A DNA stretch of 63,618 nucleotides, the filler included. It is 5 parts of 5 records of this genome, joined end to end, with 100 filler letters (N's around TTAATTAATTAA, not from the genome) between each part and the next. Parts side by side here need not be neighbours in the genome. Positions count along the whole stretch, not along the records: positions 38,570 to 58,317 come from SRR22947725_621; 4 more parts are not named here. One strand, given 5' to 3'. The notes beneath the pieces are model-generated. The model did no database searches. It was not told the DNA's origin and was given only the letters and a program-made list of their open reading frames with translations. The translations under genes and the position numbers were made by a program. Shown here piece after piece: positions 1 to 63,618 of this stretch; position 1 is the first letter of the stretch; each line of letters begins with the position of its first letter.

Positions 1-36
1 AAAACTAAAGCTAGATTTATTGTAATCCTAAATAAC

Positions 37-44
37 TATATTTG
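37..44 (+). promoter_or_regulatory. Bacteroidetes-type -7 promoter element (TATATTTG)
   Basis: Exact match to the TAnnTTTG consensus, 30 nt before the GTG start at 74. Confidence 0.6.
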
Positions 45-73
45 CGTGAACAAGTTTTATTAGTTAAAAAATA

Positions 74-841
74 GTGAGTACTCTAAAACACATTGAAAGA
101 AACGGATTTAAATATACAGTCGGTGGCAAAGGAAATCCTATAATTGTATTACATGGGCTTATGGGAGGCTTAGGAAACTTTAAAGATTTTCTAGAAAAAT
201 TTCAAACTTTAGGTTATCAAGTATTTATGCCTGAATTACCAATCTATTCTGCTTCACTTCTAAATACAAATGTTAAATATTTCGCAAAATTTATTAATGA
301 TTTTGTTCAAGAATTAAATTTAAATAAAGTAATTCTAGTTGGTAATTCTTTAGGTGGACATGTTGCATTAGTACATGCTAAACTATTTCCTTCAAACACA
401 AAAGCTTTAGTTTTAACGGGTAGCTCTGGTTTATATGAGAATGCAATGGGTGACACTTATCCAAGAAGAGGTGATTATGAATTTATAAAAAATAAAACCC
501 AAAATGTTTTTTATTCGCCTGAAATAGCAACTAAAGAAGTAGTTGACGAAGTATTTGAAGCGGTTAATGATAGAAGAAAAGTTTTAAAAATTTTAGCAGT
601 TGCAAAAAGTGCAATAAGACACAATATGGCTAAAGATCTCCCTAATATTAGTATACCTACAGCACTAATTTGGGGTAAAAATGATGAAGTCACACCTCCA
701 GATGTTGCAAATGAATTTGACAAATTACTGCCGAATTCTAAACTCTTTTGGTTTGAAAAATGTGGTCATGCTCCAATGATGGAACATCCAGAAAAATTTA
801 ATTCGACTGTGCATGATTGGCTCATAGAAAAAAAACTATGA
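74..841 (+). CDS. Alpha/beta-fold hydrolase
   Basis: HGLMG oxyanion motif, GNSLGG nucleophile elbow, WGxxD acid, GHAP catalytic His. Confidence 0.9.
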   Translation: MSTLKHIERNGFKYTVGGKGNPIIVLHGLMGGLGNFKDFLEKFQTLGYQVFMPELPIYSASLLNTNVKYFAKFINDFVQELNLNKVILVGNSLGGHVALVHAKLFPSNTKALVLTGSSGLYENAMGDTYPRRGDYEFIKNKTQNVFYSPEIATKEVVDEVFEAVNDRRKVLKILAVAKSAIRHNMAKDLPNISIPTALIWGKNDEVTPPDVANEFDKLLPNSKLFWFEKCGHAPMMEHPEKFNSTVHDWLIEKKL

Positions 842-844
842 TCA

Positions 845-1447
845 ATGAGAATAACGTCATCTAGCTTTGTTAAAAGTAGCTCAAAATCAAAAGATTGTCC
901 AGATCAAAAATTTAATGAATATGCATTTATAGGAAGATCTAACGTTGGAAAGTCTTCTCTAATAAACTCACTAACAAATAGTAAAAAATTAGCTAAAATT
1001 TCTGGTACACCAGGAAAAACACTTCTAATTAATCATTTCTTAATTAACAAAAAATGGTTTTTAGTAGATTTGCCAGGCTACGGTTTTGCTAGAAAATCTA
1101 AAAAAGAAAAAAGAATAATTGAAGAAATAATAACAGATTATTTTTTGAACAGAAATAATATAAACTTAACATTTGTACTTATTGACATAAGACTAAAGCC
1201 ACAAAAAATAGATTTAGAATTTATGCTTTGGCTAAATCAAAATAATATTCAATTCAAAATAATTTTTACAAAAGCTGACAAACTAAATAAAAAAGAATTT
1301 ATTCAAAATCCTGATCAATATCTCAAAAGTTTATTTAAAGAAATAGGTATTCATCCTGAGCACTTTATAAGTTCTTCAAAATCAAAATTAGGCCGTGAAG
1401 AAATACTTAATAGCATTTCCTTGCAAATTAACTCTAGGAAAGTTTAA
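845..1447 (+). CDS. yihA: Ribosome biogenesis GTPase YihA/YsxC (EngB)
   Basis: GRSNVGKSS, TPGKT, DLPGYG, TKADK motifs. Confidence 0.97.
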   Translation: MRITSSSFVKSSSKSKDCPDQKFNEYAFIGRSNVGKSSLINSLTNSKKLAKISGTPGKTLLINHFLINKKWFLVDLPGYGFARKSKKEKRIIEEIITDYFLNRNNINLTFVLIDIRLKPQKIDLEFMLWLNQNNIQFKIIFTKADKLNKKEFIQNPDQYLKSLFKEIGIHPEHFISSSKSKLGREEILNSISLQINSRKV

Positions 1448-1763
1448 TATTCAAATTTTCAGCAAAATAATCACAAAATTGTTTAAAAGAATCTGTCATT
1501 TTTTCGTTGTTTGTTGACCTAAAATACGTATCACTCATACTTACTAATGTCTGGTGAAAAAATACATTCATTTGATCTATCGGCATGTCTTTTGTCCATA
1601 AATCAATTTTTAAAGTTTCTTGAGGCTTATGATCCCAAACTGATAAAAATACAGCTTTGGATTCTTTATTAGAGACTCCTCCATCCGTGGCTGACCAATT
1701 AATCTTTTCAGGGATCTGATTTTCGTCTAATTCCACATTGAAAGTGATTTGAGTTTTTTTCAT
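1434..1763 (-). CDS. gldC: Gliding motility protein GldC
   Basis: VELDEN.IPEKI.WSA.DG and DLWTKDMP signatures; follows gldB. Confidence 0.92.
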   Translation of the reverse strand: MKKTQITFNVELDENQIPEKINWSATDGGVSNKESKAVFLSVWDHKPQETLKIDLWTKDMPIDQMNVFFHQTLVSMSDTYFRSTNNEKMTDSFKQFCDYFAENLNIKLS

Positions 1764-2695
1764 TATTTAAATGGTTTATATTTTGAATTTTTAAAGATAG
1801 TATAATGATCTAAATCTAATAACTCGTTAAGACTTGCCTTATTATTATTCATATATGAATTTACAATTTTATAGCCTAACCAACGCCCTATAGCTCCAGG
1901 TGATTCTTTATCAATATCAAGATTGAACTTTGAATAGGGAGATAATGAAATAAATCTAGATCTTAAATCAATATTAGTGTTAAAAAAGAATTCGTTTTCT
2001 ACAAAATAAGACCAAATTTCAAACTCGTTGTCATTAGTCCATTTCATTTTATTTGGACTGGTATTAAAAATAACCCAATCTTCTTCTTCATTATTTAGTA
2101 ATTTATTTAAATACAGTATTTTACCATATTGTATTATTTTAGAAAGTAAAGTTCTATCATCTTTAACCTTAACATATTTTTCAGAAATCTTAAATGCAAT
2201 ATCATTAGGAATGAATAATTTATTCATTTTTTGTGAAAGATAATTAGGTGTATTTTCATAAAAATTTGATCCAAAATACAAATTCAAAGAAACAAATAAA
2301 TAAGGTCCAGTATAAATTATTCGATCATTAAAATCACTTTTAGAAATAAGTGTAATTAACTTTGGAGTTTTAAAGTTTTCTAAAATATTAGTAGCATTAT
2401 TAAAAATTGATTTTACTTTACTAGAGTTGAAATCATAATCTTTAAATTCCATTAAAGAATAATTATAAAGATCATTTTCAACTGAATCATTGATTTTATT
2501 AATCCATATTGATTTAGAGAACTGACTAGGAAAAAGAAAAGGATATTTGAGTATCAAATTATCTAATTCATTTTCATCTGAATTATAAAATTTCTTTTCA
2601 AATCTTATTATTTCGATGTCATAATAATTCTCATTATCACAACTTATTGTAAAAAAAACAATAAAAATAACTATGTATATCTTATTATAATCCAT
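1763..2695 (-). CDS. gldB: Gliding motility lipoprotein GldB
   Basis: Lipoprotein signal (MDYNKIYIVIFIVFFTISC) from ATG at 2695; SPG.IG.W.GY.IV..YM motif; C-terminal SKYKP; gldC/nadE context. Confidence 0.85.
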   Translation of the reverse strand: MDYNKIYIVIFIVFFTISCDNENYYDIEIIRFEKKFYNSDENELDNLILKYPFLFPSQFSKSIWINKINDSVENDLYNYSLMEFKDYDFNSSKVKSIFNNATNILENFKTPKLITLISKSDFNDRIIYTGPYLFVSLNLYFGSNFYENTPNYLSQKMNKLFIPNDIAFKISEKYVKVKDDRTLLSKIIQYGKILYLNKLLNNEEEDWVIFNTSPNKMKWTNDNEFEIWSYFVENEFFFNTNIDLRSRFISLSPYSKFNLDIDKESPGAIGRWLGYKIVNSYMNNNKASLNELLDLDHYTIFKNSKYKPFK

Positions 2696-2752
2696 TAATT
2701 TTGTTGTGTAATAATTTATCAAATTTAACATAAAGTCAATAAACATTTACAA

Positions 2753-3538
2753 ATGAAATATGATATAATTGCAGATAATATAATTCAATGGCTAAAAGCT
2801 TATTCCAAAAAATCTAAAACTGATGGCTTTGTTATTGGGATTTCTGGAGGAATAGATTCAGCATTAACTTCAACCCTATGTGCAAGCACGGGCCTGCCAA
2901 CAATATGCATAGATATGCCTATTATGCAAAATAAAAACGAAGTGAATAGGGCTTCTAGTCATATAAAATGGCTTCAAAAAAAATTTAATAACGTAGTTCA
3001 TAAGTCTATTGATCTTAATGATGTTTTCAACTCATTTAAAAACACAGTAGAGCAAAAAAATGATCATAATAATTTTTTGTCATTAGCGAATTCAAGATCT
3101 AGACTCAGAATGACTACTTTATATTATTTTGCTGGTATAAACAGATGTTTGGTGGCTGGCACAGGAAATAAAGTTGAGGATTTTGGAATTGGTTTTTATA
3201 CAAAATATGGAGATGGAGGAGTAGATATAAGCCCAATTGCAGATTTAAATAAAACAGATGTTTTTGAGATTTCAAAAATACTTGGAGTATTAGACGAGAT
3301 TATTAAAGCTAAACCAACAGATGGCTTATGGGACGACGGAAGAACAGATGAAGATCAAATAGGAGCAACCTACAAAGAATTAGAGTGGGCTATGCAACAA
3401 AAAGATCTCAACAAAAAATTGATTGATTTTAAAGGACGAGAAAAAGAAGTTTTTCAAATTTTGAAAAAATTTAACAAACAAAATCTTCACAAGATGAATC
3501 CTATACCAATTTATAAAGTTCCAGAGATTCTAAAATAA
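2753..3538 (+). CDS. nadE: NH3-dependent NAD+ synthetase
   Basis: SGGIDS, SRLRM, GTGN, YTKYGDG motifs. Confidence 0.96.
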   Translation: MKYDIIADNIIQWLKAYSKKSKTDGFVIGISGGIDSALTSTLCASTGLPTICIDMPIMQNKNEVNRASSHIKWLQKKFNNVVHKSIDLNDVFNSFKNTVEQKNDHNNFLSLANSRSRLRMTTLYYFAGINRCLVAGTGNKVEDFGIGFYTKYGDGGVDISPIADLNKTDVFEISKILGVLDEIIKAKPTDGLWDDGRTDEDQIGATYKELEWAMQQKDLNKKLIDFKGREKEVFQILKKFNKQNLHKMNPIPIYKVPEILK

Positions 3539-5473
3539 TTACAAAACTCTATTTAATTTTTTTGACAATATTGTTTTTAGTTTGTGATATTCTCCAATTT
3601 CCTCTAAAATTTTATTATTTTCTAAGCTATCTTTAGTTTCTTCTTTTAATTCTTCAACTTTTTTATTTATTAAAAATGTTCTTAAACTAAGGATAGTTTC
3701 AGAAACAAGTTGACTTATGACTTTATCCTTATGCTTAACAAATATATTTTTACTTAACCAATCATGCAGCTCATATTGATCTTCGTTCATTAAAATTCCA
3801 GTAACATGATTTGCCAAATCTTGATTTAAACTATTTAAAAAAACTTCCAAAATTAACTTTTGATTTTTCTGAAATTCATTAATAATTTTTTCATAAATAA
3901 TTTTGAAAGATTCGTTAGTGAATTCAATTTCATCTTGTTGTAAATCAAGAAAGATTTTTTCATAAACTAATGAATTTACTGTTGTTGGTTCTAAAACAAC
4001 ATTACCGTCCTCATCATTTTTTAATATCAATTCTTCAAAATTTTCTTCTTTACTTCCATATAGCAAAAGTATTTCAATTATTTTTTTTTCTAATTCAAAT
4101 AGTAAATCAACATCTTTATTTTTTGTTGCTTTTTGGACCTTAGCAATTCTTTTTTTAGAAATAGAATGAATTTCATTTTTCGTTTTCTGAGCTAACGAAT
4201 TGAACAAAACCTCTTCTGAAATGTCCATAATTGATGAGCAATGCTTTACATATATTTCTTGTTTAATTCTATCAGGTATAATAGAAATGCTATTTATAAT
4301 TTCATTAATAGTATTTGCTTTAGAAATAGGATCGTTTTTTGAATTTTGAGCTAGAATCGATGCTTTAAATTGTATGAAATCTTTTGAATTATTTTTTAAA
4401 TAATCATCAATTTCTACATAAGATTTGTCCTGACTATAACTGTCAGGATCCTCACCATTAGGAAAGGAACAGACATTAACATTAAGGCCTGCTGTTAAAA
4501 TAATGTCAATCCCTCTCAAAGTCGCATTAACTCCAGCTTTATCACCATCAAAAAGCATAGTTACATTTGATGTCAATCTTCTAATCAATGTGATCTGATC
4601 TATAGTAAGTGCAGTTCCAGATGATGATACCACATTTTTAATTCCTTTTTGGTGCAACTGAATAACGTCAGTATAACCCTCAACTATAAAACAATTATCA
4701 AGTTTTGCAATATCCTGTTTTGCATAAAATATACCATATAATATTTTACTTTTATTATATATTAAACTTTCTGGGGAATTTAAATATTTGGCTGTTTTTA
4801 GTTGATTGTTTAGAATTCTCCCCCCAAAACCAAGTATCCGACCTGACATACTATGAATTGGAAATATAACTCTACCTCTGAATCTGTCAATTGATTTTTT
4901 ATTTTGAAAAATTGATAATCCAGATTTCTCTAAAAAAACTGGATCATAACCATTTGCGATCGCTTCTTTAGAAAAATAGTTTAATTTATCTGGTAAATAT
5001 CCTAAATCATACTTTTTAATAGTTTCATCACTAAATCCTCTTTCTTTAAAGTAAGAAAAACCAATAGATTTACCTTCACTTGAGTTAAACAAAGTGTCAC
5101 TAAAAAAATCTTTTGCATATTCAGATACTATAAATAAACTTTCTTTTTCAGAAGCTTTTTCCTTATCCAAAGAACTTACTTGAGTTTCTTCAATTTCGAT
5201 ATTATATTTTCTAGCTAAATATTTAATAGCTTCAGGATAAGTAAAATGTTCGTGCTCCATTAAAAATGCAACTGCGTTACCTCCTTTTCCACTACTAAAA
5301 TCTTTCCAAATTTGTTTAACAGGTGATACCACAAAACTTGGTGTTTTTTCATTAGAAAAAGGACTTAATCCTTTATAATTTGAACCCGATTTTTTTAGTT
5401 GTACGAATTCACCTACAACCTCTTCAACTAAAGATTGCTCAAAAACTTTATCTATTGTGGTTTTAGAAATCAA
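3539..5473 (-). CDS. dnaG: DNA primase
   Basis: N-terminal SPF..EKTPSF domain (Bacteroidetes type), KYLNSPE, VEGYTDV, DGD TOPRIM; TTG start. Confidence 0.97.
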   Translation of the reverse strand: MISKTTIDKVFEQSLVEEVVGEFVQLKKSGSNYKGLSPFSNEKTPSFVVSPVKQIWKDFSSGKGGNAVAFLMEHEHFTYPEAIKYLARKYNIEIEETQVSSLDKEKASEKESLFIVSEYAKDFFSDTLFNSSEGKSIGFSYFKERGFSDETIKKYDLGYLPDKLNYFSKEAIANGYDPVFLEKSGLSIFQNKKSIDRFRGRVIFPIHSMSGRILGFGGRILNNQLKTAKYLNSPESLIYNKSKILYGIFYAKQDIAKLDNCFIVEGYTDVIQLHQKGIKNVVSSSGTALTIDQITLIRRLTSNVTMLFDGDKAGVNATLRGIDIILTAGLNVNVCSFPNGEDPDSYSQDKSYVEIDDYLKNNSKDFIQFKASILAQNSKNDPISKANTINEIINSISIIPDRIKQEIYVKHCSSIMDISEEVLFNSLAQKTKNEIHSISKKRIAKVQKATKNKDVDLLFELEKKIIEILLLYGSKEENFEELILKNDEDGNVVLEPTTVNSLVYEKIFLDLQQDEIEFTNESFKIIYEKIINEFQKNQKLILEVFLNSLNQDLANHVTGILMNEDQYELHDWLSKNIFVKHKDKVISQLVSETILSLRTFLINKKVEELKEETKDSLENNKILEEIGEYHKLKTILSKKLNRVL

Positions 5474-5521
5474 TTTTTTTAATAAAGCATTAATTTAATC
5501 AAAAAAAATTATTTAAATAAA

Positions 5522-6496
5522 TTAGTAATTTCTTTCAATTACGTATTTAATTAATTTTTTTAAACTTTCTTTAAATTCATTATCCTCAAAATATTTTAGA
5601 TCTTCAACTGCAGAATTATAATATTCATTAATTTTTTTTTGAGTATAATCAATACCTCCCATCTCAGTAACGTAACTTATAATATCTTTTATAACATAAT
5701 CGTTACTGTTTTTAACAGAGTTAATTAGCCATTTCTTTTTTGATTCTGAAGAATTATTTAAAGCATAAATAAGAGGAAGAGTTAATTTTTTTTCTTTAAT
5801 ATCTATCCCGGTTGGCTTGCCTATTTTCCTGTTACCATAATCAAATAAATCATCTTTTAATTGAAATGCTATCCCAATTTTTTCACCTAATTCGTAAAAT
5901 TTATTAATTTGAGATTTAGAAGAATTTGAAGCAGAGGCCCCAAGTGCACAACAAGATGCAATCAAGGATGCTGTTTTTTTTGTAATTATTTTAAAATAAG
6001 TTTTTTCATCAATATCTAATCTTCTTGCTTTTTCTATTTGTAAAAGCTCACCTTGACTCATATCTTTAACAGATTTAGAAATTATTTTAAGTAAGTCAAA
6101 ATCATCATTATCAATACATAACAACATTCCTTTAGACAATAAAAAATCTCCTACCAAAACAGCAATTTTGTTTTTCCATAAAGCATTTAAAGAAAAAAAA
6201 CCTCTTCGTTTATCACTTGAATCAACTACATCATCATGAATTAATGTTGCAGTATGAATAAGCTCAATAATGGAAGCTGCTCTATAAACTTTTTCATTAA
6301 TGAGTGTGCTATCTGACATCATTTTAGCTGTTAAAAAAACAAACATTGGTCTCATTTGTTTACCTTTCCTTTTAACAACATAATGAGTGATTCTGTTTAA
6401 TAAAGGGACATCAGATATCATAGAATTTGAAAATTTCTCTTCAAAAAGATCCATTTCTTTTTTTATGGGTAATTTGATTTGCTCTAAAATTTTCAT
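5522..6496 (-). CDS. Long-chain polyprenyl diphosphate synthase (IspB-like)
   Basis: GKQMRP, HDDVVD, RRG, KTA, FQLKDD motifs. Confidence 0.92.
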   Translation of the reverse strand: MKILEQIKLPIKKEMDLFEEKFSNSMISDVPLLNRITHYVVKRKGKQMRPMFVFLTAKMMSDSTLINEKVYRAASIIELIHTATLIHDDVVDSSDKRRGFFSLNALWKNKIAVLVGDFLLSKGMLLCIDNDDFDLLKIISKSVKDMSQGELLQIEKARRLDIDEKTYFKIITKKTASLIASCCALGASASNSSKSQINKFYELGEKIGIAFQLKDDLFDYGNRKIGKPTGIDIKEKKLTLPLIYALNNSSESKKKWLINSVKNSNDYVIKDIISYVTEMGGIDYTQKKINEYYNSAVEDLKYFEDNEFKESLKKLIKYVIERNY

Positions 6497-6503
6497 ATAA
6501 ATA

Positions 6504-7544
6504 CTACTCTAACTTGTTAGCTAATTGTCCACAAGCTGCATCAATATCTTTACCTCTCGATTTACGAATTGTAACTGGAATTTTATTTTTCTCAAGCTTA
6601 TTCACATATTCCTCTATAGCTTTATTTTTTGCAGATCTAAAAAAATTATTATCTGTTGTGTTATACTCAATAAGATTGACCTTTGATGGTGAAGATTTAC
6701 AAAAATTAACTAGAGCATTTATATGATCCTCGTCATCATTAATACCTTCCCAAACTATGTATTCATAAGTTACGATTTTATTAGTTTTTAAATACCAATA
6801 TTTTACAGCTTCTAAAAGATTTTCTAATGGAAATTTTTTAGAAAAAGGCATGATTTTATTTCTAGTTTTTTCTATAGCTGAATGTAGAGAAATAGCTAAA
6901 TTAAATTTCACATTGTCATCAGCCATTTTAATAATTAATTTTGATATACCCGATGTAGATACAGTTATTCTTTTAGGCGACATTCCTAAACCCTCTTTGC
7001 TAGTTATTTTGTCAATTCCTTTAATAACATTACTATAGTTTAAAAGAGGTTCACCCATACCCATGAAAACTATATTTGAAATTGGTCTATCGTGGTATTT
7101 TATACTTTGAGAATTGATGGTGACTGCTTGATCATAAATCTCGTCTGGATTTAAATTTCTTATCCTATCCATTTTTGAAGTTGCACAAAAATCGCAATCT
7201 AAACTACAACCAACTTGACTGGAAATACAAGCAGTAGTTCTTGATTTTGTTGGTATTAAGACAGATTCAACTAAAAGATTGTCATATAATGATATAGCAT
7301 TTTTTATAGTCCCATCTTTGCTTTTCTGTAACTTATCAATTTTAATATGATTTATAACAAATTTACTTTTCAATAGATTTCTTAATTCTAAAGAAATATT
7401 TGTCATTTCATCAAATGACAAGCAAGATTTTTTCCAAAGCCAATTATAAACTTGATTAGCCCTGTATGAGGGCATATTATTGGATTTAAAAAAAGAAGTC
7501 AGCTCTTCAATTGATAAAGATCTAATATCTTTTTTTTCTTTCAT
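6504..7544 (-). CDS. rlmN: 23S rRNA (A2503) C2-methyltransferase, radical SAM
   Basis: CISSQVGCSLDCDFC, MGMGEP, DIDAACGQL. Confidence 0.97.
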   Translation of the reverse strand: MKEKKDIRSLSIEELTSFFKSNNMPSYRANQVYNWLWKKSCLSFDEMTNISLELRNLLKSKFVINHIKIDKLQKSKDGTIKNAISLYDNLLVESVLIPTKSRTTACISSQVGCSLDCDFCATSKMDRIRNLNPDEIYDQAVTINSQSIKYHDRPISNIVFMGMGEPLLNYSNVIKGIDKITSKEGLGMSPKRITVSTSGISKLIIKMADDNVKFNLAISLHSAIEKTRNKIMPFSKKFPLENLLEAVKYWYLKTNKIVTYEYIVWEGINDDEDHINALVNFCKSSPSKVNLIEYNTTDNNFFRSAKNKAIEEYVNKLEKNKIPVTIRKSRGKDIDAACGQLANKLE

Positions 7545-7553
7545 TTTTAAAAC

Positions 7554-8603
7554 TTAAATAATCAACATAGCATCTCCATAAGAATAAAAATTATATTTTT
7601 CTTTTATTGCAACAGAGTAAGCTTCTTTGATAAAATCAGGACCAGCAAATGCAGAGGCCATCATTAATAGTGTAGATTTAGGTGTATGAAAATTGGTAAT
7701 CATAGAATCAGCAATTCTAAAATCATAGGGTGGAAAAATAAACTTATGAGTCCATCCGCTGTATGGATTTAAAGTTCTTACTGAGGACACTGACGATTCA
7801 ATTCCTCGCATTGAAGTTGTTCCAACTGCACAAATTCTTTTTTTATTTGCTTTTGCTCCATTAATTATTTCACAAGCCTTTTCATTTATAAATAATTCCT
7901 CAGAATCCATTTTATGTTTAGACAAATCTTCAACTTCAACAGGATTAAAAGTACCTAAGCCTACATGCATAGTTATTTCTGCAATATTAATTCCTTTAAT
8001 TTCTAATCTTTTTAATAAATGTTTTGAAAAATGCATTCCTGCTGTTGGGGCAGCTACTGCACCTTCGTGTTTTGCATATATTGTCTGGTATCTTTCTTTG
8101 TCGAAACTCTCTTCTTCTCTTTTAATAAATTTTGGAAGTGGAGTTTGACCTAACTCAAATAGAGCTTTCCTAAATTCATCATAAGAACCATCATATAAAA
8201 ATCTTAATGTTCTTCCTCTAGAGGTAGTATTGTCAATAACTTCGGCAACTAGGTTATCATCATCTCCAAAATATAATTTATTACCAATTCTTATTTTTCT
8301 TGCTGGGTCAACTAAAACATCCCAAAGTCTTTGATCGTCACTTAACTCTCTCAACAAAAACACTTCAATTCTTGCGCCAGTTTTTTCTTTATTTCCTATC
8401 AATCTAGCAGGGAATACCTTAGTATTATTAAAGACAAAAGCATCTCCTTCACCAAAATAACTAACTACATCCTTAAAAGTTTTATGCTCGATAGTTTCTT
8501 TTTTTCTATCTAAGACCATTAGTCTAGACTCATCTCGGTGATCTGCTGGATATTCAGCTAAGCGTTCTTCTGGAAGCTCAAAATTAAATTGTGATAATTT
8601 CAT
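7554..8603 (-). CDS. queA: SAM:tRNA ribosyltransferase-isomerase
   Basis: [34 protein letters not shown]. Start placed at ATG 8603 because the ORF-track start overlaps a promoter element. Confidence 0.96.
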
Positions 8604-8621
8604 AAGTTTATTTAAAGTTTG

Positions 8622-8653
8622 CAAATATACATTTCTGCATACCCCTATGTCAA
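8622..8653 (-). promoter_or_regulatory. Bacteroidetes primary-sigma promoter for queA (-33 TTG, 21-nt spacer, -7 TATATTTG)
   Basis: Minus strand TTG-acataggggtatgcagaaatg-TATATTTG upstream of queA. Confidence 0.65.
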
Positions 8654-8674
8654 GTATATTAGCAATTAATTAAA

Positions 8675-9907
8675 TTAAATTTTGGATAGGTTAAAATTTA
8701 AACTCTTCAAATCTTTCCAAAAATCCTTATATGACTTTGTAACTACATCTGGATTATTAATGATTATTGGAGTCATTAAGGCTAAAGGTGCAAACGCCAT
8801 TGCCATTCTATGATCATTGTAAGTTTCAATTGAAATTCCGTTATTTATAGAAAAAGTAGGCGCTAAATGGAAACTATTATTAGTAACCTTAACATTAGCA
8901 CCTAGTTTAGACAATTCAATTCTTAAAGCTTCTAATCTATCTGTTTCTTTAATTTTTAAAGTATGTAATCCAAAAAGATCACAACTAATACCTAATCCAA
9001 AACACGTAACTGCAATAGTTTGAGCAATGTCTGGATTTTCTGTTAAATCAAGATCAATATGATCTGGCTTAATAAAATCATTGATTTTTTTTATTAAAAT
9101 TCTAGAGGAAGATTTTATAAATTTTGTTTCAACACCAAGTTTTGCGTAGATTTCATATAGTTTAACATCACCTTGAATTGATGATTTATAAAATGTTCCT
9201 ATATTCAACTCAGCAGCATTGGAAAGAGCTACAATACTATAAAAATATGATACTGAACTCCAATCAGACTCGATAGAAATTGCTGAATTATTAATTTTTG
9301 AACAGTGTTCAATTGAAATAATATTATTTTTAAAATAACAGTTAATTCCAATTTTTTTGAGAATTGCTAATGTCATTTCTAAATAAGGTTTAGAAGTTAT
9401 TTTACCCTCAAGATTAATTAATAACCCATTTTTCAAAATAGGTGCAATTAGCATTAAAGCGGAAATATATTGACTACTTATATTAGAGCTTAAACTTATT
9501 TCTCCCCCAAATATCTCTTGTCCTTTTATTATTAAAGGAGGAAATCCCTTTTTATCAAAATAAGAAATATTGGCACCTAATTTATTAAGAGCCTGAACTA
9601 GAATCTTAATTGGTCTTTCCTTCATTCTTTGTGAGCCCGTAATAACAAACTTTTTATTTGTTTTTATTGCTAACAAAGCTGTTAAAAACCGCATAGCTGT
9701 ACCAGCATGATGAACATCAATATGACTTTCTAAATTGGTTATATATTTATCTAAAATTACTGTATCATCTGAGTTAGATAAATTATTTATTTTTAAATTT
9801 CCATAAATTGAATTTAAAATTAACAGCCTATTTGATTCACTCTTAGAACCTGAAATTTCAAATGAATTTGAAAAACTATCATTATTATGATTAATCAAAT
9901 AACTCAT
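8675..9907 (-). CDS. aroA: EPSP synthase
   Basis: GSKSESNR, AGTAMRF, SSQYIS, KETDR, DHRMAM, KSY motifs. Confidence 0.96.
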   Translation of the reverse strand: MSYLINHNNDSFSNSFEISGSKSESNRLLILNSIYGNLKINNLSNSDDTVILDKYITNLESHIDVHHAGTAMRFLTALLAIKTNKKFVITGSQRMKERPIKILVQALNKLGANISYFDKKGFPPLIIKGQEIFGGEISLSSNISSQYISALMLIAPILKNGLLINLEGKITSKPYLEMTLAILKKIGINCYFKNNIISIEHCSKINNSAISIESDWSSVSYFYSIVALSNAAELNIGTFYKSSIQGDVKLYEIYAKLGVETKFIKSSSRILIKKINDFIKPDHIDLDLTENPDIAQTIAVTCFGLGISCDLFGLHTLKIKETDRLEALRIELSKLGANVKVTNNSFHLAPTFSINNGISIETYNDHRMAMAFAPLALMTPIIINNPDVVTKSYKDFWKDLKSLNFNLSKI

Positions 9908-9910
9908 AAA

Positions 9911-10237
9911 TTATTTTAGCTTAGGATTACTCTTATGTCTTAAATGATCTCTTTTAGATTTTAATTCTATTTTTTTATTAAATGAATTGTCCAAATCAAT
10001 TCCTGTTTGATTAGCTAAACACAAAACAACAAAAAGAACATCAGAAAGCTCTTCTCCTAAATCAATTTTTTTGTCAGATTCTTTTTCTGATTGTTCACCA
10101 AATCTTCGAGATATAACTCTAGCTACTTCACCTACTTCTTCTGTTAATTGAGCCATGTTTGTTAGCGGATCAAAATAACGAACACCATGTTCATTTATCC
10201 AATTGTCTACTTTTTTTTGTAATGATTTAAATTCCAT
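9911..10237 (-). CDS. MazG-like nucleotide pyrophosphohydrolase
   Basis: LTEEVGEVA and EELSDV motifs. Confidence 0.9.
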   Translation of the reverse strand: MEFKSLQKKVDNWINEHGVRYFDPLTNMAQLTEEVGEVARVISRRFGEQSEKESDKKIDLGEELSDVLFVVLCLANQTGIDLDNSFNKKIELKSKRDHLRHKSNPKLK

Positions 10238-10241
10238 AAGG

Positions 10242-10697
10242 TTATTCTTTATTTTTAGAATCTATAAATATAGTTACTGGCCCATCATTTTCAATTTTAA
10301 CGAGCATGTTTGCCCCAAAAACTCCTGAACAAGGATTCTTTTTAATTTTTTGTTTAATTAAATCTAAAAACTCATTATATATTTTTAATGCAAATTCACT
10401 TTTAGCAGCTTTTATGTAAGATGGCCTATTTCCTTTTTTTGTTGAGGCATGAAGAGTAAATTGACTAATAATAAGGATATCTCCATCAATATCAATTAAT
10501 GACTTATTCATAATTTTATTTTCATCATCAAAAATCCTCAATTGAGAAACTTTAGTACACATCCATTCAATATCAGTAATAGTATCGTTATTTTCGATTC
10601 CTAAAAACAAAACTATTCCCTTTTCAATAGAAGATATTTTACTTCCATTTACACTTACGCTTCCTTTCTTAACTCTTTGAATTATTACTCTCATCAA
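10242..10697 (-). CDS. dtd: D-aminoacyl-tRNA deacylase
   Basis: QRV, SQFTL, GNRPS, FGA.M, NDGPVT motifs. Confidence 0.97.
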   Translation of the reverse strand: MMRVIIQRVKKGSVSVNGSKISSIEKGIVLFLGIENNDTITDIEWMCTKVSQLRIFDDENKIMNKSLIDIDGDILIISQFTLHASTKKGNRPSYIKAAKSEFALKIYNEFLDLIKQKIKKNPCSGVFGANMLVKIENDGPVTIFIDSKNKE

Positions 10698-11635
10698 TTA
10701 TAATTATCACTTCTATAATTATTCTCATCACTATTTAATAAACTTAAATAGTTATTATATCTAGATTTAGAGATTTCATTGTTCTCGACTGCTATTTTTA
10801 TAGCACAATTTGGTTCATTATGGTGAAGGCAATTATTGAATTTACAATTTTGACTTAGTTTAGCAATTTCATTAAAATATCCACCGATTTCATTTTTATC
10901 AATATCAATCAACCCAAACCCTTTTATACCTGGACTATCAATTATTTTTGCTCCATCAACTAAATCAAACATTTCAGCAAATGTTGTAGTATGTTGTCCC
11001 TGTTCATTTTGTAGTGAGATATTGGATGTTCTCAAGTTCAAATTGGGATCTAATTTATTTAAAAGACTAGATTTCCCTACACCACTATGTCCGGTAAAAA
11101 CAGAAACTTGATTTTTCATAGACCTCTTAACTAAATCAATATTAGTTCCTTTTTTTACAGAAATTCTTAAAGTTTTATAACCTGCATTGGTATAAATATC
11201 ATTTAAATTATTTATTAATTCATGATCTTCATCAGTGTAAATATCTGTTTTATTAAACAAAATGACAGTTTCAATGCCGTAAGATTTAGTTGAAACCAAA
11301 ACTCTGTCTATAAAAAGACTTGAAGTCTGCGGATTTGATGGTGTAACGAATAAAAAACAGCAATCTATATTTGATGCTATAATGTGAGTTTGTTTAGAGA
11401 GATTTACCGATTTTCTTATTATATAATTTTCTCTGTCCTCAATTTTGATAATTAAACCCTTCAAATCTTGTTCATCAGTAATTTCAAAAACTACTCTATC
11501 TCCTACCGCTACTGGATTAGTACTTTTAATTCCTAGAGATCTAAACTTACCTTTAATATTACATTTATAAACCTTTCTAGAATCAGTATGAACATTATAC
11601 CAATTTCCTGTAGATTTATAAACTAGACCATTCAT
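10694..11635 (-). CDS. rsgA: Small ribosomal subunit biogenesis GTPase RsgA
   Basis: NKTD, GHSGVGKSS, G.HTT, DSPG, and CKF.NC.H..EP.C zinc finger. Confidence 0.97.
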   Translation of the reverse strand: MNGLVYKSTGNWYNVHTDSRKVYKCNIKGKFRSLGIKSTNPVAVGDRVVFEITDEQDLKGLIIKIEDRENYIIRKSVNLSKQTHIIASNIDCCFLFVTPSNPQTSSLFIDRVLVSTKSYGIETVILFNKTDIYTDEDHELINNLNDIYTNAGYKTLRISVKKGTNIDLVKRSMKNQVSVFTGHSGVGKSSLLNKLDPNLNLRTSNISLQNEQGQHTTTFAEMFDLVDGAKIIDSPGIKGFGLIDIDKNEIGGYFNEIAKLSQNCKFNNCLHHNEPNCAIKIAVENNEISKSRYNNYLSLLNSDENNYRSDNYN

Positions 11636-11638
11636 TAT

Positions 11639-12721
11639 TTAACTATTTATGACTTTCTCTTGATTATTAATAGATTCTTGATGAATTGCTTTGAACATTT
11701 TTAAAACGAATTCTTCACTTAAACCCTTTTTCTCACCTTCCAAAATCATATTTCCAAGGATTTCATTCCATCTTTTTGTCTGAAGAACTGCAACATTTTT
11801 TTTCTTTTTCAACTCTCCTATAGAAATAGCAACATTCATTCTTTTACCTAAAGTTTCTAAAATACCATGGTCAATAACATCAATTTGAGTTCTGAGTGTA
11901 TTTAGTTGATTTTTGTAATCAGCTTCATCATTAGTAAGTGTTCTAATTTTTAAATCCTCCATCATTTGGACTAAAACTTCAGGTGTAATTTGTTGAGCAG
12001 CATCACTCCAAGCATTATCTGGATCAATATGTGTTTCAATCATAAGACCGTCAAAATTTAAATCTAAAGCCGTTTGAGAAATATCTTGAAGAATATCCCG
12101 TCTGCCTGCAATATGAGATGGGTCACAAATTAAAGGAATATCTGGAAATCTATTTTGAAGTTCTATTGGTAACTGCCACTCAGGATTATTACGGTACTTT
12201 GATTTTTCATAAGTTGAAAAACCTCTATGAATAACACCAAGTTTTTTAATGTTCGAAGAATAAAGCCTTTCTAGTCCACCAAGCCATAAAGACAAATCAG
12301 GATTTACTGGGTTCTTAACTAATACAATTTTATCAGTATCTTTTAATGCATCTGCAATTTCCTGTACAATGAATGGACTAACAGTGGATCTTGCCCCTAT
12401 CCACAAAACATCAATATCATACTCTAGAGCCAATTTAACATGACTTGCATTTGCAACTTCAGTGGCTGTCAATAAACCAGTTTCTTTTTTTACTTTATCA
12501 AGCCATTTCAATCCGATAGCTCCAACACCCTCAAACATTCCTGGTCGAGTTCTTGGTTTCCATATTCCTGCTCTATAAATAGAAACATCGGTATTCTTCA
12601 AATCATGAGCTATTTTTAAAACTTGATCTTCAGTTTCTGCACTGCATGGGCCAGCAATAACTAATGGATGATTTAACTTAAAATCATCAAGCCAGCTTCT
12701 CATTTCTTTTTTATTTTCCAT
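11639..12721 (-). CDS. Bifunctional DAHP synthase (type I-beta) with C-terminal chorismate mutase
   Basis: IAGPCSAE, KPRTRP, IGAR, DPSH, SDA.QQ; AroQ domain LRTQIDVID. Confidence 0.93.
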   Translation of the reverse strand: MENKKEMRSWLDDFKLNHPLVIAGPCSAETEDQVLKIAHDLKNTDVSIYRAGIWKPRTRPGMFEGVGAIGLKWLDKVKKETGLLTATEVANASHVKLALEYDIDVLWIGARSTVSPFIVQEIADALKDTDKIVLVKNPVNPDLSLWLGGLERLYSSNIKKLGVIHRGFSTYEKSKYRNNPEWQLPIELQNRFPDIPLICDPSHIAGRRDILQDISQTALDLNFDGLMIETHIDPDNAWSDAAQQITPEVLVQMMEDLKIRTLTNDEADYKNQLNTLRTQIDVIDHGILETLGKRMNVAISIGELKKKKNVAVLQTKRWNEILGNMILEGEKKGLSEEFVLKMFKAIHQESINNQEKVINS

Positions 12722-12725
12722 TTTA

Positions 12726-13571
12726 TTAATTATTATTTAAAATTTCTTTTATTCTATTAGTATTATTTAAAATTTCTGATAAGTCAGATTCATTTTCATT
12801 CAATATCAGTTCTTTAATTAAGTTTAAATTTGAAACATATTCTTCAATTGCTAAAACTAAATTACCCTTATTTTGTAAAAAAATTGGAGTCCATGTTTCA
12901 GGAAGACTTTTTGCTAGTCTTACTGTTGATTCAAAACCACTACCCGCTAAGTCAAATATATTATTTTCATTTTCTTCTTTTTCAATAACTGTCTTACCTA
13001 GCATAAATGAACTTATGTGAGACAAATGAGATACATAAGCAACATGTATATCGTGTGATTTTGGATCCATATAAATTGTCTTCATTTCAAGGTTATTAAA
13101 AATTTTTAAAGCCAGTTTACGTAATTTTATATCTGTTTTTTCAAACTCGCATATAATATTTGTTTTTCCAACATAAAGACCTTTTTGGGCAGCTTCGGGT
13201 CCAGAAAATTCGGTTCCTGCCATTGGGTGAGCGGCCAAATAATTTCCTCTTTTAAGATGATCGTTTAATAGCTCACATATTGCTTGTTTAGTAGATCCAA
13301 CATCAAAAACTAAAGTATTTGAACTAATTAAATCTAAAACTTTTGGGATTATATTTAATGAATGACTAACAGGGACAGCCACTAATATTAAATCCATTTT
13401 ACGTAAATCCTTGTAAGAAATAATAAAATCAATTAAGCCAATTTCTTTTGCTTTATTTAAATTTTCAGCAGAATTATCAATTCCATGTATAATAGAGCTA
13501 GGAAAAGGTGTTTTTATGTCTAACGCAAAAGACCCACCCATTAAACCAAGACCAATAATTCCTATTTTCAT
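12726..13571 (-). CDS. tyrA: Prephenate dehydrogenase
   Basis: GLGLMGGS, DVGSTK, HPMAGTE, HD...AYVSHL.H motifs. Confidence 0.94.
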   Translation of the reverse strand: MKIGIIGLGLMGGSFALDIKTPFPSSIIHGIDNSAENLNKAKEIGLIDFIISYKDLRKMDLILVAVPVSHSLNIIPKVLDLISSNTLVFDVGSTKQAICELLNDHLKRGNYLAAHPMAGTEFSGPEAAQKGLYVGKTNIICEFEKTDIKLRKLALKIFNNLEMKTIYMDPKSHDIHVAYVSHLSHISSFMLGKTVIEKEENENNIFDLAGSGFESTVRLAKSLPETWTPIFLQNKGNLVLAIEEYVSNLNLIKELILNENESDLSEILNNTNRIKEILNNN

Positions 13572-14719
13572 TTTTCTAATCTTTTTAAAGCTTCAATAAT
13601 ATTATTTTCATCAATACATAAAGAAAATCTTATATAACCTTCTCCTTCAGAGCCAAAAATTGTTCCTGGAGCTACAAATATTTTCTTTTCATTTAATAAA
13701 TAATCGATAAATTTTTCAGAGTCTTTTATTTCATCTGGAAGTTTAGCCCAAACAAATAAACCTTTAGAGTTTTTGTCATATGTACAATTCAAAATATCAG
13801 CTATTTTCCATATCAATTCCCTTCTTTTAGTGTATATAATATTTAATTTTTCAAACCAACTTTTATCTAAATTTAAAGCAGCTATAGCTCCTTTCTGTAC
13901 ACCATAAAACATACCGGAATCCATATTACTTTTTACCTTAAGAACTCTAGAAACATTTTCCAAAGAACCAAGTAACATACCTACTCTCCAACCTGACATA
14001 TTAAAAGATTTACTAAGAGAGTTTAATTCCATAGCAACTTCTTTTGAATTATCAACCGAAAGCAAACTAGTATGGTTATCATTAAGAATAAAACTGTACG
14101 GATTGTCGTTAATTATTAAAATATTATTTTTTTTAGCAAAATTTATTAATTGTTCAAACTGTTTAAAACTTGCAGAGGCCCCTGTAGGCATGTGAGGATA
14201 ATTAATCCACATTATTCTGACCTTAGAAAGATCTGATTTTTCTAACTCTTCAATATCAGGAAACCAATTATTTTCTTGCGATAAATTATAGAATCTAGGT
14301 TTAGCTTCAACTAATTTTGTTACAGCTAAGTATGTCGGATATCCCGGATTAGGAATTAAAACTTCATCACCAGGATTTAAGAAAGCTAAAGAAACATGCA
14401 TTATACCCTCTTTAGAACCCATTAATGGCAGTACTTCATTTTCAGGGTTAACCTCTACATTAAAATATTTTTTATAAAAATTTGATATTGATTTTCTTAA
14501 TTCATAAATACCTTGATAACTTTGATATTTATGAGCAACCTGATCAGATAAACTAGAATTAATTTCATCAATAACTTTTTCTGATGGATATAAGTCTGGG
14601 CTTCCTACTCCCATATTTATAACCGGTTCACCTAATGCAATCATTTTTGAAACTTCTCTAAGTTTCTTAGAAAAATAATATTCTTCAACACTATCTAATC
14701 TTTTTGCATGTTTAATCAT
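13568..14719 (-). CDS. PLP-dependent class I/II aminotransferase (likely aromatic/prephenate)
   Basis: NYP..PTG, SLSKSF..SGWRVG; lies between pheA and tyrA. Confidence 0.88.
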   Translation of the reverse strand: MIKHAKRLDSVEEYYFSKKLREVSKMIALGEPVINMGVGSPDLYPSEKVIDEINSSLSDQVAHKYQSYQGIYELRKSISNFYKKYFNVEVNPENEVLPLMGSKEGIMHVSLAFLNPGDEVLIPNPGYPTYLAVTKLVEAKPRFYNLSQENNWFPDIEELEKSDLSKVRIMWINYPHMPTGASASFKQFEQLINFAKKNNILIINDNPYSFILNDNHTSLLSVDNSKEVAMELNSLSKSFNMSGWRVGMLLGSLENVSRVLKVKSNMDSGMFYGVQKGAIAALNLDKSWFEKLNIIYTKRRELIWKIADILNCTYDKNSKGLFVWAKLPDEIKDSEKFIDYLLNEKKIFVAPGTIFGSEGEGYIRFSLCIDENNIIEALKRLEK

Positions 14720-15537
14720 TTCATCTGATTTTTATAGATTCCTAATAGTTTTAAAGATTCAGCCTTATCTTTAATTAATTCAAATGCTTTATTGAAATCA
14801 TTTATGTTGCTAAAGGTAGTATCAATAAAAAATGAATATTTCCAAGGTAATTCGATTATTGGTAAAGATTGAATTTTTGTTAAATTAAGATTGTAATTTT
14901 TTAAAATAGTCAAGACATTTGCCAAGCTTCCGGTTTTATGGCTTAATGAAAATTTTAATGATGCTTTATCAAAGTTCTCTGAATTAGATGTATTATTTTT
15001 TGAAATGACTACAAACCTTGTTTCATTTTTCTTAATGGTTTGAATATTCTTTTCGATTATTTTAAGGCCATAAAGTTTAGAAGCTTCTACACTAGCAACA
15101 GCCCCTGTGTTTTTTATTTTATTTTCTGAAATTCGTTTTGCTTCTTCAGCTGTATCTTTTCCTTCAACTAGTGTTATTTTTGGGAAATCTTTGAAAAATT
15201 TTTTACATTGAAGAAGTGCCATGGGGTGAGAAGAAACAATTTCCAAATCGTTAAAACTCACACCAGGATAAACCATTAACTGATGGTTTATATTTACAAA
15301 ATATTCGCCAACTATATTTAAATTTAAATTATCAATAAGAGCATAGTTTGGTATGATTGAACCAGCTATAGAATTTTCAATTGCCATAATACCAAAGTTG
15401 GAATCACCACTTACAACCGAATCTACTAATTCATCGAATGATAAAAATTCATTAACCTCAATTGAATCACCAAAATATTCTTTAGCTACTTGATCATGAT
15501 AAGATCCCTTTATGCCTTGAATTCCAATTTTTTTCAT
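14716..15537 (-). CDS. pheA: Prephenate dehydratase with ACT domain
   Basis: ENSIAG, SHPMALLQC, N.TRF, NLTKIQS.P motifs. Confidence 0.95.
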   Translation of the reverse strand: MKKIGIQGIKGSYHDQVAKEYFGDSIEVNEFLSFDELVDSVVSGDSNFGIMAIENSIAGSIIPNYALIDNLNLNIVGEYFVNINHQLMVYPGVSFNDLEIVSSHPMALLQCKKFFKDFPKITLVEGKDTAEEAKRISENKIKNTGAVASVEASKLYGLKIIEKNIQTIKKNETRFVVISKNNTSNSENFDKASLKFSLSHKTGSLANVLTILKNYNLNLTKIQSLPIIELPWKYSFFIDTTFSNINDFNKAFELIKDKAESLKLLGIYKNQMK

Positions 15538-15546
15538 TATTACTTT

Positions 15547-15577
15547 AAAAAAAAAGTCCCGAATAAATCAGGACTTT
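15547..15577 (-). terminator. Intrinsic (attenuator) terminator upstream of pheA
   Basis: Minus-strand RNA AAAGUCCUGA-UUUAU-UCGGGACUUU, a 10-bp stem running into a U9 tract. Confidence 0.9.
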
Positions 15578-15599
15578 ATAAAATATATTTTAAAAATTA

Positions 15600-15677
15600 T
15601 TAAATATACAAAGACCTGATTCTTGCTTCATAATAGAAGAAAAAATAAAATTTTTGATAAAAATAATTACGTTTCAT
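15600..15677 (-). CDS. Phe/Tyr-rich attenuation leader peptide MKRNYFYQKFYFFFYYEARIRSLYI (25 aa)
   Basis: Hand-translated; 5 Phe and 6 Tyr; 3' part is complementary to the terminator 5' arm. Confidence 0.88.
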   Translation of the reverse strand: MKRNYFYQKFYFFFYYEARIRSLYI

Positions 15678-15753
15678 AACTTATAAAGAGTAAATGTAGT
15701 ATTACTTATTGAAAAAACAAAAATCAATTTAAAAAACTAATGAATTTTATTTT

Positions 15754-16737
15754 TTAATTTCTTATCATAGAAACATGTTTTTTAATAAATATTTGAGACA
15801 ATAATTGTTTCATTTGATCAAACTCGATTAGAAAAGCATCATGACCATGAACAGATTTAATTGTCTTGAAAAAAATATTTTCTTTAATTCTACATGCCTT
15901 ATAAAATGTTTCTCGATTTTGATAATCAGTGAAAAAAAGATCTGAATCAACAGAAACTATAAAAATATTTCCTTTGATTTTGGAAATAATATCTTCAAAT
16001 TTAACTTTTTCGTTTCTTGTAATATCAATTGTAGATAAAAGATGGTTCATTAGTTTATATGCTTGAAGTTGAAATCTTTGTTGGAGTTTTTTTCCATGGT
16101 GTAGTAACCAACTTTCAACATTAAAAACATCTGAGTCTTTTGATCTGCCAAACTTTTTTTGAAAAGACAAAGGTGATCTGTAACATAACATAGCATGCAT
16201 CCTAGCATCGTGAACAGGTTGAGAGGAATTATTTAAAATTTGTTTTTGAAGTCTGGTATTGGCAAGCAACCAATCACTTGATGTCCAATCAGAAGCAATA
16301 GGAATATAATTTTCTGACAAATCAGGAAAAATGGCAGCCATTTCCCAAACTAAACCTCCACCAATTGAGCCACCAATAACTGCAAATAGTTTATTGATAT
16401 TCAATTTTTCTAAACCAATTATAAAAATATTTGCGATGTCTCTTAAAATTAAATCTTCATAATTTCTAATTAGAAATCCATCGTATCCATTTCCAGGAAA
16501 ATTAAATGCAATAACTGTATAGTTTTCAGTATCAATCAATTTATCGTTTCCAATAATTGAATTCCACCAACCAGCATCGCCAGCGACATTAGAATTTCCA
16601 GTTAGAGCATGATTAACTAAAACTATTGGTGCTTGACCTACTGGTTTGCCAAAAACTTGATAAGTAAGCTCAATATTAAAAGAGGTTTTATTTTCAGAAA
16701 TAAAATTTTTAATATTGAGCTTTTTTAATTCAGACAT
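15754..16737 (-). CDS. metX: Homoserine O-acetyltransferase (MetX family)
   Basis: HALTG, GWW, GGSIGG, HGHDAFL; downstream of metY. Confidence 0.9.
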   Translation of the reverse strand: MSELKKLNIKNFISENKTSFNIELTYQVFGKPVGQAPIVLVNHALTGNSNVAGDAGWWNSIIGNDKLIDTENYTVIAFNFPGNGYDGFLIRNYEDLILRDIANIFIIGLEKLNINKLFAVIGGSIGGGLVWEMAAIFPDLSENYIPIASDWTSSDWLLANTRLQKQILNNSSQPVHDARMHAMLCYRSPLSFQKKFGRSKDSDVFNVESWLLHHGKKLQQRFQLQAYKLMNHLLSTIDITRNEKVKFEDIISKIKGNIFIVSVDSDLFFTDYQNRETFYKACRIKENIFFKTIKSVHGHDAFLIEFDQMKQLLSQIFIKKHVSMIRN

Positions 16738-16741
16738 AATA

Positions 16742-18034
16742 CTAGACTAAAACCTTAGAATCAATTTTTGAAAAAGCTAATTCTAAATCTTTTTTAAGAT
16801 CTTCGATATCCTCAAGACCCACTGAAAGTCTAATTAAATCACTTGTAACTCCCGTAGAAGCTTGATCTTCTGGTCCTAATTGCTGATGCGTTGTACTAGC
16901 TGGATGAATAATTAAAGATTTAGTATCTCCAATATTAGCTAACAATGAAAAAATAGATGTTTTGTCTGCAACCGTTTTTGCAGATTCATATCCACCTTTG
17001 ACTCCAAAGGTAACTATTCCACTTTGTCCTTTTGGAAGATATTTTTTAGCTAATGAATTGTAATTACTTGATTCTAAACCAGGATAATTTACCCACTCTA
17101 CCTCACTTCTTTTTTCAAGCCATTTTGCAAGTTCTAAAGCGTTACTACTGTGTTTTTTAATTCTAATATCTAATGTCTCTAAACCTTGTATAATTTGAAA
17201 AGCATTAAAAGGACTTAATGCTCCTCCCAAGTCTCTTAACCCTTCTATTCTCACCTTTGCAATAAAAGCAGCTGCTCCTATAGCATCATGGTATATTAAA
17301 CCGTGATATCCAGGTGAAGGTTCTGTAAACTCAGGGAATTTACCACTAGACCAGTCGAAAGTACCAGCATCAATTATTACTCCGCCCAGTGCAGTTCCAT
17401 TCCCATTGATATATTTAGTTAAAGAATGAATGACAATGTTTGCTCCATGCTCAATTGGATTTAATAAAGCTGGTGACGCAACAGTATTGTCCACAATAAA
17501 TGGAACCTTTGATGCTTTTGCATGATTTGAAATTTCTTTTAAATCTAAGACATCTAGTTTTGGATTTCCTAGAGACTCTGCAAAAAAGACTCTTGTGTTT
17601 TCTTGAACAGCATCTGCAAAATTTTGTGGATCGGAAGGATCTATAAAAGTAGTAGTAATTCCTAATCTTGGAAGTGTAACATTTAATAAATTAAATGTAC
17701 CACCGTATAAACTGCTTGATGCTACAATATGATCTCCTGCTCTTAATAATACTAATAGAGCTGTAGAAATTGCTGCAGTACCAGATGCTGTAACAACAGA
17801 TGCAATTCCTCCTTCAAGGGCTGCTAATCTTTGTTCCAATACATCATTTGTTGGATTATTTAATCTAGTGTAAATATATCCTGGTTCTGCTAATGCAAAT
17901 AAATTTGCTGCATGATCAGAATCATTGAATACATAAGATGTAGATTGATAAATAGGAACAGCTCTTGTTCCTTGGCTTAAGCTTGTATCATGACCTGCAT
18001 GTAAAGCTTTTGTTGATAATTTTTGTTCACTCAT
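16742..18034 (-). CDS. metY: O-acetylhomoserine sulfhydrylase
   Basis: PIYQSTSY, YTRLNNPT, HSLTKY PLP-lysine, HPASTTH, IRLSVGLE. Confidence 0.95.
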   Translation of the reverse strand: MSEQKLSTKALHAGHDTSLSQGTRAVPIYQSTSYVFNDSDHAANLFALAEPGYIYTRLNNPTNDVLEQRLAALEGGIASVVTASGTAAISTALLVLLRAGDHIVASSSLYGGTFNLLNVTLPRLGITTTFIDPSDPQNFADAVQENTRVFFAESLGNPKLDVLDLKEISNHAKASKVPFIVDNTVASPALLNPIEHGANIVIHSLTKYINGNGTALGGVIIDAGTFDWSSGKFPEFTEPSPGYHGLIYHDAIGAAAFIAKVRIEGLRDLGGALSPFNAFQIIQGLETLDIRIKKHSSNALELAKWLEKRSEVEWVNYPGLESSNYNSLAKKYLPKGQSGIVTFGVKGGYESAKTVADKTSIFSLLANIGDTKSLIIHPASTTHQQLGPEDQASTGVTSDLIRLSVGLEDIEDLKKDLELAFSKIDSKVLV

Positions 18035-18107
18035 TTTTATATATTTAATTATTATAAATTAAATTTATAATTAGATGTGATTTGACAATTAAAAGGGTGT
18101 GAAGCAT

Positions 18108-18159
18108 CTGCTTTAGCACTTTTTTAGAGAGGTTGCAATCAGTCAAATCGATCCTCTAA
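18108..18159 (-). ncRNA. SAM-II-class riboswitch aptamer
   Basis: Minus strand AGAGG-AUC-GAUUUGA-CUG-A-UUGCAA-CCUCU-CUAAAAAA-GUGCUAAAG-CAG. Shows P1 (AGAGG/CCUCU), the GAUUU, UUGCA and GCUAAA cores, and CUG/CAG pairing; located in the metY-metX leader. Confidence 0.82.
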
Positions 18160-18210
18160 CAATAAATTAGATTGCTAAACTATATATTTTTTTTATAAAA
18201 TAAAATAAAA

Positions 18211-19227
18211 TTATCTAAAATTTACTGAGATTCCTGCTGATAAGGTATTATACTCTTGAAAAGTAAAATCTGCAAACGCACTAAATACTAAAAATTTAAA
18301 TTTAGCACCTATTGTTGTCTTATATCCAGATGCATTGAAACTCATATCAATAGGGTCCATAAGAGATTTAGTAATTGGTAAACCAGAATCCGAATTATAC
18401 TCTAAGTTGTATTCACCAAGTAATCTAAATGATGAATTCCCGCCTGAATATCCAAATGAACTGTACACATTAAAGATTAATAAATCTACTGAGGCTAACA
18501 ATAAAAGATTATAGTTATTCAAACTAAACTGTGCAACCTGTCCTTTTCCATCAATAGAGCTAAAGGATTGAATATCATAATCTATATCCATATTGGAATA
18601 AGAAGCAAAAGCAGATACGTTTAATGGAAATTTATCTATTGGACCAAAATATTGTAATAAATTATGTTTAACTCCTAAACCCTTTAAAGACATATCTACT
18701 CCATTTCTATGATATTCTGGGCTGTATCTTAATATAATTTCAGTGTCAAATGGTATACCAACTCCTAATTGTAAAACTGGTGCTGGTATTGAGCCAAGGG
18801 GAAGTTTACTTTTAATTCCTCTTGGAGCTTTTACAGTTGTTGAAATTTCAGGATATAAACCATCCTTTGGAATAGTAATAAATAAATTTTCTTGCCTATT
18901 GTCTCCGGCTATTGTTGGTAAATTATCAACATCTGTTGTAATATAATCAAGATCAGTAATTGAAAAACTTCTGTCAGAAGAAGGAACAAAAGAAGTGTTT
19001 ATTCTTAAAGACAAATCAACCCCTAACTTTTTATGGACTTTAGCTGTATTGTACCAACCGCTATTAGTACTATATATAGCTCCTTTCATTAAAGGATTCA
19101 AATACCTTTCAAATATTTTTTTTGAGTCACTTTCTACAGAGAATAAAATTGATTCAAGGCCAGAGGATTGAGAAAATACAATCAATGGTAAAAATAATAC
19201 AATAAAAAATATTGATTTAAAATTCAA
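18211..19227 (-). CDS. Secreted/outer-membrane beta-barrel protein (DUF6588-like)
   Basis: Signal peptide, GWYNTAK.HK, G.GVKH, alternating beta pattern, C-terminal VNFR. Confidence 0.65.
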   Translation of the reverse strand: MNFKSIFFIVLFLPLIVFSQSSGLESILFSVESDSKKIFERYLNPLMKGAIYSTNSGWYNTAKVHKKLGVDLSLRINTSFVPSSDRSFSITDLDYITTDVDNLPTIAGDNRQENLFITIPKDGLYPEISTTVKAPRGIKSKLPLGSIPAPVLQLGVGIPFDTEIILRYSPEYHRNGVDMSLKGLGVKHNLLQYFGPIDKFPLNVSAFASYSNMDIDYDIQSFSSIDGKGQVAQFSLNNYNLLLLASVDLLIFNVYSSFGYSGGNSSFRLLGEYNLEYNSDSGLPITKSLMDPIDMSFNASGYKTTIGAKFKFLVFSAFADFTFQEYNTLSAGISVNFR

Positions 19228-19242
19228 TTATTAAACTTTAAA

Positions 19243-19250
19243 CAAATATA
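19243..19250 (-). promoter_or_regulatory. Bacteroidetes -7 element TATATTTG
   Basis: Exact TAnnTTTG match about 16 nt upstream of the 19227 start. Confidence 0.55.
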
Positions 19251-19264
19251 CGCTCTAAATTATT

Positions 19265-20332
19265 TTATTTCTTTTTATTATTTCCCTTTTTATTTCCAGA
19301 TCCTCCAGCAAATGAAGTCAAATCATATTTTAATCTAAATACAGTATATCTGGGCTGTATAACATAAGATCTAGTTTGACTGTATAATTGATTAAAACTG
19401 TCTCTATTTATTGAAGTGTCATTAAATAAATTAGTTACACCAATTCCAAACTCCCATTTGGACCCGTCTTTATTGTAAGATAAATCTGCTTCTAAAAATC
19501 TATACTCATTTAAAGTAACGTTTTCGTCTCTGTAATAATTGTATGAATAATCAGCAGTAAACACAAATCCCTTTCCAAAATATGCATCAACTTTTACAAA
19601 TGGAGAGTCTGTATAAAAATAACTCTTAAAATCACCAGTATCATATAAACGCTTATTATAACTATAACCAATTTCAACATTTGGTTTATCTCTAAAATTA
19701 GTAGCTAGACTCGCTTTATAGCTTTGTGTAAAATTAACTTGTTCAGTAAGTCTTTCGTTTATTATATTATTAAAATTACTGTAATTAAAATTCATATTAA
19801 ATCCAGCTTTAAAGTTTTTAAATCTTTTGTCAATACGACCAGAAGCAGTATAATTATCTCTTGGTAAATTAGAATTTATAGCAGATCTAACACTGCTTAT
19901 TCCACTAATAAGTGTATTGTTTTGAATTGTATTACTTCTTTTTGAATATCCAAGTCTAGCAAAAACGTTAGTAAAGTTGAAAATATTTATGCTTTGATAA
20001 TTTAAGTTATAATTATAAATTTTTGCAGCTTCTAAAGTTGGATTACCTTGAAAGAATGAATTGTAATTATTAAAAACATATCCTTCAGCTAAATTATTAA
20101 CATCAGTAAATTGATTGGTAGCTCTATAAGTAAACCTAAGTGATTCAGAATCTTTAAACTTTATAAAAACTCTCATATCAGGTCTAATATCTGAGTATGA
20201 ATTAGAAACCATTCTACCTAACTGAATATTTTCAGTTTTATAAGAATTTATAGTAAATCCAGGTTCCATTGTAAAAATTCCTGTAATAAATCTATAGTTA
20301 AAGGATAAGTATGCATCACTAAAATTGAAGTC
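19265..20332 (-). CDS. Outer-membrane beta-barrel / TonB-dependent-receptor-like protein, 3' part only
   Basis: GNP.L, NLFN, QPRY...L.Y barrel motifs; frame open to the contig edge. Confidence 0.75.
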   Translation of the reverse strand, partial: DFNFSDAYLSFNYRFITGIFTMEPGFTINSYKTENIQLGRMVSNSYSDIRPDMRVFIKFKDSESLRFTYRATNQFTDVNNLAEGYVFNNYNSFFQGNPTLEAAKIYNYNLNYQSINIFNFTNVFARLGYSKRSNTIQNNTLISGISSVRSAINSNLPRDNYTASGRIDKRFKNFKAGFNMNFNYSNFNNIINERLTEQVNFTQSYKASLATNFRDKPNVEIGYSYNKRLYDTGDFKSYFYTDSPFVKVDAYFGKGFVFTADYSYNYYRDENVTLNEYRFLEADLSYNKDGSKWEFGIGVTNLFNDTSINRDSFNQLYSQTRSYVIQPRYTVFRLKYDLTSFAGGSGNKKGNNKKK

Positions 20333-20432
20333 NNNNNNNNNNNNNNNNNNNNNNNNNNNNNNNNNNNNNNNNNNNNTTAATTAATTAANNNNNNNNNNNN
20401 NNNNNNNNNNNNNNNNNNNNNNNNNNNNNNNN
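20333..20432. other. Artificial contig spacer
   Basis: 44 N + TTAATTAATTAA (stops in all six frames) + 44 N. Confidence 0.99.
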
Positions 20433-20657
20433 ATTTTCAAATTGAATTCTATCATTTTCTTTTAAAGCATCTGCTCTTGAAAGTTTTGAAAAATTTTCAT
20501 TTTTATCTAAGCTTGGAGTATCTGTATTATTTTCAATTTTATTTTGTTCAGCTAGATTTTGTTTAATAGTTGCAGGGTCAGGCTGAAAAAAAAGAGAGTA
20601 TAAAACAATTACTGCTGCTGATAAGGATATTGCTGCAATTACGTTTTTAGTATCCAT
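20433..20657 (-). CDS. yidC: Membrane protein insertase YidC, N-terminal fragment
   Basis: MDTKNVIAAISLS N-terminal TM; rpmH-rnpA-yidD-yidC order; cut by the spacer. Confidence 0.88.
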
Positions 20658-20908
20658 TATTTCTTAGCCTTTAATTCTTTATTTACTGGATCAAATCCTT
20701 CACCACCACCTAACATTTTAATGGGGTGGCATGAAAATATTCTTTTAGTGCTTTTTGATATCCCTTTAATGAGCCCATATGTTCTTAAACATTCAATTGT
20801 ATATTCTGAGCAAGTTGGAAGATATCTACACGAAGGAGTTAAGTAGGGGCTAATAACCATTTTATAAAGTTTGATCAGGCCAATTAAAATGTTTGATATA
20901 ATATTCAT
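20657..20908 (-). CDS. yidD: Membrane protein insertion efficiency factor YidD
   Basis: CRYLPTCSEY, RI..CHP, G.DPV. Confidence 0.96.
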   Translation of the reverse strand: MNIISNILIGLIKLYKMVISPYLTPSCRYLPTCSEYTIECLRTYGLIKGISKSTKRIFSCHPIKMLGGGEGFDPVNKELKAKK

Positions 20909-21252
20909 TACTTAATCTTTTCTATGTCTTGGAATAAAGTATCTTTTATTATCGCATATTCATTGTTTAGCATAGTTATTTTCGCAATCACAAGGTAAGA
21001 ATAATTAAAGTTTATAGACACTTTTTTTATAGCTTCGTTCATTATATTTCTTAATCTTCTTTTAATTTTATTTCTCTTTACAGCACTACGGATTAGTTTT
21101 TTTTTAGCTACAAAGCTAATATTTAGTTTTTTATTATCTTTATCTGCAAGAGGACCAAAAAAGAGAGTGATATATTTATTTGAGATTTTTTTTTTCTTAA
21201 GTAAATTTTTAAAATCTTCGTTTTTAGAAAGAGCAACAATTTTGCTTTTCAT
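20908..21252 (-). CDS. rnpA: RNase P protein component
   Basis: L....DF, KK...SAVKRNKIKRRLR (RNR motif). Confidence 0.93.
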   Translation of the reverse strand: MKSKIVALSKNEDFKNLLKKKKISNKYITLFFGPLADKDNKKLNISFVAKKKLIRSAVKRNKIKRRLRNIMNEAIKKVSINFNYSYLVIAKITMLNNEYAIIKDTLFQDIEKIK

Positions 21253-21262
21253 TTATTTTGAA

Positions 21263-21427
21263 CTATTTACCCTGAGGTTTTTTTTGAGTGGATGACACTG
21301 TAAGGTTTTTACGTCCCTTATCACGTCTTCTCTTAATAAGTTTCTTCCCACCTTTAGTTGCCATCTTTGATCTGAAGCCATGCTTCTTAAGACGCTTTCC
21401 AACTTTGGGCTGATATGTTCTTTTCAT
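21263..21427 (-). CDS. rpmH: 50S ribosomal protein L34 (54 aa; absent from the ORF track)
   Basis: Hand translation [54 protein letters not shown]. Confidence 0.97.
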
Positions 21428-21519
21428 AGGATTTATTTAAGTTTTTTTAAATTTCGCCCTTTATAGTAATTATATGTATAAATAGCAAATAGAAGATTTT
21501 ATAATAGGACCAATAAATT

Positions 21520-22239
21520 ATGGAAAAATCAAAAAAAGTTAAGATAACTTTAGGTTTATTTTATCTTCTAGTTGTTTCATCATTTTTATACTTTTTTTTA
21601 TCAAAATTCACCCTCGAAGAATTAACAAGCTATGAATTTATTAAAAACAATAGAGATTATTTTTTTGGATTAAAACAAACTAATTTATTTTTAATTTCTT
21701 TAATATTTTTAACAGCTACAATTATTTGGGTTGTGATGGCTGGATTTGGTTTGCCAGTTGCACTCTTAGCAGGGTTTATTTTTGGCAAGTGGCTTGGAAC
21801 GATTATTCTAATAATTGGAATGACTATTGGTGCAACAATTTTATACATCATTGGAAATTATTTTTTTAAAGAAATTATTAAAGAAAAGTTTTTAAATAGA
21901 TTTAAAAATTTAGAAGTAAAATTTAAAAAATCAGAATTTATTTATCTTTTAGCTTATAGATTTATTGGAGGCATTCCTTTTGCATTATCAAATGTGTTAC
22001 CTTGTATTTTTAATGTTAAGACAAGTAATTTCTTTTGGGCAACATTAATAGGATTAACTCCACCACTATTTTTAGTTGTTTCAATTGGAAGTGGACTTGA
22101 AAAAATCATAGAACAAAACTTAGAAGCTCCCAGAATCATTGATTTGATATATTCACCAGATATCTACATTCCAATGATTGCTTTTGGAGCTTTATTAGTA
22201 GTTGCAATTGTTGCTAGAAAAATATTCTACAAAAAATAA
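21520..22239 (+). CDS. DedA/VTT (TVP38/TMEM64) family membrane protein
   Basis: AGFIFG..LG, GA...Y..G, R....PF...N, F..ATLIG..P pattern. Confidence 0.85.
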   Translation: MEKSKKVKITLGLFYLLVVSSFLYFFLSKFTLEELTSYEFIKNNRDYFFGLKQTNLFLISLIFLTATIIWVVMAGFGLPVALLAGFIFGKWLGTIILIIGMTIGATILYIIGNYFFKEIIKEKFLNRFKNLEVKFKKSEFIYLLAYRFIGGIPFALSNVLPCIFNVKTSNFFWATLIGLTPPLFLVVSIGSGLEKIIEQNLEAPRIIDLIYSPDIYIPMIAFGALLVVAIVARKIFYKK

Positions 22240-22241
22240 TC

Positions 22242-22315
22242 TGGTGCCCCCACCAAGAATCGAACTTGAAATTTATCCTTACCATGGACATGTTATGCCA
22301 TTTAACTATAGGGGC
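22242..22315 (-). tRNA. tRNA-Thr(GGT)
   Basis: GCCCCTATAGTTAAATGG... anticodon arm TGTCC-ATGGTAA-GGATA, TTCGA T-loop, 3' ACCA. Confidence 0.95.
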
Positions 22316-22416
22316 TAATTTGTTATTTTATTGAAGTATTTCTATAATAAATCATTTTTTCAAAAAATTGCCTTAATTTTTTTCATATAATGATTTATAC
22401 CTACGGAGGAAATTTT

Positions 22417-22614
22417 ATGGGCATTCATTACGATTATAAATCTACTAAAGGCAATAAGCTTATGGAGAAGCAGGCAAAGAGAGAAAAAAAGCTTGCTGAA
22501 AAAAAAGCAAAACGTGAAGCTAAAGAGGGACCAAAAGTTCAAGAAGAACCAGAGAAAACTTTAGATGCATCAAAGCCTATCACTTTAGATTTTTTAACTA
22601 ATCCAGACAAATAA
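22417..22614 (+). CDS. Small charged hypothetical protein (65 aa)
   Basis: GGAGGA SD 6 nt before ATG 22417; stop overlaps the next ATG. Confidence 0.7.
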   Translation: MGIHYDYKSTKGNKLMEKQAKREKKLAEKKAKREAKEGPKVQEEPEKTLDASKPITLDFLTNPDK

Positions 22615-22715
22615 TGAATGATAAAGAAAAAAATGAGAAGTTAAGTCTGGCTCTTAGAAAAAATTTAAAAAAAAGAAAAATTTTTCAAAAAAAAAATAAG
22701 AAGAAAAGTAAATAA
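22614..22715 (+). CDS. 33-aa basic protein [33 protein letters not shown]
   Basis: TAATG stop/start overlaps at both ends; L..ALR.NL.+RK motif. Confidence 0.7.
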
Positions 22716-23272
22716 TGTCAGTACTTTCTGATAAATCTATAAGGAAGTTAGCAGTTGAGCAGTCAATGATTTCTCCCTTTATAGATAAGCAAGTCAGGGA
22801 TGGTAAAATTTCTTATGGACTTAGTTCATTTGGCTATGATGCAAGAGTAGGAGATGAATTTAAGATATTTCATAATGTTAATTCTTCTATCGTTGACCCT
22901 AAGGAGTTTAGTTCAGATAATTTTGTAACCAAAAAAAGCTCTGATTATATTATCATTCCTCCTAATTCTTTCGCTCTTGGAACTACTATTGAAGTCTTTA
23001 AAATACCAAGAGATATTATGTGTATTGTTGTTGGTAAGAGCACATATGCAAGAACAGGAATCATAGTTAATGTAACTCCAATTGAGTCTGAGTTTTTTGG
23101 AACAGTTACTCTTGAATTTTCTAATACCACACCGCTACCTGCAAAAATTTATGCAAATGAAGGTGTTGCACAATTTTTATTTCTAAAAGGAGATCAGTCT
23201 CCTGAAACTTCATACGCTGACCGTAAAGGAAAATATATGGGTCAAACTGGAGTAACTTTACCAAAAGTATAA
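22715..23272 (+). CDS. dcd: dCTP deaminase
   Basis: [32 protein letters not shown]. Confidence 0.96.
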
Positions 23273-23274
23273 TC

Positions 23275-24528
23275 ATGAAAAAATTGGAAGTCTTTGGGGC
23301 AGCAAAGCTCAAGGGACAAATTAGAATTTCAGGTTCTAAAAATGCATCCCTTCCTATTTTAGCTGCAACATTATTATCAAATAAAAAGATATCTTTAGCA
23401 AACCTCCCGAGGGTAAAAGATATTGAAACAATGATACTTTTATTAAAGTCATTAGGTTCAATTATTGAAGATAATAAAAAAGAATTGATTATCAAAAATA
23501 CCAAGCAAACAAAAACTTTTGCAGCTTATAGTTTGGTTAAAACTATGAGAGCAGGAATATTAGTTTTAGGACCATTACTTGCTAAATTTGGTAAAGCAAA
23601 AGTTTCATTACCTGGCGGCTGCGCAATAGGGACAAGACCTGTTGATATTCATTTACAAGCTCTATCAAAACTTGGAGTTAAATATAAAATTATCCAAGGT
23701 TATGTGCATGCTAATGCACCCAAAGGATTAATAGGAGCAAATATAAAATTTCCTAAAGTTTCAGTTGGTGCTACAGAAAATTTAATTATAGCCGCATGTT
23801 TAGCTAAAGGAAAAACAACTTTATCAAATTGTGCGATTGAACCTGAGATTAAAGATTTAGTTAATTTTTTAATTAATATGGGGTGTAATATTAAGTGGAC
23901 TGCAAAGAGAACGGTTAGAATTGAAGGAGTGAACAATCTTAAAGAATTAGATTACTCAGTAATGCCGGATAGAATAGAGGCTGGAACTTATTTAATAGCT
24001 GCAGCATTAACTGAAGGAAATTTGAAAATTACTGGAATTGATCCTAAGATAATAAGTACAGAAATTAATATCTTAAAAAAAGTAGGATCAAAAATTACAT
24101 TAAAAAAAAATGAAATCCTTATTCAAGGAAGTAAAAAGATTAAAAATATGAATATTAAAACATCTCCTTATCCAGGGTTTCCGACAGATTTGCAGGCACA
24201 AATGATGGTATTATTATGTAAGGCTAATAAAAGATCTCATATTAAAGAAGAAATATTTGAAAATAGGTTTATGCACGTTGCAGAGCTTAATAGAATGGGA
24301 GCTAAAATTTCTATTAATGGAAATCAAGCAAGCATAGAAGGAAATATCAAATTTGAAGCAGCAGAATTAATGGCCACAGATTTAAGAGCCTCTGTATCTT
24401 TAATTCTTGCAGCTCTTGCAGCTAAAGGAAAATCAGTAATTAATAGAATATATCACCTTGATAGGGGCTATGAAGATATAGAGAAGAAATTAAAAAAAGT
24501 AGGGGCTAAAATTAAGAGAATTAATTAA
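23275..24528 (+). CDS. murA: UDP-GlcNAc enolpyruvyl transferase
   Basis: GSKNA, LPGGCAIGTRPVD.H, SVGATEN, PGFPTD.Q, HLDRGY. Confidence 0.98.
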   Translation: MKKLEVFGAAKLKGQIRISGSKNASLPILAATLLSNKKISLANLPRVKDIETMILLLKSLGSIIEDNKKELIIKNTKQTKTFAAYSLVKTMRAGILVLGPLLAKFGKAKVSLPGGCAIGTRPVDIHLQALSKLGVKYKIIQGYVHANAPKGLIGANIKFPKVSVGATENLIIAACLAKGKTTLSNCAIEPEIKDLVNFLINMGCNIKWTAKRTVRIEGVNNLKELDYSVMPDRIEAGTYLIAAALTEGNLKITGIDPKIISTEINILKKVGSKITLKKNEILIQGSKKIKNMNIKTSPYPGFPTDLQAQMMVLLCKANKRSHIKEEIFENRFMHVAELNRMGAKISINGNQASIEGNIKFEAAELMATDLRASVSLILAALAAKGKSVINRIYHLDRGYEDIEKKLKKVGAKIKRIN

Positions 24529-24923
24529 TGGATAAAAAATATTTATCAAAAATTATAGCTACAGATAATGAGGGATTACAAGTAATCTCAGCATGTTGCT
24601 CTGGAGCTGAAGTTAAAGTTAATGAAATTAAGTATCTTCAGAAAAACAAAGTTTTTCTATTATCATTAAAAAGATCTAAAGTAGAAACGGAAGAACAAGA
24701 TAAAAAAATTACTAGTATTTGCAAATTTGAATTTGTAGATAGAGTTAAATCTAAAAATATTAAACAAAACGACCCTGAGGAAAAATTAGAGTTAATTGGG
24801 ATGGATTATTTAAAAAATAATGACAATTATGAGATAAACTTAATGTTTACAAACAATGCATATATTACATTATCGACAGAAATAATCGAAGTAACTTTAG
24901 ATGACCAAAACAAAGCTGATTAA
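24528..24923 (+). CDS. DUF2948 family protein
   Basis: LQVISAC and F.L...R pattern; typical murA-X-hisD position in alphaproteobacteria. Confidence 0.7.
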   Translation: MDKKYLSKIIATDNEGLQVISACCSGAEVKVNEIKYLQKNKVFLLSLKRSKVETEEQDKKITSICKFEFVDRVKSKNIKQNDPEEKLELIGMDYLKNNDNYEINLMFTNNAYITLSTEIIEVTLDDQNKAD

Positions 24924-26209
24924 TGATTAAGATATTAGATAGTAAAAATAAAAACTTTGACAAAACTTTAGACGCATTACTGTCTAAACGAAAAAATAAA
25001 GTCCAACTTAATTCAGTTTCAGTTATTAAAATTATTAAAGATGTTAAGAAAAATGGAGATAAAGCTATTTTAAAGTATGAAAAGAGATTTAATAAAAATA
25101 GTATTATTGCCCCAAGCATAAAACAAATTAATAGAGCTATTCAGTCTTTAGATCCAAAAGTTAAAAAGGCAATCGATCTTGCTTATGATAGAATTTATAA
25201 ATTCCATTCATTACAAAAATTTAAAAACATTTCTTATACAGACAAACTAAAAAATAAATTAGAGTATAAATACGTACCTATTGAATCAGTTGCAATTTAT
25301 GTACCTGGTTCAACAGCTTCATATCCTTCCAGTGTTTTAATGAATGCAGTACCTGCAATTGTTGCTGGAGTGAAAAGATTAGTTATGGTTAATCCAGGTC
25401 AAAAAGGTAAACAAAATCCTGCGGTATTATATGCTGCCAAAAAATGTAAGATTAAAGAGATTTATTCAATTGGAGGACCATCTGCTATTGCAGCTGTTGC
25501 GTATGGTACTAAGAAAATCAAAAAAGTTGACAAAATTGTTGGCCCTGGAAATTCTTATGTAGCTGCAGCAAAAAAAGAAGTATTTGGAGATGTTGGAATT
25601 GAAGGAATGATAGCAGGTCCTTCTGAAGTGACAATTGTTTGTGATAAGTTTTCAAATCCTGAATGGATAGCGAGCGATCTAATAGGTCAAGCAGAACACG
25701 ATAACCTTGCTCAATGTATTTTAATTTCAAAAGACAAATCAATTATTAAAAAAGTTAATTATGAAATTATCAATCAATTAAAAGAATTGCCTAGAGCAGT
25801 GATTGCAAAAAATAGTCTACTTAATAATGGAATTTTAATTCATATGCCGTCTGACCAAAAAATTATTAACACAGTAAATAAAATTGCTCCTGAACACTTA
25901 GAGCTTAATATTAAGAACTATAAAACGGTAGTGGGTAAGATTAAAAATGCAGGATCAATCTGTTTAGGAAAATATGCTGTAATGGCAATGACAGATTATA
26001 ATGTTGGGTCTAACCATGTATTGCCAACCAATTCCTCAGCAAGATATTCGAGTGGAGTTAGTGTTAATGAATTTTATAAAAGAATTTCATATATAAACCT
26101 ATCAAAAAAAGGGATTGAAACCCTTGGTCCATCAGTTATAACACTTGCAAACTACGAGGGTTTAGTGGGACACGCTAAGTCGGTAGAAAAAAGAATTAGG
26201 AGAAAATAA
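24923..26209 (+). CDS. hisD: Histidinol dehydrogenase
   Basis: YVPG, GPGN.YV..AK, AGPSE, QAEHD, APEHL, G.NHVLPT. Confidence 0.95.
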
Positions 26210-26211
26210 AT

Positions 26212-26427
26212 TTGTCAAAACAAGAAATGCTGTCGTTCTCAGGAATTGTTGAGGATTTATTACCAAATGCAATGTTTAGAGTAAAATTAGAAAACGGCCA
26301 TATTGTTACAGCTCATGCTGCAGGCAAATTGCGTAAGAACAGAATTAGAGTACTTCAAGGTGATAAGGTTCAAGTTGAAATGACACCTTACGATTTGACC
26401 AAAGGTCGTATCACTTTTAGAGGTTAA
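26212..26427 (+). CDS. infA: Translation initiation factor IF-1
   Basis: [35 protein letters not shown] start. Confidence 0.98.
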
Positions 26428-26432
26428 TAAGG

Positions 26433-26508
26433 GGCCCTGTAGCTCAGTTGGTAGAGCATCGGATTGAAAATCCGTGTGTCACTGGTTCGAGTCCAGTTGG
26501 GGCCACCA
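26433..26508 (+). tRNA. tRNA-Phe(GAA)
   Basis: GGCCCTGTAGCTCAGTTGGTAGAGC, CGGA-TTGAAAA-TCCG arm, GGTTCGAGTCC, 3' ACCA. Confidence 0.97.
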
Positions 26509-26596
26509 CCACCTCCCTTTAAAAATCCAAAAAATTATTGAAAAAATAAAAAAAATAAAATAATTTTTTATATAAATAATAAAAGGATAAGTAAAA

Positions 26597-26680
26597 ATGA
26601 GCACACTAAAAGGAACAGTAAAGTGGTTTAACGGTAAAAAAGGTTTTGGCTTTATTGAAAGAGAAGATAAAGAAAAAGAT
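26597..26680 (+). CDS. Cold-shock protein, 5' fragment
   Basis: MSTLKGTVKWFNGKKGFGFIEREDKEKD (RNP1 motif); cut by the spacer. Confidence 0.93.
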
Positions 26681-26780
26681 NNNNNNNNNNNNNNNNNNNN
26701 NNNNNNNNNNNNNNNNNNNNNNNNTTAATTAATTAANNNNNNNNNNNNNNNNNNNNNNNNNNNNNNNNNNNNNNNNNNNN
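26681..26780. other. Artificial contig spacer
   Basis: N run + TTAATTAATTAA + N run. Confidence 0.99.
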
Positions 26781-27686
26781 AGCTAATAAATTTACTAATT
26801 TTTCTCTTAATTCAGTCCCTTTAATTAAAGATATTGATTTTTCTTCCTTTAAATTTGTTAACGCAGCAACTAACCTTAAGTTCAGATCTTCATTAACTGA
26901 ATTTGTTGCGGCCAATAGTGTTAATGTTTCTTCGGCCTCTTTTCTTTTTTGTTCTAATACCAAGGACATAGCTGTGAGTTCTGCATTCCCGTTTTTCAAC
27001 TTCTCTCTCAACATTTGAGCGGCTGCAGCGTCAGCTAACTTCAGTTTATCAAGCTTTGAAATTTGTTTTCTTTGTTCTAAGTTCTTCGAATTAATTGATT
27101 CAATTAATACTTCCAGAGCTTCTCTTCGTGCCGCAGCCAGCCTAGCAGTTTCTATTTTTTCACTGATTTCTTGTCTTGCTTGTGCTAAAGTGAGTTGAAT
27201 TGCCTCTTTTTCTGATACTTCTTTTTCAAACTTTGAATTATTAGCTATTAATTTTTTTTCTAAAGAATTTATAAGTAATTTTGCATTATTTTTCTGAGCT
27301 AGTAGTCCTAATACTTGTTGTTCAAAATTTGCTATGATGCCTTTCTGTTTTTCACTCTGACTAGTTAAAGAGGCAACCAGCGTTCTCTGTTTGTCTAATT
27401 CCTTGGAGCTCTTTTCTACTAATCCTCCTAAATTAGATATTTTGTCTTCTAAATTGGTACCACGTTGTTGTTCTAAACCTAGCTGAAGGGCCAATGTATT
27501 TAAACTTTCTGATAATTTTCCAAGCTCAGAATTTTGAGTTTCTATCCTCTCACTAAGCATAAATTGTACGATCATAAATATTGAGATAATAAAAATTAAA
27601 ACTAATAGTAAAGCCGTCATTGCATCTACAAAACCTGGCCAAATATTGGCCTCAAAACGTCTGCCACTCCGACGACTTAAGGCCAT
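26781..27686 (-). CDS. MotB-like membrane-anchored long coiled-coil protein (probable peptidoglycan-binding C-terminus not visible), partial
   Basis: WPGFVDAMTALLL TM with intramembrane Asp, followed by long heptad-rich helices. Confidence 0.8.
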
Positions 27687-27713
27687 AACTTAACAACTTT
27701 TAATTTGGTATTT

Positions 27714-28736
27714 TCACGCATCAAAACTATCTTCATTTCTTTTGATGTAGCTAAGTTTATCCAAAAGTTCCTCTTGACTACTCGCAACTCTTTTTAACGC
27801 AGTCCCGATATCATCAGATTGATCAATTCTTTCAACAAGACGTAAGACAGTTTCAACCATCTTATCTGCTCGCTCATCGTTTTCTTTTCTTGAGCCTTCT
27901 AGCTTATCAAGGAAATCATCAAAACGGGCGTTCTGTTCAATGATATGATTTAATATTGGTACGAGCTCAGAATTTATTTTAGGTAAAGTGTCTCCATCAT
28001 TTCCTGCAAAAGAAAATTTTGTAACTGATGATAACCACTCTTCTATCTGACGGTAAAATCGGTTTTGCCCATGTCCTGCAAATAATTCTAAAAGGCCAAC
28101 GACTAATGAGCCTGCAAGCCCAAGCAAAGAGGATGAGAAGGCAGTTCCCATACCAGCTAACTGGCTCTCTAGTCCGTCCATTAATTTAGCAAAAACTTCT
28201 ACCCCACTCTCCCCTTCTTTAGGATTAAGAGTTCGGATAGTATCTACAACGCCAGGTATTGTAATAGCCAAACCATAAAAGGTTCCTAAAAGTCCCAAAA
28301 ATATTAAGAGGTTTATTACGTATCTAGTTATATCTCTAGATTCATCCATTCTTGTAGCTATTGAATCTAAAATTGTGCGAGCAGATGCTGAGGTAACTTT
28401 CATCTTATAACCACCAGCATTTAGTACAGCTACTAATGAAGCTAGAAGTCTTGGCGTTCTACTGTAAGCAACGTCTGGTTCATTTTTTGCTACTCTTTTT
28501 AACCATGAAATCGAGGACATAAGTTGAGTTACCTGCCAAAAGCAAGCAATAACACCGAATAAAAAAACAACAAAAATAAGGCCATTTAGATAAAGATTAG
28601 CTAAAAAAACTGGTGCGAGCTGAGGGAGGATAATATACCCACCCATCCCAGTGAGAATTAAAACAGAAATCATAAAAATTACTTGACGGAGAGGGCCTGT
28701 AAAATCTAGTGACTCATCTTTTTTTATAGCTTTCAT
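27714..28736 (-). CDS. MotA/TolQ/ExbB proton-channel family protein
   Basis: LGLLGTFYGL and GMGTAFSSSLLGL TM motifs; four hydrophobic segments. Confidence 0.85.
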   Translation of the reverse strand: MKAIKKDESLDFTGPLRQVIFMISVLILTGMGGYIILPQLAPVFLANLYLNGLIFVVFLFGVIACFWQVTQLMSSISWLKRVAKNEPDVAYSRTPRLLASLVAVLNAGGYKMKVTSASARTILDSIATRMDESRDITRYVINLLIFLGLLGTFYGLAITIPGVVDTIRTLNPKEGESGVEVFAKLMDGLESQLAGMGTAFSSSLLGLAGSLVVGLLELFAGHGQNRFYRQIEEWLSSVTKFSFAGNDGDTLPKINSELVPILNHIIEQNARFDDFLDKLEGSRKENDERADKMVETVLRLVERIDQSDDIGTALKRVASSQEELLDKLSYIKRNEDSFDA

Positions 28737-28883
28737 ACGTTCGCCTTTTAAATAATAACAAATCTATATTAACATACTAAATCTAGACTATCCTTTTTCC
28801 AAGTTTATTATAATTACCTTTCAGTTTAAAAACTAGTATCTTATAAACTTATTAGAAAAATCAATTTTAAGAAGAATCCCTTT

Positions 28884-29867
28884 ATGCGTATTATAATTTG
28901 GACTATAACAATTATTGTTCTGTCTTGGTCGGCATATTGGATGATCGGTGCAAAGAGTATTAAAGCTGAGTTATTAGCGTCAGTTCAAAATATTAACTCA
29001 GAAGACTGGTCAATTGCATACTCGGACTCTGTCGTTAAAGGTTTTCCTTATCGCTTTGATTTAACAATAAATAATTTAAAAGTAAAAAATAAAAAAAATT
29101 ATCTAACTTGGACTCTTCCGTACTTTCAGATCCTATCATTAAGCTATGCGCCTAAGGACTTAATTCTTGTTTGGCCAAAAGAACAAGAAATTAAAACCAA
29201 AACCAAAACTATAAGTCTCATTTCAAACAAAATGTTAGCTAGTATCGAACGTACTAACATAAGCTCTTATGATATCTCAAAGTTTATTTTAGAAGTTGAA
29301 GGCGCCAACATTAAATCCTCTCAGGACCTAGTTCTCCAATCCAAGTCGGTAATTTTAGCGATAAGTAAACTTAAAGCTGAGACTTCGGCTTATAAATTTG
29401 GACTAAACAGTACCGGGTTATTAGTTCAATCCTCAGATCAAAGCTTTTACGGATTAATAGGTTTATTAAATACAAACCCATTAAGTCTAAATATAAATGC
29501 TGATGTATATCTAGATACGCTACTTAGAGTAACAGAAAAAAAATTATACCCAAAAATCACTAAACTAAACTTGAAGGAAATCAGCATTCATTCAAAGGAT
29601 CTTACCCTAACTGCATTAGGAGATTTAGAAACAGATAAGCAAGGTTTCCCCGAAGGAAATATTCAATTAAAAATTTCAGGTTGGAAACAATTTTTATCTA
29701 TTATTAATCCGACAGACATAAATAAAAAAATCGTCGAGAGCTTAGGGTTTCTTTCGATTCTTTCAGGTAATCAGAATGATTTAACTTTAGATCTTAAAAT
29801 CAGGGAACGAAAACTATTTCTAGGCCCACTAATATTAGGAAATATACCAAAACAACTTATACAGTAA
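28884..29867 (+). CDS. DUF2125 family protein
   Basis: N-terminal anchor WSAYW, GFP.RFD, C-terminal LGP..LG..P. Confidence 0.75.
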   Translation: MRIIIWTITIIVLSWSAYWMIGAKSIKAELLASVQNINSEDWSIAYSDSVVKGFPYRFDLTINNLKVKNKKNYLTWTLPYFQILSLSYAPKDLILVWPKEQEIKTKTKTISLISNKMLASIERTNISSYDISKFILEVEGANIKSSQDLVLQSKSVILAISKLKAETSAYKFGLNSTGLLVQSSDQSFYGLIGLLNTNPLSLNINADVYLDTLLRVTEKKLYPKITKLNLKEISIHSKDLTLTALGDLETDKQGFPEGNIQLKISGWKQFLSIINPTDINKKIVESLGFLSILSGNQNDLTLDLKIRERKLFLGPLILGNIPKQLIQ

Positions 29868-29919
29868 CTAACTATATATGAACAGTAGTTAGTATACATT
29901 TATTACCCTTAAGTTTGGT

Positions 29920-30843
29920 TTACCGCCCTTTAAACCTTCCAAAATCTGGTGCATCAGTATCCTGGCCTGCTTCTACAACCCCACGTCTTAACTCTCGAGT
30001 CCTAGTGAAATAGTCGTGCAAGTAATCCCCATCTCCAGTCCGAATTGCTCGCTGTAATGCAAAAAGTTCTTCAGTAAATCTACCTAAAATCTCTAAAGTA
30101 GCATCCTTATTCGATAGAAAAACATCTCTCCACATTGTCGGGTCCGATGCCGCTATCCTAGTGAAATCCCTAAATCCTGCCGCAGAATATTTGACAACCT
30201 CACTATCAGTTACACGACGCAGATCATCAGCTACACCTACCATTGTATAGGCTATAAGGTGCGGTGCATGAGAGGTTACGGCCAGTACTAAGTCATGGTG
30301 ATCTGGATCCATAAGTTCAACATTCGCACCAATAGAAGTCCACAAAAGTTTTAATTTTTCTATCTGGTTTAGATTATGGTCTTCAACTTTTCCAGGCGTC
30401 ATCAAACACCATCTGTTATCAAATAACTCAGCAAAGCCAGCATCTGGTCCTGATTGTTCTGTTCCTGCCACAGGATGGGCCGGAACAAAGAACACATCTT
30501 CGCGAACGTGTGGTGAAACTGAGTCTATTACAGCCCGCTTAGTTGAACCTACATCTGTAAGGGTGGAACCAGCCTTCATATATAATGAGATATCTTTAGC
30601 AACTGAACCCATGGCACCGACAGGGACACATAGAACCACCAGATCAGCGTTTTCTACTGCCTCCCTAGCACTACCAAAAACCTCATCAAAAATTCCCAAA
30701 GAAATCGCTTTTTTTTGCGTATCAATAGATCTTGAATGCCCTACTATTTGGCCAGCAAGATTTCCCCGACGCATCGCGTGAGCCATAGAGGACGCTATTA
30801 ACCCCAACCCAATTAAAGCAACTCTATTATAAATGTGACTCAT
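29920..30843 (-). CDS. tyrC: Prephenate/arogenate (cyclohexadienyl) dehydrogenase
   Basis: GLGLIASS, DVGSTK, HPVAGTE.SGP, GFRDFTRIAASDP.MW. Confidence 0.9.
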   Translation of the reverse strand: MSHIYNRVALIGLGLIASSMAHAMRRGNLAGQIVGHSRSIDTQKKAISLGIFDEVFGSAREAVENADLVVLCVPVGAMGSVAKDISLYMKAGSTLTDVGSTKRAVIDSVSPHVREDVFFVPAHPVAGTEQSGPDAGFAELFDNRWCLMTPGKVEDHNLNQIEKLKLLWTSIGANVELMDPDHHDLVLAVTSHAPHLIAYTMVGVADDLRRVTDSEVVKYSAAGFRDFTRIAASDPTMWRDVFLSNKDATLEILGRFTEELFALQRAIRTGDGDYLHDYFTRTRELRRGVVEAGQDTDAPDFGRFKGR

Positions 30844-30963
30844 AATTTTATCTCTTTTTATTAATAAAACTCGCCTATAATTACTAAATCATTAGCCTAT
30901 GCTTCTAGCCTTACCTTTAAAAAATTTAAAAGTCTAAAACAATTACTCATTATTTGAACTTCC

Positions 30964-33144
30964 CTAAAGGAAATTATAAGGGTCAATATCTATTTGAATT
31001 CTTACACCCTTCTGACTTTTTAATGTTAGTACCCAGTTTTTTAAAAACCTCTGTATAGGAAAATCTTTTTCTGCTTTCACAAGCATTCTTTGTCTATATT
31101 TTCCTTTAATCCGAGAGACGGGTGCAGGCGCAGGTCCAAATATCTGGACGCCCGAGTTTCGTAAATTGGTACTATTATTAAATAATATTTTTCCAATATC
31201 TTCAACATTCTTAAGGTTTGCACCTGATAAGATAATGCCAGCAAACCTTCCAAAAGGAGGTGCCCCAGCCTTTTCTCTATCGCTTGCCTCAAGGGACCAA
31301 AATTTTTCTAAGTCTGCTTCTAGAAGAGCTCTTATCACTCTATGCTCTGGATCATAAGTTTGGATAAGTGTTTCTCCAGCCTTATTTTGACGTCCTGCGC
31401 GACCAGATACTTGATTTATTAATTGAAAAGTTCTTTCTGCCGCTCGCAGATCTGCCCCTTGCAGACCTAAATCTGCGTCTATCACCCCCACTAAAGTTAA
31501 TTTAGGGAAATTATGGCCCTTTGCTACAAGCTGTGTACCTACAATGATATCAATATTTCCATTTTCTATTTCACTCAACTGCTTTCTTAACGACGCCGGA
31601 GTAGAAAAAAGGTCAGATGATAAAACTCCTATGCGCGCTGTTGGAAACAGCTTAGTTACTTCCTCAGCCAATCTCTCAATTCCCGGCCCAACAACTGACA
31701 AAGTATTATCAGAGTTGCACGAATTACATTTATTTGGAATCTTTGAAGTCTTCCCACATTGATGACAGATTAATCTCTCTACAAACCTATGCTGAACCAT
31801 TCTACTATCGCACTGATTACAACTAATCTGCTCTCCACATGATCTACATATAGTTACTGGCGCATATCCACGTCGATTCAAAAATAATAAGGTCTGTTCA
31901 CCTTTCTCAAGTTTCTCCTTAATTTTATCCAACAGCGTTGGAGAGATCCATTTCCCAGAACTTAAACTTTCTGATCGCATGTCTATAGCAGTTATAGACG
32001 GCAATGTTGCTCCACCATATCTCCACTCCAAGTTAACGCCAAAGTATTTACCTTTTCTTGCATTTACCCAGCTTTCTAAAGAAGGTGTAGCTGAGGCTAG
32101 TACAACTCTAGCAGTTGATAGCGAACCTCTAAAAACTGCCATATCTCTAGCATTATATAAAACTCCATCATCTTGTTTATAGGAGTGGTCATGTTCCTCA
32201 TCCACCACAATAAGTCCAAGAGTTTGAAAGGGTAGAAATAAGGCAGACCTAGCTCCAACAACTAATTGGAGCTTACCCTGGGAGACCATTTTCCAAACTC
32301 GCCGACGTTCAGTCACATTAATACCCGAATGCCATTCTCCAGGGCGAGCACCAAATCTTGCCTCAACTCTGGCAAGAAATTCTGCTGTCAAACCAATCTC
32401 TGGTAAGAGAACCAAGGCTTGTTTATTTTCTTTAATACAATCTGCTATACATTCTAGATAGACTTCTGTCTTTCCAGAGCCAGTCACTCCCTTAAGTAAA
32501 ATGGTATTACAAGTCCCTGCGCCCCTAATTTTTTTTACTGCTAACGTCTGCTCATCAGTTAACAGTTTATCTTTCACAAATGGATTAAGAGATAAAAACT
32601 CCTGATCTTTAGGAGTATAATCAACAGATATTGCCTCAAGAGATACTAAACCATGAATAACAGATGGACTGACACCACATTTTTTCACAATTTCACTTAA
32701 TTCAAAGTTTAAATTATGATTTTCTTTTAGAAAGTTTAAAACTTTACTCCTGGAAGTTGTTAGTTTTTTTATCTCACCTGAAGAAAAAGAATATTTTTTA
32801 TTCATCACTTCAGCGGACCCTAAGTTTGGAACCCGTGTAGCTAACCTAAGGACAGAAGAGAGAGGCGTTATAGTATAGAGAGAAACTTTCTCTAAAAAAT
32901 TCATTAATTCGTTAGTCATCGGTTTTATTTTAAGTGTCTTCAAAATGACCTTAATTTTATCGGCTTCTAAGTTAATAGTACTGAGCCCCCATACTACTCC
33001 AATAACCTCTTTCTGCCCCAAAGTTACCTGAACATATGAACCTAGATAACAACCTTCTGATGGAACTTTATAACTTAATGCAGTTCCTATTGGCTGTGTT
33101 ACCTGAACACTAACAATTTCCCCTTTTTTAAAAAAATCTGTCAT
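30964..33144 (-). CDS. priA: Primosomal protein N' helicase
   Basis: GVTGSGKTEVY, DEEH, SATPS, LNRRGY, four CxxC, QVSGRAGR. Confidence 0.98.
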   Translation of the reverse strand: MTDFFKKGEIVSVQVTQPIGTALSYKVPSEGCYLGSYVQVTLGQKEVIGVVWGLSTINLEADKIKVILKTLKIKPMTNELMNFLEKVSLYTITPLSSVLRLATRVPNLGSAEVMNKKYSFSSGEIKKLTTSRSKVLNFLKENHNLNFELSEIVKKCGVSPSVIHGLVSLEAISVDYTPKDQEFLSLNPFVKDKLLTDEQTLAVKKIRGAGTCNTILLKGVTGSGKTEVYLECIADCIKENKQALVLLPEIGLTAEFLARVEARFGARPGEWHSGINVTERRRVWKMVSQGKLQLVVGARSALFLPFQTLGLIVVDEEHDHSYKQDDGVLYNARDMAVFRGSLSTARVVLASATPSLESWVNARKGKYFGVNLEWRYGGATLPSITAIDMRSESLSSGKWISPTLLDKIKEKLEKGEQTLLFLNRRGYAPVTICRSCGEQISCNQCDSRMVQHRFVERLICHQCGKTSKIPNKCNSCNSDNTLSVVGPGIERLAEEVTKLFPTARIGVLSSDLFSTPASLRKQLSEIENGNIDIIVGTQLVAKGHNFPKLTLVGVIDADLGLQGADLRAAERTFQLINQVSGRAGRQNKAGETLIQTYDPEHRVIRALLEADLEKFWSLEASDREKAGAPPFGRFAGIILSGANLKNVEDIGKILFNNSTNLRNSGVQIFGPAPAPVSRIKGKYRQRMLVKAEKDFPIQRFLKNWVLTLKSQKGVRIQIDIDPYNFL

Positions 33145-33207
33145 TCTACTTTCTGTACCTCCAATAATACTTTAGAAGCATAGTTAGGTTTAGCAAAGGG
33201 TGCGAAA

Positions 33208-33861
33208 ATGAAATTTTTTATAGATACAGCTGAAGTGAAAGATATTATTGAATTAAATAAACTAGGAATAGTAGACGGCGTAACAACCAACCCTTCACTT
33301 GTTCTTAAGTCTGGTAAAAACATGGTTGAGGTCATCAAAGAAATTTCAAACCTAGTTGACGGTCCAATATCTGCCGAAGTTGTATCAGCCCAATCAGATG
33401 GTATGATCGCTGAAGGTTTGGAGCTACTAAAAATATCAAAAAACATTGCTGTAAAAATACCTTTAACTTGGGAAGGCCTAAAGGCTTGCCAAGTACTAAG
33501 TGACAATGGAGCTATGGTTAACATTACCCTCTGTTTTTCAGTAAACCAAGCGCTATTAGCTGCAAAAGCTGGCGCCGCCTTTATATCACCCTTTGTAGGA
33601 AGATTAGATGATATCAACGTTGAAGGAATGAGCTTAATAGCTGATATCAAACAAGTTTATGATAATTATAACTTTCATACAGAGATCCTGGTGGCATCAA
33701 TTAGGACAGTAAATCACATTACAGAAGCCGCCCTTATCGGAGCTGATATTGTTACAGTTCCACCAAAAATAATAAAGCAGTTAGCAGATCACCCTCTAAC
33801 CAGTGCGGGTCTTGAAGTATTCAATCAAGATTGGTTAAAAACAGGACAAAAAATTATTTAA
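33208..33861 (+). CDS. tal: Transaldolase / fructose-6-phosphate aldolase (short type)
   Basis: [17 protein letters not shown] Schiff-base Lys, [13 protein letters not shown]. Confidence 0.92.
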
Positions 33862-33879
33862 TAATAAATTCCTACAGTT

Positions 33880-34593
33880 GTGAGAACAAAAATGACCAAA
33901 AACTCCGACAAAATAACCGAAATCAAAAAAAAAATAATCTCAAATCCAGAAATTATCTTAGATGATTTAGAGATAATGAAAGTACTCTTTAATTCATATA
34001 GCGAAGCCACCGGAGAAAATATTATTGATTTACGAAGTGTTGCGATAAAAAAACTAGAAGCGAAGATCAAACAGACAGAAACAACAAATCGATCTATTAT
34101 TGCGGCTGCGTATGAAAATATTTCAGGCTATGAATTAATCCATAAGGCTAGCTTGCTTATTTTAGAGATAGATAATTTTGAAGATTTACAAGTACAGCTT
34201 ATGCAGACGGTTCAGCCGGCTTTAAAAGTATCTCACATACATATTATGATTGAACAGGAAGAACCTGAGAACACAGCCATAAAATCAAATAATTATATTT
34301 CTGTTGTTAAACCTGGGTCAGTAAAAACCTATATAAATTTAGAAAATGAGCTTCTTCAAAAGACTGTTACTATGAGACAGGTATCTTCACCTAACGAACG
34401 TATATATGGCCAAAAGGCTCATAGTATAAAATCTGAAGCAGTTATCCAATTGGACCTAGGAGAAAATAAAGTTCCAGCATTACTAATAATTGGCTCTAAC
34501 ACAGCCGTCCAGTTTGAGCCTAAAAAAGGCACTGAGCTACTTGAATTTTTTGGGTCTGTTATGGAGCGAGTAATAAAACGTTGGGCCATCTAA
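33880..34593 (+). CDS. DUF484 family protein
   Basis: IIDLR, AYEN, S.A, F....GT.LL.FF; canonical position before xerC. Confidence 0.8.
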   Translation: MRTKMTKNSDKITEIKKKIISNPEIILDDLEIMKVLFNSYSEATGENIIDLRSVAIKKLEAKIKQTETTNRSIIAAAYENISGYELIHKASLLILEIDNFEDLQVQLMQTVQPALKVSHIHIMIEQEEPENTAIKSNNYISVVKPGSVKTYINLENELLQKTVTMRQVSSPNERIYGQKAHSIKSEAVIQLDLGENKVPALLIIGSNTAVQFEPKKGTELLEFFGSVMERVIKRWAI

Positions 34594-35516
34594 AAGTCAA
34601 CTCACATGGTATTTCTGTTAGCATTAAAAGTTGGCTGTCCAACTTGAAGTCACTAAATAATTTAACGAACAATACGTTAAGTGCATATGAAGCAGATGTA
34701 ATTAAATTTATTAGTTTTATTGAGTCTCTTCTATCAGAATCTAATGGAAAACACACATTTATTAAGCTGACAAACTCAGATATAAGAAGCTGGTTATCTG
34801 CTGAAAAAAAGAAGGGGGTTTCTCCTAGATCTTTAGCAAGAAAACTATCCTCAATAAAAAGTTTTTTTAGATGGTTTTCTGAAATAGAAGGTTTTGACGC
34901 TTCAATTATTTTGACAACTAAAGCTCCAAAGTTTCAGAAAAAGCTACCTCGACCATTGTCAAAGCAATCTTCAACTGAAATTATTCAGGTTGTTGGACAT
35001 CTTGCAGATGAAAAATGGGTATCGGCAAGAGATATAGCAATAATTACTCTCCTATATGGCTGTGGATTACGTATTTCAGAAGTATTATCATTGAAGCTCA
35101 GTGATACCCCTATTCCCGATTCAATTATTATTCTTGGTAAAGGCAGGAAGGAGCGAGTAGTACCAGTTTTACAGATTGCTAGAGAAAGTGTAAAAAATTA
35201 CCTGAAACTTCTTCCTTTTGAGATTAAGTCTACCGACACAATTTTCAGAGGCGTTCGTGGCGGAGTATTAAATCCAAGGATCGTAACTAGGTTTGTAGAA
35301 AAGGCACGACTACAAATGGGCCTTCCTGAAACAACAACACCTCACGCTATGAGGCATTCATTTGCCACCCACCTTCTTGAGGCTGGTGGTGACTTACGTA
35401 CAATCCAGGAGCTTTTAGGGCATACCTCCTTATCAACAACTCAAACTTATACCGCCGTAAACACAGCTCAACTCATGAAAGTATATGACCAGAGTCATCC
35501 ATTAAAGGATGGTTAA
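34581..35516 (+). CDS. xerC: Tyrosine recombinase XerC
   Basis: YGCGLRISE, GKGRKER, PHAMRHSFATHLL, LLGH..L.TTQ.Y; DUF484-xerC context. Confidence 0.93.
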   Translation: MGHLKVNSHGISVSIKSWLSNLKSLNNLTNNTLSAYEADVIKFISFIESLLSESNGKHTFIKLTNSDIRSWLSAEKKKGVSPRSLARKLSSIKSFFRWFSEIEGFDASIILTTKAPKFQKKLPRPLSKQSSTEIIQVVGHLADEKWVSARDIAIITLLYGCGLRISEVLSLKLSDTPIPDSIIILGKGRKERVVPVLQIARESVKNYLKLLPFEIKSTDTIFRGVRGGVLNPRIVTRFVEKARLQMGLPETTTPHAMRHSFATHLLEAGGDLRTIQELLGHTSLSTTQTYTAVNTAQLMKVYDQSHPLKDG

Positions 35517-35588
35517 CAGGTAAGTTTTAGATTAAAGATGAATATGAAATCGAGCTTAGAAAAAGACATTTATTTGAAGAGCAATCAA

Positions 35589-36281
35589 ATGAGCATTAAA
35601 GTAAAGGCATTATCTGTACACCTTCTTACTGCAACTGGCGCAGTTTTTGCTATGTTGGCAATGTTAGCGGCTGTAGATGAAAAATGGTCTCTAATGTTCG
35701 TGTGGTTGGTAGTTGCATTTGCTGTTGACGGGATCGATGGACCCTTAGCAAGAAAATACAACGTAAAAGTAAATGCCCCAAATTTTGACGGGGTACTTCT
35801 TGACTTAATTATTGATTATCTAACTTATGTTTTCATTCCCGCATTTGCGCTTTTCAAGTCAGGGCTGTTTGAAGGCTGGACTGGTTGGTTTGTAATCATC
35901 ATAATTACGTTTGCAAGTGCTATGTACTTTGCTGACAATCGCATGAAAACTAAAGATAATTCTTTTTCTGGATTTCCAGGTTGTTGGAATATGGTTGCAG
36001 TTGTAATATTTGCACTTGAACCTAGCTTTTGGATGATTTTAATTATAGTTTCTGGTCTAGCTATAGCAATGTTTTTCCCGCTAAAATTTGTGCACCCAGT
36101 AAGAACTCAAAAATGGAGATCTATAACTTTACCTGTTACCCTTGGTTGGACATTTTTTGCAGGGTGGGCAGCCTGGATAGACTTTGATGTAAACAGCTGG
36201 GCCCATTGGGGTTTAATAATATGCTCATCTTATCTTCTTTTTGCTGGTATAATTCAGCAAATTATTGAACCTAAAACCTAA
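35589..36281 (+). CDS. pcs: Phosphatidylcholine synthase (CDP-alcohol phosphatidyltransferase)
   Basis: VHLLTATG, DGIDGPLAR...G..LD..IDY, FSGFP..WN, HP.R. Confidence 0.88.
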   Translation: MSIKVKALSVHLLTATGAVFAMLAMLAAVDEKWSLMFVWLVVAFAVDGIDGPLARKYNVKVNAPNFDGVLLDLIIDYLTYVFIPAFALFKSGLFEGWTGWFVIIIITFASAMYFADNRMKTKDNSFSGFPGCWNMVAVVIFALEPSFWMILIIVSGLAIAMFFPLKFVHPVRTQKWRSITLPVTLGWTFFAGWAAWIDFDVNSWAHWGLIICSSYLLFAGIIQQIIEPKT

Positions 36282-36284
36282 AAA

Positions 36285-38468
36285 TTATAAAGTTTCTGCT
36301 AACGCCTCTTCGCAACGACTACATAGAGCAGAATTCATTGGATCTCCAACCTCCGGTAATACCTTCCAGCAACGTTGGCATTTGTTTCCTTGCGCCCTCT
36401 CAAAAACGACTGAAACATCAGTAATTTCATCTAAAATAAATGCACCCTTTGGAGCTGGATCGATAGTGATTTTGATCCCCGACGTAATACAAATGTCTTC
36501 AAATGAGACAGATTCTAAAATCTTTTTTGTTTCCTCATTAACATGAACAAAAGGAGCGGCTTCAAGAGAAGCTCCAATAGTTTTATCTTGGCGTTTTAGT
36601 TCTAACGCCCCAGTTACAACTTTTCTCACTTTGCGAATTGTCGACCATTTCTTAGCGAGCTCTGAATTTTTCCAAGTACTTGGTGTCTCGGGGAAATCGT
36701 TTAAATGAATTGAACTTTCTACGTCGACAGAGCGTTCTAACCATACCTCTTCCATAGTGAAAACTAGTATGGGAGCCAACCAACTAGTAAGTCGGTGAAA
36801 TAGAATGTCTAGAACCATTCTGGAGGCTCTACGACGATCAGTATCATTGTCGCAGTACAGAGCATCTTTTCTTATATCAAAATAAAAAGAGGATAAATCT
36901 GACGTAGCAAAAGAAAATATTTCTTGAAGAGCTCCCTGAAAATCATATTTAGTATAACAATTTTGAACTATCCTATCTATTTCATATACGCGGTGAAGTA
37001 CCCATAACTCTAGTTCTGGCATTTCTTCATAAGAGATATTGTCACTACTCGTATTAGATTTCAGCGAACCTAATAGGAATCTCATAGTATTTCTTAACCG
37101 TCGATAACTATCAGCGACGCCCTTTAGGATCTCTGGCCCTATTCTCAAATCACCACTATAATCTGATTGAGCCACCCATAACCTTAGAATATCAGCTCCA
37201 TATTGTTTTATTACTTGGTCAGGGGAAACTGTATTTCCAGTCGACTTTGACATTTTCATCCCCTTATTATCTAGGGTGAAACCGTGAGTTAAAACTCCAC
37301 GATAGGGCGCGTGGCCTCTTGTGCCGCAACTTTGCAACATAGATGAATGGAACCATCCTCGGTGCTGATCGGTGCCCTCAAGATATAGATCTGCCAAACC
37401 ATCCTCACTACCATCGACCCTATCCCGCAAAACAAAAGCATGTGTTGATCCAGAATCAAACCAAACATCTAAAATATCAAAAACTTGTTCATACTCATTC
37501 GGATCCACCAAACCAGATAAGAACCTATCCTTTGCTCCATCTTTATACCAGCAATCAGCGCCCTCAACTTCAAATGCCTGTAAAATTCTTTTGTTTACCT
37601 CTTCATTACGCAGTAAAAAACTAGGGTCAGTTGAAATCGTTTTCTTTTTGGTAAAACAAGTTAAGGGTACACCCCAAGCTCTTTGCCGAGAAAGCACCCA
37701 GTCAGGTCTTACTTCAATCATAGAGTATAGTCGATTTCGGCCAGATTGTGGGGTCCATTCAACTAAGGCATCAATTGATGTTAGAGCCCTCTTTCTTATT
37801 GTAGTACCATATTGATCTTGGTTATCTCCAACAATACGATCTATCCCAACAAACCATTGTGGTGTGTTACGAAAAATAATAGGTGCCTTTGACCTCCAGG
37901 AGTGTGGGTAGCTATGAGTAATTCTGCCACGTGCTATTATGTTTTTTACTTCAACTAAGCTGGCAATAACTGCTGAGTTAGCTTTACCTTCCTTACCCTT
38001 TCTATCAAAAACCTGTAATCCAGAAAAGATCGGTACATGGGCTAGAAACTCTGACTTCTCACCTACATTATAGGTTAAGCGGTCTAACCAATTTCGTTTT
38101 ACAAAACACTCATAATCATCAGCACCATGACTTGGTGCTGTATGTACAAATCCAGTTCCCGCATCTGCATTAACATGATCCCCGTCAATTAAAGGTACAT
38201 CATAAGACCAGAAATCATCCAGCTTACTAAAAGGATGAAAGCACTGAACATTATCTAGGTCCTCAGGAAAAATATCTATAACTCGCTTAAAATTTGTGGC
38301 TCTGGCCTGAGTAAGAGTAGCTTCTGCTAGATCATCTGCCAAAAGGTATAGATCTCCTACAGCAACCCAGCTTTCCTCTAAAGTACTAATAATTTCATAC
38401 ATGCCATAAGAGATTTTTTTACTGTATGCGATCGCTTTGTTAGACGGAATTGTCCATGGAGTTGTTGT
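36285..38468 (-). CDS. ileS: Isoleucyl-tRNA synthetase, 3' part
   Basis: TTTPWTIP, GTGFVH, DWVLSRQR.WG, EGTDQHRGWF, KMSKS, C-terminal CQRCW zinc finger; frame open to the contig edge. Confidence 0.98.
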   Translation of the reverse strand, partial: TTTPWTIPSNKAIAYSKKISYGMYEIISTLEESWVAVGDLYLLADDLAEATLTQARATNFKRVIDIFPEDLDNVQCFHPFSKLDDFWSYDVPLIDGDHVNADAGTGFVHTAPSHGADDYECFVKRNWLDRLTYNVGEKSEFLAHVPIFSGLQVFDRKGKEGKANSAVIASLVEVKNIIARGRITHSYPHSWRSKAPIIFRNTPQWFVGIDRIVGDNQDQYGTTIRKRALTSIDALVEWTPQSGRNRLYSMIEVRPDWVLSRQRAWGVPLTCFTKKKTISTDPSFLLRNEEVNKRILQAFEVEGADCWYKDGAKDRFLSGLVDPNEYEQVFDILDVWFDSGSTHAFVLRDRVDGSEDGLADLYLEGTDQHRGWFHSSMLQSCGTRGHAPYRGVLTHGFTLDNKGMKMSKSTGNTVSPDQVIKQYGADILRLWVAQSDYSGDLRIGPEILKGVADSYRRLRNTMRFLLGSLKSNTSSDNISYEEMPELELWVLHRVYEIDRIVQNCYTKYDFQGALQEIFSFATSDLSSFYFDIRKDALYCDNDTDRRRASRMVLDILFHRLTSWLAPILVFTMEEVWLERSVDVESSIHLNDFPETPSTWKNSELAKKWSTIRKVRKVVTGALELKRQDKTIGASLEAAPFVHVNEETKKILESVSFEDICITSGIKITIDPAPKGAFILDEITDVSVVFERAQGNKCQRCWKVLPEVGDPMNSALCSRCEEALAETL

Positions 38469-38469
38469 C

Positions 38470-38569
38470 NNNNNNNNNNNNNNNNNNNNNNNNNNNNNNN
38501 NNNNNNNNNNNNNTTAATTAATTAANNNNNNNNNNNNNNNNNNNNNNNNNNNNNNNNNNNNNNNNNNNN
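38470..38569. other. Artificial contig spacer
   Basis: N run + TTAATTAATTAA + N run. Confidence 0.99.
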
Positions 38570-39480
38570 GAGGTGAAATCGGCTGGTGAGTTTTGTTTAA
38601 GTAAGCGTTCTTCCAGGTGTTGAAATTGAATTAACCATTTCTTAGCTCGCTCCAATTCTTGTCGAACCTGGCGTTTACCGCGGTGCGTGGAAAGGACATA
38701 ACCTTCTTGTTTGTTATCTTTCCAGTATTGGTAGATGGTATTTAGTCGATCATAGAGAATGTCGTCATGAGGGTGTTCGAGATCTTGGGCTCTTATGTAA
38801 CTGCGATAGGCAAGTTGGTGTTTTCATTCAGCAAAAAGGACATCGCCTAAAACTAAATAAGCGTCGGAGAATCGATAGTCATTTTTAATTAAGCGAATGA
38901 GGTAAGTTTTATTGACCGATTTTTTTAGATCGCTGGGTGTTGTTTCATAAGGAATATCGAGAAAGTTCACAAGAGGAATACTTGAGTCGCTTTCATCACT
39001 TGGCTGCTTTATTTCATAGCTTTTCTTCCACTTTACCATACGTAGGTAGTAGTCACCTAGGCGCATGTGGCCTTCAGGTTTTATTTGTAGTGATTGCTCA
39101 ATATAGTTTATAGCGAGGCTGAGATCCCCTTTTTTCTTATAGAGAATCCCGAGGTTTATAGCAGTGTCATAGTGCCTTGGAGTGGTTTGTTCATTAAGAC
39201 TAAAATTATCTATCGCTTGTTGCCATTTTCCTTGTTTTAGTTGAGCAACAGCTAGATCATTGCGAGCCTGGAAGTTTTTCGAGTTTTGAGCTAAGAGTTC
39301 TTTATTTTTAGATTCTTCGTGCTGATAGAAGGCGACGCCGTGATGAGCAAATTGGCCGAGAATGATATTTACGAGGTCATTCGTTATTTGAGTCTCTTCA
39401 TCTCGTGTATAAGAAGTTGTTACACACGATAAAAGGCAGAGGAATAAAAATCCTTTGGCTAATAGTTTTAGATAGTTCAT
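38570..39480 (-). pseudogene. TPR-containing lipoprotein interrupted by an in-frame TGA at 38824-38826
   Basis: Lipobox LLSC after ATG 39480, TPR repeats; frame stays open 84 codons past the TGA to the contig edge. Confidence 0.65.
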
Positions 39481-39782
39481 ATGGTGTCCTTTTTGATATA
39501 TAATTATCATATACTTTCATATGCTATCATAATATAAAATGTGAGGTGTATGCAAGTTTTATATTAAAAATTTTTAAAAGCTTTCTTCTATAGAGAGTGG
39601 ATATGTTGATTAGCGATAAGTTGCTGTGGGTAAAGTTAAAACTTAAGGCCGACCTAAGAGTATAGAAAGAATCATGAGAGTGATCTAAAGTTGAGGTTTT
39701 TGAATAGTGCCTTAGGAGTGCTGTGAATATTTACTATAACTAAATAAACTTAAGCGTGACACATTATTACAATCGCTAAGTT

Positions 39783-40454
39783 TTAGCGGTCAAATATGAA
39801 AGACCAGACATTGAGGTCATTACCGTCCATGCTGACATTACCACCCCAAGAAACGGATGCTGCCCACTTCGCGGCATCTGGCGCCCAAATAACGGCGGCA
39901 TCGGCATAGAGGACATTATAACCTTTGGGGCCGTGTAAAATATTACCAAAACGCTCGCCCCAGAAATCCATGTAACAGTCGGATACCATAGCAGTATCTG
40001 AATTGACATTGCCAACATTATACTGACTCTGGTCGCTTCTTTTACGATAGGAATAGCCGGCTTGACTCCAGTTGCTAACCTTAAATTTTGGGACATTTAT
40101 TTCTTTTGAAAAGTTAAACGGGTTGTCGGTACTTATATCGCGATTGGGCATCGATGGGCAATACATGACATCGACACCTCCAGTGTAGTCTGCATAGAGT
40201 CCAAGCATAATGGCCTTTTTATCAGGATTTGAAATAGAGGTAGACCAATTATCCGTTCTCAGAGCGAACCAACCATTATTAGTATCTTCATACATTTCAG
40301 CGGCATAACCGATTTGCTTCAGGTTATTTTTACAGACGGCGATTTTTCCTTTTTCACGAGCTTTAACAAGAGAAGGCAAAAGCATAGATGAGAGAATACC
40401 GATGATGGCAACCACCACTAATAGTTCAATGAGTGTAAACTTATCTTTATTCAT
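39783..40454 (-). CDS. Prepilin-type N-terminal cleavage/methylation domain protein (PVC DUF1559-like family)
   Basis: [27 protein letters not shown]....C.NNLKQ, YCPS, H....YNVLYAD. Confidence 0.9.
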
Positions 40455-40599
40455 ATTTCCCGTCATATAATGAATTAATGATAATCTATCTAAATTTTTT
40501 ACCTGATGCAAATTTTCCTCAAAGCTTTTTTGTAAAGGTCTCGCTTAAAAGTGAAGTTGATATGATTACAGCCGCTAATTGAGAGGTATTGAATTAAGT

Positions 40600-40686
40600 A
40601 TGAAATCCGAAATCGTTCGCTACACAGTTAATCAGCATTACCCTTCAGATCATTTCCCGGTGTATACAGAATTAATTTTTAAATAA
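40600..40686 (+). pseudogene. C-terminal relic of an endonuclease/exonuclease/phosphatase (EEP) family gene
   Basis: MKSEIVRYTVNQHYPSDHFPVYTELIFK contains the YPSDHFPV motif; in-frame stop just upstream at 40576-40578. Confidence 0.65.
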
Positions 40687-40943
40687 GAAACGACTCTTTA
40701 TGGTCTCATTAATCTTGTTACTCAAATGCCTTTAGCAAGGGACTTGTAAAAGCAACTGGGATACCGGTACTCATTCCTACTCCAGAGTAGAGCGCTAGGC
40801 TTACCTTAAACTCTACAGTCAAAAAAGGCCGCAGCTCCGAAAGAATCGCAGAGAAGAAATAAATAGCTCCAGCTGTTGCAAGAAGTCCATAATACTGGTT
40901 TAGTCTAGCAGTAATAATTCTAAGTTATATAAAGGAATACCAA

Positions 40944-41741
40944 GTGTACAAGTTTTTTGTAATGTTTGTTTTGGCTGCTTTTACTTGTGGCATAACTGCT
41001 CAGGAAAAAAATCCTATTGTCATCATGAAGACAAATCAGGGTGACATTGAAATCGAAATGCTTAAGGATGCTGCTCCCAAAACAGTACAGAATTTCATCG
41101 AGTTGGCCGAAGGAACAAAAGAAGTTAATGGTAAGAAAATTGATAAGCCATTTTACGATGGTTTGATTTTTCACCGAGTGATCAAAGATTTTATGATTCA
41201 AGGCGGTTGCCCACTTGGTACAGGTACTGGTGATGCCGGTTATAAGTTTGATGATGAGATTAGTGCTAAAGCTCTTGGTTTAGATAAAGAAAAGGCAATG
41301 ACTGACAAAGGGCCTCATAAGGGCCTGATGATTCGCAGTCAACAAGATTTTCAACGTCACCTTCTTATGCCACTTTACACAAAGCTCGGTATCAACTCTC
41401 AGGAAACTTTCGAAGCTAAAAAAGCAGATCTTCAAAAAGCTGTTGAAGCATTGACTATCGAAGATGTTTTTAAGAATCAAGGTTATAAATATGAGGATGG
41501 CCTCAAGTCTGTACCGGCAAAGAAAGGCTTTTTGGCGATGGCAAACTCTGGTCCAAATACAAATGGCTCACAATTTTTCATTAACCTCGCTGACACTCCA
41601 TGGTTAAATGGTAAGCATACTGTATTTGGTAAAGTTGTTAGTGGTATGGACATTGTCGAAAAAATAGGCACTACTAAAACAGCCTCTGGCGACAAGCCAG
41701 AAGAAGACGTTAAGATTATTTCTGTTCGCTTAAAGAAGTAA
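40944..41741 (+). CDS. Secreted cyclophilin-type peptidyl-prolyl isomerase with an internal insertion
   Basis: APKTV.NF, FYDGL.FHRVIKDFMIQGG, AMANSGPNTNGSQFFI, WLNGKHTVFG; signal peptide. Confidence 0.95.
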   Translation: MYKFFVMFVLAAFTCGITAQEKNPIVIMKTNQGDIEIEMLKDAAPKTVQNFIELAEGTKEVNGKKIDKPFYDGLIFHRVIKDFMIQGGCPLGTGTGDAGYKFDDEISAKALGLDKEKAMTDKGPHKGLMIRSQQDFQRHLLMPLYTKLGINSQETFEAKKADLQKAVEALTIEDVFKNQGYKYEDGLKSVPAKKGFLAMANSGPNTNGSQFFINLADTPWLNGKHTVFGKVVSGMDIVEKIGTTKTASGDKPEEDVKIISVRLKK

Positions 41742-41766
41742 GTTTTTAAAAAGGGCCGGTCATATT

Positions 41767-42492
41767 ATGCAGTTAGTCGCCTCTGGCATTTGCAAAACAT
41801 TTGCACCGCATAGACAGGTCCTGAAAAATATAGATGTCTCACTGAATGATGGTGAGATTGTTTCTCTCCTCGGCCCATCTGGCTGCGGTAAATCGACCCT
41901 TTTAAGAATTCTTGCTGGACTCGAAAGCCAAGACTCGGGCGAGTTCAACATACACTCAGAGTTCAGTTTTGTTTTTCAACAGCCAATGTTGATGGAGTGG
42001 CGCACAGTATTAGCCAATACAGCCCTGCCTTTAGAAATTCAAAAAGTAAATTCAGAAGATATTCGTTCTCGTTGTCAGTCGGTATTAAAAATGGTTGGTT
42101 TAGGTGAGAATCTTAAAGATTATCCGGATCAACTTTCAGGCGGTATGCAAATGCGTGTTTCCTTAGCGAGAGCTTTGGTCACCGAACCCAAAATTTTGTT
42201 TTTGGATGAACCTTTCGCAGCATTAGATGAAATGACTCGTGAACGTCTAAACCTCGAAGTATTAAAGCTGAAATCCCAATCGGGTATATCTGCACTTTTC
42301 GTGACTCACAATATATTTGAAGCTGTTTTTATGAGTGATAGAATTTTAGTGATGGGGACAAACCCCGCAGAAGTCATTGAGGAAATAACTGTCGACTTCA
42401 AGCAAAGCAGGACACCAGAACTAAAATCAACTGCAGAATTTGCCAGTTGTGTAGGAAAGGTTCAAAAAGCTTTGAGGCAGGCTCATGACTGA
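41767..42492 (+). CDS. ABC transporter ATPase (TauB/SsuB-like)
   Basis: GPSGCGKST, LSGGMQMR, LDEPF.ALD, VTH. Confidence 0.93.
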   Translation: MQLVASGICKTFAPHRQVLKNIDVSLNDGEIVSLLGPSGCGKSTLLRILAGLESQDSGEFNIHSEFSFVFQQPMLMEWRTVLANTALPLEIQKVNSEDIRSRCQSVLKMVGLGENLKDYPDQLSGGMQMRVSLARALVTEPKILFLDEPFAALDEMTRERLNLEVLKLKSQSGISALFVTHNIFEAVFMSDRILVMGTNPAEVIEEITVDFKQSRTPELKSTAEFASCVGKVQKALRQAHD

Positions 42493-43264
42493 TAAGCTGA
42501 AAACATTTGTCGCCCCCTTATTCTTCTTAGTGATGATTATACTGATCATGGAAGGGGCGACTAAAGCATTTGGTTTGAGCCCTATACTGTTACCACCACC
42601 TTCATCGATTATTCAGTCTGGACTCGATAATTTTTCAGAACTGTTTTATGCAGGATTGAACTCTTTTATGATAGCGCTTTCAGGATTTGTTTTGAGTTTG
42701 ATTTTTGGGACTCTGATCGCCTTGATTATGGCGCAATCGCGGATCATTGAAAACAGTCTTTATCCTTATGCCATATTTTTTCAATGTGTTCCTATAGTTG
42801 CCTTGGCCCCCATCTTTATACTGTGGTTTGGTTACGGTGCGCCGGCGATGATCATTATCTCATTTGTTATTTCTTTATTTCCGATCATAACCTCAACAGT
42901 GAATGGCTTGACCAGTGTCAAAAAAGAATATTTAGAAATGATGCAACTCTATGGCGCTAGTCGCTTCCAGCTTCTTTTAAAAGTTCGCTTTCCAAGTGCA
43001 GTGCCTTATATGGTAACAGGGGCTCGGGTTTCTGCTGGTTTGTCTGTTGTTGGCGCGATTATTGGCGAGTACTTTGCCGGTTTATCTGGTAAGGCGAGGG
43101 GATTGGCTTACTTGATTCGCAGCAATGAGCAAAATGCCGATTTTCCATATTTATTTGCGACGACTGTTGCAGCTGCTATCCTTGGCGGAGTCATTTTTCT
43201 CCTAACAGGTTTAGTGTGTAATTTCATTATTAAAAAAGGTCATTTTCAGGAACGAAATTTATGA
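42485..43264 (+). CDS. ABC transporter permease (NitT/TauT family)
   Basis: LPPPS, P..ALAP....WFG.G, FFP-like, GA..GE motifs. Confidence 0.9.
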   Translation: MTDKLKTFVAPLFFLVMIILIMEGATKAFGLSPILLPPPSSIIQSGLDNFSELFYAGLNSFMIALSGFVLSLIFGTLIALIMAQSRIIENSLYPYAIFFQCVPIVALAPIFILWFGYGAPAMIIISFVISLFPIITSTVNGLTSVKKEYLEMMQLYGASRFQLLLKVRFPSAVPYMVTGARVSAGLSVVGAIIGEYFAGLSGKARGLAYLIRSNEQNADFPYLFATTVAAAILGGVIFLLTGLVCNFIIKKGHFQERNL

Positions 43265-44175
43265 AGTATCTCATTCTTATAGTTTTAGTTTTTTTGTCAT
43301 CTTGTTCTAAGAAAGAACCCGTAAATACCGGCCTTCAGAAAATCACCTTGCAGCTCAATTGGTTCCCGGAAGCGGAGCATGGAGGGTACTATGAAGCTCA
43401 GCAAAAAGGTTACTATAAAGAAGTTGGTTTGGATGTAGAGATTATTCCCGGTGGACCTGGAGTGAGAGTAGAAAGTGAAACGGCTCTTGGTAGAGTTCAT
43501 TTCGGCATCGCAAATGCCGATAAAATTTTGACCGTACGCGATAAAAAGATGGACTTGGTCGCTCTTATGTCGCCCTTTAAAGACAGCCCACGTTGCCTCA
43601 TGTCACACAGCGAAAGCGGCATTCTAAAATTTGAGGATTTAGCCAAAACAAAAGTTCTAATAGTTAATAACACCAAACCTTACTATAAATGGTTAACCCA
43701 GAAGTTTCCGGCTTTAAAGGATGTCGATACCATTCCTTATAATAAGGCCAGTTTTATGACCAATAAAGCAAGCATTATGCAAGCTTATGTAAATAGTGAG
43801 CCACTCATTATGAATGAGAAGGGTATAAAGGTCAATGTCCTAAAGGTTTCAGATACTGGTTTTAACCCTTATACATCCGTTCTTATAACGAATCGTCAGT
43901 TACTTAAAGAAAACTCAGAGCTTGTCGAGAAAGTTAAAAAAGCATCTGTTAAAGGGTGGCTAAGTTACCTTAAAAGTCCAGAACAAACCAATGCTCATAT
44001 AGAAAAGGTGAATCCGGCCAATAAGGGTACTCTAAATGAAAGTACGCAAGCCATGCTTGAATTGATGAGCCCCCAAGATGAAAAATTTGGTCAAATGGAT
44101 GCCGAGCGTTGGCAGGAACTCGCCGAGCAACTTTTAGGTTTGGGAATCATCAAAGAAATTCCACAGAGCTTTTAA
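43261..44175 (+). CDS. ABC substrate-binding lipoprotein, NMT1/THI5-like
   Basis: Lipobox LSSC; L.LNWFPEAEHGGYY...KGYY...GLDV. Confidence 0.85.
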   Translation: MKYLILIVLVFLSSCSKKEPVNTGLQKITLQLNWFPEAEHGGYYEAQQKGYYKEVGLDVEIIPGGPGVRVESETALGRVHFGIANADKILTVRDKKMDLVALMSPFKDSPRCLMSHSESGILKFEDLAKTKVLIVNNTKPYYKWLTQKFPALKDVDTIPYNKASFMTNKASIMQAYVNSEPLIMNEKGIKVNVLKVSDTGFNPYTSVLITNRQLLKENSELVEKVKKASVKGWLSYLKSPEQTNAHIEKVNPANKGTLNESTQAMLELMSPQDEKFGQMDAERWQELAEQLLGLGIIKEIPQSF

Positions 44176-44208
44176 GAAGCATAGCGCTACACTTTTTTAA
44201 AAGCGAAA

Positions 44209-44889
44209 TTACTCGGCTTCCCAGATCTTTATGTGGTCTATATAAACAGCACTTCCTTTGTTGCCAACCAGATTGATTTTACCGCGTCTGGGTTTGGTGA
44301 GGAAACTGTCGCTGGAGCCCTTCAAAGTAGGGCCACCTTCGATTTGGACACAGAAGTTCTTGCCCTTTATTTCCATAAGAAAAGTACAGTAGCTATCTTT
44401 TCCAAGGGTCCAGGGATCTTCGGCCAGTGTTTCTGTGTTAATATTTGCATACATGATCGTTTTATCCAACTTAAAGTTGATGCGGGCATTATGCGTACCC
44501 AGCTCAATCATGCGACAGAATGAATAATTGAGGTCTTGCCCTCCAGTAAATTTCACACTCATTTCAATGATGGTGTGGTTGGGAGTCTTGTAGAAGTTAA
44601 GGCGTGGATATTGTCCATTGTGAGAACGGCCCGCTTTTTTGTTTCCTTTGTCTTTTTGTTCTGCGGCAATTTGTTTACGGGTTTCATCGCTTGTCGGTCG
44701 CCCAACGACTTTACCGTTTTCTACCTGCCATGTCGTTTTTTGAACAGTCTTCCACTTTTCGGGATCAAGAGGCTTGTTGTTTTCGAAGTCTCGAGCAAAA
44801 ACGAGCTTGCCTTTTTGACTGATGAGAGGGTCTAGAGCTTGCGATGAAAGCGTTAAGGTCGTTAAGAGTAGGCTGAAAAATTTAATCAT
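44209..44889 (-). CDS. Secreted protein with probable concanavalin-A-like (DUF1080-like) beta-sandwich
   Basis: Signal peptide, G.LVF..DFE, WQVENG.V.G, C-terminal V.ID.IKIW. Confidence 0.6.
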   Translation of the reverse strand: MIKFFSLLLTTLTLSSQALDPLISQKGKLVFARDFENNKPLDPEKWKTVQKTTWQVENGKVVGRPTSDETRKQIAAEQKDKGNKKAGRSHNGQYPRLNFYKTPNHTIIEMSVKFTGGQDLNYSFCRMIELGTHNARINFKLDKTIMYANINTETLAEDPWTLGKDSYCTFLMEIKGKNFCVQIEGGPTLKGSSDSFLTKPRRGKINLVGNKGSAVYIDHIKIWEAE

Positions 44890-44944
44890 GTTTATTCCTC
44901 GATAATTATCAAGCAATTCGCACGTGACTTAAAGAACCTAATAG

Positions 44945-46933
44945 CTAGTTGACTTTAATGATCTTAATTTTGGAGTTTAGTTTGCCGTCAAAGTGACTGG
45001 AATTGGTATGGATTTCTTTAAGGCTCTTTAATTTACGAATTTCCTGAGGGGGGATACGCATATCCTTGGCGATTAAAGCGTCGATCGGTGCTGCCGAGAG
45101 AACACCAACGTCTTTTACATGAGTACCTGATATATCGAGCTTATTAATTGCTAAGAGCCTTAAAGCTTCGATGGAGACTAATTGGCTGTACCCAGAAAGG
45201 TCGATACTGAGTTTACCATCAGCAGTCTTTTCATACTTCAGTTGAAAGCCATTATTCAATCTAGGGTTCATTTGTTTTAAAGTGAAATTAGCAATTTCCA
45301 TCTTCTGTTGAAGGCTATAATATTGTTCGAGGTAGGCCGCATTGGCGAGGTACTTGACGTATGGTCTGGGAGGCTTATCTGGTGTATAGAGGTTCTGGGA
45401 GTCTTTGAGGAAGTTTAACAGCTGGGTAACAGGAAGTCTAAGTTCATCATCCTTTTTAATATTTAAGTATTTATCAAGTACTAAACGATGCTTCCTTGGG
45501 AAAGAGTGGTTCCCCGGCAGGGATTTAAAGAGCTTATTCGCTTCATCGAATTTTTGCGTCATGAACAAGAAGTGAGCTTTGTATCTAAAAGCCTCATGGT
45601 TTTCTGGATCGAGAGAAACGGCCATTTCAATATTGTTAAAAGCTGATGCGAATTTGAAGTTTAAAAAGTCATCGATCGCGACTTTTAAAAATCGAGGGCT
45701 GGCGCTTTTGCTTATTTCTTCACGCTTTTGCCTGGCTTCATCAGCTAGTTTTTTTTGTGATACAGCTTCTGATTTCTGTTCTTCTGCTATTTGTCGTTGA
45801 TGGATGGCGTTATTCCTTTGAGTCTCAGCTCTTTCTTTTTCTTGATAAATCTTTAAAGTGAAAATGAGAGAGCCACACAGAATAAGCGCGAGTAAAGCAC
45901 TGACTTGTTTATGCCTTTTAAGTAGATATAAAAACGATTTTAAGAAACTATTTTTTTCAGCCGATGTCATGAACCCACCCTGAAACTTCTTGAGGTCATT
46001 TTTTAGATCTGCAACACAGAGGTAGCGTTCAGCCTTATCGACTGCCAGGGCTTTATAAATAATAGATTCTAAACTTGAAGGGGTGTGGCCTTGTTTGTTT
46101 GGGCTTAAGGTCACTTCTTGTAGAGTTGATTTTAAAACGCCTTCAAGTTTTGAACCTGGGTGAAGTTTTTCCAAATAAAGCATTTCATAGAGTAGGGCGC
46201 CGAGTGCGTAGATGTCACTTTGCTCATCAGTGAGGCCAATAGTTTTATCAATTTGTTCGGGAGACATATAGCCAGGAGTTCCCTTGATATAACCATCCAA
46301 GGTCTGTAACGCCGATGCTTTATCTTTGTAGAGTGAGTCTAGCTCTGCACCTTCCTCACCAGTAACTTTTGCCAACCCCCAATCGCCGACGAGAACTTCA
46401 CCGAACTCACCTAGATAAATATTTTCCGGCTTGAGGTCTCTATGGATAATTCCATTGGAATGGGCAAAGGCCATAGCATCACAAATTTTACTAAATATCT
46501 CCAGCCTTTGCTGATAGTCGTGGTTTTCGTTGCTTTGTGAGTCCAAGAAAGTTTTTAAAGTATCTTGGCCGACGGGTTTCATGGTAAAAAAAGCTTCACC
46601 TTGTTCATTATAACCCGCATCATAAACCGGAATGATATTCGGATGTTGTAGTCTTGCTGTCAGCCTCGCTTCGAGAAAAAATTGCTCTGTTTGGTCGAGG
46701 TCATTTACTTCTATGAGTTTGGCGAGGGCTACTTTTCGATCTGTGACGGCGTCTTGGGCCAAAGTAACCTGTTTCATGGCACCTTGGCCAAGTTTAGAAC
46801 CTTCTTGGTAACGCTCGTCGCGTTTCATCTCTCGACTTATGGGGAAGTCATTTTCAGGGTCGTCATCTTCCAGCATTTTACTGATGTTCGGAATGACTTT
46901 CATGTATTGATGTTCCGGTTCCAGGTCGGACAT
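44945..46933 (-). CDS. Membrane Ser/Thr protein kinase (WNK-like lysine placement) with TM, coiled coil, TPR-like and LRR-like C-terminus
   Basis: GQGAMK, EAR..ARLQHPNI, HRDLKPEN, DWG, GTPGYMSPEQ, DIYALG; TM VSALLALILCGSLIFTL; LDISGT-type repeats. Confidence 0.92.
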   Translation of the reverse strand: MSDLEPEHQYMKVIPNISKMLEDDDPENDFPISREMKRDERYQEGSKLGQGAMKQVTLAQDAVTDRKVALAKLIEVNDLDQTEQFFLEARLTARLQHPNIIPVYDAGYNEQGEAFFTMKPVGQDTLKTFLDSQSNENHDYQQRLEIFSKICDAMAFAHSNGIIHRDLKPENIYLGEFGEVLVGDWGLAKVTGEEGAELDSLYKDKASALQTLDGYIKGTPGYMSPEQIDKTIGLTDEQSDIYALGALLYEMLYLEKLHPGSKLEGVLKSTLQEVTLSPNKQGHTPSSLESIIYKALAVDKAERYLCVADLKNDLKKFQGGFMTSAEKNSFLKSFLYLLKRHKQVSALLALILCGSLIFTLKIYQEKERAETQRNNAIHQRQIAEEQKSEAVSQKKLADEARQKREEISKSASPRFLKVAIDDFLNFKFASAFNNIEMAVSLDPENHEAFRYKAHFLFMTQKFDEANKLFKSLPGNHSFPRKHRLVLDKYLNIKKDDELRLPVTQLLNFLKDSQNLYTPDKPPRPYVKYLANAAYLEQYYSLQQKMEIANFTLKQMNPRLNNGFQLKYEKTADGKLSIDLSGYSQLVSIEALRLLAINKLDISGTHVKDVGVLSAAPIDALIAKDMRIPPQEIRKLKSLKEIHTNSSHFDGKLNSKIKIIKVN

Positions 46934-46934
46934 A

Positions 46935-47534
46935 CTAGCCTTCCAGGTCGTTTTGTAAGCGTCTTAATTCATCTTTAAGTTTAGTGCGAATGCGTTTGCG
47001 GTAAACATAAACAACATCGGGCTGTAACTCATATTCTTTTTCAAGGTCTTTGGCTTTTTCTCCTGCTGCCATACGCATGAATATTTCGATGGACTTCTCG
47101 GAGAAGTGTGGCTTGATATTGGCTAACGCTTTTGTCGTGAGGTAATCATTCCATTCAGCATTGGCAATGGCCTCTATCTCAGGGAGTTTTGAGGTCCAGC
47201 TTTCTTCTTTAAAGTTTTCTTTGAGCTTGTTTGAAGAAGCGACTTTGCGAAAGAAGTCGATGGAAGTGTTTTGAATAATGCGGCATAGCCAACTGCGAAA
47301 GCGTTTAGTCTCATCGTAATCAAAGTCTGGGAATTTCTTCCACAATTTGAGCAGTACCTGTTGGACGATATCGTTGGCATCGTGATGGCTGAGGTTCATT
47401 TTACAGCAAATGAGGTAAATGAAGTCTTTGTAATAATGAACAAATTCATCCCATGTCTTCTCATCGCGTTGTTGAGTGATGCGATGTAGAAGGGTGGCTC
47501 TTGTTAAATAAGTTTCGTTTAAATCTTTATCCAT
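46935..47534 (-). CDS. ECF sigma-70 factor of the PVC kinase-associated type
   Basis: TRATLL, W.EFV..Y, DANDIVQ, FRSWL, VY....R motifs; 1 nt from the kinase start. Confidence 0.9.
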   Translation of the reverse strand: MDKDLNETYLTRATLLHRITQQRDEKTWDEFVHYYKDFIYLICCKMNLSHHDANDIVQQVLLKLWKKFPDFDYDETKRFRSWLCRIIQNTSIDFFRKVASSNKLKENFKEESWTSKLPEIEAIANAEWNDYLTTKALANIKPHFSEKSIEIFMRMAAGEKAKDLEKEYELQPDVVYVYRKRIRTKLKDELRRLQNDLEG

Positions 47535-47809
47535 ATTTAAAGGGTATTCCTTTTGAGAAATGAATGCAAGAAGGATGAGCTTAAGCGGTCCGTAAAGATT
47601 CATAGAATTCTATATGTTTATACAACGTCAAATACGACAGCCTTTTTGACATAGGGACACAAAAGCCCAATAATAACTAATGAGATTTTCCTTATTCATT
47701 CAAACTGTCATTGTAAATATCGGTGTTTCTAGTTGAGACCTAGACATGTTTGTTTAATTTTTTCGACTACTATGTAAGAAAGGTAATTAGCTTTAAAGAA
47801 GGGGGTTGA

Positions 47810-48667
47810 GTGTTTAGAATTATATTATTTTTGTTATTATGTTCAGTGACTTATGGCGAAGAATTTAAGTTTGCCGTTCTTGCTGATTGTCAATATTGTG
47901 ACCAGCCCGATAATGGTAGCCGTAAGTATAAAAGTTCTTTGGGGCGTCTAAGTCTTTGCGTCAAGGAATTAAACAAACATGACCTTAAGTTTACGGTTCA
48001 TCTTGGGGACTTAATCGATAAAAGCTTTATAAGCTTTGAACCTGTTCTCAATGTTTTGAAGAAATCCACAGCAGATGTTCACCACGTTCTGGGGAATCAT
48101 GATTTTTCTGTGAAAGATGAATTAAAAGAAAAGGTGCCGGCAACACTCAATATGCCTGCAAAATATTATTCGGTGAAAGTTAATAATTGGCGTTTTATCA
48201 TGTTAGACGGCAATGATGTTAGTTTACATGCGTACCCTAAGAAGAGCGAACAAACTAAAGCCGCTGAGGAGTATTATCGAGACAATAAAATAAAATCACC
48301 TAAGTGGAATGGAGCTATTGGTAAAGAGCAAATGGCTTGGCTTAAAGCTCTTTTAACTGGTGCAGATAGAAGTGATGAAAAAGTTGTGCTGTTTTGTCAC
48401 TTTCCTGTTTTCCCTCAAGACCCTCACAACTTGTGGAATGCAGAAGAATTACTCACACTTTTAGCCAAACATAAATCCGTAAAGGCTTATATTAATGGTC
48501 ATAACCACAAAGGAAAATACGGACAAAAAGATGGTATCCACTACCTAACAGTTAAGGGGATGGTTCAATTCGAAAAGCCGACTTTTTCTGTAGTGTCAGT
48601 GAGTTCTTCAGAATTGAAAATTAAAGGTTATGGCGCTGAAAAAGAGCGTCAATTGAAGCAGCGTTAA
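47810..48667 (+). CDS. Secreted calcineurin-like metallophosphoesterase (ADP-ribose/CDP-alcohol diphosphatase-like)
   Basis: ADCQY, GDLID, GNHD, CHFP, GHNH motifs; signal peptide. Confidence 0.88.
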   Translation: MFRIILFLLLCSVTYGEEFKFAVLADCQYCDQPDNGSRKYKSSLGRLSLCVKELNKHDLKFTVHLGDLIDKSFISFEPVLNVLKKSTADVHHVLGNHDFSVKDELKEKVPATLNMPAKYYSVKVNNWRFIMLDGNDVSLHAYPKKSEQTKAAEEYYRDNKIKSPKWNGAIGKEQMAWLKALLTGADRSDEKVVLFCHFPVFPQDPHNLWNAEELLTLLAKHKSVKAYINGHNHKGKYGQKDGIHYLTVKGMVQFEKPTFSVVSVSSSELKIKGYGAEKERQLKQR

Positions 48668-48675
48668 TATGTTAA

Positions 48676-48748
48676 TTTAGCTCAAGAATATTTAAATGGG
48701 AATCTAGTGAGGGTTTCATAGGAGGCGTGTAAATATTCTTGAGCTAAA
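48676..48748. repeat. Perfect 19-bp inverted repeat with 35-nt spacer
   Basis: TTTAGCTCAAGAATATTTA (48676-48694) and TAAATATTCTTGAGCTAAA (48730-48748). Confidence 0.95.
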
Positions 48749-48776
48749 CAAGCCTGTTTTTAAAAGAAAAGAGAGT

Positions 48777-49289
48777 TTAAAAAGGTAGGCCTTTTTCTGC
48801 ACCTTTAAATTCTAGCTTTTTTACAGATTCCACATCCATTTTGTAGATGAGGACGCATTCTTCTTCTTTATAAAATTTGGGCTCCGTATAAATCCTTCCA
48901 GTGACTTCTATAAGGATATCTTTTAAGTTTTTGACTCCCACTTTACTTCTTGAAAAGATAAAACCGTTTAGATCAGGGACATTGCCAAAACAACAGCTTT
49001 TTTGGTCGGGAGCAAAAAGAAATGAGGTGACTTTGTAGTCTTTGTCATAGGTGGCAGGAACCATAAAACCCTTAATTTTTATTTTCTTGCCATCAAGTAT
49101 CTTAACTTTCTTGGGGATGACTTTCTTTAAAAGAGGAATTTGGTGTTCTTCGGCAAAAAGAGACACTTCTAGAGGGAGCTCAAATGACGTTAGTGTTTTG
49201 AATAAAACTTCTTTGACTGGTTCTTTATCAATTTCTTGGCCTAGTAAAGTTATATTGGCTAATAAAAGGAAAGTTATTAAGAAGCGCAT
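48777..49289 (-). CDS. DUF3299 (ZrgD-like) secreted protein
   Basis: LDGKKIKIKGFMVP and FL......SCCFG..P pattern; last gene of the ABC operon. Confidence 0.75.
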   Translation of the reverse strand: MRFLITFLLLANITLLGQEIDKEPVKEVLFKTLTSFELPLEVSLFAEEHQIPLLKKVIPKKVKILDGKKIKIKGFMVPATYDKDYKVTSFLFAPDQKSCCFGNVPDLNGFIFSRSKVGVKNLKDILIEVTGRIYTEPKFYKEEECVLIYKMDVESVKKLEFKGAEKGLPF

Positions 49290-49745
49290 TTATTTTAGTT
49301 CCAAGTTTATGTTCTCATAATCTATACCCTGAATAGTGATAGAATGCACTAATATACTGGATACTTTATCTTTACTTAAATTTTTAAGCTCAGCGGAAAA
49401 AGTATTGGCATCTCCAGGTTTTTCGCCAGTGAGTTTATTGGTCACAGGAGTTAGAGTTATTTGTTTTTCAGAATCAGCTATCAGAGTGACTTTCATTTCT
49501 TTCTGAGCGATGCGAATTGGTTTTTCGGCACAGCCATCAAAGATGTAAAGCGTAAATTGTCCTTCCTCAATTAACCACTCTAAACTCGCACGATGATCTC
49601 CAATATCAGTAAGCACACCGCCATTTGGCGCTGCATGACCGTGCTCTTCATGATGTCCATTTTGAACTTCTGGAACTTGAGTCGCTTTTTCTTTACAAGA
49701 TGTGAATAAGAAAAACGAAAGAATAATTAGAAGGTATTTCATCAT
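49290..49745 (-). CDS. His-rich lipoprotein, putative metal chaperone
   Basis: Lipobox FTSC; GHHEEHGHAAPNGG.L. Confidence 0.65.
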   Translation of the reverse strand: MMKYLLIILSFFLFTSCKEKATQVPEVQNGHHEEHGHAAPNGGVLTDIGDHRASLEWLIEEGQFTLYIFDGCAEKPIRIAQKEMKVTLIADSEKQITLTPVTNKLTGEKPGDANTFSAELKNLSKDKVSSILVHSITIQGIDYENINLELK

Positions 49746-50983
49746 TAACTCGTAGGTTTTAAATTTTCAGAAACATCAGTTCTATAGGCTTTGAAAGCGG
49801 GGAGCATGGCAACGATTAGCGATATGGAAATCATCGATAATGGGCCAAACCACCAAATTTGAGAGTATTTGAAAACCTCAATAAGAACTCCTGTTTGAGC
49901 TCGAATGATTTGCCCCGCCACACTTAAGATTAGTCCATAGAAAATGAATCCTCCGATGACTCCCAAAATAGAGAGTAAAAAAGCCTGACTTAAAATGATG
50001 GCCATTAAACTCGTTCTTGGAGCCCCAAGAGAACGAAGTATGGCAAACTCTCTTCTCCTATCGTGGAGGGTGCTGTATATACTGACTAAAACAGTTGCCG
50101 CAGCAACGATCATAATGAGCCAACTGACCATTTCTAAAATTTTGTGCACCCAGCCGACTTTATCAAACAGGTCGAGCATTACTGTAGCGACAGGATAGGC
50201 AATTGTGGCTTGGTCACCACGGTTGATTTGAGACGCCATTCGTTGAGCAATAACCGGGGAGCGAAAGTCGACTAAGACTGCACTGACCTCTTTGTGCTCA
50301 TCTGGGATTTCCACTGATTTACTGGCGTCAAAATTCTTGCCAGTGCCTCGTAAAACATGACCATCCATACGGTAAAAGGAGGTGATTGGAATCCAAATAA
50401 CCCGGTCATTGGGAGTATTCGTATTTTCTAAAATACCGACAATCTCAAACTCATTGTCATGTTTTTCTTCCGGATTAAAGGTCAGACCATGGTAGGGTTT
50501 TAATTTATCGCCAATTTTTAAGCCGGTTTTTTCGGCGACGATTGAACCTATAAGTGCGTGGTTTTTTGTTTCATCAAAATACTTCCCCTTACTTAAGGGC
50601 ATAGAGCTCTTATCATGAGTGAATATTTCATTAGTAGTACCGACGATACGGTAACCGTAGTAGTTGTCGCCAACGGCCATGGGGATGGCACTTTTGACCA
50701 TTCGATTCTTCTTTAAAGAGGTATAAATCTCCCAAGAAATGTTGCCGGGAGACTGGTCCATGTGGTAGATAGAGTTGAGTACCAACTGAAGCTGGCTGCC
50801 CTTAGCTCCCACGACGGCATCATAACCAAGGTCTTTCATGATAAAAGCATCGCGGGCTTGTTCTTTGAAAGCATAAACTGCCATCATAAGACCACAGGCC
50901 AAAGCTATGCTGGCGGAGGTAATGAAGGTCGATAGTAAATTGTCCTTTAAGGAACGTATAGCAATAAACGTGGAGCCGATCAT
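49745..50983 (-). CDS. FtsX/MacB-type ABC permease (ZrgC-like)
   Basis: GAKGS.LQLVL.S.YH, P.A.GD.Y.GYRIVGT, RRREFAILRSLGA. Confidence 0.88.
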   Translation of the reverse strand: MIGSTFIAIRSLKDNLLSTFITSASIALACGLMMAVYAFKEQARDAFIMKDLGYDAVVGAKGSQLQLVLNSIYHMDQSPGNISWEIYTSLKKNRMVKSAIPMAVGDNYYGYRIVGTTNEIFTHDKSSMPLSKGKYFDETKNHALIGSIVAEKTGLKIGDKLKPYHGLTFNPEEKHDNEFEIVGILENTNTPNDRVIWIPITSFYRMDGHVLRGTGKNFDASKSVEIPDEHKEVSAVLVDFRSPVIAQRMASQINRGDQATIAYPVATVMLDLFDKVGWVHKILEMVSWLIMIVAAATVLVSIYSTLHDRRREFAILRSLGAPRTSLMAIILSQAFLLSILGVIGGFIFYGLILSVAGQIIRAQTGVLIEVFKYSQIWWFGPLSMISISLIVAMLPAFKAYRTDVSENLKPTS

Positions 50984-51657
50984 GAACGAGCTCCGGTGTT
51001 GTTTAAGTCAGCTAAATTCTCGACTCGCTCAAATGAACTTATCAACTCTTTATCATGACTGACAACGAGTAAACCGGCATTATTCTCTTGGCACAATTCG
51101 CGAATAAGTTTCATCGCCGTCGCTGCATGTTCTGGGTCAAGGTTTCCCGTAGGTTCATCGGCAATAACGAGTTCAGGTTGATTAACTAAAGCTCGCGCTA
51201 CGGCGACTCTTTGTTGTTGACCTGTGGACATCTGCGCTGGTTTATAGTGCAAGCGATCTGCAAGACCGACTTTAGTGAGAATATTGATCGCTTTTTCTTT
51301 ATCGACTTTTCCTGCGAAACTCATACCAAGCAAAATATTTTCCAGAGCGGTAAAGTTTTGTAGGAGATTAAAAGTCTGAAAGATATAGCCTATGTGCTTG
51401 GCCCGGAAACGATCTTTCGCGGACTCTTTCATGCGAGGAATGGATTCACCTTTAATTTGGACATCGCCGGCATCTGGCTTTAATATTCCGCAGAGAATAT
51501 TGAGGAAAGTACTTTTCCCAGTACCACTACGGCCGATTAAGGCGACTTCTTTAGCGGCGGCTAATTCAAATGAATCAATATTGATGACCTCATTGGTCTG
51601 ACCGTCGGGGTCTTTGTAGCTCTTTTGTAAGCCAGTTATCTTGAGCAATGGCGCCAT
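50980..51657 (-). CDS. ABC ATPase (LolD/MacB-like; ZrgB-like)
   Basis: GRSGTGKST, IFQTFNL, MSTGQQQRVA, ADEPTGNLD. Confidence 0.92.
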   Translation of the reverse strand: MAPLLKITGLQKSYKDPDGQTNEVINIDSFELAAAKEVALIGRSGTGKSTFLNILCGILKPDAGDVQIKGESIPRMKESAKDRFRAKHIGYIFQTFNLLQNFTALENILLGMSFAGKVDKEKAINILTKVGLADRLHYKPAQMSTGQQQRVAVARALVNQPELVIADEPTGNLDPEHAATAMKLIRELCQENNAGLLVVSHDKELISSFERVENLADLNNTGARS

Positions 51658-51696
51658 TAACTAAGGGACCTTAATAAATTTAAGTAGACTATTTAA

Positions 51697-51712
51697 TGAT
51701 AAATCACTATCA
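51697..51712. promoter_or_regulatory. Fur-family-like operator TGATAAA-TC-ACTATCA
   Basis: TGATA-N6-TATCA palindrome 40-55 nt upstream of the ABC operon, overlapping a TTGATA -35 candidate. Confidence 0.45.
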
Positions 51713-51902
51713 ATTGAATAACCTCTTGGAGCATCATGTTTTTTCAAGGAGTATTTTTATAGATCTCTTAGATACTTTTCAATGATACCTACAACAAAGG
51801 GCTAAACATGAACGAGCGTAGAGAGGGTTCTGCAATACAGTAAGGCAGTTTTTCTTCTTGCTAAGCTTGAGAGGGCCAATGATGAGTGAATGGCGTGTTT
51901 TC

Positions 51903-52727
51903 TTAGTTTTTGAGTAAGCCTTTAGAACTGAGCCATTTTAAGAAGTCGGTGGTCCAGTCGACTCTTGGACCATTGGCTTCAAAGTTGTAAGCCATATGCG
52001 TACCTTTCTTATGTTTGACCAGCTTGGCTTTGCAACCAGCCTTTTTGAACTGTTTGGCGATGTCTACAGAAAAGCTAGAGGGTGCGACGTTGTCTTCTTC
52101 AGCAGTAAAAAGAATGACATCGAGGTCTTTTTTTTCGATAGAGTAAGTCTCGGCTTTTCTAAAGAAGGGCCAAAGGCAGAGGAAGTTTAAGTAGTTAATT
52201 TTTTCTCCCGTGGGTGAAGACGCATACTGCAGTAGAAGATTGGCTCCCGCGGAGAAGCCAAGTCCGACGATATTATTTGAATTTAGATTCCAGGCTTGGG
52301 CATTTTTTCGAATTAATTTTATGGCTTGGTTAAAGTCTTTAAGAGGATCTTCGGGAATTTTATTTTCAGGGTGGTGAACTCGATACATAAGACCAATAAC
52401 TGCAATACCTCGAGATGTGAAAAAGGGAGCCAACCTTTCAACGTGATGCTGCCAAGCTAAAGCACCATAACCGCCCCCAGGGCAGATCAATAACGAAGTT
52501 CCATTGGCGATCTCTTTCTTGGGTAAGTAAGTAATGATAGCAGGTTGAGTAACCTTTTGAAGAATACCGACAGTTTGAATCGTCTTCTCAATGTCGACTT
52601 TATTGATTTCATGACGGGGCCAGAGAGGAATAGGATCTAGCTTTTGGAAACTCTTCTCAGTTGCATAGGCTCTTTCTGAAGTCAAAAAGGCAAGAGTTAG
52701 GAGAGCGTAAGTGAGTATTCTCATCAT
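51903..52727 (-). CDS. Secreted alpha/beta hydrolase (carbohydrate esterase-like)
   Basis: CPGGGY, GFSAG nucleophile, D and GTH catalytic residues. Confidence 0.85.
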   Translation of the reverse strand: MMRILTYALLTLAFLTSERAYATEKSFQKLDPIPLWPRHEINKVDIEKTIQTVGILQKVTQPAIITYLPKKEIANGTSLLICPGGGYGALAWQHHVERLAPFFTSRGIAVIGLMYRVHHPENKIPEDPLKDFNQAIKLIRKNAQAWNLNSNNIVGLGFSAGANLLLQYASSPTGEKINYLNFLCLWPFFRKAETYSIEKKDLDVILFTAEEDNVAPSSFSVDIAKQFKKAGCKAKLVKHKKGTHMAYNFEANGPRVDWTTDFLKWLSSKGLLKN

Positions 52728-52770
52728 AGAGCTGCTTTGATTTTGTAGTTTTTAGTCATCTTGATAAGTA

Positions 52771-52838
52771 TGAATAGGAGTCGGTCCCTATTCAGGGTGC
52801 CAATCAGCTTGTAGATACCAGCCGAATTGGCAATCCTG
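52771..52838. repeat. Tandem palindromic element (two overlapping hairpins)
   Basis: TGAATAGG-N8-CCTATTCA, then CAGG.TGCCAAT.CAGCT...AGCCG.ATTGGCA..CCTG. Confidence 0.6.
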
Positions 52839-52843
52839 AGAGA

Positions 52844-55800
52844 TTATTTTGTGTTGCCAATGCCAGCCGAAAGAAGATAGGCAAGTAGATCTCTTATTTC
52901 ATTGCCATTCATAGTATTAATGAGCATTGGAGGCATTTGTGAGATAGGCGAATCTTCTATTTTAACGACATCATCAAACTCGAGTCGACGAGGTTTGACT
53001 TCTTGGTTACTCTTAGTTGTGGGGTAGATGTCGTAGTGAGTTTCGCGGGGCATGACTAAACCACCGATCTGTTCTTTGTTTTTGAGGAAGATGACCTTTG
53101 AACTGTATTGGTCTGAAATGTTTTTACTCGGTTCAATAATTGACTCTAATAGGTAACGAGCGTCAAATTTCGTTCTTACCATGCTTAAGTCAGGACCGAT
53201 ATCTCCACCTAAACCATCGAAACGGTGACATGCTGCACAAGCAGCGGCGTGAAACAGGTTTCGGCCATTCTTTAAGTCGGCTTTTTTAAGTTCTTGTCGA
53301 CTGGTATACTTTATGGCGTCTTTCATTGTCCACATTTTACCGGGCCCTTTAGCAGGAGAAATGGCAAACTTTGGTTTTTGATTGAAGTCGACACCAGTGA
53401 CATCTACGAGTGCCTCTCTTTCCGTTTGATTCAGTTCAGTCAATATCTGGCCGCGAATATTGGCGAGGAACTTGGCGTAGCTATTACCACCGGGATGCTT
53501 TGATGCTGCATTCAGGAACTGGATGTAAGAACGGCGTTGGTCGAGAGTCCAGCCTTCTTTGATATTCCTTAAAATAAAGGCGTAACCTAGTTTTTTGACT
53601 GGAGGGTAATCGTCCAACATTTTATTAATTCTACGGGCGTAACCTTTATTGCGACTGATGATGTCACTTTGCCAATCTGGAAGGTGCTTTTTAGCCGGTT
53701 TACTGATCAGCTCTAAGCCAGTTTTAATAATTCCAGGTGCTTTTAAGTAAACTAGGACTCGAAGGGCTTCAGTGTTGATATCGACATCTTCTCCAGGGAG
53801 TAGAGGGGATATCTTATTAATAATAGAGAGTCGGTCACTTTCATTTGGGCTTCCCATGCGAATAAAGGTCAAGGCATAAGCTCTGAGTAAGCCCAATTTT
53901 TGGTTTTTACTTAGTGAGGCTAAGTTGAGTTCTGAAAGGCTGGCTAAAAGCTTGTCTTTATGAGATTTATTTCCCAAACGGGCTAAGGCCACAGAAGCCG
54001 TGATTTTGGCTTGAGCTTCTTTTTCTGTGAGCGCTTTATCGGCCCATAAGTCAAGAGCTTGAGATTCGACGGCGACTCGGGCAGCATGACGCAACCAACG
54101 ATCGGAGCTGGATAGGTGGGGCCAAGCATCTTTTATGGCCTCTGGTTTGGCTTTACCGTGGTAAGTTTCTAAGTGGCGACGAAGTTCATGAAGCTTAGGT
54201 AAAGAATTTTGAGGGCTTTTGACCCCATTCGTTGCTTCATCACCAATGTATGTAAGGCGGTAAAGGCGAGAATCCGTGCCGCGGCCACCCGTAAGGAAAT
54301 ACATAGCGCCATCATGACCAATAAGTCCATCTGTCAGCGGCATAGGTTCGGCAAAAGCGAAGGCCTCTCTCGATGCCTTGTAACCGGCGCCATCGGGTTT
54401 TATGTGAATGGCGTTGATAGTTCCGTATGTCCAGTCAAAAGCATAAACGGCATTTTGATACTTGGCAGGGAATTTAGCGCCTCTACCTGAGACCATACCA
54501 GTCGGCGAGCCAGGGCCCATATTGAAAATAGCGGGTAGGGTATCTTCATAGTATGAGGGCCACTTTCCTGAACCTGAGCGCCAACCATAGTCAGAACCAC
54601 TAGCGACAAAGTTTATACGGGTAGGGCGGTACCAGGGAGTTCCCATATCCCACTCCATATCAGCATCATAAGTAAAAAGATCCCCAAAAGAGTTGTAGGC
54701 AACATCGAATTGATTACGGTAACCGATTGAGAATATTTCATTCTTCTTTGTCTCTGGATTGTAACGGGTGATATGTCCGCCAGGAGCATAAACGCCACGC
54801 GCGTGATTATTGCCATCCCATTCGCGTTTGAGGAGTAGATCTTCATCCCAGGATTGAACGCGTGAGAAAGAAACAATTTCCTTTTTGGGCTTAGGCGTAT
54901 GATTACCGCCGACGAGATAAAAGTCTTTATTGTTTTGGGCAAGAACAACACTGTGGCTACCGTGTTCAGAACTATTGAAGGCCGTAGAGAATAACTCGCT
55001 TTTATCTAGAGTGCTATCGCCATTTGAATCCCAGAGGCGCATGAGACCGCCATTTTTATAGTAGTAGTAAAGAGCGCCATTATGCCACTTCATTCCACGG
55101 GTTCCTAAAAGCTTTAGTGGCATTTTTTCGATACTAAGCTTTTTCTGTTTGTCGTTGAGCTCTAGGCGGTAGAGGCCTTTGTCCTTTTGCCCTGAGACAA
55201 AGAGGCGTCCTTTATCGTCGATTGCCATAGCGACTTGTGAGCCGTAGTCCACTGGGAATTTAAAGAGCTCTTCGACTTTGAAGCCAGGCAGTGCTTCGAC
55301 TTTAATTTTAGTTTTACTGGCATCTGAATAAGGGTGTATGTGAATATTAGAATCTCTGCTTTTCTTAGGGAGAACTGCGCTGAGCGCTTTTTGAGCTTGA
55401 GTGCCGGATAATTTTCGCAGTTTTATATCTTTAAATTCAGCTGTCATCGGAGCTCCCGCATGTAATTGCAGGGCTAAAACCCCTTTACTTGAAGAGAGGG
55501 GGTGATTATCGGTGACATCGACAGTGGTCACACCATTGACTTGATGGATGAGGCGATTGCCAACAGCGACTATTTTCACTTCATTCCATTGGTTGGCATC
55601 CCACTTAAGGTTTTTATCGCCAAAATGACTCACGACTTTTTTTAAGCCTAATTTGTCGACCACAACTTCTTGGAAACGTTGAGCGACGATACCTCTTTTG
55701 CCTCCTTGATGATAGAGCATACCAAAGAGATGATTAGCGTGTATGATATCTGCCTGGTAACCCTCAACAGTGAAGCGTTTGGCATTGGTGAGTTTACTTC

Positions 55801-56068
55801 TGTATTGAACTCCAGAGTTATTACCTCTTACTCGAGCCTTTAAGACAATTTCAAAGTCGGCGACTTCACCGTCCAAGACAAGGAACGTGCCACCGGTCGG
55901 ATGCTCTTTTGTTGTTTGGCCAAAGATAACACCATCTTTGACTGACCAGAACGACGTATCTCCTTTCCAGCCACTTAAGTCTTTGCCATTGAATAGTGAC
56001 TGACTTAGGTCAGCATGGAGTGACTGGAGCGTCAAAATTAAACTAATAGTAAGTAATTTAAGAAGCAT
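52844..56068 (-). CDS. DUF1080 domain + sorbosone-dehydrogenase-like propeller + HEAT-like repeats + c-type heme domain (PVC family)
   Basis: LFNGKDLSGW, NSGVQYRS, LQLH; GYRNQFD, DADMEWDMGTPWYRPTR; CAACH, GPDLS, SQMP. Confidence 0.9.
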   Translation of the reverse strand: MLLKLLTISLILTLQSLHADLSQSLFNGKDLSGWKGDTSFWSVKDGVIFGQTTKEHPTGGTFLVLDGEVADFEIVLKARVRGNNSGVQYRSKLTNAKRFTVEGYQADIIHANHLFGMLYHQGGKRGIVAQRFQEVVVDKLGLKKVVSHFGDKNLKWDANQWNEVKIVAVGNRLIHQVNGVTTVDVTDNHPLSSSKGVLALQLHAGAPMTAEFKDIKLRKLSGTQAQKALSAVLPKKSRDSNIHIHPYSDASKTKIKVEALPGFKVEELFKFPVDYGSQVAMAIDDKGRLFVSGQKDKGLYRLELNDKQKKLSIEKMPLKLLGTRGMKWHNGALYYYYKNGGLMRLWDSNGDSTLDKSELFSTAFNSSEHGSHSVVLAQNNKDFYLVGGNHTPKPKKEIVSFSRVQSWDEDLLLKREWDGNNHARGVYAPGGHITRYNPETKKNEIFSIGYRNQFDVAYNSFGDLFTYDADMEWDMGTPWYRPTRINFVASGSDYGWRSGSGKWPSYYEDTLPAIFNMGPGSPTGMVSGRGAKFPAKYQNAVYAFDWTYGTINAIHIKPDGAGYKASREAFAFAEPMPLTDGLIGHDGAMYFLTGGRGTDSRLYRLTYIGDEATNGVKSPQNSLPKLHELRRHLETYHGKAKPEAIKDAWPHLSSSDRWLRHAARVAVESQALDLWADKALTEKEAQAKITASVALARLGNKSHKDKLLASLSELNLASLSKNQKLGLLRAYALTFIRMGSPNESDRLSIINKISPLLPGEDVDINTEALRVLVYLKAPGIIKTGLELISKPAKKHLPDWQSDIISRNKGYARRINKMLDDYPPVKKLGYAFILRNIKEGWTLDQRRSYIQFLNAASKHPGGNSYAKFLANIRGQILTELNQTEREALVDVTGVDFNQKPKFAISPAKGPGKMWTMKDAIKYTSRQELKKADLKNGRNLFHAAACAACHRFDGLGGDIGPDLSMVRTKFDARYLLESIIEPSKNISDQYSSKVIFLKNKEQIGGLVMPRETHYDIYPTTKSNQEVKPRRLEFDDVVKIEDSPISQMPPMLINTMNGNEIRDLLAYLLSAGIGNTK

Positions 56069-56124
56069 ATTTTTTCCTTTGAGAAATGGGTTATTCAATT
56101 ATAAAATTATTCGTTTGACTTAAG

Positions 56125-57984
56125 TTATTTAATCCATTGAAGCTTGCGGAATGTAGGGGGAGTGCCTTTCCAGGCGGCCCCTAGTTTCTTGACGAGATTT
56201 TGTTTTCTATCCCGTAAAGTTTCTTGATGCCCAAGGCGAAGTTTTTGTAGATGATTCCAGTTGGCTAACTGTGATCCACTCGCATTTTTGAAGTCACTCT
56301 TTGATAAGGTGATTGTTTGCCATTGGTCATTGCCAGAGAGATTGATTTCGGCGGCATAAGCATCTAGGCCAATAACGAATTTATTGTTTTGTGTAGCTTT
56401 CACTTCAATTGATAATTGAGCATGTTCTGCAGGAGCCGCCCATAGAGGGTTATAGAGTTTATGAGTCGTGCGGGCCCATTGTCCGGCTCGATAGTTAAAC
56501 CACTCTTTTTGCCAGTCCTTGCTGAAATCTTCAATGATACTTGTCGGTAAAAGGCTGGGCTTGATATTGGCCGTTTTAAGATCAGCCGCTTTTATGATGG
56601 CCATTTTAGAAGAAAGGTTGAACTCTTTGGCGGTATAGACCCCGTAGTAATAACCGGCTCCAGTGATTGTTTTGTCGAGAGGGTAGAGCACATTTGCATA
56701 GACCCAAAGAGGTTTGTCTGTACTGTAAATGGGAAGGTTAGCTTGCCAAGTACCGTTTTTTTGAGTGGCTTTTACATGATGCCAAAAGCGATTCTTTGTA
56801 TTGGTCATGTTATCTTTTTTACCATCCATTTGCCCTTGCTGAGTATAGTAGACATCGACAGCAAGAACTTCTTTAGACGTGTCTGGTTTGACTGTAAAAA
56901 GAGGCGTCCTATTGGTTGTTTTTAAAATGATTTTTGATTGAGGTGTACTTGGCACTTTGAAGCTTTTTTTGAGATGCTGGTCAAACCATAATTGCGTCGC
57001 GACTTCATACTCGGATGTATCTTGATGGTTGTGGTGAGGAGAACAGGTGACTCGCCAATCTTTACTTTTTATGTGGGTAACTGCAGTTTGTAGATCATCA
57101 ATTGTACCGTGAAAGTCATTGCTAGGACTTAAGAAAATAATTGGACAATTAATGCGTTTAAGGTAGTTGTCGTCGCAAATCATTTTTTGATAGAGTTGGC
57201 TTTCCCCTTGGAGGTCACTCATCCCTCCACAGGAAGGAGCCGCCGCTTTAACACGAGAATCGGAACCAGTGGTCATGACCGTCAGTTTTCCCCCCATAGA
57301 GTGACCATAAACTCCGAGGCGCTCCGGGTCGACCTCGGCTTGTCTTTCAAGGAAAGTCAAGGCACGGCGTGCGCCGAGGGTACAGAGAAACCAACTGTTG
57401 TTTCTGGGAGAATCGACCTCATCAAGGGTCCAAGCCTCAGGTTTTGTAGAAGAAAAACTATTACCGGGATTACGGCACGGGGCATGATAAGCATCGAGAG
57501 CACCCCACTCAGTCGTAACTCTGTAGGAAGGGTTATCAGTTTTACCGGTCCAATAAGCTTTGACTTCATTGGGGCTGACTTGGTATTTGGAGCTGCTGAT
57601 TCGACCCGCCCAAGAGATGGAAATAGTGGCGTAACCCCGCTTGGCGTTGGTCAGGACCGCTTTATGGTCGGCATACTGACCGCCGCCATGAATTTGAACG
57701 AGTCCCGGAAGTTTTTTAGCTCCTTTAGGGTAGCCATAGACCGCCGCCATCATAGCTTTCTGACCTTTGAAAATTCCTATGCGGTAGCGCAAAACTTTTA
57801 TGATGACGTCATCTTCTTGCCATTCTTTCAATACTTCAACGTCGAGGGGCTCCGCTTGTGGGTCAAACTGTGACCAAAGTTCATCAAAACTTTGTGGCGC
57901 TTGGTTATTTTTTAAGGGAGGAAGAGTCTCAGCTGATAATTGAAAGCATAAAAAAAGTAGTACTAAAAAATATGAAAGTTTCAT
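56125..57984 (-). CDS. Secreted dienelactone-hydrolase/acetylxylan-esterase-like protein with C-terminal beta-sandwich
   Basis: QIHGGGQ, G.SMGG nucleophile, NDFHG, HHNH; signal peptide from ATG 57984. Confidence 0.85.
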   Translation of the reverse strand: MKLSYFLVLLFLCFQLSAETLPPLKNNQAPQSFDELWSQFDPQAEPLDVEVLKEWQEDDVIIKVLRYRIGIFKGQKAMMAAVYGYPKGAKKLPGLVQIHGGGQYADHKAVLTNAKRGYATISISWAGRISSSKYQVSPNEVKAYWTGKTDNPSYRVTTEWGALDAYHAPCRNPGNSFSSTKPEAWTLDEVDSPRNNSWFLCTLGARRALTFLERQAEVDPERLGVYGHSMGGKLTVMTTGSDSRVKAAAPSCGGMSDLQGESQLYQKMICDDNYLKRINCPIIFLSPSNDFHGTIDDLQTAVTHIKSKDWRVTCSPHHNHQDTSEYEVATQLWFDQHLKKSFKVPSTPQSKIILKTTNRTPLFTVKPDTSKEVLAVDVYYTQQGQMDGKKDNMTNTKNRFWHHVKATQKNGTWQANLPIYSTDKPLWVYANVLYPLDKTITGAGYYYGVYTAKEFNLSSKMAIIKAADLKTANIKPSLLPTSIIEDFSKDWQKEWFNYRAGQWARTTHKLYNPLWAAPAEHAQLSIEVKATQNNKFVIGLDAYAAEINLSGNDQWQTITLSKSDFKNASGSQLANWNHLQKLRLGHQETLRDRKQNLVKKLGAAWKGTPPTFRKLQWIK

Positions 57985-58317
57985 TTTACACACATCCAAA
58001 ATTATATACATAAATTCATTATAGACAAAAAAGTTCTTATAAGTCCAAACACGAAGAATGCAGTTGTGTTACATTTACTCTGATTTTTTTAGTTAGAACC
58101 TCGATGGGAGATTGCTTTTGAGCGCATTTTTTAACTGTAATTTAGTGTGTGAGGATGACGAAGAGTAATATTCAGCCATAAATATAACGTTACGAGAATA
58201 GGTTAAACCTATACTTGTAAAGTTAAGTAAATTTTTTTTAAACTTTAAAGCTTTGGATATTTCTTGGTTTTTGCTGTTAGGTCTTCGCCTTGTGTTGCGA
58301 ATTGGAGAGTAGACTGC

Positions 58318-58417
58318 NNNNNNNNNNNNNNNNNNNNNNNNNNNNNNNNNNNNNNNNNNNNTTAATTAATTAANNNNNNNNNNNNNNNNNNNNNNNNNNN
58401 NNNNNNNNNNNNNNNNN
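58318..58417. other. Artificial contig spacer
   Basis: N run + TTAATTAATTAA + N run. Confidence 0.99.
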
Positions 58418-59098
58418 TTCTTGATTTTCAATTTTTGCAATAATTTTTGCTTTAGATTTCTTTTTATCTAGTATGGTTTGTAGCTTTTCTAAATCTTCAC
58501 TGTTCCTTACAAAAGATAGAGCAATAAAATCTACTCCATTTTTAATCCCAAAATTAATATCTTCCATATCTTTAGCGGTTAAAGATGGGAGGTTGACTCT
58601 AACGCCTGGCAAATTTACATGTCTTTTTGAGCCAAGCTTGCCACCGTCTAAAACTTTACATAACAATGTCTCTTCATCTTTAGATAAGACTTTAAAGTTA
58701 ATCAGTCCATTATCAACAGATATTTTAGAGCCCTCACTAACGCTATGTATTAAATCTTTATAGTTAATTTTAATTGATGAAGTCTCAACATCTACTTGAT
58801 CTCTAACAGTTAAGGTAACTTCATCACCCACTTTTAAATCCAACGGCAATTCTGTATCACCGGTTCTTATTTCTGGTCCTTGGGTGTCTAGCAGGACTCC
58901 AATCTTTCCAGATTCAACTTTTGCATCATTGTTGATTTTTTTTATTCTATCAATTACCACTTTAGCTGATTTGTGAGTTGCGTGCGACATATTAATACGC
59001 GCAACATTCATGCCGTTGTTATGAAGTTTTTTTAAGGCGCTGATAGTCTCAGTTGCAGGACCTATAGTGCATATAATTTTTGTTCTAGTAAAGCTCAT
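58418..59098 (-). CDS. pyk: Pyruvate kinase, 5' part
   Basis: RTKIICTIGPA, R.NMSH, DTQGPEIRTG, ALSFVR, IIAKIE. Confidence 0.97.
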
Positions 59099-59145
59099 AA
59101 ATAATTCATTGTTTAGAAAAGAGAATATACCTTAAAAATAAGGTT

Positions 59146-60183
59146 TTAAGCAGTTTCTTTGAGTGAAATTGAGGATATTTGTTTTATATATTGAGATAAT
59201 TCAACCATTCTCTTGGAAAATCCCCATTCATTATCATACCAGGCAAGAATTTTAGTTTGGTTACCAATCTTATAAATGTGATTGGTATCAAAGATAGAGG
59301 ATGCCGGGTTGTGATTGAAATCTGAACTCACCAAAGGTAAATCACACATAGACAGTATTCCTTGCAATTCATTCTTTGCAGATTTAGTTAAAACATTAAT
59401 TAGTTCATCAATTTCAAAATCTTTTTCTGATTCGAACGTTAAATCAAGCATTGATACATTAAGAACAGGAACTCTTGTTGCCATACCGTTAAGTTTTCCC
59501 TCTAGTTCTGGAATAACTAAACCAATTGCTTTTGCAGCTCCTGTTTTAGATGGAATAATAGATGCTGATGCTGCTCTTGCTCTATATAAATCAGAATGAG
59601 ATACGTCTAATAAGCTTTGATCATTAGTGCTGGCATGAACAGTGTTAACCAAACCACTTTTAATACCAAAATTATCGTTAATAACCTTAGCAATAGGCGC
59701 CAAACAATTGGTTGTGCAAGATGCATTTGAGATTATTAAATCATTTTTATCTAATTGATTATGATTAACTCCATAAACAATAGTCTTATCAGGGTCTTGA
59801 GCTGGAGCAGATATTAGAACCTTTTTTGCACCAGCAACTAGATGACTATAAGCTTTTTCTTTTGAAGTAAAGAAACCTGTACATTCAAAAACAATATCAA
59901 TTTTTAAATCATCCCAAGGTAGATTAGAAGGATCTCTCTCAGAATAGAATTTTATAGATGAGTTATCTATTATTATCTCATTATCACTATGACTGATATC
60001 GTTAGGAATTGAGCCATGAATTGAATCGTATTTTAATAGATGAGAATTTGATTTAATATCGCCAAGATCATTTATAGCGACTAACTCTAGATCACCCTCT
60101 TGACCTGCTAAAAAACCTGCATCAATAAGATGTCTAGTTATATTTTTACCAATTCTACCAAAACCGTTAATTGCAACTCTCAT
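59146..60183 (-). CDS. gap: Glyceraldehyde-3-phosphate dehydrogenase, type I
   Basis: INGFGRIG, SNASCTTNCLAP, HA.TNDQ, TGAAKA, WYDNEWGFS. Confidence 0.96.
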   Translation of the reverse strand: MRVAINGFGRIGKNITRHLIDAGFLAGQEGDLELVAINDLGDIKSNSHLLKYDSIHGSIPNDISHSDNEIIIDNSSIKFYSERDPSNLPWDDLKIDIVFECTGFFTSKEKAYSHLVAGAKKVLISAPAQDPDKTIVYGVNHNQLDKNDLIISNASCTTNCLAPIAKVINDNFGIKSGLVNTVHASTNDQSLLDVSHSDLYRARAASASIIPSKTGAAKAIGLVIPELEGKLNGMATRVPVLNVSMLDLTFESEKDFEIDELINVLTKSAKNELQGILSMCDLPLVSSDFNHNPASSIFDTNHIYKIGNQTKILAWYDNEWGFSKRMVELSQYIKQISSISLKETA

Positions 60184-60201
60184 AGTATATACTTTTAAAA
60201 A

Positions 60202-60216
60202 TGTAAATTATTTACA
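60202..60216. promoter_or_regulatory. Perfect 7-1-7 palindrome TGTAAAT-T-ATTTACA, HexR-like operator
   Basis: 19-33 nt upstream of the gap start; resembles HexR TGTAATwwwATTACA. Confidence 0.55.
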
Positions 60217-60327
60217 ATATTTATTGTTTAATTATTATATTGTATAATATTTTCAAAAATATAAAAAGAAATTATATACTTACAGTAAACTCTTCTTTCA
60301 AAAAACATATAAAATAGCTGGCTTGTT

Positions 60328-60558
60328 ATGAGTGATTTAATTATTTCAGGAATTAATTTAATGTTAACCGGAATGGTTACTGTATTGATATTCCTTTCAA
60401 TTTTAATTCTGCTAATTAATATTTCTGCATCATTATTTAAAGAAGAGTTGATAGATAACTCAAAGGATAATTTACCCAAAAGTCCCGATGTAAATAAATT
60501 GAAAATTGAGCATAAAGAGATAATTAATATTATTAAAAAGAGAATATTCAATGAATAA
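60328..60558 (+). CDS. oadG: Oxaloacetate decarboxylase gamma subunit
   Basis: G..LM..GM..V..FL..L single TM; precedes oadA. Confidence 0.85.
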   Translation: MSDLIISGINLMLTGMVTVLIFLSILILLINISASLFKEELIDNSKDNLPKSPDVNKLKIEHKEIINIIKKRIFNE

Positions 60559-62305
60559 CAAGAAAATTGGTATTACCGAGGTTGTTCTTAGGGATGGTCA
60601 TCAATCACTTTTAGCAACAAGGCTTAGATATGAAGACATGGAATCAGTTTTAAAAAAAATAGATTCAGTTGGTTTTTGGTCTGTTGAATCTTGGGGCGGT
60701 GCTATTTTTGATTCATGCATAAGGTACCTTGGTGAAGACCCTTGGGAAAGAATAAGAAATATTAAAAGCAAGATGCCAAATACTCCGCAGCAAATGCTTC
60801 TAAGGGGGCAGAACTTATTAGGTTATAAGCATTATTCTGATGAAATAGTACATAAATTTATTGAAAAATCTAAAACTAACGGAGTTGATGTATTTAGAAT
60901 TTTTGATGCTCTAAATGATCCAAGAAATATGGAAACTGCTATCAAGGCAACAATTGAAAATGATGGACATGCACAAGGAACGATTTCTTATACAACAAGT
61001 CCTGTTCATAACCTTCAGACCTGGGTTGATCTAAGCTTAAAGCTTCAAGACCTTGGATGTCACTCTTTAGCAATTAAAGATATGGCTGGATTATTAGATC
61101 CTTATGTAGGCTTTGAACTTGTTTCAAAATTGAAGGAAGAAATTAATATTCCCATCCATTTGCATAGTCATGCAACGACTGGAATGAGCACTACTACAGC
61201 AATAAAGTGTGTTGAAGCAGGTTTGGATAATATTGATACCTCTATCTCTTCTATGAGTATGACGTATGGTCATTCAGCAACAGAAACGGTTGTCGGAATA
61301 CTCGAGAATACTGACTATGAAACAAAAATTGATCTAGAAAAATTAGAGCCAATAGCTAAACATTTTAGAGAAGTTAGAAAAAAATATTCAAATTTTGAGG
61401 GTTCTTTAAAAGGAGTAGATGCAAGAATAATTACGTCACAGGTTCCTGGAGGAATGCTAACAAATCTTGAAAATCAGCTCAAAGAACAAAATGCTTCAGA
61501 TAAATTTGATGAGGTTATTGATGAAATTCCAAATGTAAGATCAGACCTTGGTTTTATTCCATTAGTAACTCCCACTTCACAAATTGTAGGAACCCAAGCA
61601 GTAATAAATGTATTAAATAATGAAAGATATAAAGTTATAACAAAAGAAACATCAGCCTTGTTAAAGGGTGAGTATGGAAAAACCCCCTCTGCTGTTGATA
61701 AGGTCTTGCAAGAGAAAGTTTTAAATGGCAAAAGTCCGGTGACATGCAGACCTGCTGACCTAATAGACAGCAATGAATACGATAAAACTAAAGAAAAATT
61801 TCTTAAGGTTATCAGTGAAAACAAGCTTGATATAGAGGCTAGTGAAGAAAATATTCTTATATACACCCTCTTCCCAGAAATTGGGATGAAGTTCTTAGAA
61901 AATAAAGACAATCAAGAATTTTTTGAAAAATCTCCATTAAACTTAATTGAAGATAAAGAAGGTTTCTATAATGTTGAGATAGATGGATTAAATTACGTAG
62001 TTAAATATTCTAAAACTGAAGAGCCTGAAATCTTAGGAAATAATATTACATCGAGTGAAGCTGTTTCCAAGGAAGTAATAGATAAAACGGGGACCGTTAT
62101 CAATGCTCCGCTAAGCGGGAATATATTCAAGATAGAATATGCCGAAGGCTCTGCAATCAAAGAAGATGATACTGTTATAGTTCTTGAAGCCATGAAAATG
62201 GAAACAACTATAAAAACTCCTGTAAATGGAATAGTTGGCAAGATTTTTATTAAAAATGGAGATAAAGTGCAAGTAGGTCAACCTTTATTTGAGGTTTTAA
62301 ATTAA
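60551..62305 (+). CDS. oadA: Oxaloacetate decarboxylase alpha subunit
   Basis: [35 protein letters not shown], biotin motif EAMKME. Confidence 0.96.
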
Positions 62306-63591
62306 TGAGTTTATTTGAATTCTTTTCAACTTTAGGTATTTTTAGCATAACTCTTGGCCAATCTTTAATGATTCTGGTTGGTCTATTACTGCTATATCTT
62401 GCTATAAATAAAAAATTTGAACCTTTATTATTATTGCCAATAGGTTTCGGAGCTCTACTTACGAATATTCCAGAGATTGGTTTATCAATGAGTCCAATTG
62501 AAAAACTTGTATATGCAAATAATTCCTCTGAAATAAATCAAATTATCAGTGAGTATTTTGGAAGAGGTACTGACTTATCATTGCTTCTTAAAAATGCGTC
62601 TTATATGGACCTCAAAATAATAAATGATGCAGCGCAAAGTATGGGGTATGCACCAGGCATTTTATATGTATTCTATGAGGTAGCCATAGGTTCAGGGATT
62701 GCACCACTGTTAATTTTTATGGGTGTTGGTGCTATGACAGATTTTGGACCACTGCTTGCTAATCCAAAGACTTTAATACTTGGTGCTGCAGCACAATTTG
62801 GTATCTTTGCAACTGTTATGGGAGCGTTATTATTAGATTATTATGGATTAATAGATTTCACTCTTAAGCAGGCCGCTGCAACTGGAATCATAGGTGGTGC
62901 TGACGGTCCAACTGCAATATACGTCTCATCCATTCTAGCTCCAGAATTACTTGGGCCAATAGCTGTAGCTGCCTATTCCTATATGGCATTAGTTCCATTA
63001 ATTCAGCCTCCTATAATGAGAGCTTTAACATCGGAGTCTGAAAGAACTATTCAAATGGTTCAGCTAAGAAATGTGACGCAGAAAGAAAAAATTATTTTTC
63101 CTATTATGCTTTTCTTATTGGTTGGATTACTTTTGCCAAGCGCAGCACCCCTTCTAGGAATGCTTTGTTTGGGCAATCTTATGAAAGAATCATTAGTGGT
63201 TGATAGGTTAAGCGATGTAGCTCAGAACTCTTTAATAAATATAGTAACAATTTTTCTAGGTTTATCTGTTGGTTCTAAATTAGCTGCTGACAAATTTTTA
63301 ACTCCTGAAACACTTGGAATACTTATATTAGGAATGATTGCATTTGCAATAGGAACTGCAGCGGGTGTTCTTGTAGCAAAATTAATTAATATATTCAGTA
63401 AAACAAAAATAAACCCTCTTATAGGGGCAGCTGGGGTTTCAGCAGTTCCGATGGCTGCAAGAGTAGTTAATAAGGTTGGTTTAGAATATAACTCTCAAAA
63501 TCATTTATTAATGCATGCTATGGGTCCAAATATTGCAGGAGTAATAGGTTCAGCAGTAGCAGCTGGTGTAATGATTAAGTTTCTAGGATAA
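62305..63591 (+). CDS. oadB: Na+-translocating oxaloacetate decarboxylase beta subunit
   Basis: [51 protein letters not shown]. Confidence 0.97.
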
Positions 63592-63618
63592 ATTACAGAC
63601 GAAAAAAAACAGAGACTA

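Follow-up and report, generated by a model that had tools for sequence, protein, structure and literature searches.

A PVC-clade receptor kinase with a putative ATP-anchoring lysine in its glycine loop, encoded next to an ECF-type sigma factor

Introduction

How a protein kinase might work when the lysine of its third beta-strand is gone is the question raised by a gene pair in the window, the whole 63,618-nucleotide stretch of DNA analyzed here. Mutation of the beta-3 lysine is the routine way to obtain a "kinase-dead" control, and lacking it is among the three criteria by which proteins are labelled pseudokinases. A 2007 survey states, in passages that address the residue, that WNKs are the sole functional ePK family without it (PMC1821047). 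The relocated WNK lysine (G55 in PKA numbering; K233 in WNK1) is described in parts of two papers as essential for catalysis and as contacting ATP (PMC1821047, PMC4718504). The preliminary description of the window read the same swap in a bacterial Ser/Thr kinase and knew of no bacterial WNK-type kinase, and indeed, none was found described in the searchable literature. Here, we show that the swap is the fixed trait of one clade of bacterial kinases. We put at roughly three in four the chance that the kinase of the window is an active single-pass enzyme of the Hanks/PknB type, belonging to a large PVC clade in which the ATP-anchoring lysine moved to the glycine loop.

Results

Scanning of the whole window found one kinase and one sigma gene in total (Table 1). 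The product of the kinase gene matches the Pkinase profile PF00069 over residues 42 to 306 (E 2.9e-37; 128.9 bits against a cut-off of 31.7). Homologues align to it over their full length at 57% identity, and the closest named relatives in the homologue search are marine Lentisphaera. The nearest genome compared (G001; 1.3 Mb in 80 contigs) gave no match to the Pkinase profile. The part of the protein beyond the membrane helix, residues 363 to 662, is presumed to be an extracytoplasmic sensor. Its match to TPR_19 is weak and under the cut-off (E 0.0087), and precomputed annotation assigns LRR_4 (PF12799) and TPR families to some of the homologues.

Table 1. Positions of the genes, domains and residues discussed, counted along the window
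Feature	Position	Strand	Basis or remark
ECF-type sigma gene	46935..47603	-	3' end 1 nt ahead of kinase ATG; Sigma70_r2 E 1.2e-15
Receptor Ser/Thr kinase gene, 662 aa	44945..46933	-	ORF; stop codon 44945-44947
Kinase domain, aa 39-327	45953..46819	-	AF2 model and VIA-align to M. tuberculosis PknB
Glycine loop, beta-2, hairpin and beta-3, L48-L73	46715..46792	-	Translation; DSSP of AF2 model
K54, third glycine of GxGxxG and first beta-2 residue; putative ATP-anchoring lysine	46772..46774	-	Conservation
A71, canonical beta-3 (VAIK) lysine position	46721..46723	-	Register by R66, V68, A69
K72, one residue past the beta-3 lysine position; variable	46718..46720	-	Clade counts
E88, alphaC glutamate; presumed salt-bridge partner of K54	46670..46672	-	Conservation; model helix 79-94
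Catalytic loop HRDLKPEN, H164-N171	46421..46444	-	H164, D166, K168, N171 invariant in alignment A1
DWG, D184-W185-G186, metal-binding motif, Trp replacing Phe	46376..46384	-	All three invariant in alignment A1
Predicted single transmembrane helix, aa 344-362	45848..45904	-	Top 19-residue Kyte-Doolittle window, mean 2.25
C-terminal part after membrane helix, aa 363-662	44948..45847	-	Charged helical stretch, TPR-like region, leucine-rich-repeat-like tail

The fold is that of a Hanks-type kinase by both the Pkinase score and the bilobal shape of the predicted structure. An AF2 model of the kinase domain (mean pLDDT 87.6, pTM 0.85) was assigned beta-1 at residues 42 to 50, beta-2 at 54 to 61 and beta-3 at 67 to 73 by DSSP. 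The best structural matches of the model are PknB (Z 31.8), on which VIA-align superposed 252 to 258 residues, starting at 39 and ending at 319 or 327, with an rmsd of 1.7 to 1.9 A and an identity of 33 to 34% over about 250 residues. WNK was absent among the 50 entries listed by VIA-align and among the Foldseek matches listed, a result that leaves room for likeness in fold. The fold is common to all protein kinases. In the PDB, PknB is also the top match by sequence (E 8e-32), and the two kinases share the glycine-loop Met and the plan of kinase, transmembrane helix and extracytoplasmic sensor. PknB differs, however, in having GxGGMS/G with VAVK where the clade kinase has Lys in the glycine loop and Ala at beta-3, and the query lacks PASTA domains and has DWG for DFG.

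The N-lobe bears out what the preliminary description had read. Kinase residues 48 to 73 are LGQGAMKQVTLAQDAVTDRKVALAKL, encoded exactly by the segment given in Table 1, and translation of the ORF verified the codons of K54 and A71. E88, HRDLKPEN, DWG and GTPGYMSPEQ (residues 218 to 227) had been called intact, and every one was located in the 662-residue translation. The alignment of the N-lobe had been drawn without gaps, a register that is held by the flanking anchors R66, V68 and A69 in kinases with and without the beta-3 lysine. R66 and A69 are each kept in 159 of 160 relocated-lysine domains versus 140 of 149 canonical ones. Because these two anchors are common to both classes, A71 is the positional equivalent of the beta-3 lysine. 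Thus, the invariant VAIK lysine of Hanks-type kinases is absent from the query.

How general the swap is was asked of 320 related kinase domains, drawn from 252 proteins and each covering the N-lobe; as relatives were picked by likeness to the query, remoter clade members might differ. Lys occupies position 54 in 160 of the 320, and the beta-3 residue is then always small (Ala in 158, Gly in 2). The beta-3 lysine is present in another 149, and there position 54 is Gly (111), Ala (20), Ser (14) or another residue (4) and never Lys. The remaining 11 domains are degenerate. All 160 clade domains have Lys at position 54, the conservation of which the preliminary description proposed to check, and all 160 keep E88, the HxD Asp and DW(G). 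In alignment A1, of 110 sequences, K54 is Lys in 110/110 and is one of 23 invariant columns, which also include E88, H164, D166, K168, N171, D184, W185, G186 and E226. Pairwise identity between clade kinase domains has a median of 45% and falls to 35%, and the K54/A71 pattern is not due to chance, since it is fixed in 160/160 members as little as 35% identical. HLD replaces HRD in 143 of the 160 domains, and the query belongs to the 16 that have HRD. Such a prevalence of HLD is unusual, although activity is possible in non-RD kinases.

The swap arose once and independently of WNK. A tree of 307 domains places the clade on one branch with one change of state (support 99), and the branch keeps a support of 97 with the trait columns taken out. 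Because the clade forms one branch, we conclude that relocation of the lysine was a single event. The preliminary description had asked whether GxGxxK co-varies with loss of VAxK: the association is perfect (160/160 versus 0/149), but a single event on the tree is not repeated correlated change, and the K54/A71 link is instead one synapomorphy under purifying selection. The clade's neighbors in the tree, which was built without WNK sequences, are 10 canonical FHA-kinases, bacterial enzymes that share the DWG motif, a placement that does not point to common descent with WNK. Moreover, WNK was absent among the best 60 of 1722 PDB sequence matches, which were PknB, Stk1, StkP, GCN2, NEK, PknA, PDK1 and others. 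By sequence, structure and tree, the nearest relatives are canonical bacterial kinases of the PknB type, and the convergence with WNK that had been proposed stands.

The assignment to a PVC lineage was also upheld, as relatives were found in Lentisphaerota, Kiritimatiellota and Verrucomicrobiota by homologue search and among contig loci. These phyla are a minimum range taken from the loci listed. The scan of genome contigs used patterns that were not clade specific and matched at least 600 stretches; 80 loci were kept, of which 11 are clade members. Two loci taken at first for odd kinases (L062 and L033) proved on reading to be canonical kinases with insertions.

The kinase had been called ECF associated, and indeed, only a 1-nt spacer separates it from a gene whose product scores 65.2 bits on TIGR02937 (sigma70-ECF; cut-off 42.9). 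Kinase and sigma are probably cotranscribed. A closely related sigma gene lies beside 7 of the 11 clade kinases among the contig loci listed, and 5 of those 7 kinases have it directly upstream and on their own strand, the arrangement seen in the window. A first screen by phmmer (E<=1e-3) found such neighbors beside none of the 69 other kinases at the loci listed. With a more sensitive profile, however, 12 canonical kinases from Acidobacteriota, Gemmatimonadota and Planctomycetota had weak ECF-like ORFs as neighbors (E 3e-10 to 7e-5), and coupling to a sigma was no longer taken as peculiar to the clade. Among the loci listed, sigmas of the closely related family (at least 91 bits) occur only beside clade kinases.

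Discussion

Whether the clade kinases transfer phosphate is the first matter to weigh. They might be conserved pseudokinases that bind nucleotide or partners, for example, a membrane scaffold that holds and releases the sigma in the manner of an anti-sigma factor. Loss of the VAIK lysine is the usual sequence definition of a bacterial pseudokinase and would label the query so (Atlas preprint), and the HRD Arg is lost in most clade members. The neighboring sigma keeps DxxD, so binding to core RNA polymerase should be within its intrinsic ability, and such a sigma might want restraint rather than activation (passages of PMC8999054). D166, K168, N171, D184, G186, E88 and the P+1/APE-type Glu E226 are nevertheless all invariant, and the degenerate domains of the same data set, with motifs such as HGN, GGW and AWG, have lost those residues. 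Moreover, if the ATP site still needs a lysine, K54 should be invariant and residue 71 always small, as both are. We consider a pseudokinase unlikely, in line with the preliminary description, which judged that this was no decayed pseudokinase; the trait is clade wide, and E88, the HxD Asp and DWG persist throughout. Going by its residues, the kinase is probably a working enzyme.

The named pseudokinase families of the bSTK Atlas (ActPs1-3, GLW, CP1, DYD and DLHK) appear, by their family descriptions in part of that source, to be distinct from the clade. Those descriptions give VALT, LLLL/W with GLW, a beta-3 Arg, or loss of the HRD or DFG Asp as family marks and an actinobacterial, proteobacterial or cyanobacterial range. 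The clade, in contrast, has VA-x-A with HxD, Asn and DWG intact and comes from PVC phyla. Another of the nearest known systems is the CAK-chloro subfamily of choline/aminoglycoside-type kinases (Kannan et al. 2007), although those are, in the passages on that family, small-molecule kinases with Arg 55, Met 72 and Phe for the alphaC Glu, whereas the clade belongs to the protein-kinase (Pkinase) family and has Lys 55, Ala 72 and the Glu.

WNK1 is a parallel among eukaryotic kinases. With K233 in beta-2 and Cys250 in beta-3, it shares with the clade a Lys at the third-glycine position, a small non-lysine residue at beta-3, the alphaC Glu, the HRD Asp and the DxG Asp. The query likewise combines a Lys at the third glycine, the start of beta-2, with no beta-3 Lys, the positions being equated through passages of PMC1821047 and not by alignment to a WNK. 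The clade differs in having Ala for Cys at beta-3, DWG for DLG and mostly HLD (non-RD), and in carrying a membrane helix and a TPR/LRR-like sensor without the WNK accessory domains.

Whether the likeness extends to chloride is very doubtful. The preliminary description suggested an anion- or salt-sensing pocket suited to a marine organism, in which a halide in the vacated beta-3 space would inhibit autophosphorylation as in WNK1. Parts of two papers propose that the lysine placement of WNK1 permits halide binding behind the nucleotide pocket (PMC4718504, PMC7606576), and the clade does have a small beta-3 residue and marine Lentisphaera among the relatives. The position of WNK1 Leu369, the Leu of DLG, is however taken by W185, a bulkier Trp that is invariant in the clade, and in WNK1 the L369F change, as reported in a passage of PMC7606576, is already enough to abolish chloride sensitivity. 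Trp is found there in 88/149 canonical relatives as well, so it was not gained with the lysine swap. Nor is the clade confined to the sea, since Victivallis vadensis and Chthoniobacter, both non-marine, belong to it. Finally, the kinase has a large sensor domain of its own past the membrane.

Least probable of all is that K72 is the true catalytic lysine, with a hairpin one residue longer, VALAK a shifted VAIK and K54 incidental: pairwise alignment to PknB is by itself ambiguous between A71 and K72 (phmmer puts the PknB Lys on K72 in three and on A71 in two of the five alignments listed) and hairpin length varies (16 canonical domains required a one-residue gap shift in the census alignment), but the family alignment decides for A71, since the register is fixed by R66, V68 and A69, K54 is invariant, and residue 72, which the preliminary description did not take for a shifted catalytic lysine, is Lys in only 24 of 160 clade domains and otherwise mostly V (31), T (21), Q (13), I (12), S (10), F (9), R (9), L (9) or E (8).

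How the active kinase would work may be pictured as follows. The kinase domain would form the N terminus, in the cytoplasm, and a single transmembrane helix would join it to the TPR/LRR-like sensor at the C terminus. In the ancestor of the clade, the ATP-anchoring lysine would have shifted from beta-3 to the third-glycine position, where beta-2 starts. K54 would pass beneath the glycine loop, hold ATP's alpha and beta phosphates, and pair with E88 of alphaC, and a small beta-3 residue (Ala or Gly) would be required to make room for the K54 side chain. Such an active site would be the same solution as that of eukaryotic WNK, arrived at independently. On a signal at the sensor domain, the adjacent sigma or other substrates would probably be phosphorylated, a step suggested by gene order and by the precedent of other sigma/kinase pairs.

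We think it reasonably likely that the clade is a PVC-wide family whose sigma-coupled receptor kinases owe their activity to a glycine-loop lysine and that it represents an independent reinvention of the WNK active site within the protein-kinase family. If so, an active PVC family would contradict the statement that WNKs alone function without the beta-3 lysine. The clade would then be a natural second example in which to look for the changes that relocation requires, a small beta-3 residue and loss of the HRD arginine being candidates. It would also counsel caution in motif-based annotation of pseudokinases in bacterial kinomes. Moreover, it would place a family-specific active site in a sigma-coupled signaling module that is common in Lentisphaerota, Kiritimatiellota and Verrucomicrobiota.

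The precedent for such a module is ECF43, which pairs an ECF sigma with a Hanks-type kinase in the membrane (EcfP-PknT in Vibrio parahaemolyticus; EcfK-PknS in Xanthomonas citri). As in that module, no anti-sigma gene stands between sigma and kinase in the window, and the layout is the same at five other clade loci. ECF43 sigmas are directly phosphorylated by their kinases, and according to parts of the two papers they lack the acidic DAED/DxxD and carry a phospho-Thr at that place (PMC13147305, PMC8999054). PknS, in turn, is described in a passage of PMC13147305 as fully canonical, with a GxGGMG motif. The sigma of the window and six orthologues differ in keeping DxxD where ECF43 has a conserved Thr: D51 and D54 of region 2.2 are invariant in all seven, the window sigma reading DAND. 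Thus, the ECF43 phospho-Thr mechanism is not simply applicable to this family, because its sigmas keep DxxD. An invariant Thr in the N-terminal T-R-x-T-L-L motif of these sigmas is a candidate phosphosite. Finally, the true start of the sigma in the window is likely M24, at 47534, as orthologues begin about 8 to 10 aa ahead of a T-R-x-T-L-L motif.

Kinase gene, domain architecture, and fold

Comparison with homologous proteins gives good support to a convergent, WNK-like relocation of the catalytic lysine in an ECF-associated kinase of the PVC phyla (here, Lentisphaerota, Kiritimatiellota, and Verrucomicrobiota), and we put the probability that the kinase is active through K54 at roughly three in four. 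The translated gene agrees in every detail with the preliminary description of it: K54 in the glycine loop, A71, an N-lobe that aligns without gaps, E88, HRDLKPEN (residues 164 to 171), DWG (184 to 186), and GTPGYMSPEQ (218 to 227). Pfam PF00069 (protein kinase domain) matches residues 42 to 306 (E = 2.9e-37), and a sequence search gave PknB of M. tuberculosis (E = 8e-32), Stk1 of S. aureus, and StkP of S. pneumoniae as the closest solved relatives.

Features of the kinase region, with positions counted along the whole stretch
Feature	Position	Strand	Basis
Kinase ORF, 662 residues	44945..46933	-	ORF reading
Residues 48-73, LGQGAMKQVTLAQDAVTDRKVALAKL	46715-46792 (exact coding span)	-	ORF translation
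K54 codon	46772-46774	-	ORF translation
A71 codon	46721-46723	-	ORF translation
K72 codon	46718-46720	-	ORF translation
E88 codon	46670-46672	-	ORF translation
R165 codon	46439-46441		
Sigma ORF as listed (M1 start)	46935-47603	-	
Sigma M24, probable true start	47534		
235-aa ORF	44209-44916	-	

An AlphaFold2 model of the kinase, computed from 110 family sequences, was confident (mean pLDDT, 87.6; pTM, 0.85) and placed beta-1 at residues 42-50, beta-2 at 54-61, beta-3 at 67-73, and alphaC at 79-94. The top structural match of the model was PknB (Foldseek E = 3e-20; VIA-align Z = 31.8, rmsd 1.7-1.9 A over 252-258 residues). On the C-terminal side of the kinase domain lies a single strongly hydrophobic stretch (residues 344-362), followed by some 300 residues with a weak TPR match in the Pfam search; homologues carry LRR_4 and TPR annotations. 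The domain order is that typical of bacterial receptor kinases, with a putative membrane topology.

Position of the lysine

Which residue stands at the beta-3 lysine position is ambiguous from pairwise comparison, as the PknB lysine falls on K72 in three of five printed alignments and on A71 in the other two. The register was fixed with a family set of 255 proteins (the 120 best matches to the whole protein, plus the 150 cluster representatives that matched the kinase domain best), which gave 364 domain hits to the query, 320 of them covering the N-lobe. Because R66 and A69 (each kept in 159 of 160 relocated-lysine domains and 140 of 149 canonical domains) and likewise V68 are common to both groups, canonical R-x-V-A-x-K corresponds to R-x-V-A-x-A, and A71 occupies the beta-3 lysine position, as first proposed. 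Position 72 is variable in the relocated-lysine group (V31, K24, T21, Q13, I12, and others), and thus K72, a lysine in just 24 of 160 domains, is ruled out as a shifted catalytic lysine.

The swap is complete across the family. All 160 relocated-lysine domains have K54, with Ala (158) or Gly (2) at position 71, whereas the 149 canonical domains, 16 of which needed a one-residue gap shift, have Lys at position 71 and never at position 54 (G111, A20, S14, other 4). Both positions vary in 11 degenerate domains, and no domain among the 320 of this best-match set carries both lysines. Confinement of position 71 to the two smallest residues would be expected if another side chain must fill that space. 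Every one of the 160 relocated-lysine domains retains E88, the HxD aspartate, and DW(G), even though kinase-domain identity between members falls to 35% (median, 45%). Moreover, K54 is among only 23 invariant columns of the 110-sequence family alignment, together with E88, H164, D166, K168, N171, D184, W185, G186, E226, and others.

The first Gly of the glycine loop is kept in only 49 of 160 domains (often N, A, or D), the second in 159, and the Met preceding the lysine in 126. The HRD arginine is replaced by Leu (HLD, non-RD) in 143 domains, the query being among 16 with HRD; this state changed eight times inside the group, and HLD is rare in canonical relatives (8/149). Many top-scoring canonical relatives (P0122, P0123, P0147, P0168, and others) are giant proteins with two to six tandem kinase domains, some of them degenerate (HGN, HMN, or GGW; His, Ile, or Gln at beta-3). 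Separately, at one Verrucomicrobiota MAG locus (L019), a second kinase-like ORF (5948-6685, +) lies 3' of a relocated-lysine kinase and keeps the glycine-loop lysine (YGMK), but with VAMV at beta-3 and AWG in place of DWG. The ORF probably represents a paralogue that has degenerated from the relocated-lysine type into a true pseudokinase.

Single origin and likeness to WNK

In a FastTree phylogeny of 307 domains, none of them from WNK, the relocated lysine arises by one change. The branch has a support of 99, or 97 once the columns for residues 54, 71, and 72 are dropped, and its neighbors are 10 canonical kinases that carry an FHA domain at the N-terminus and read GGMG ... VAMK, HRD, and DWG. 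Thus, the perfect association of positions 54 and 71 reflects one double change in the ancestor, which selection has maintained; on this tree it is not repeated co-variation. Since the group is nested among canonical bacterial kinases, its likeness to WNK is convergent.

In Wnk, K55 (numbered as in PKA; G55 forms the final Gly of GxGxFG) contacts ATP and is needed for catalysis (Kannan et al. 2007, PMC1821047), and two reviews, one of them PMC4718504, agree on its position and role. K54 of the query occupies the same position. The further proposal of an anion- or salt-sensing pocket suited to a marine host fared poorly. The L369F substitution makes WNK1 chloride insensitive (PMC7606576); Leu369 corresponds to the central position of DxG, which in the bacterial group is always Trp, a larger side chain than the Phe that already destroys the WNK1 site. 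That Trp is also found in 88 of 149 canonical relatives and so is older than the lysine swap, and the group extends beyond marine bacteria. Chloride sensing through a WNK-type pocket seems very improbable.

Literature searches, which covered main texts, turned up no account of a bacterial WNK-type protein kinase. The 2025 Atlas of bacterial Ser/Thr kinases and its accompanying review, in the parts consulted, mention WNK solely as a eukaryotic analogy and describe seven pseudokinase families, none of which, by the main-text descriptions, shows VA-x-A together with a Lys in the glycine loop, an intact HxD and DxG, or the PVC range. The present group is a large, sigma-coupled, PVC-wide case of a relocated lysine.

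Sigma factor and gene neighborhood

Immediately upstream of the kinase lies an ECF-type sigma gene, whose end is one nucleotide from the kinase ATG (Sigma70_r2, E = 1.2e-15; TIGR02937, 65.2 bits against a cutoff of 42.9). The ORF as listed opens with a hydrophobic 23-residue leader. Because all six orthologues begin 8 to 10 residues ahead of a T-R-x-T-L-L motif, the true start is probably M24, giving a product of about 199 aa. The Thr of this motif is invariant among the sigmas and is a possible target of the kinase; similar N-termini are found in many ECF sigmas without kinases. ECF43 sigmas lack the acidic DAED/DxxD of region 2.2, and it has been proven that their kinase provides this charge when it phosphorylates a Thr in that region (PMC13147305, PMC8999054). 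In contrast, both DxxD aspartates, D51 and D54, are invariant in all seven sigmas compared (the window's, which reads DAND, and six orthologues).

The early assignment to an ECF-associated PVC lineage held. Named sources among the best 120 of the whole-protein search were Lentisphaera profundi, L. marina, L. araneosa, and Lentisphaeraceae/Lentisphaerales MAGs. Of the 80 genome-contig loci listed, 11 are relocated-lysine loci, which set a minimum for the taxonomic range; they come from Lentisphaera marina, Victivallis vadensis, Lentisphaeria and Lentisphaeraceae MAGs, Pontiella and Pontiellaceae (2 loci), three Verrucomicrobiota MAGs, and a Chthoniobacter MAG; the remaining 69 are canonical (Planctomycetota, Myxococcota, Acidobacteriota, and others). 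At 7 of those 11 loci the kinase has a close homologue of the window's sigma beside it, at 5 of them directly upstream and on the kinase's own strand. Sigma coupling as such is not specific to the group, however, and was rejected as its hallmark, because a sensitive profile also found weak ECF-like ORFs adjoining 12 canonical kinases among the loci listed, in agreement with known ECF/kinase groups. These loci (L036, L037, L040, L044, L045, L055, L063, L065, L072, L076, L077, and L080; E = 3e-10 to 7e-5) belong to Acidobacteriota, Gemmatimonadota, and one Planctomycetota MAG; the kinases have DWG, and the ORFs are mostly directly upstream. We take the 12 to be further sigma-kinase modules with an ordinary beta-3 lysine.

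A short distance beyond the kinase gene, on its strand, comes an ORF of 235 aa whose N-terminus resembles a signal peptide and for which Pfam gave no match; it may be part of the kinase's operon or be controlled by the sigma. Of the genomes compared, the nearest (G001; 1.3 Mb, 80 contigs), with which 34% of the window's sampled words are common, gave no Pkinase match and may represent a highly incomplete assembly of the window's organism or a close one. The four joins of the window (20333-20432, 26681-26780, 38470-38569, and 58318-58417) have the same masked layout, 44 N, 12 readable bases, and 44 N, for 352 N in total.
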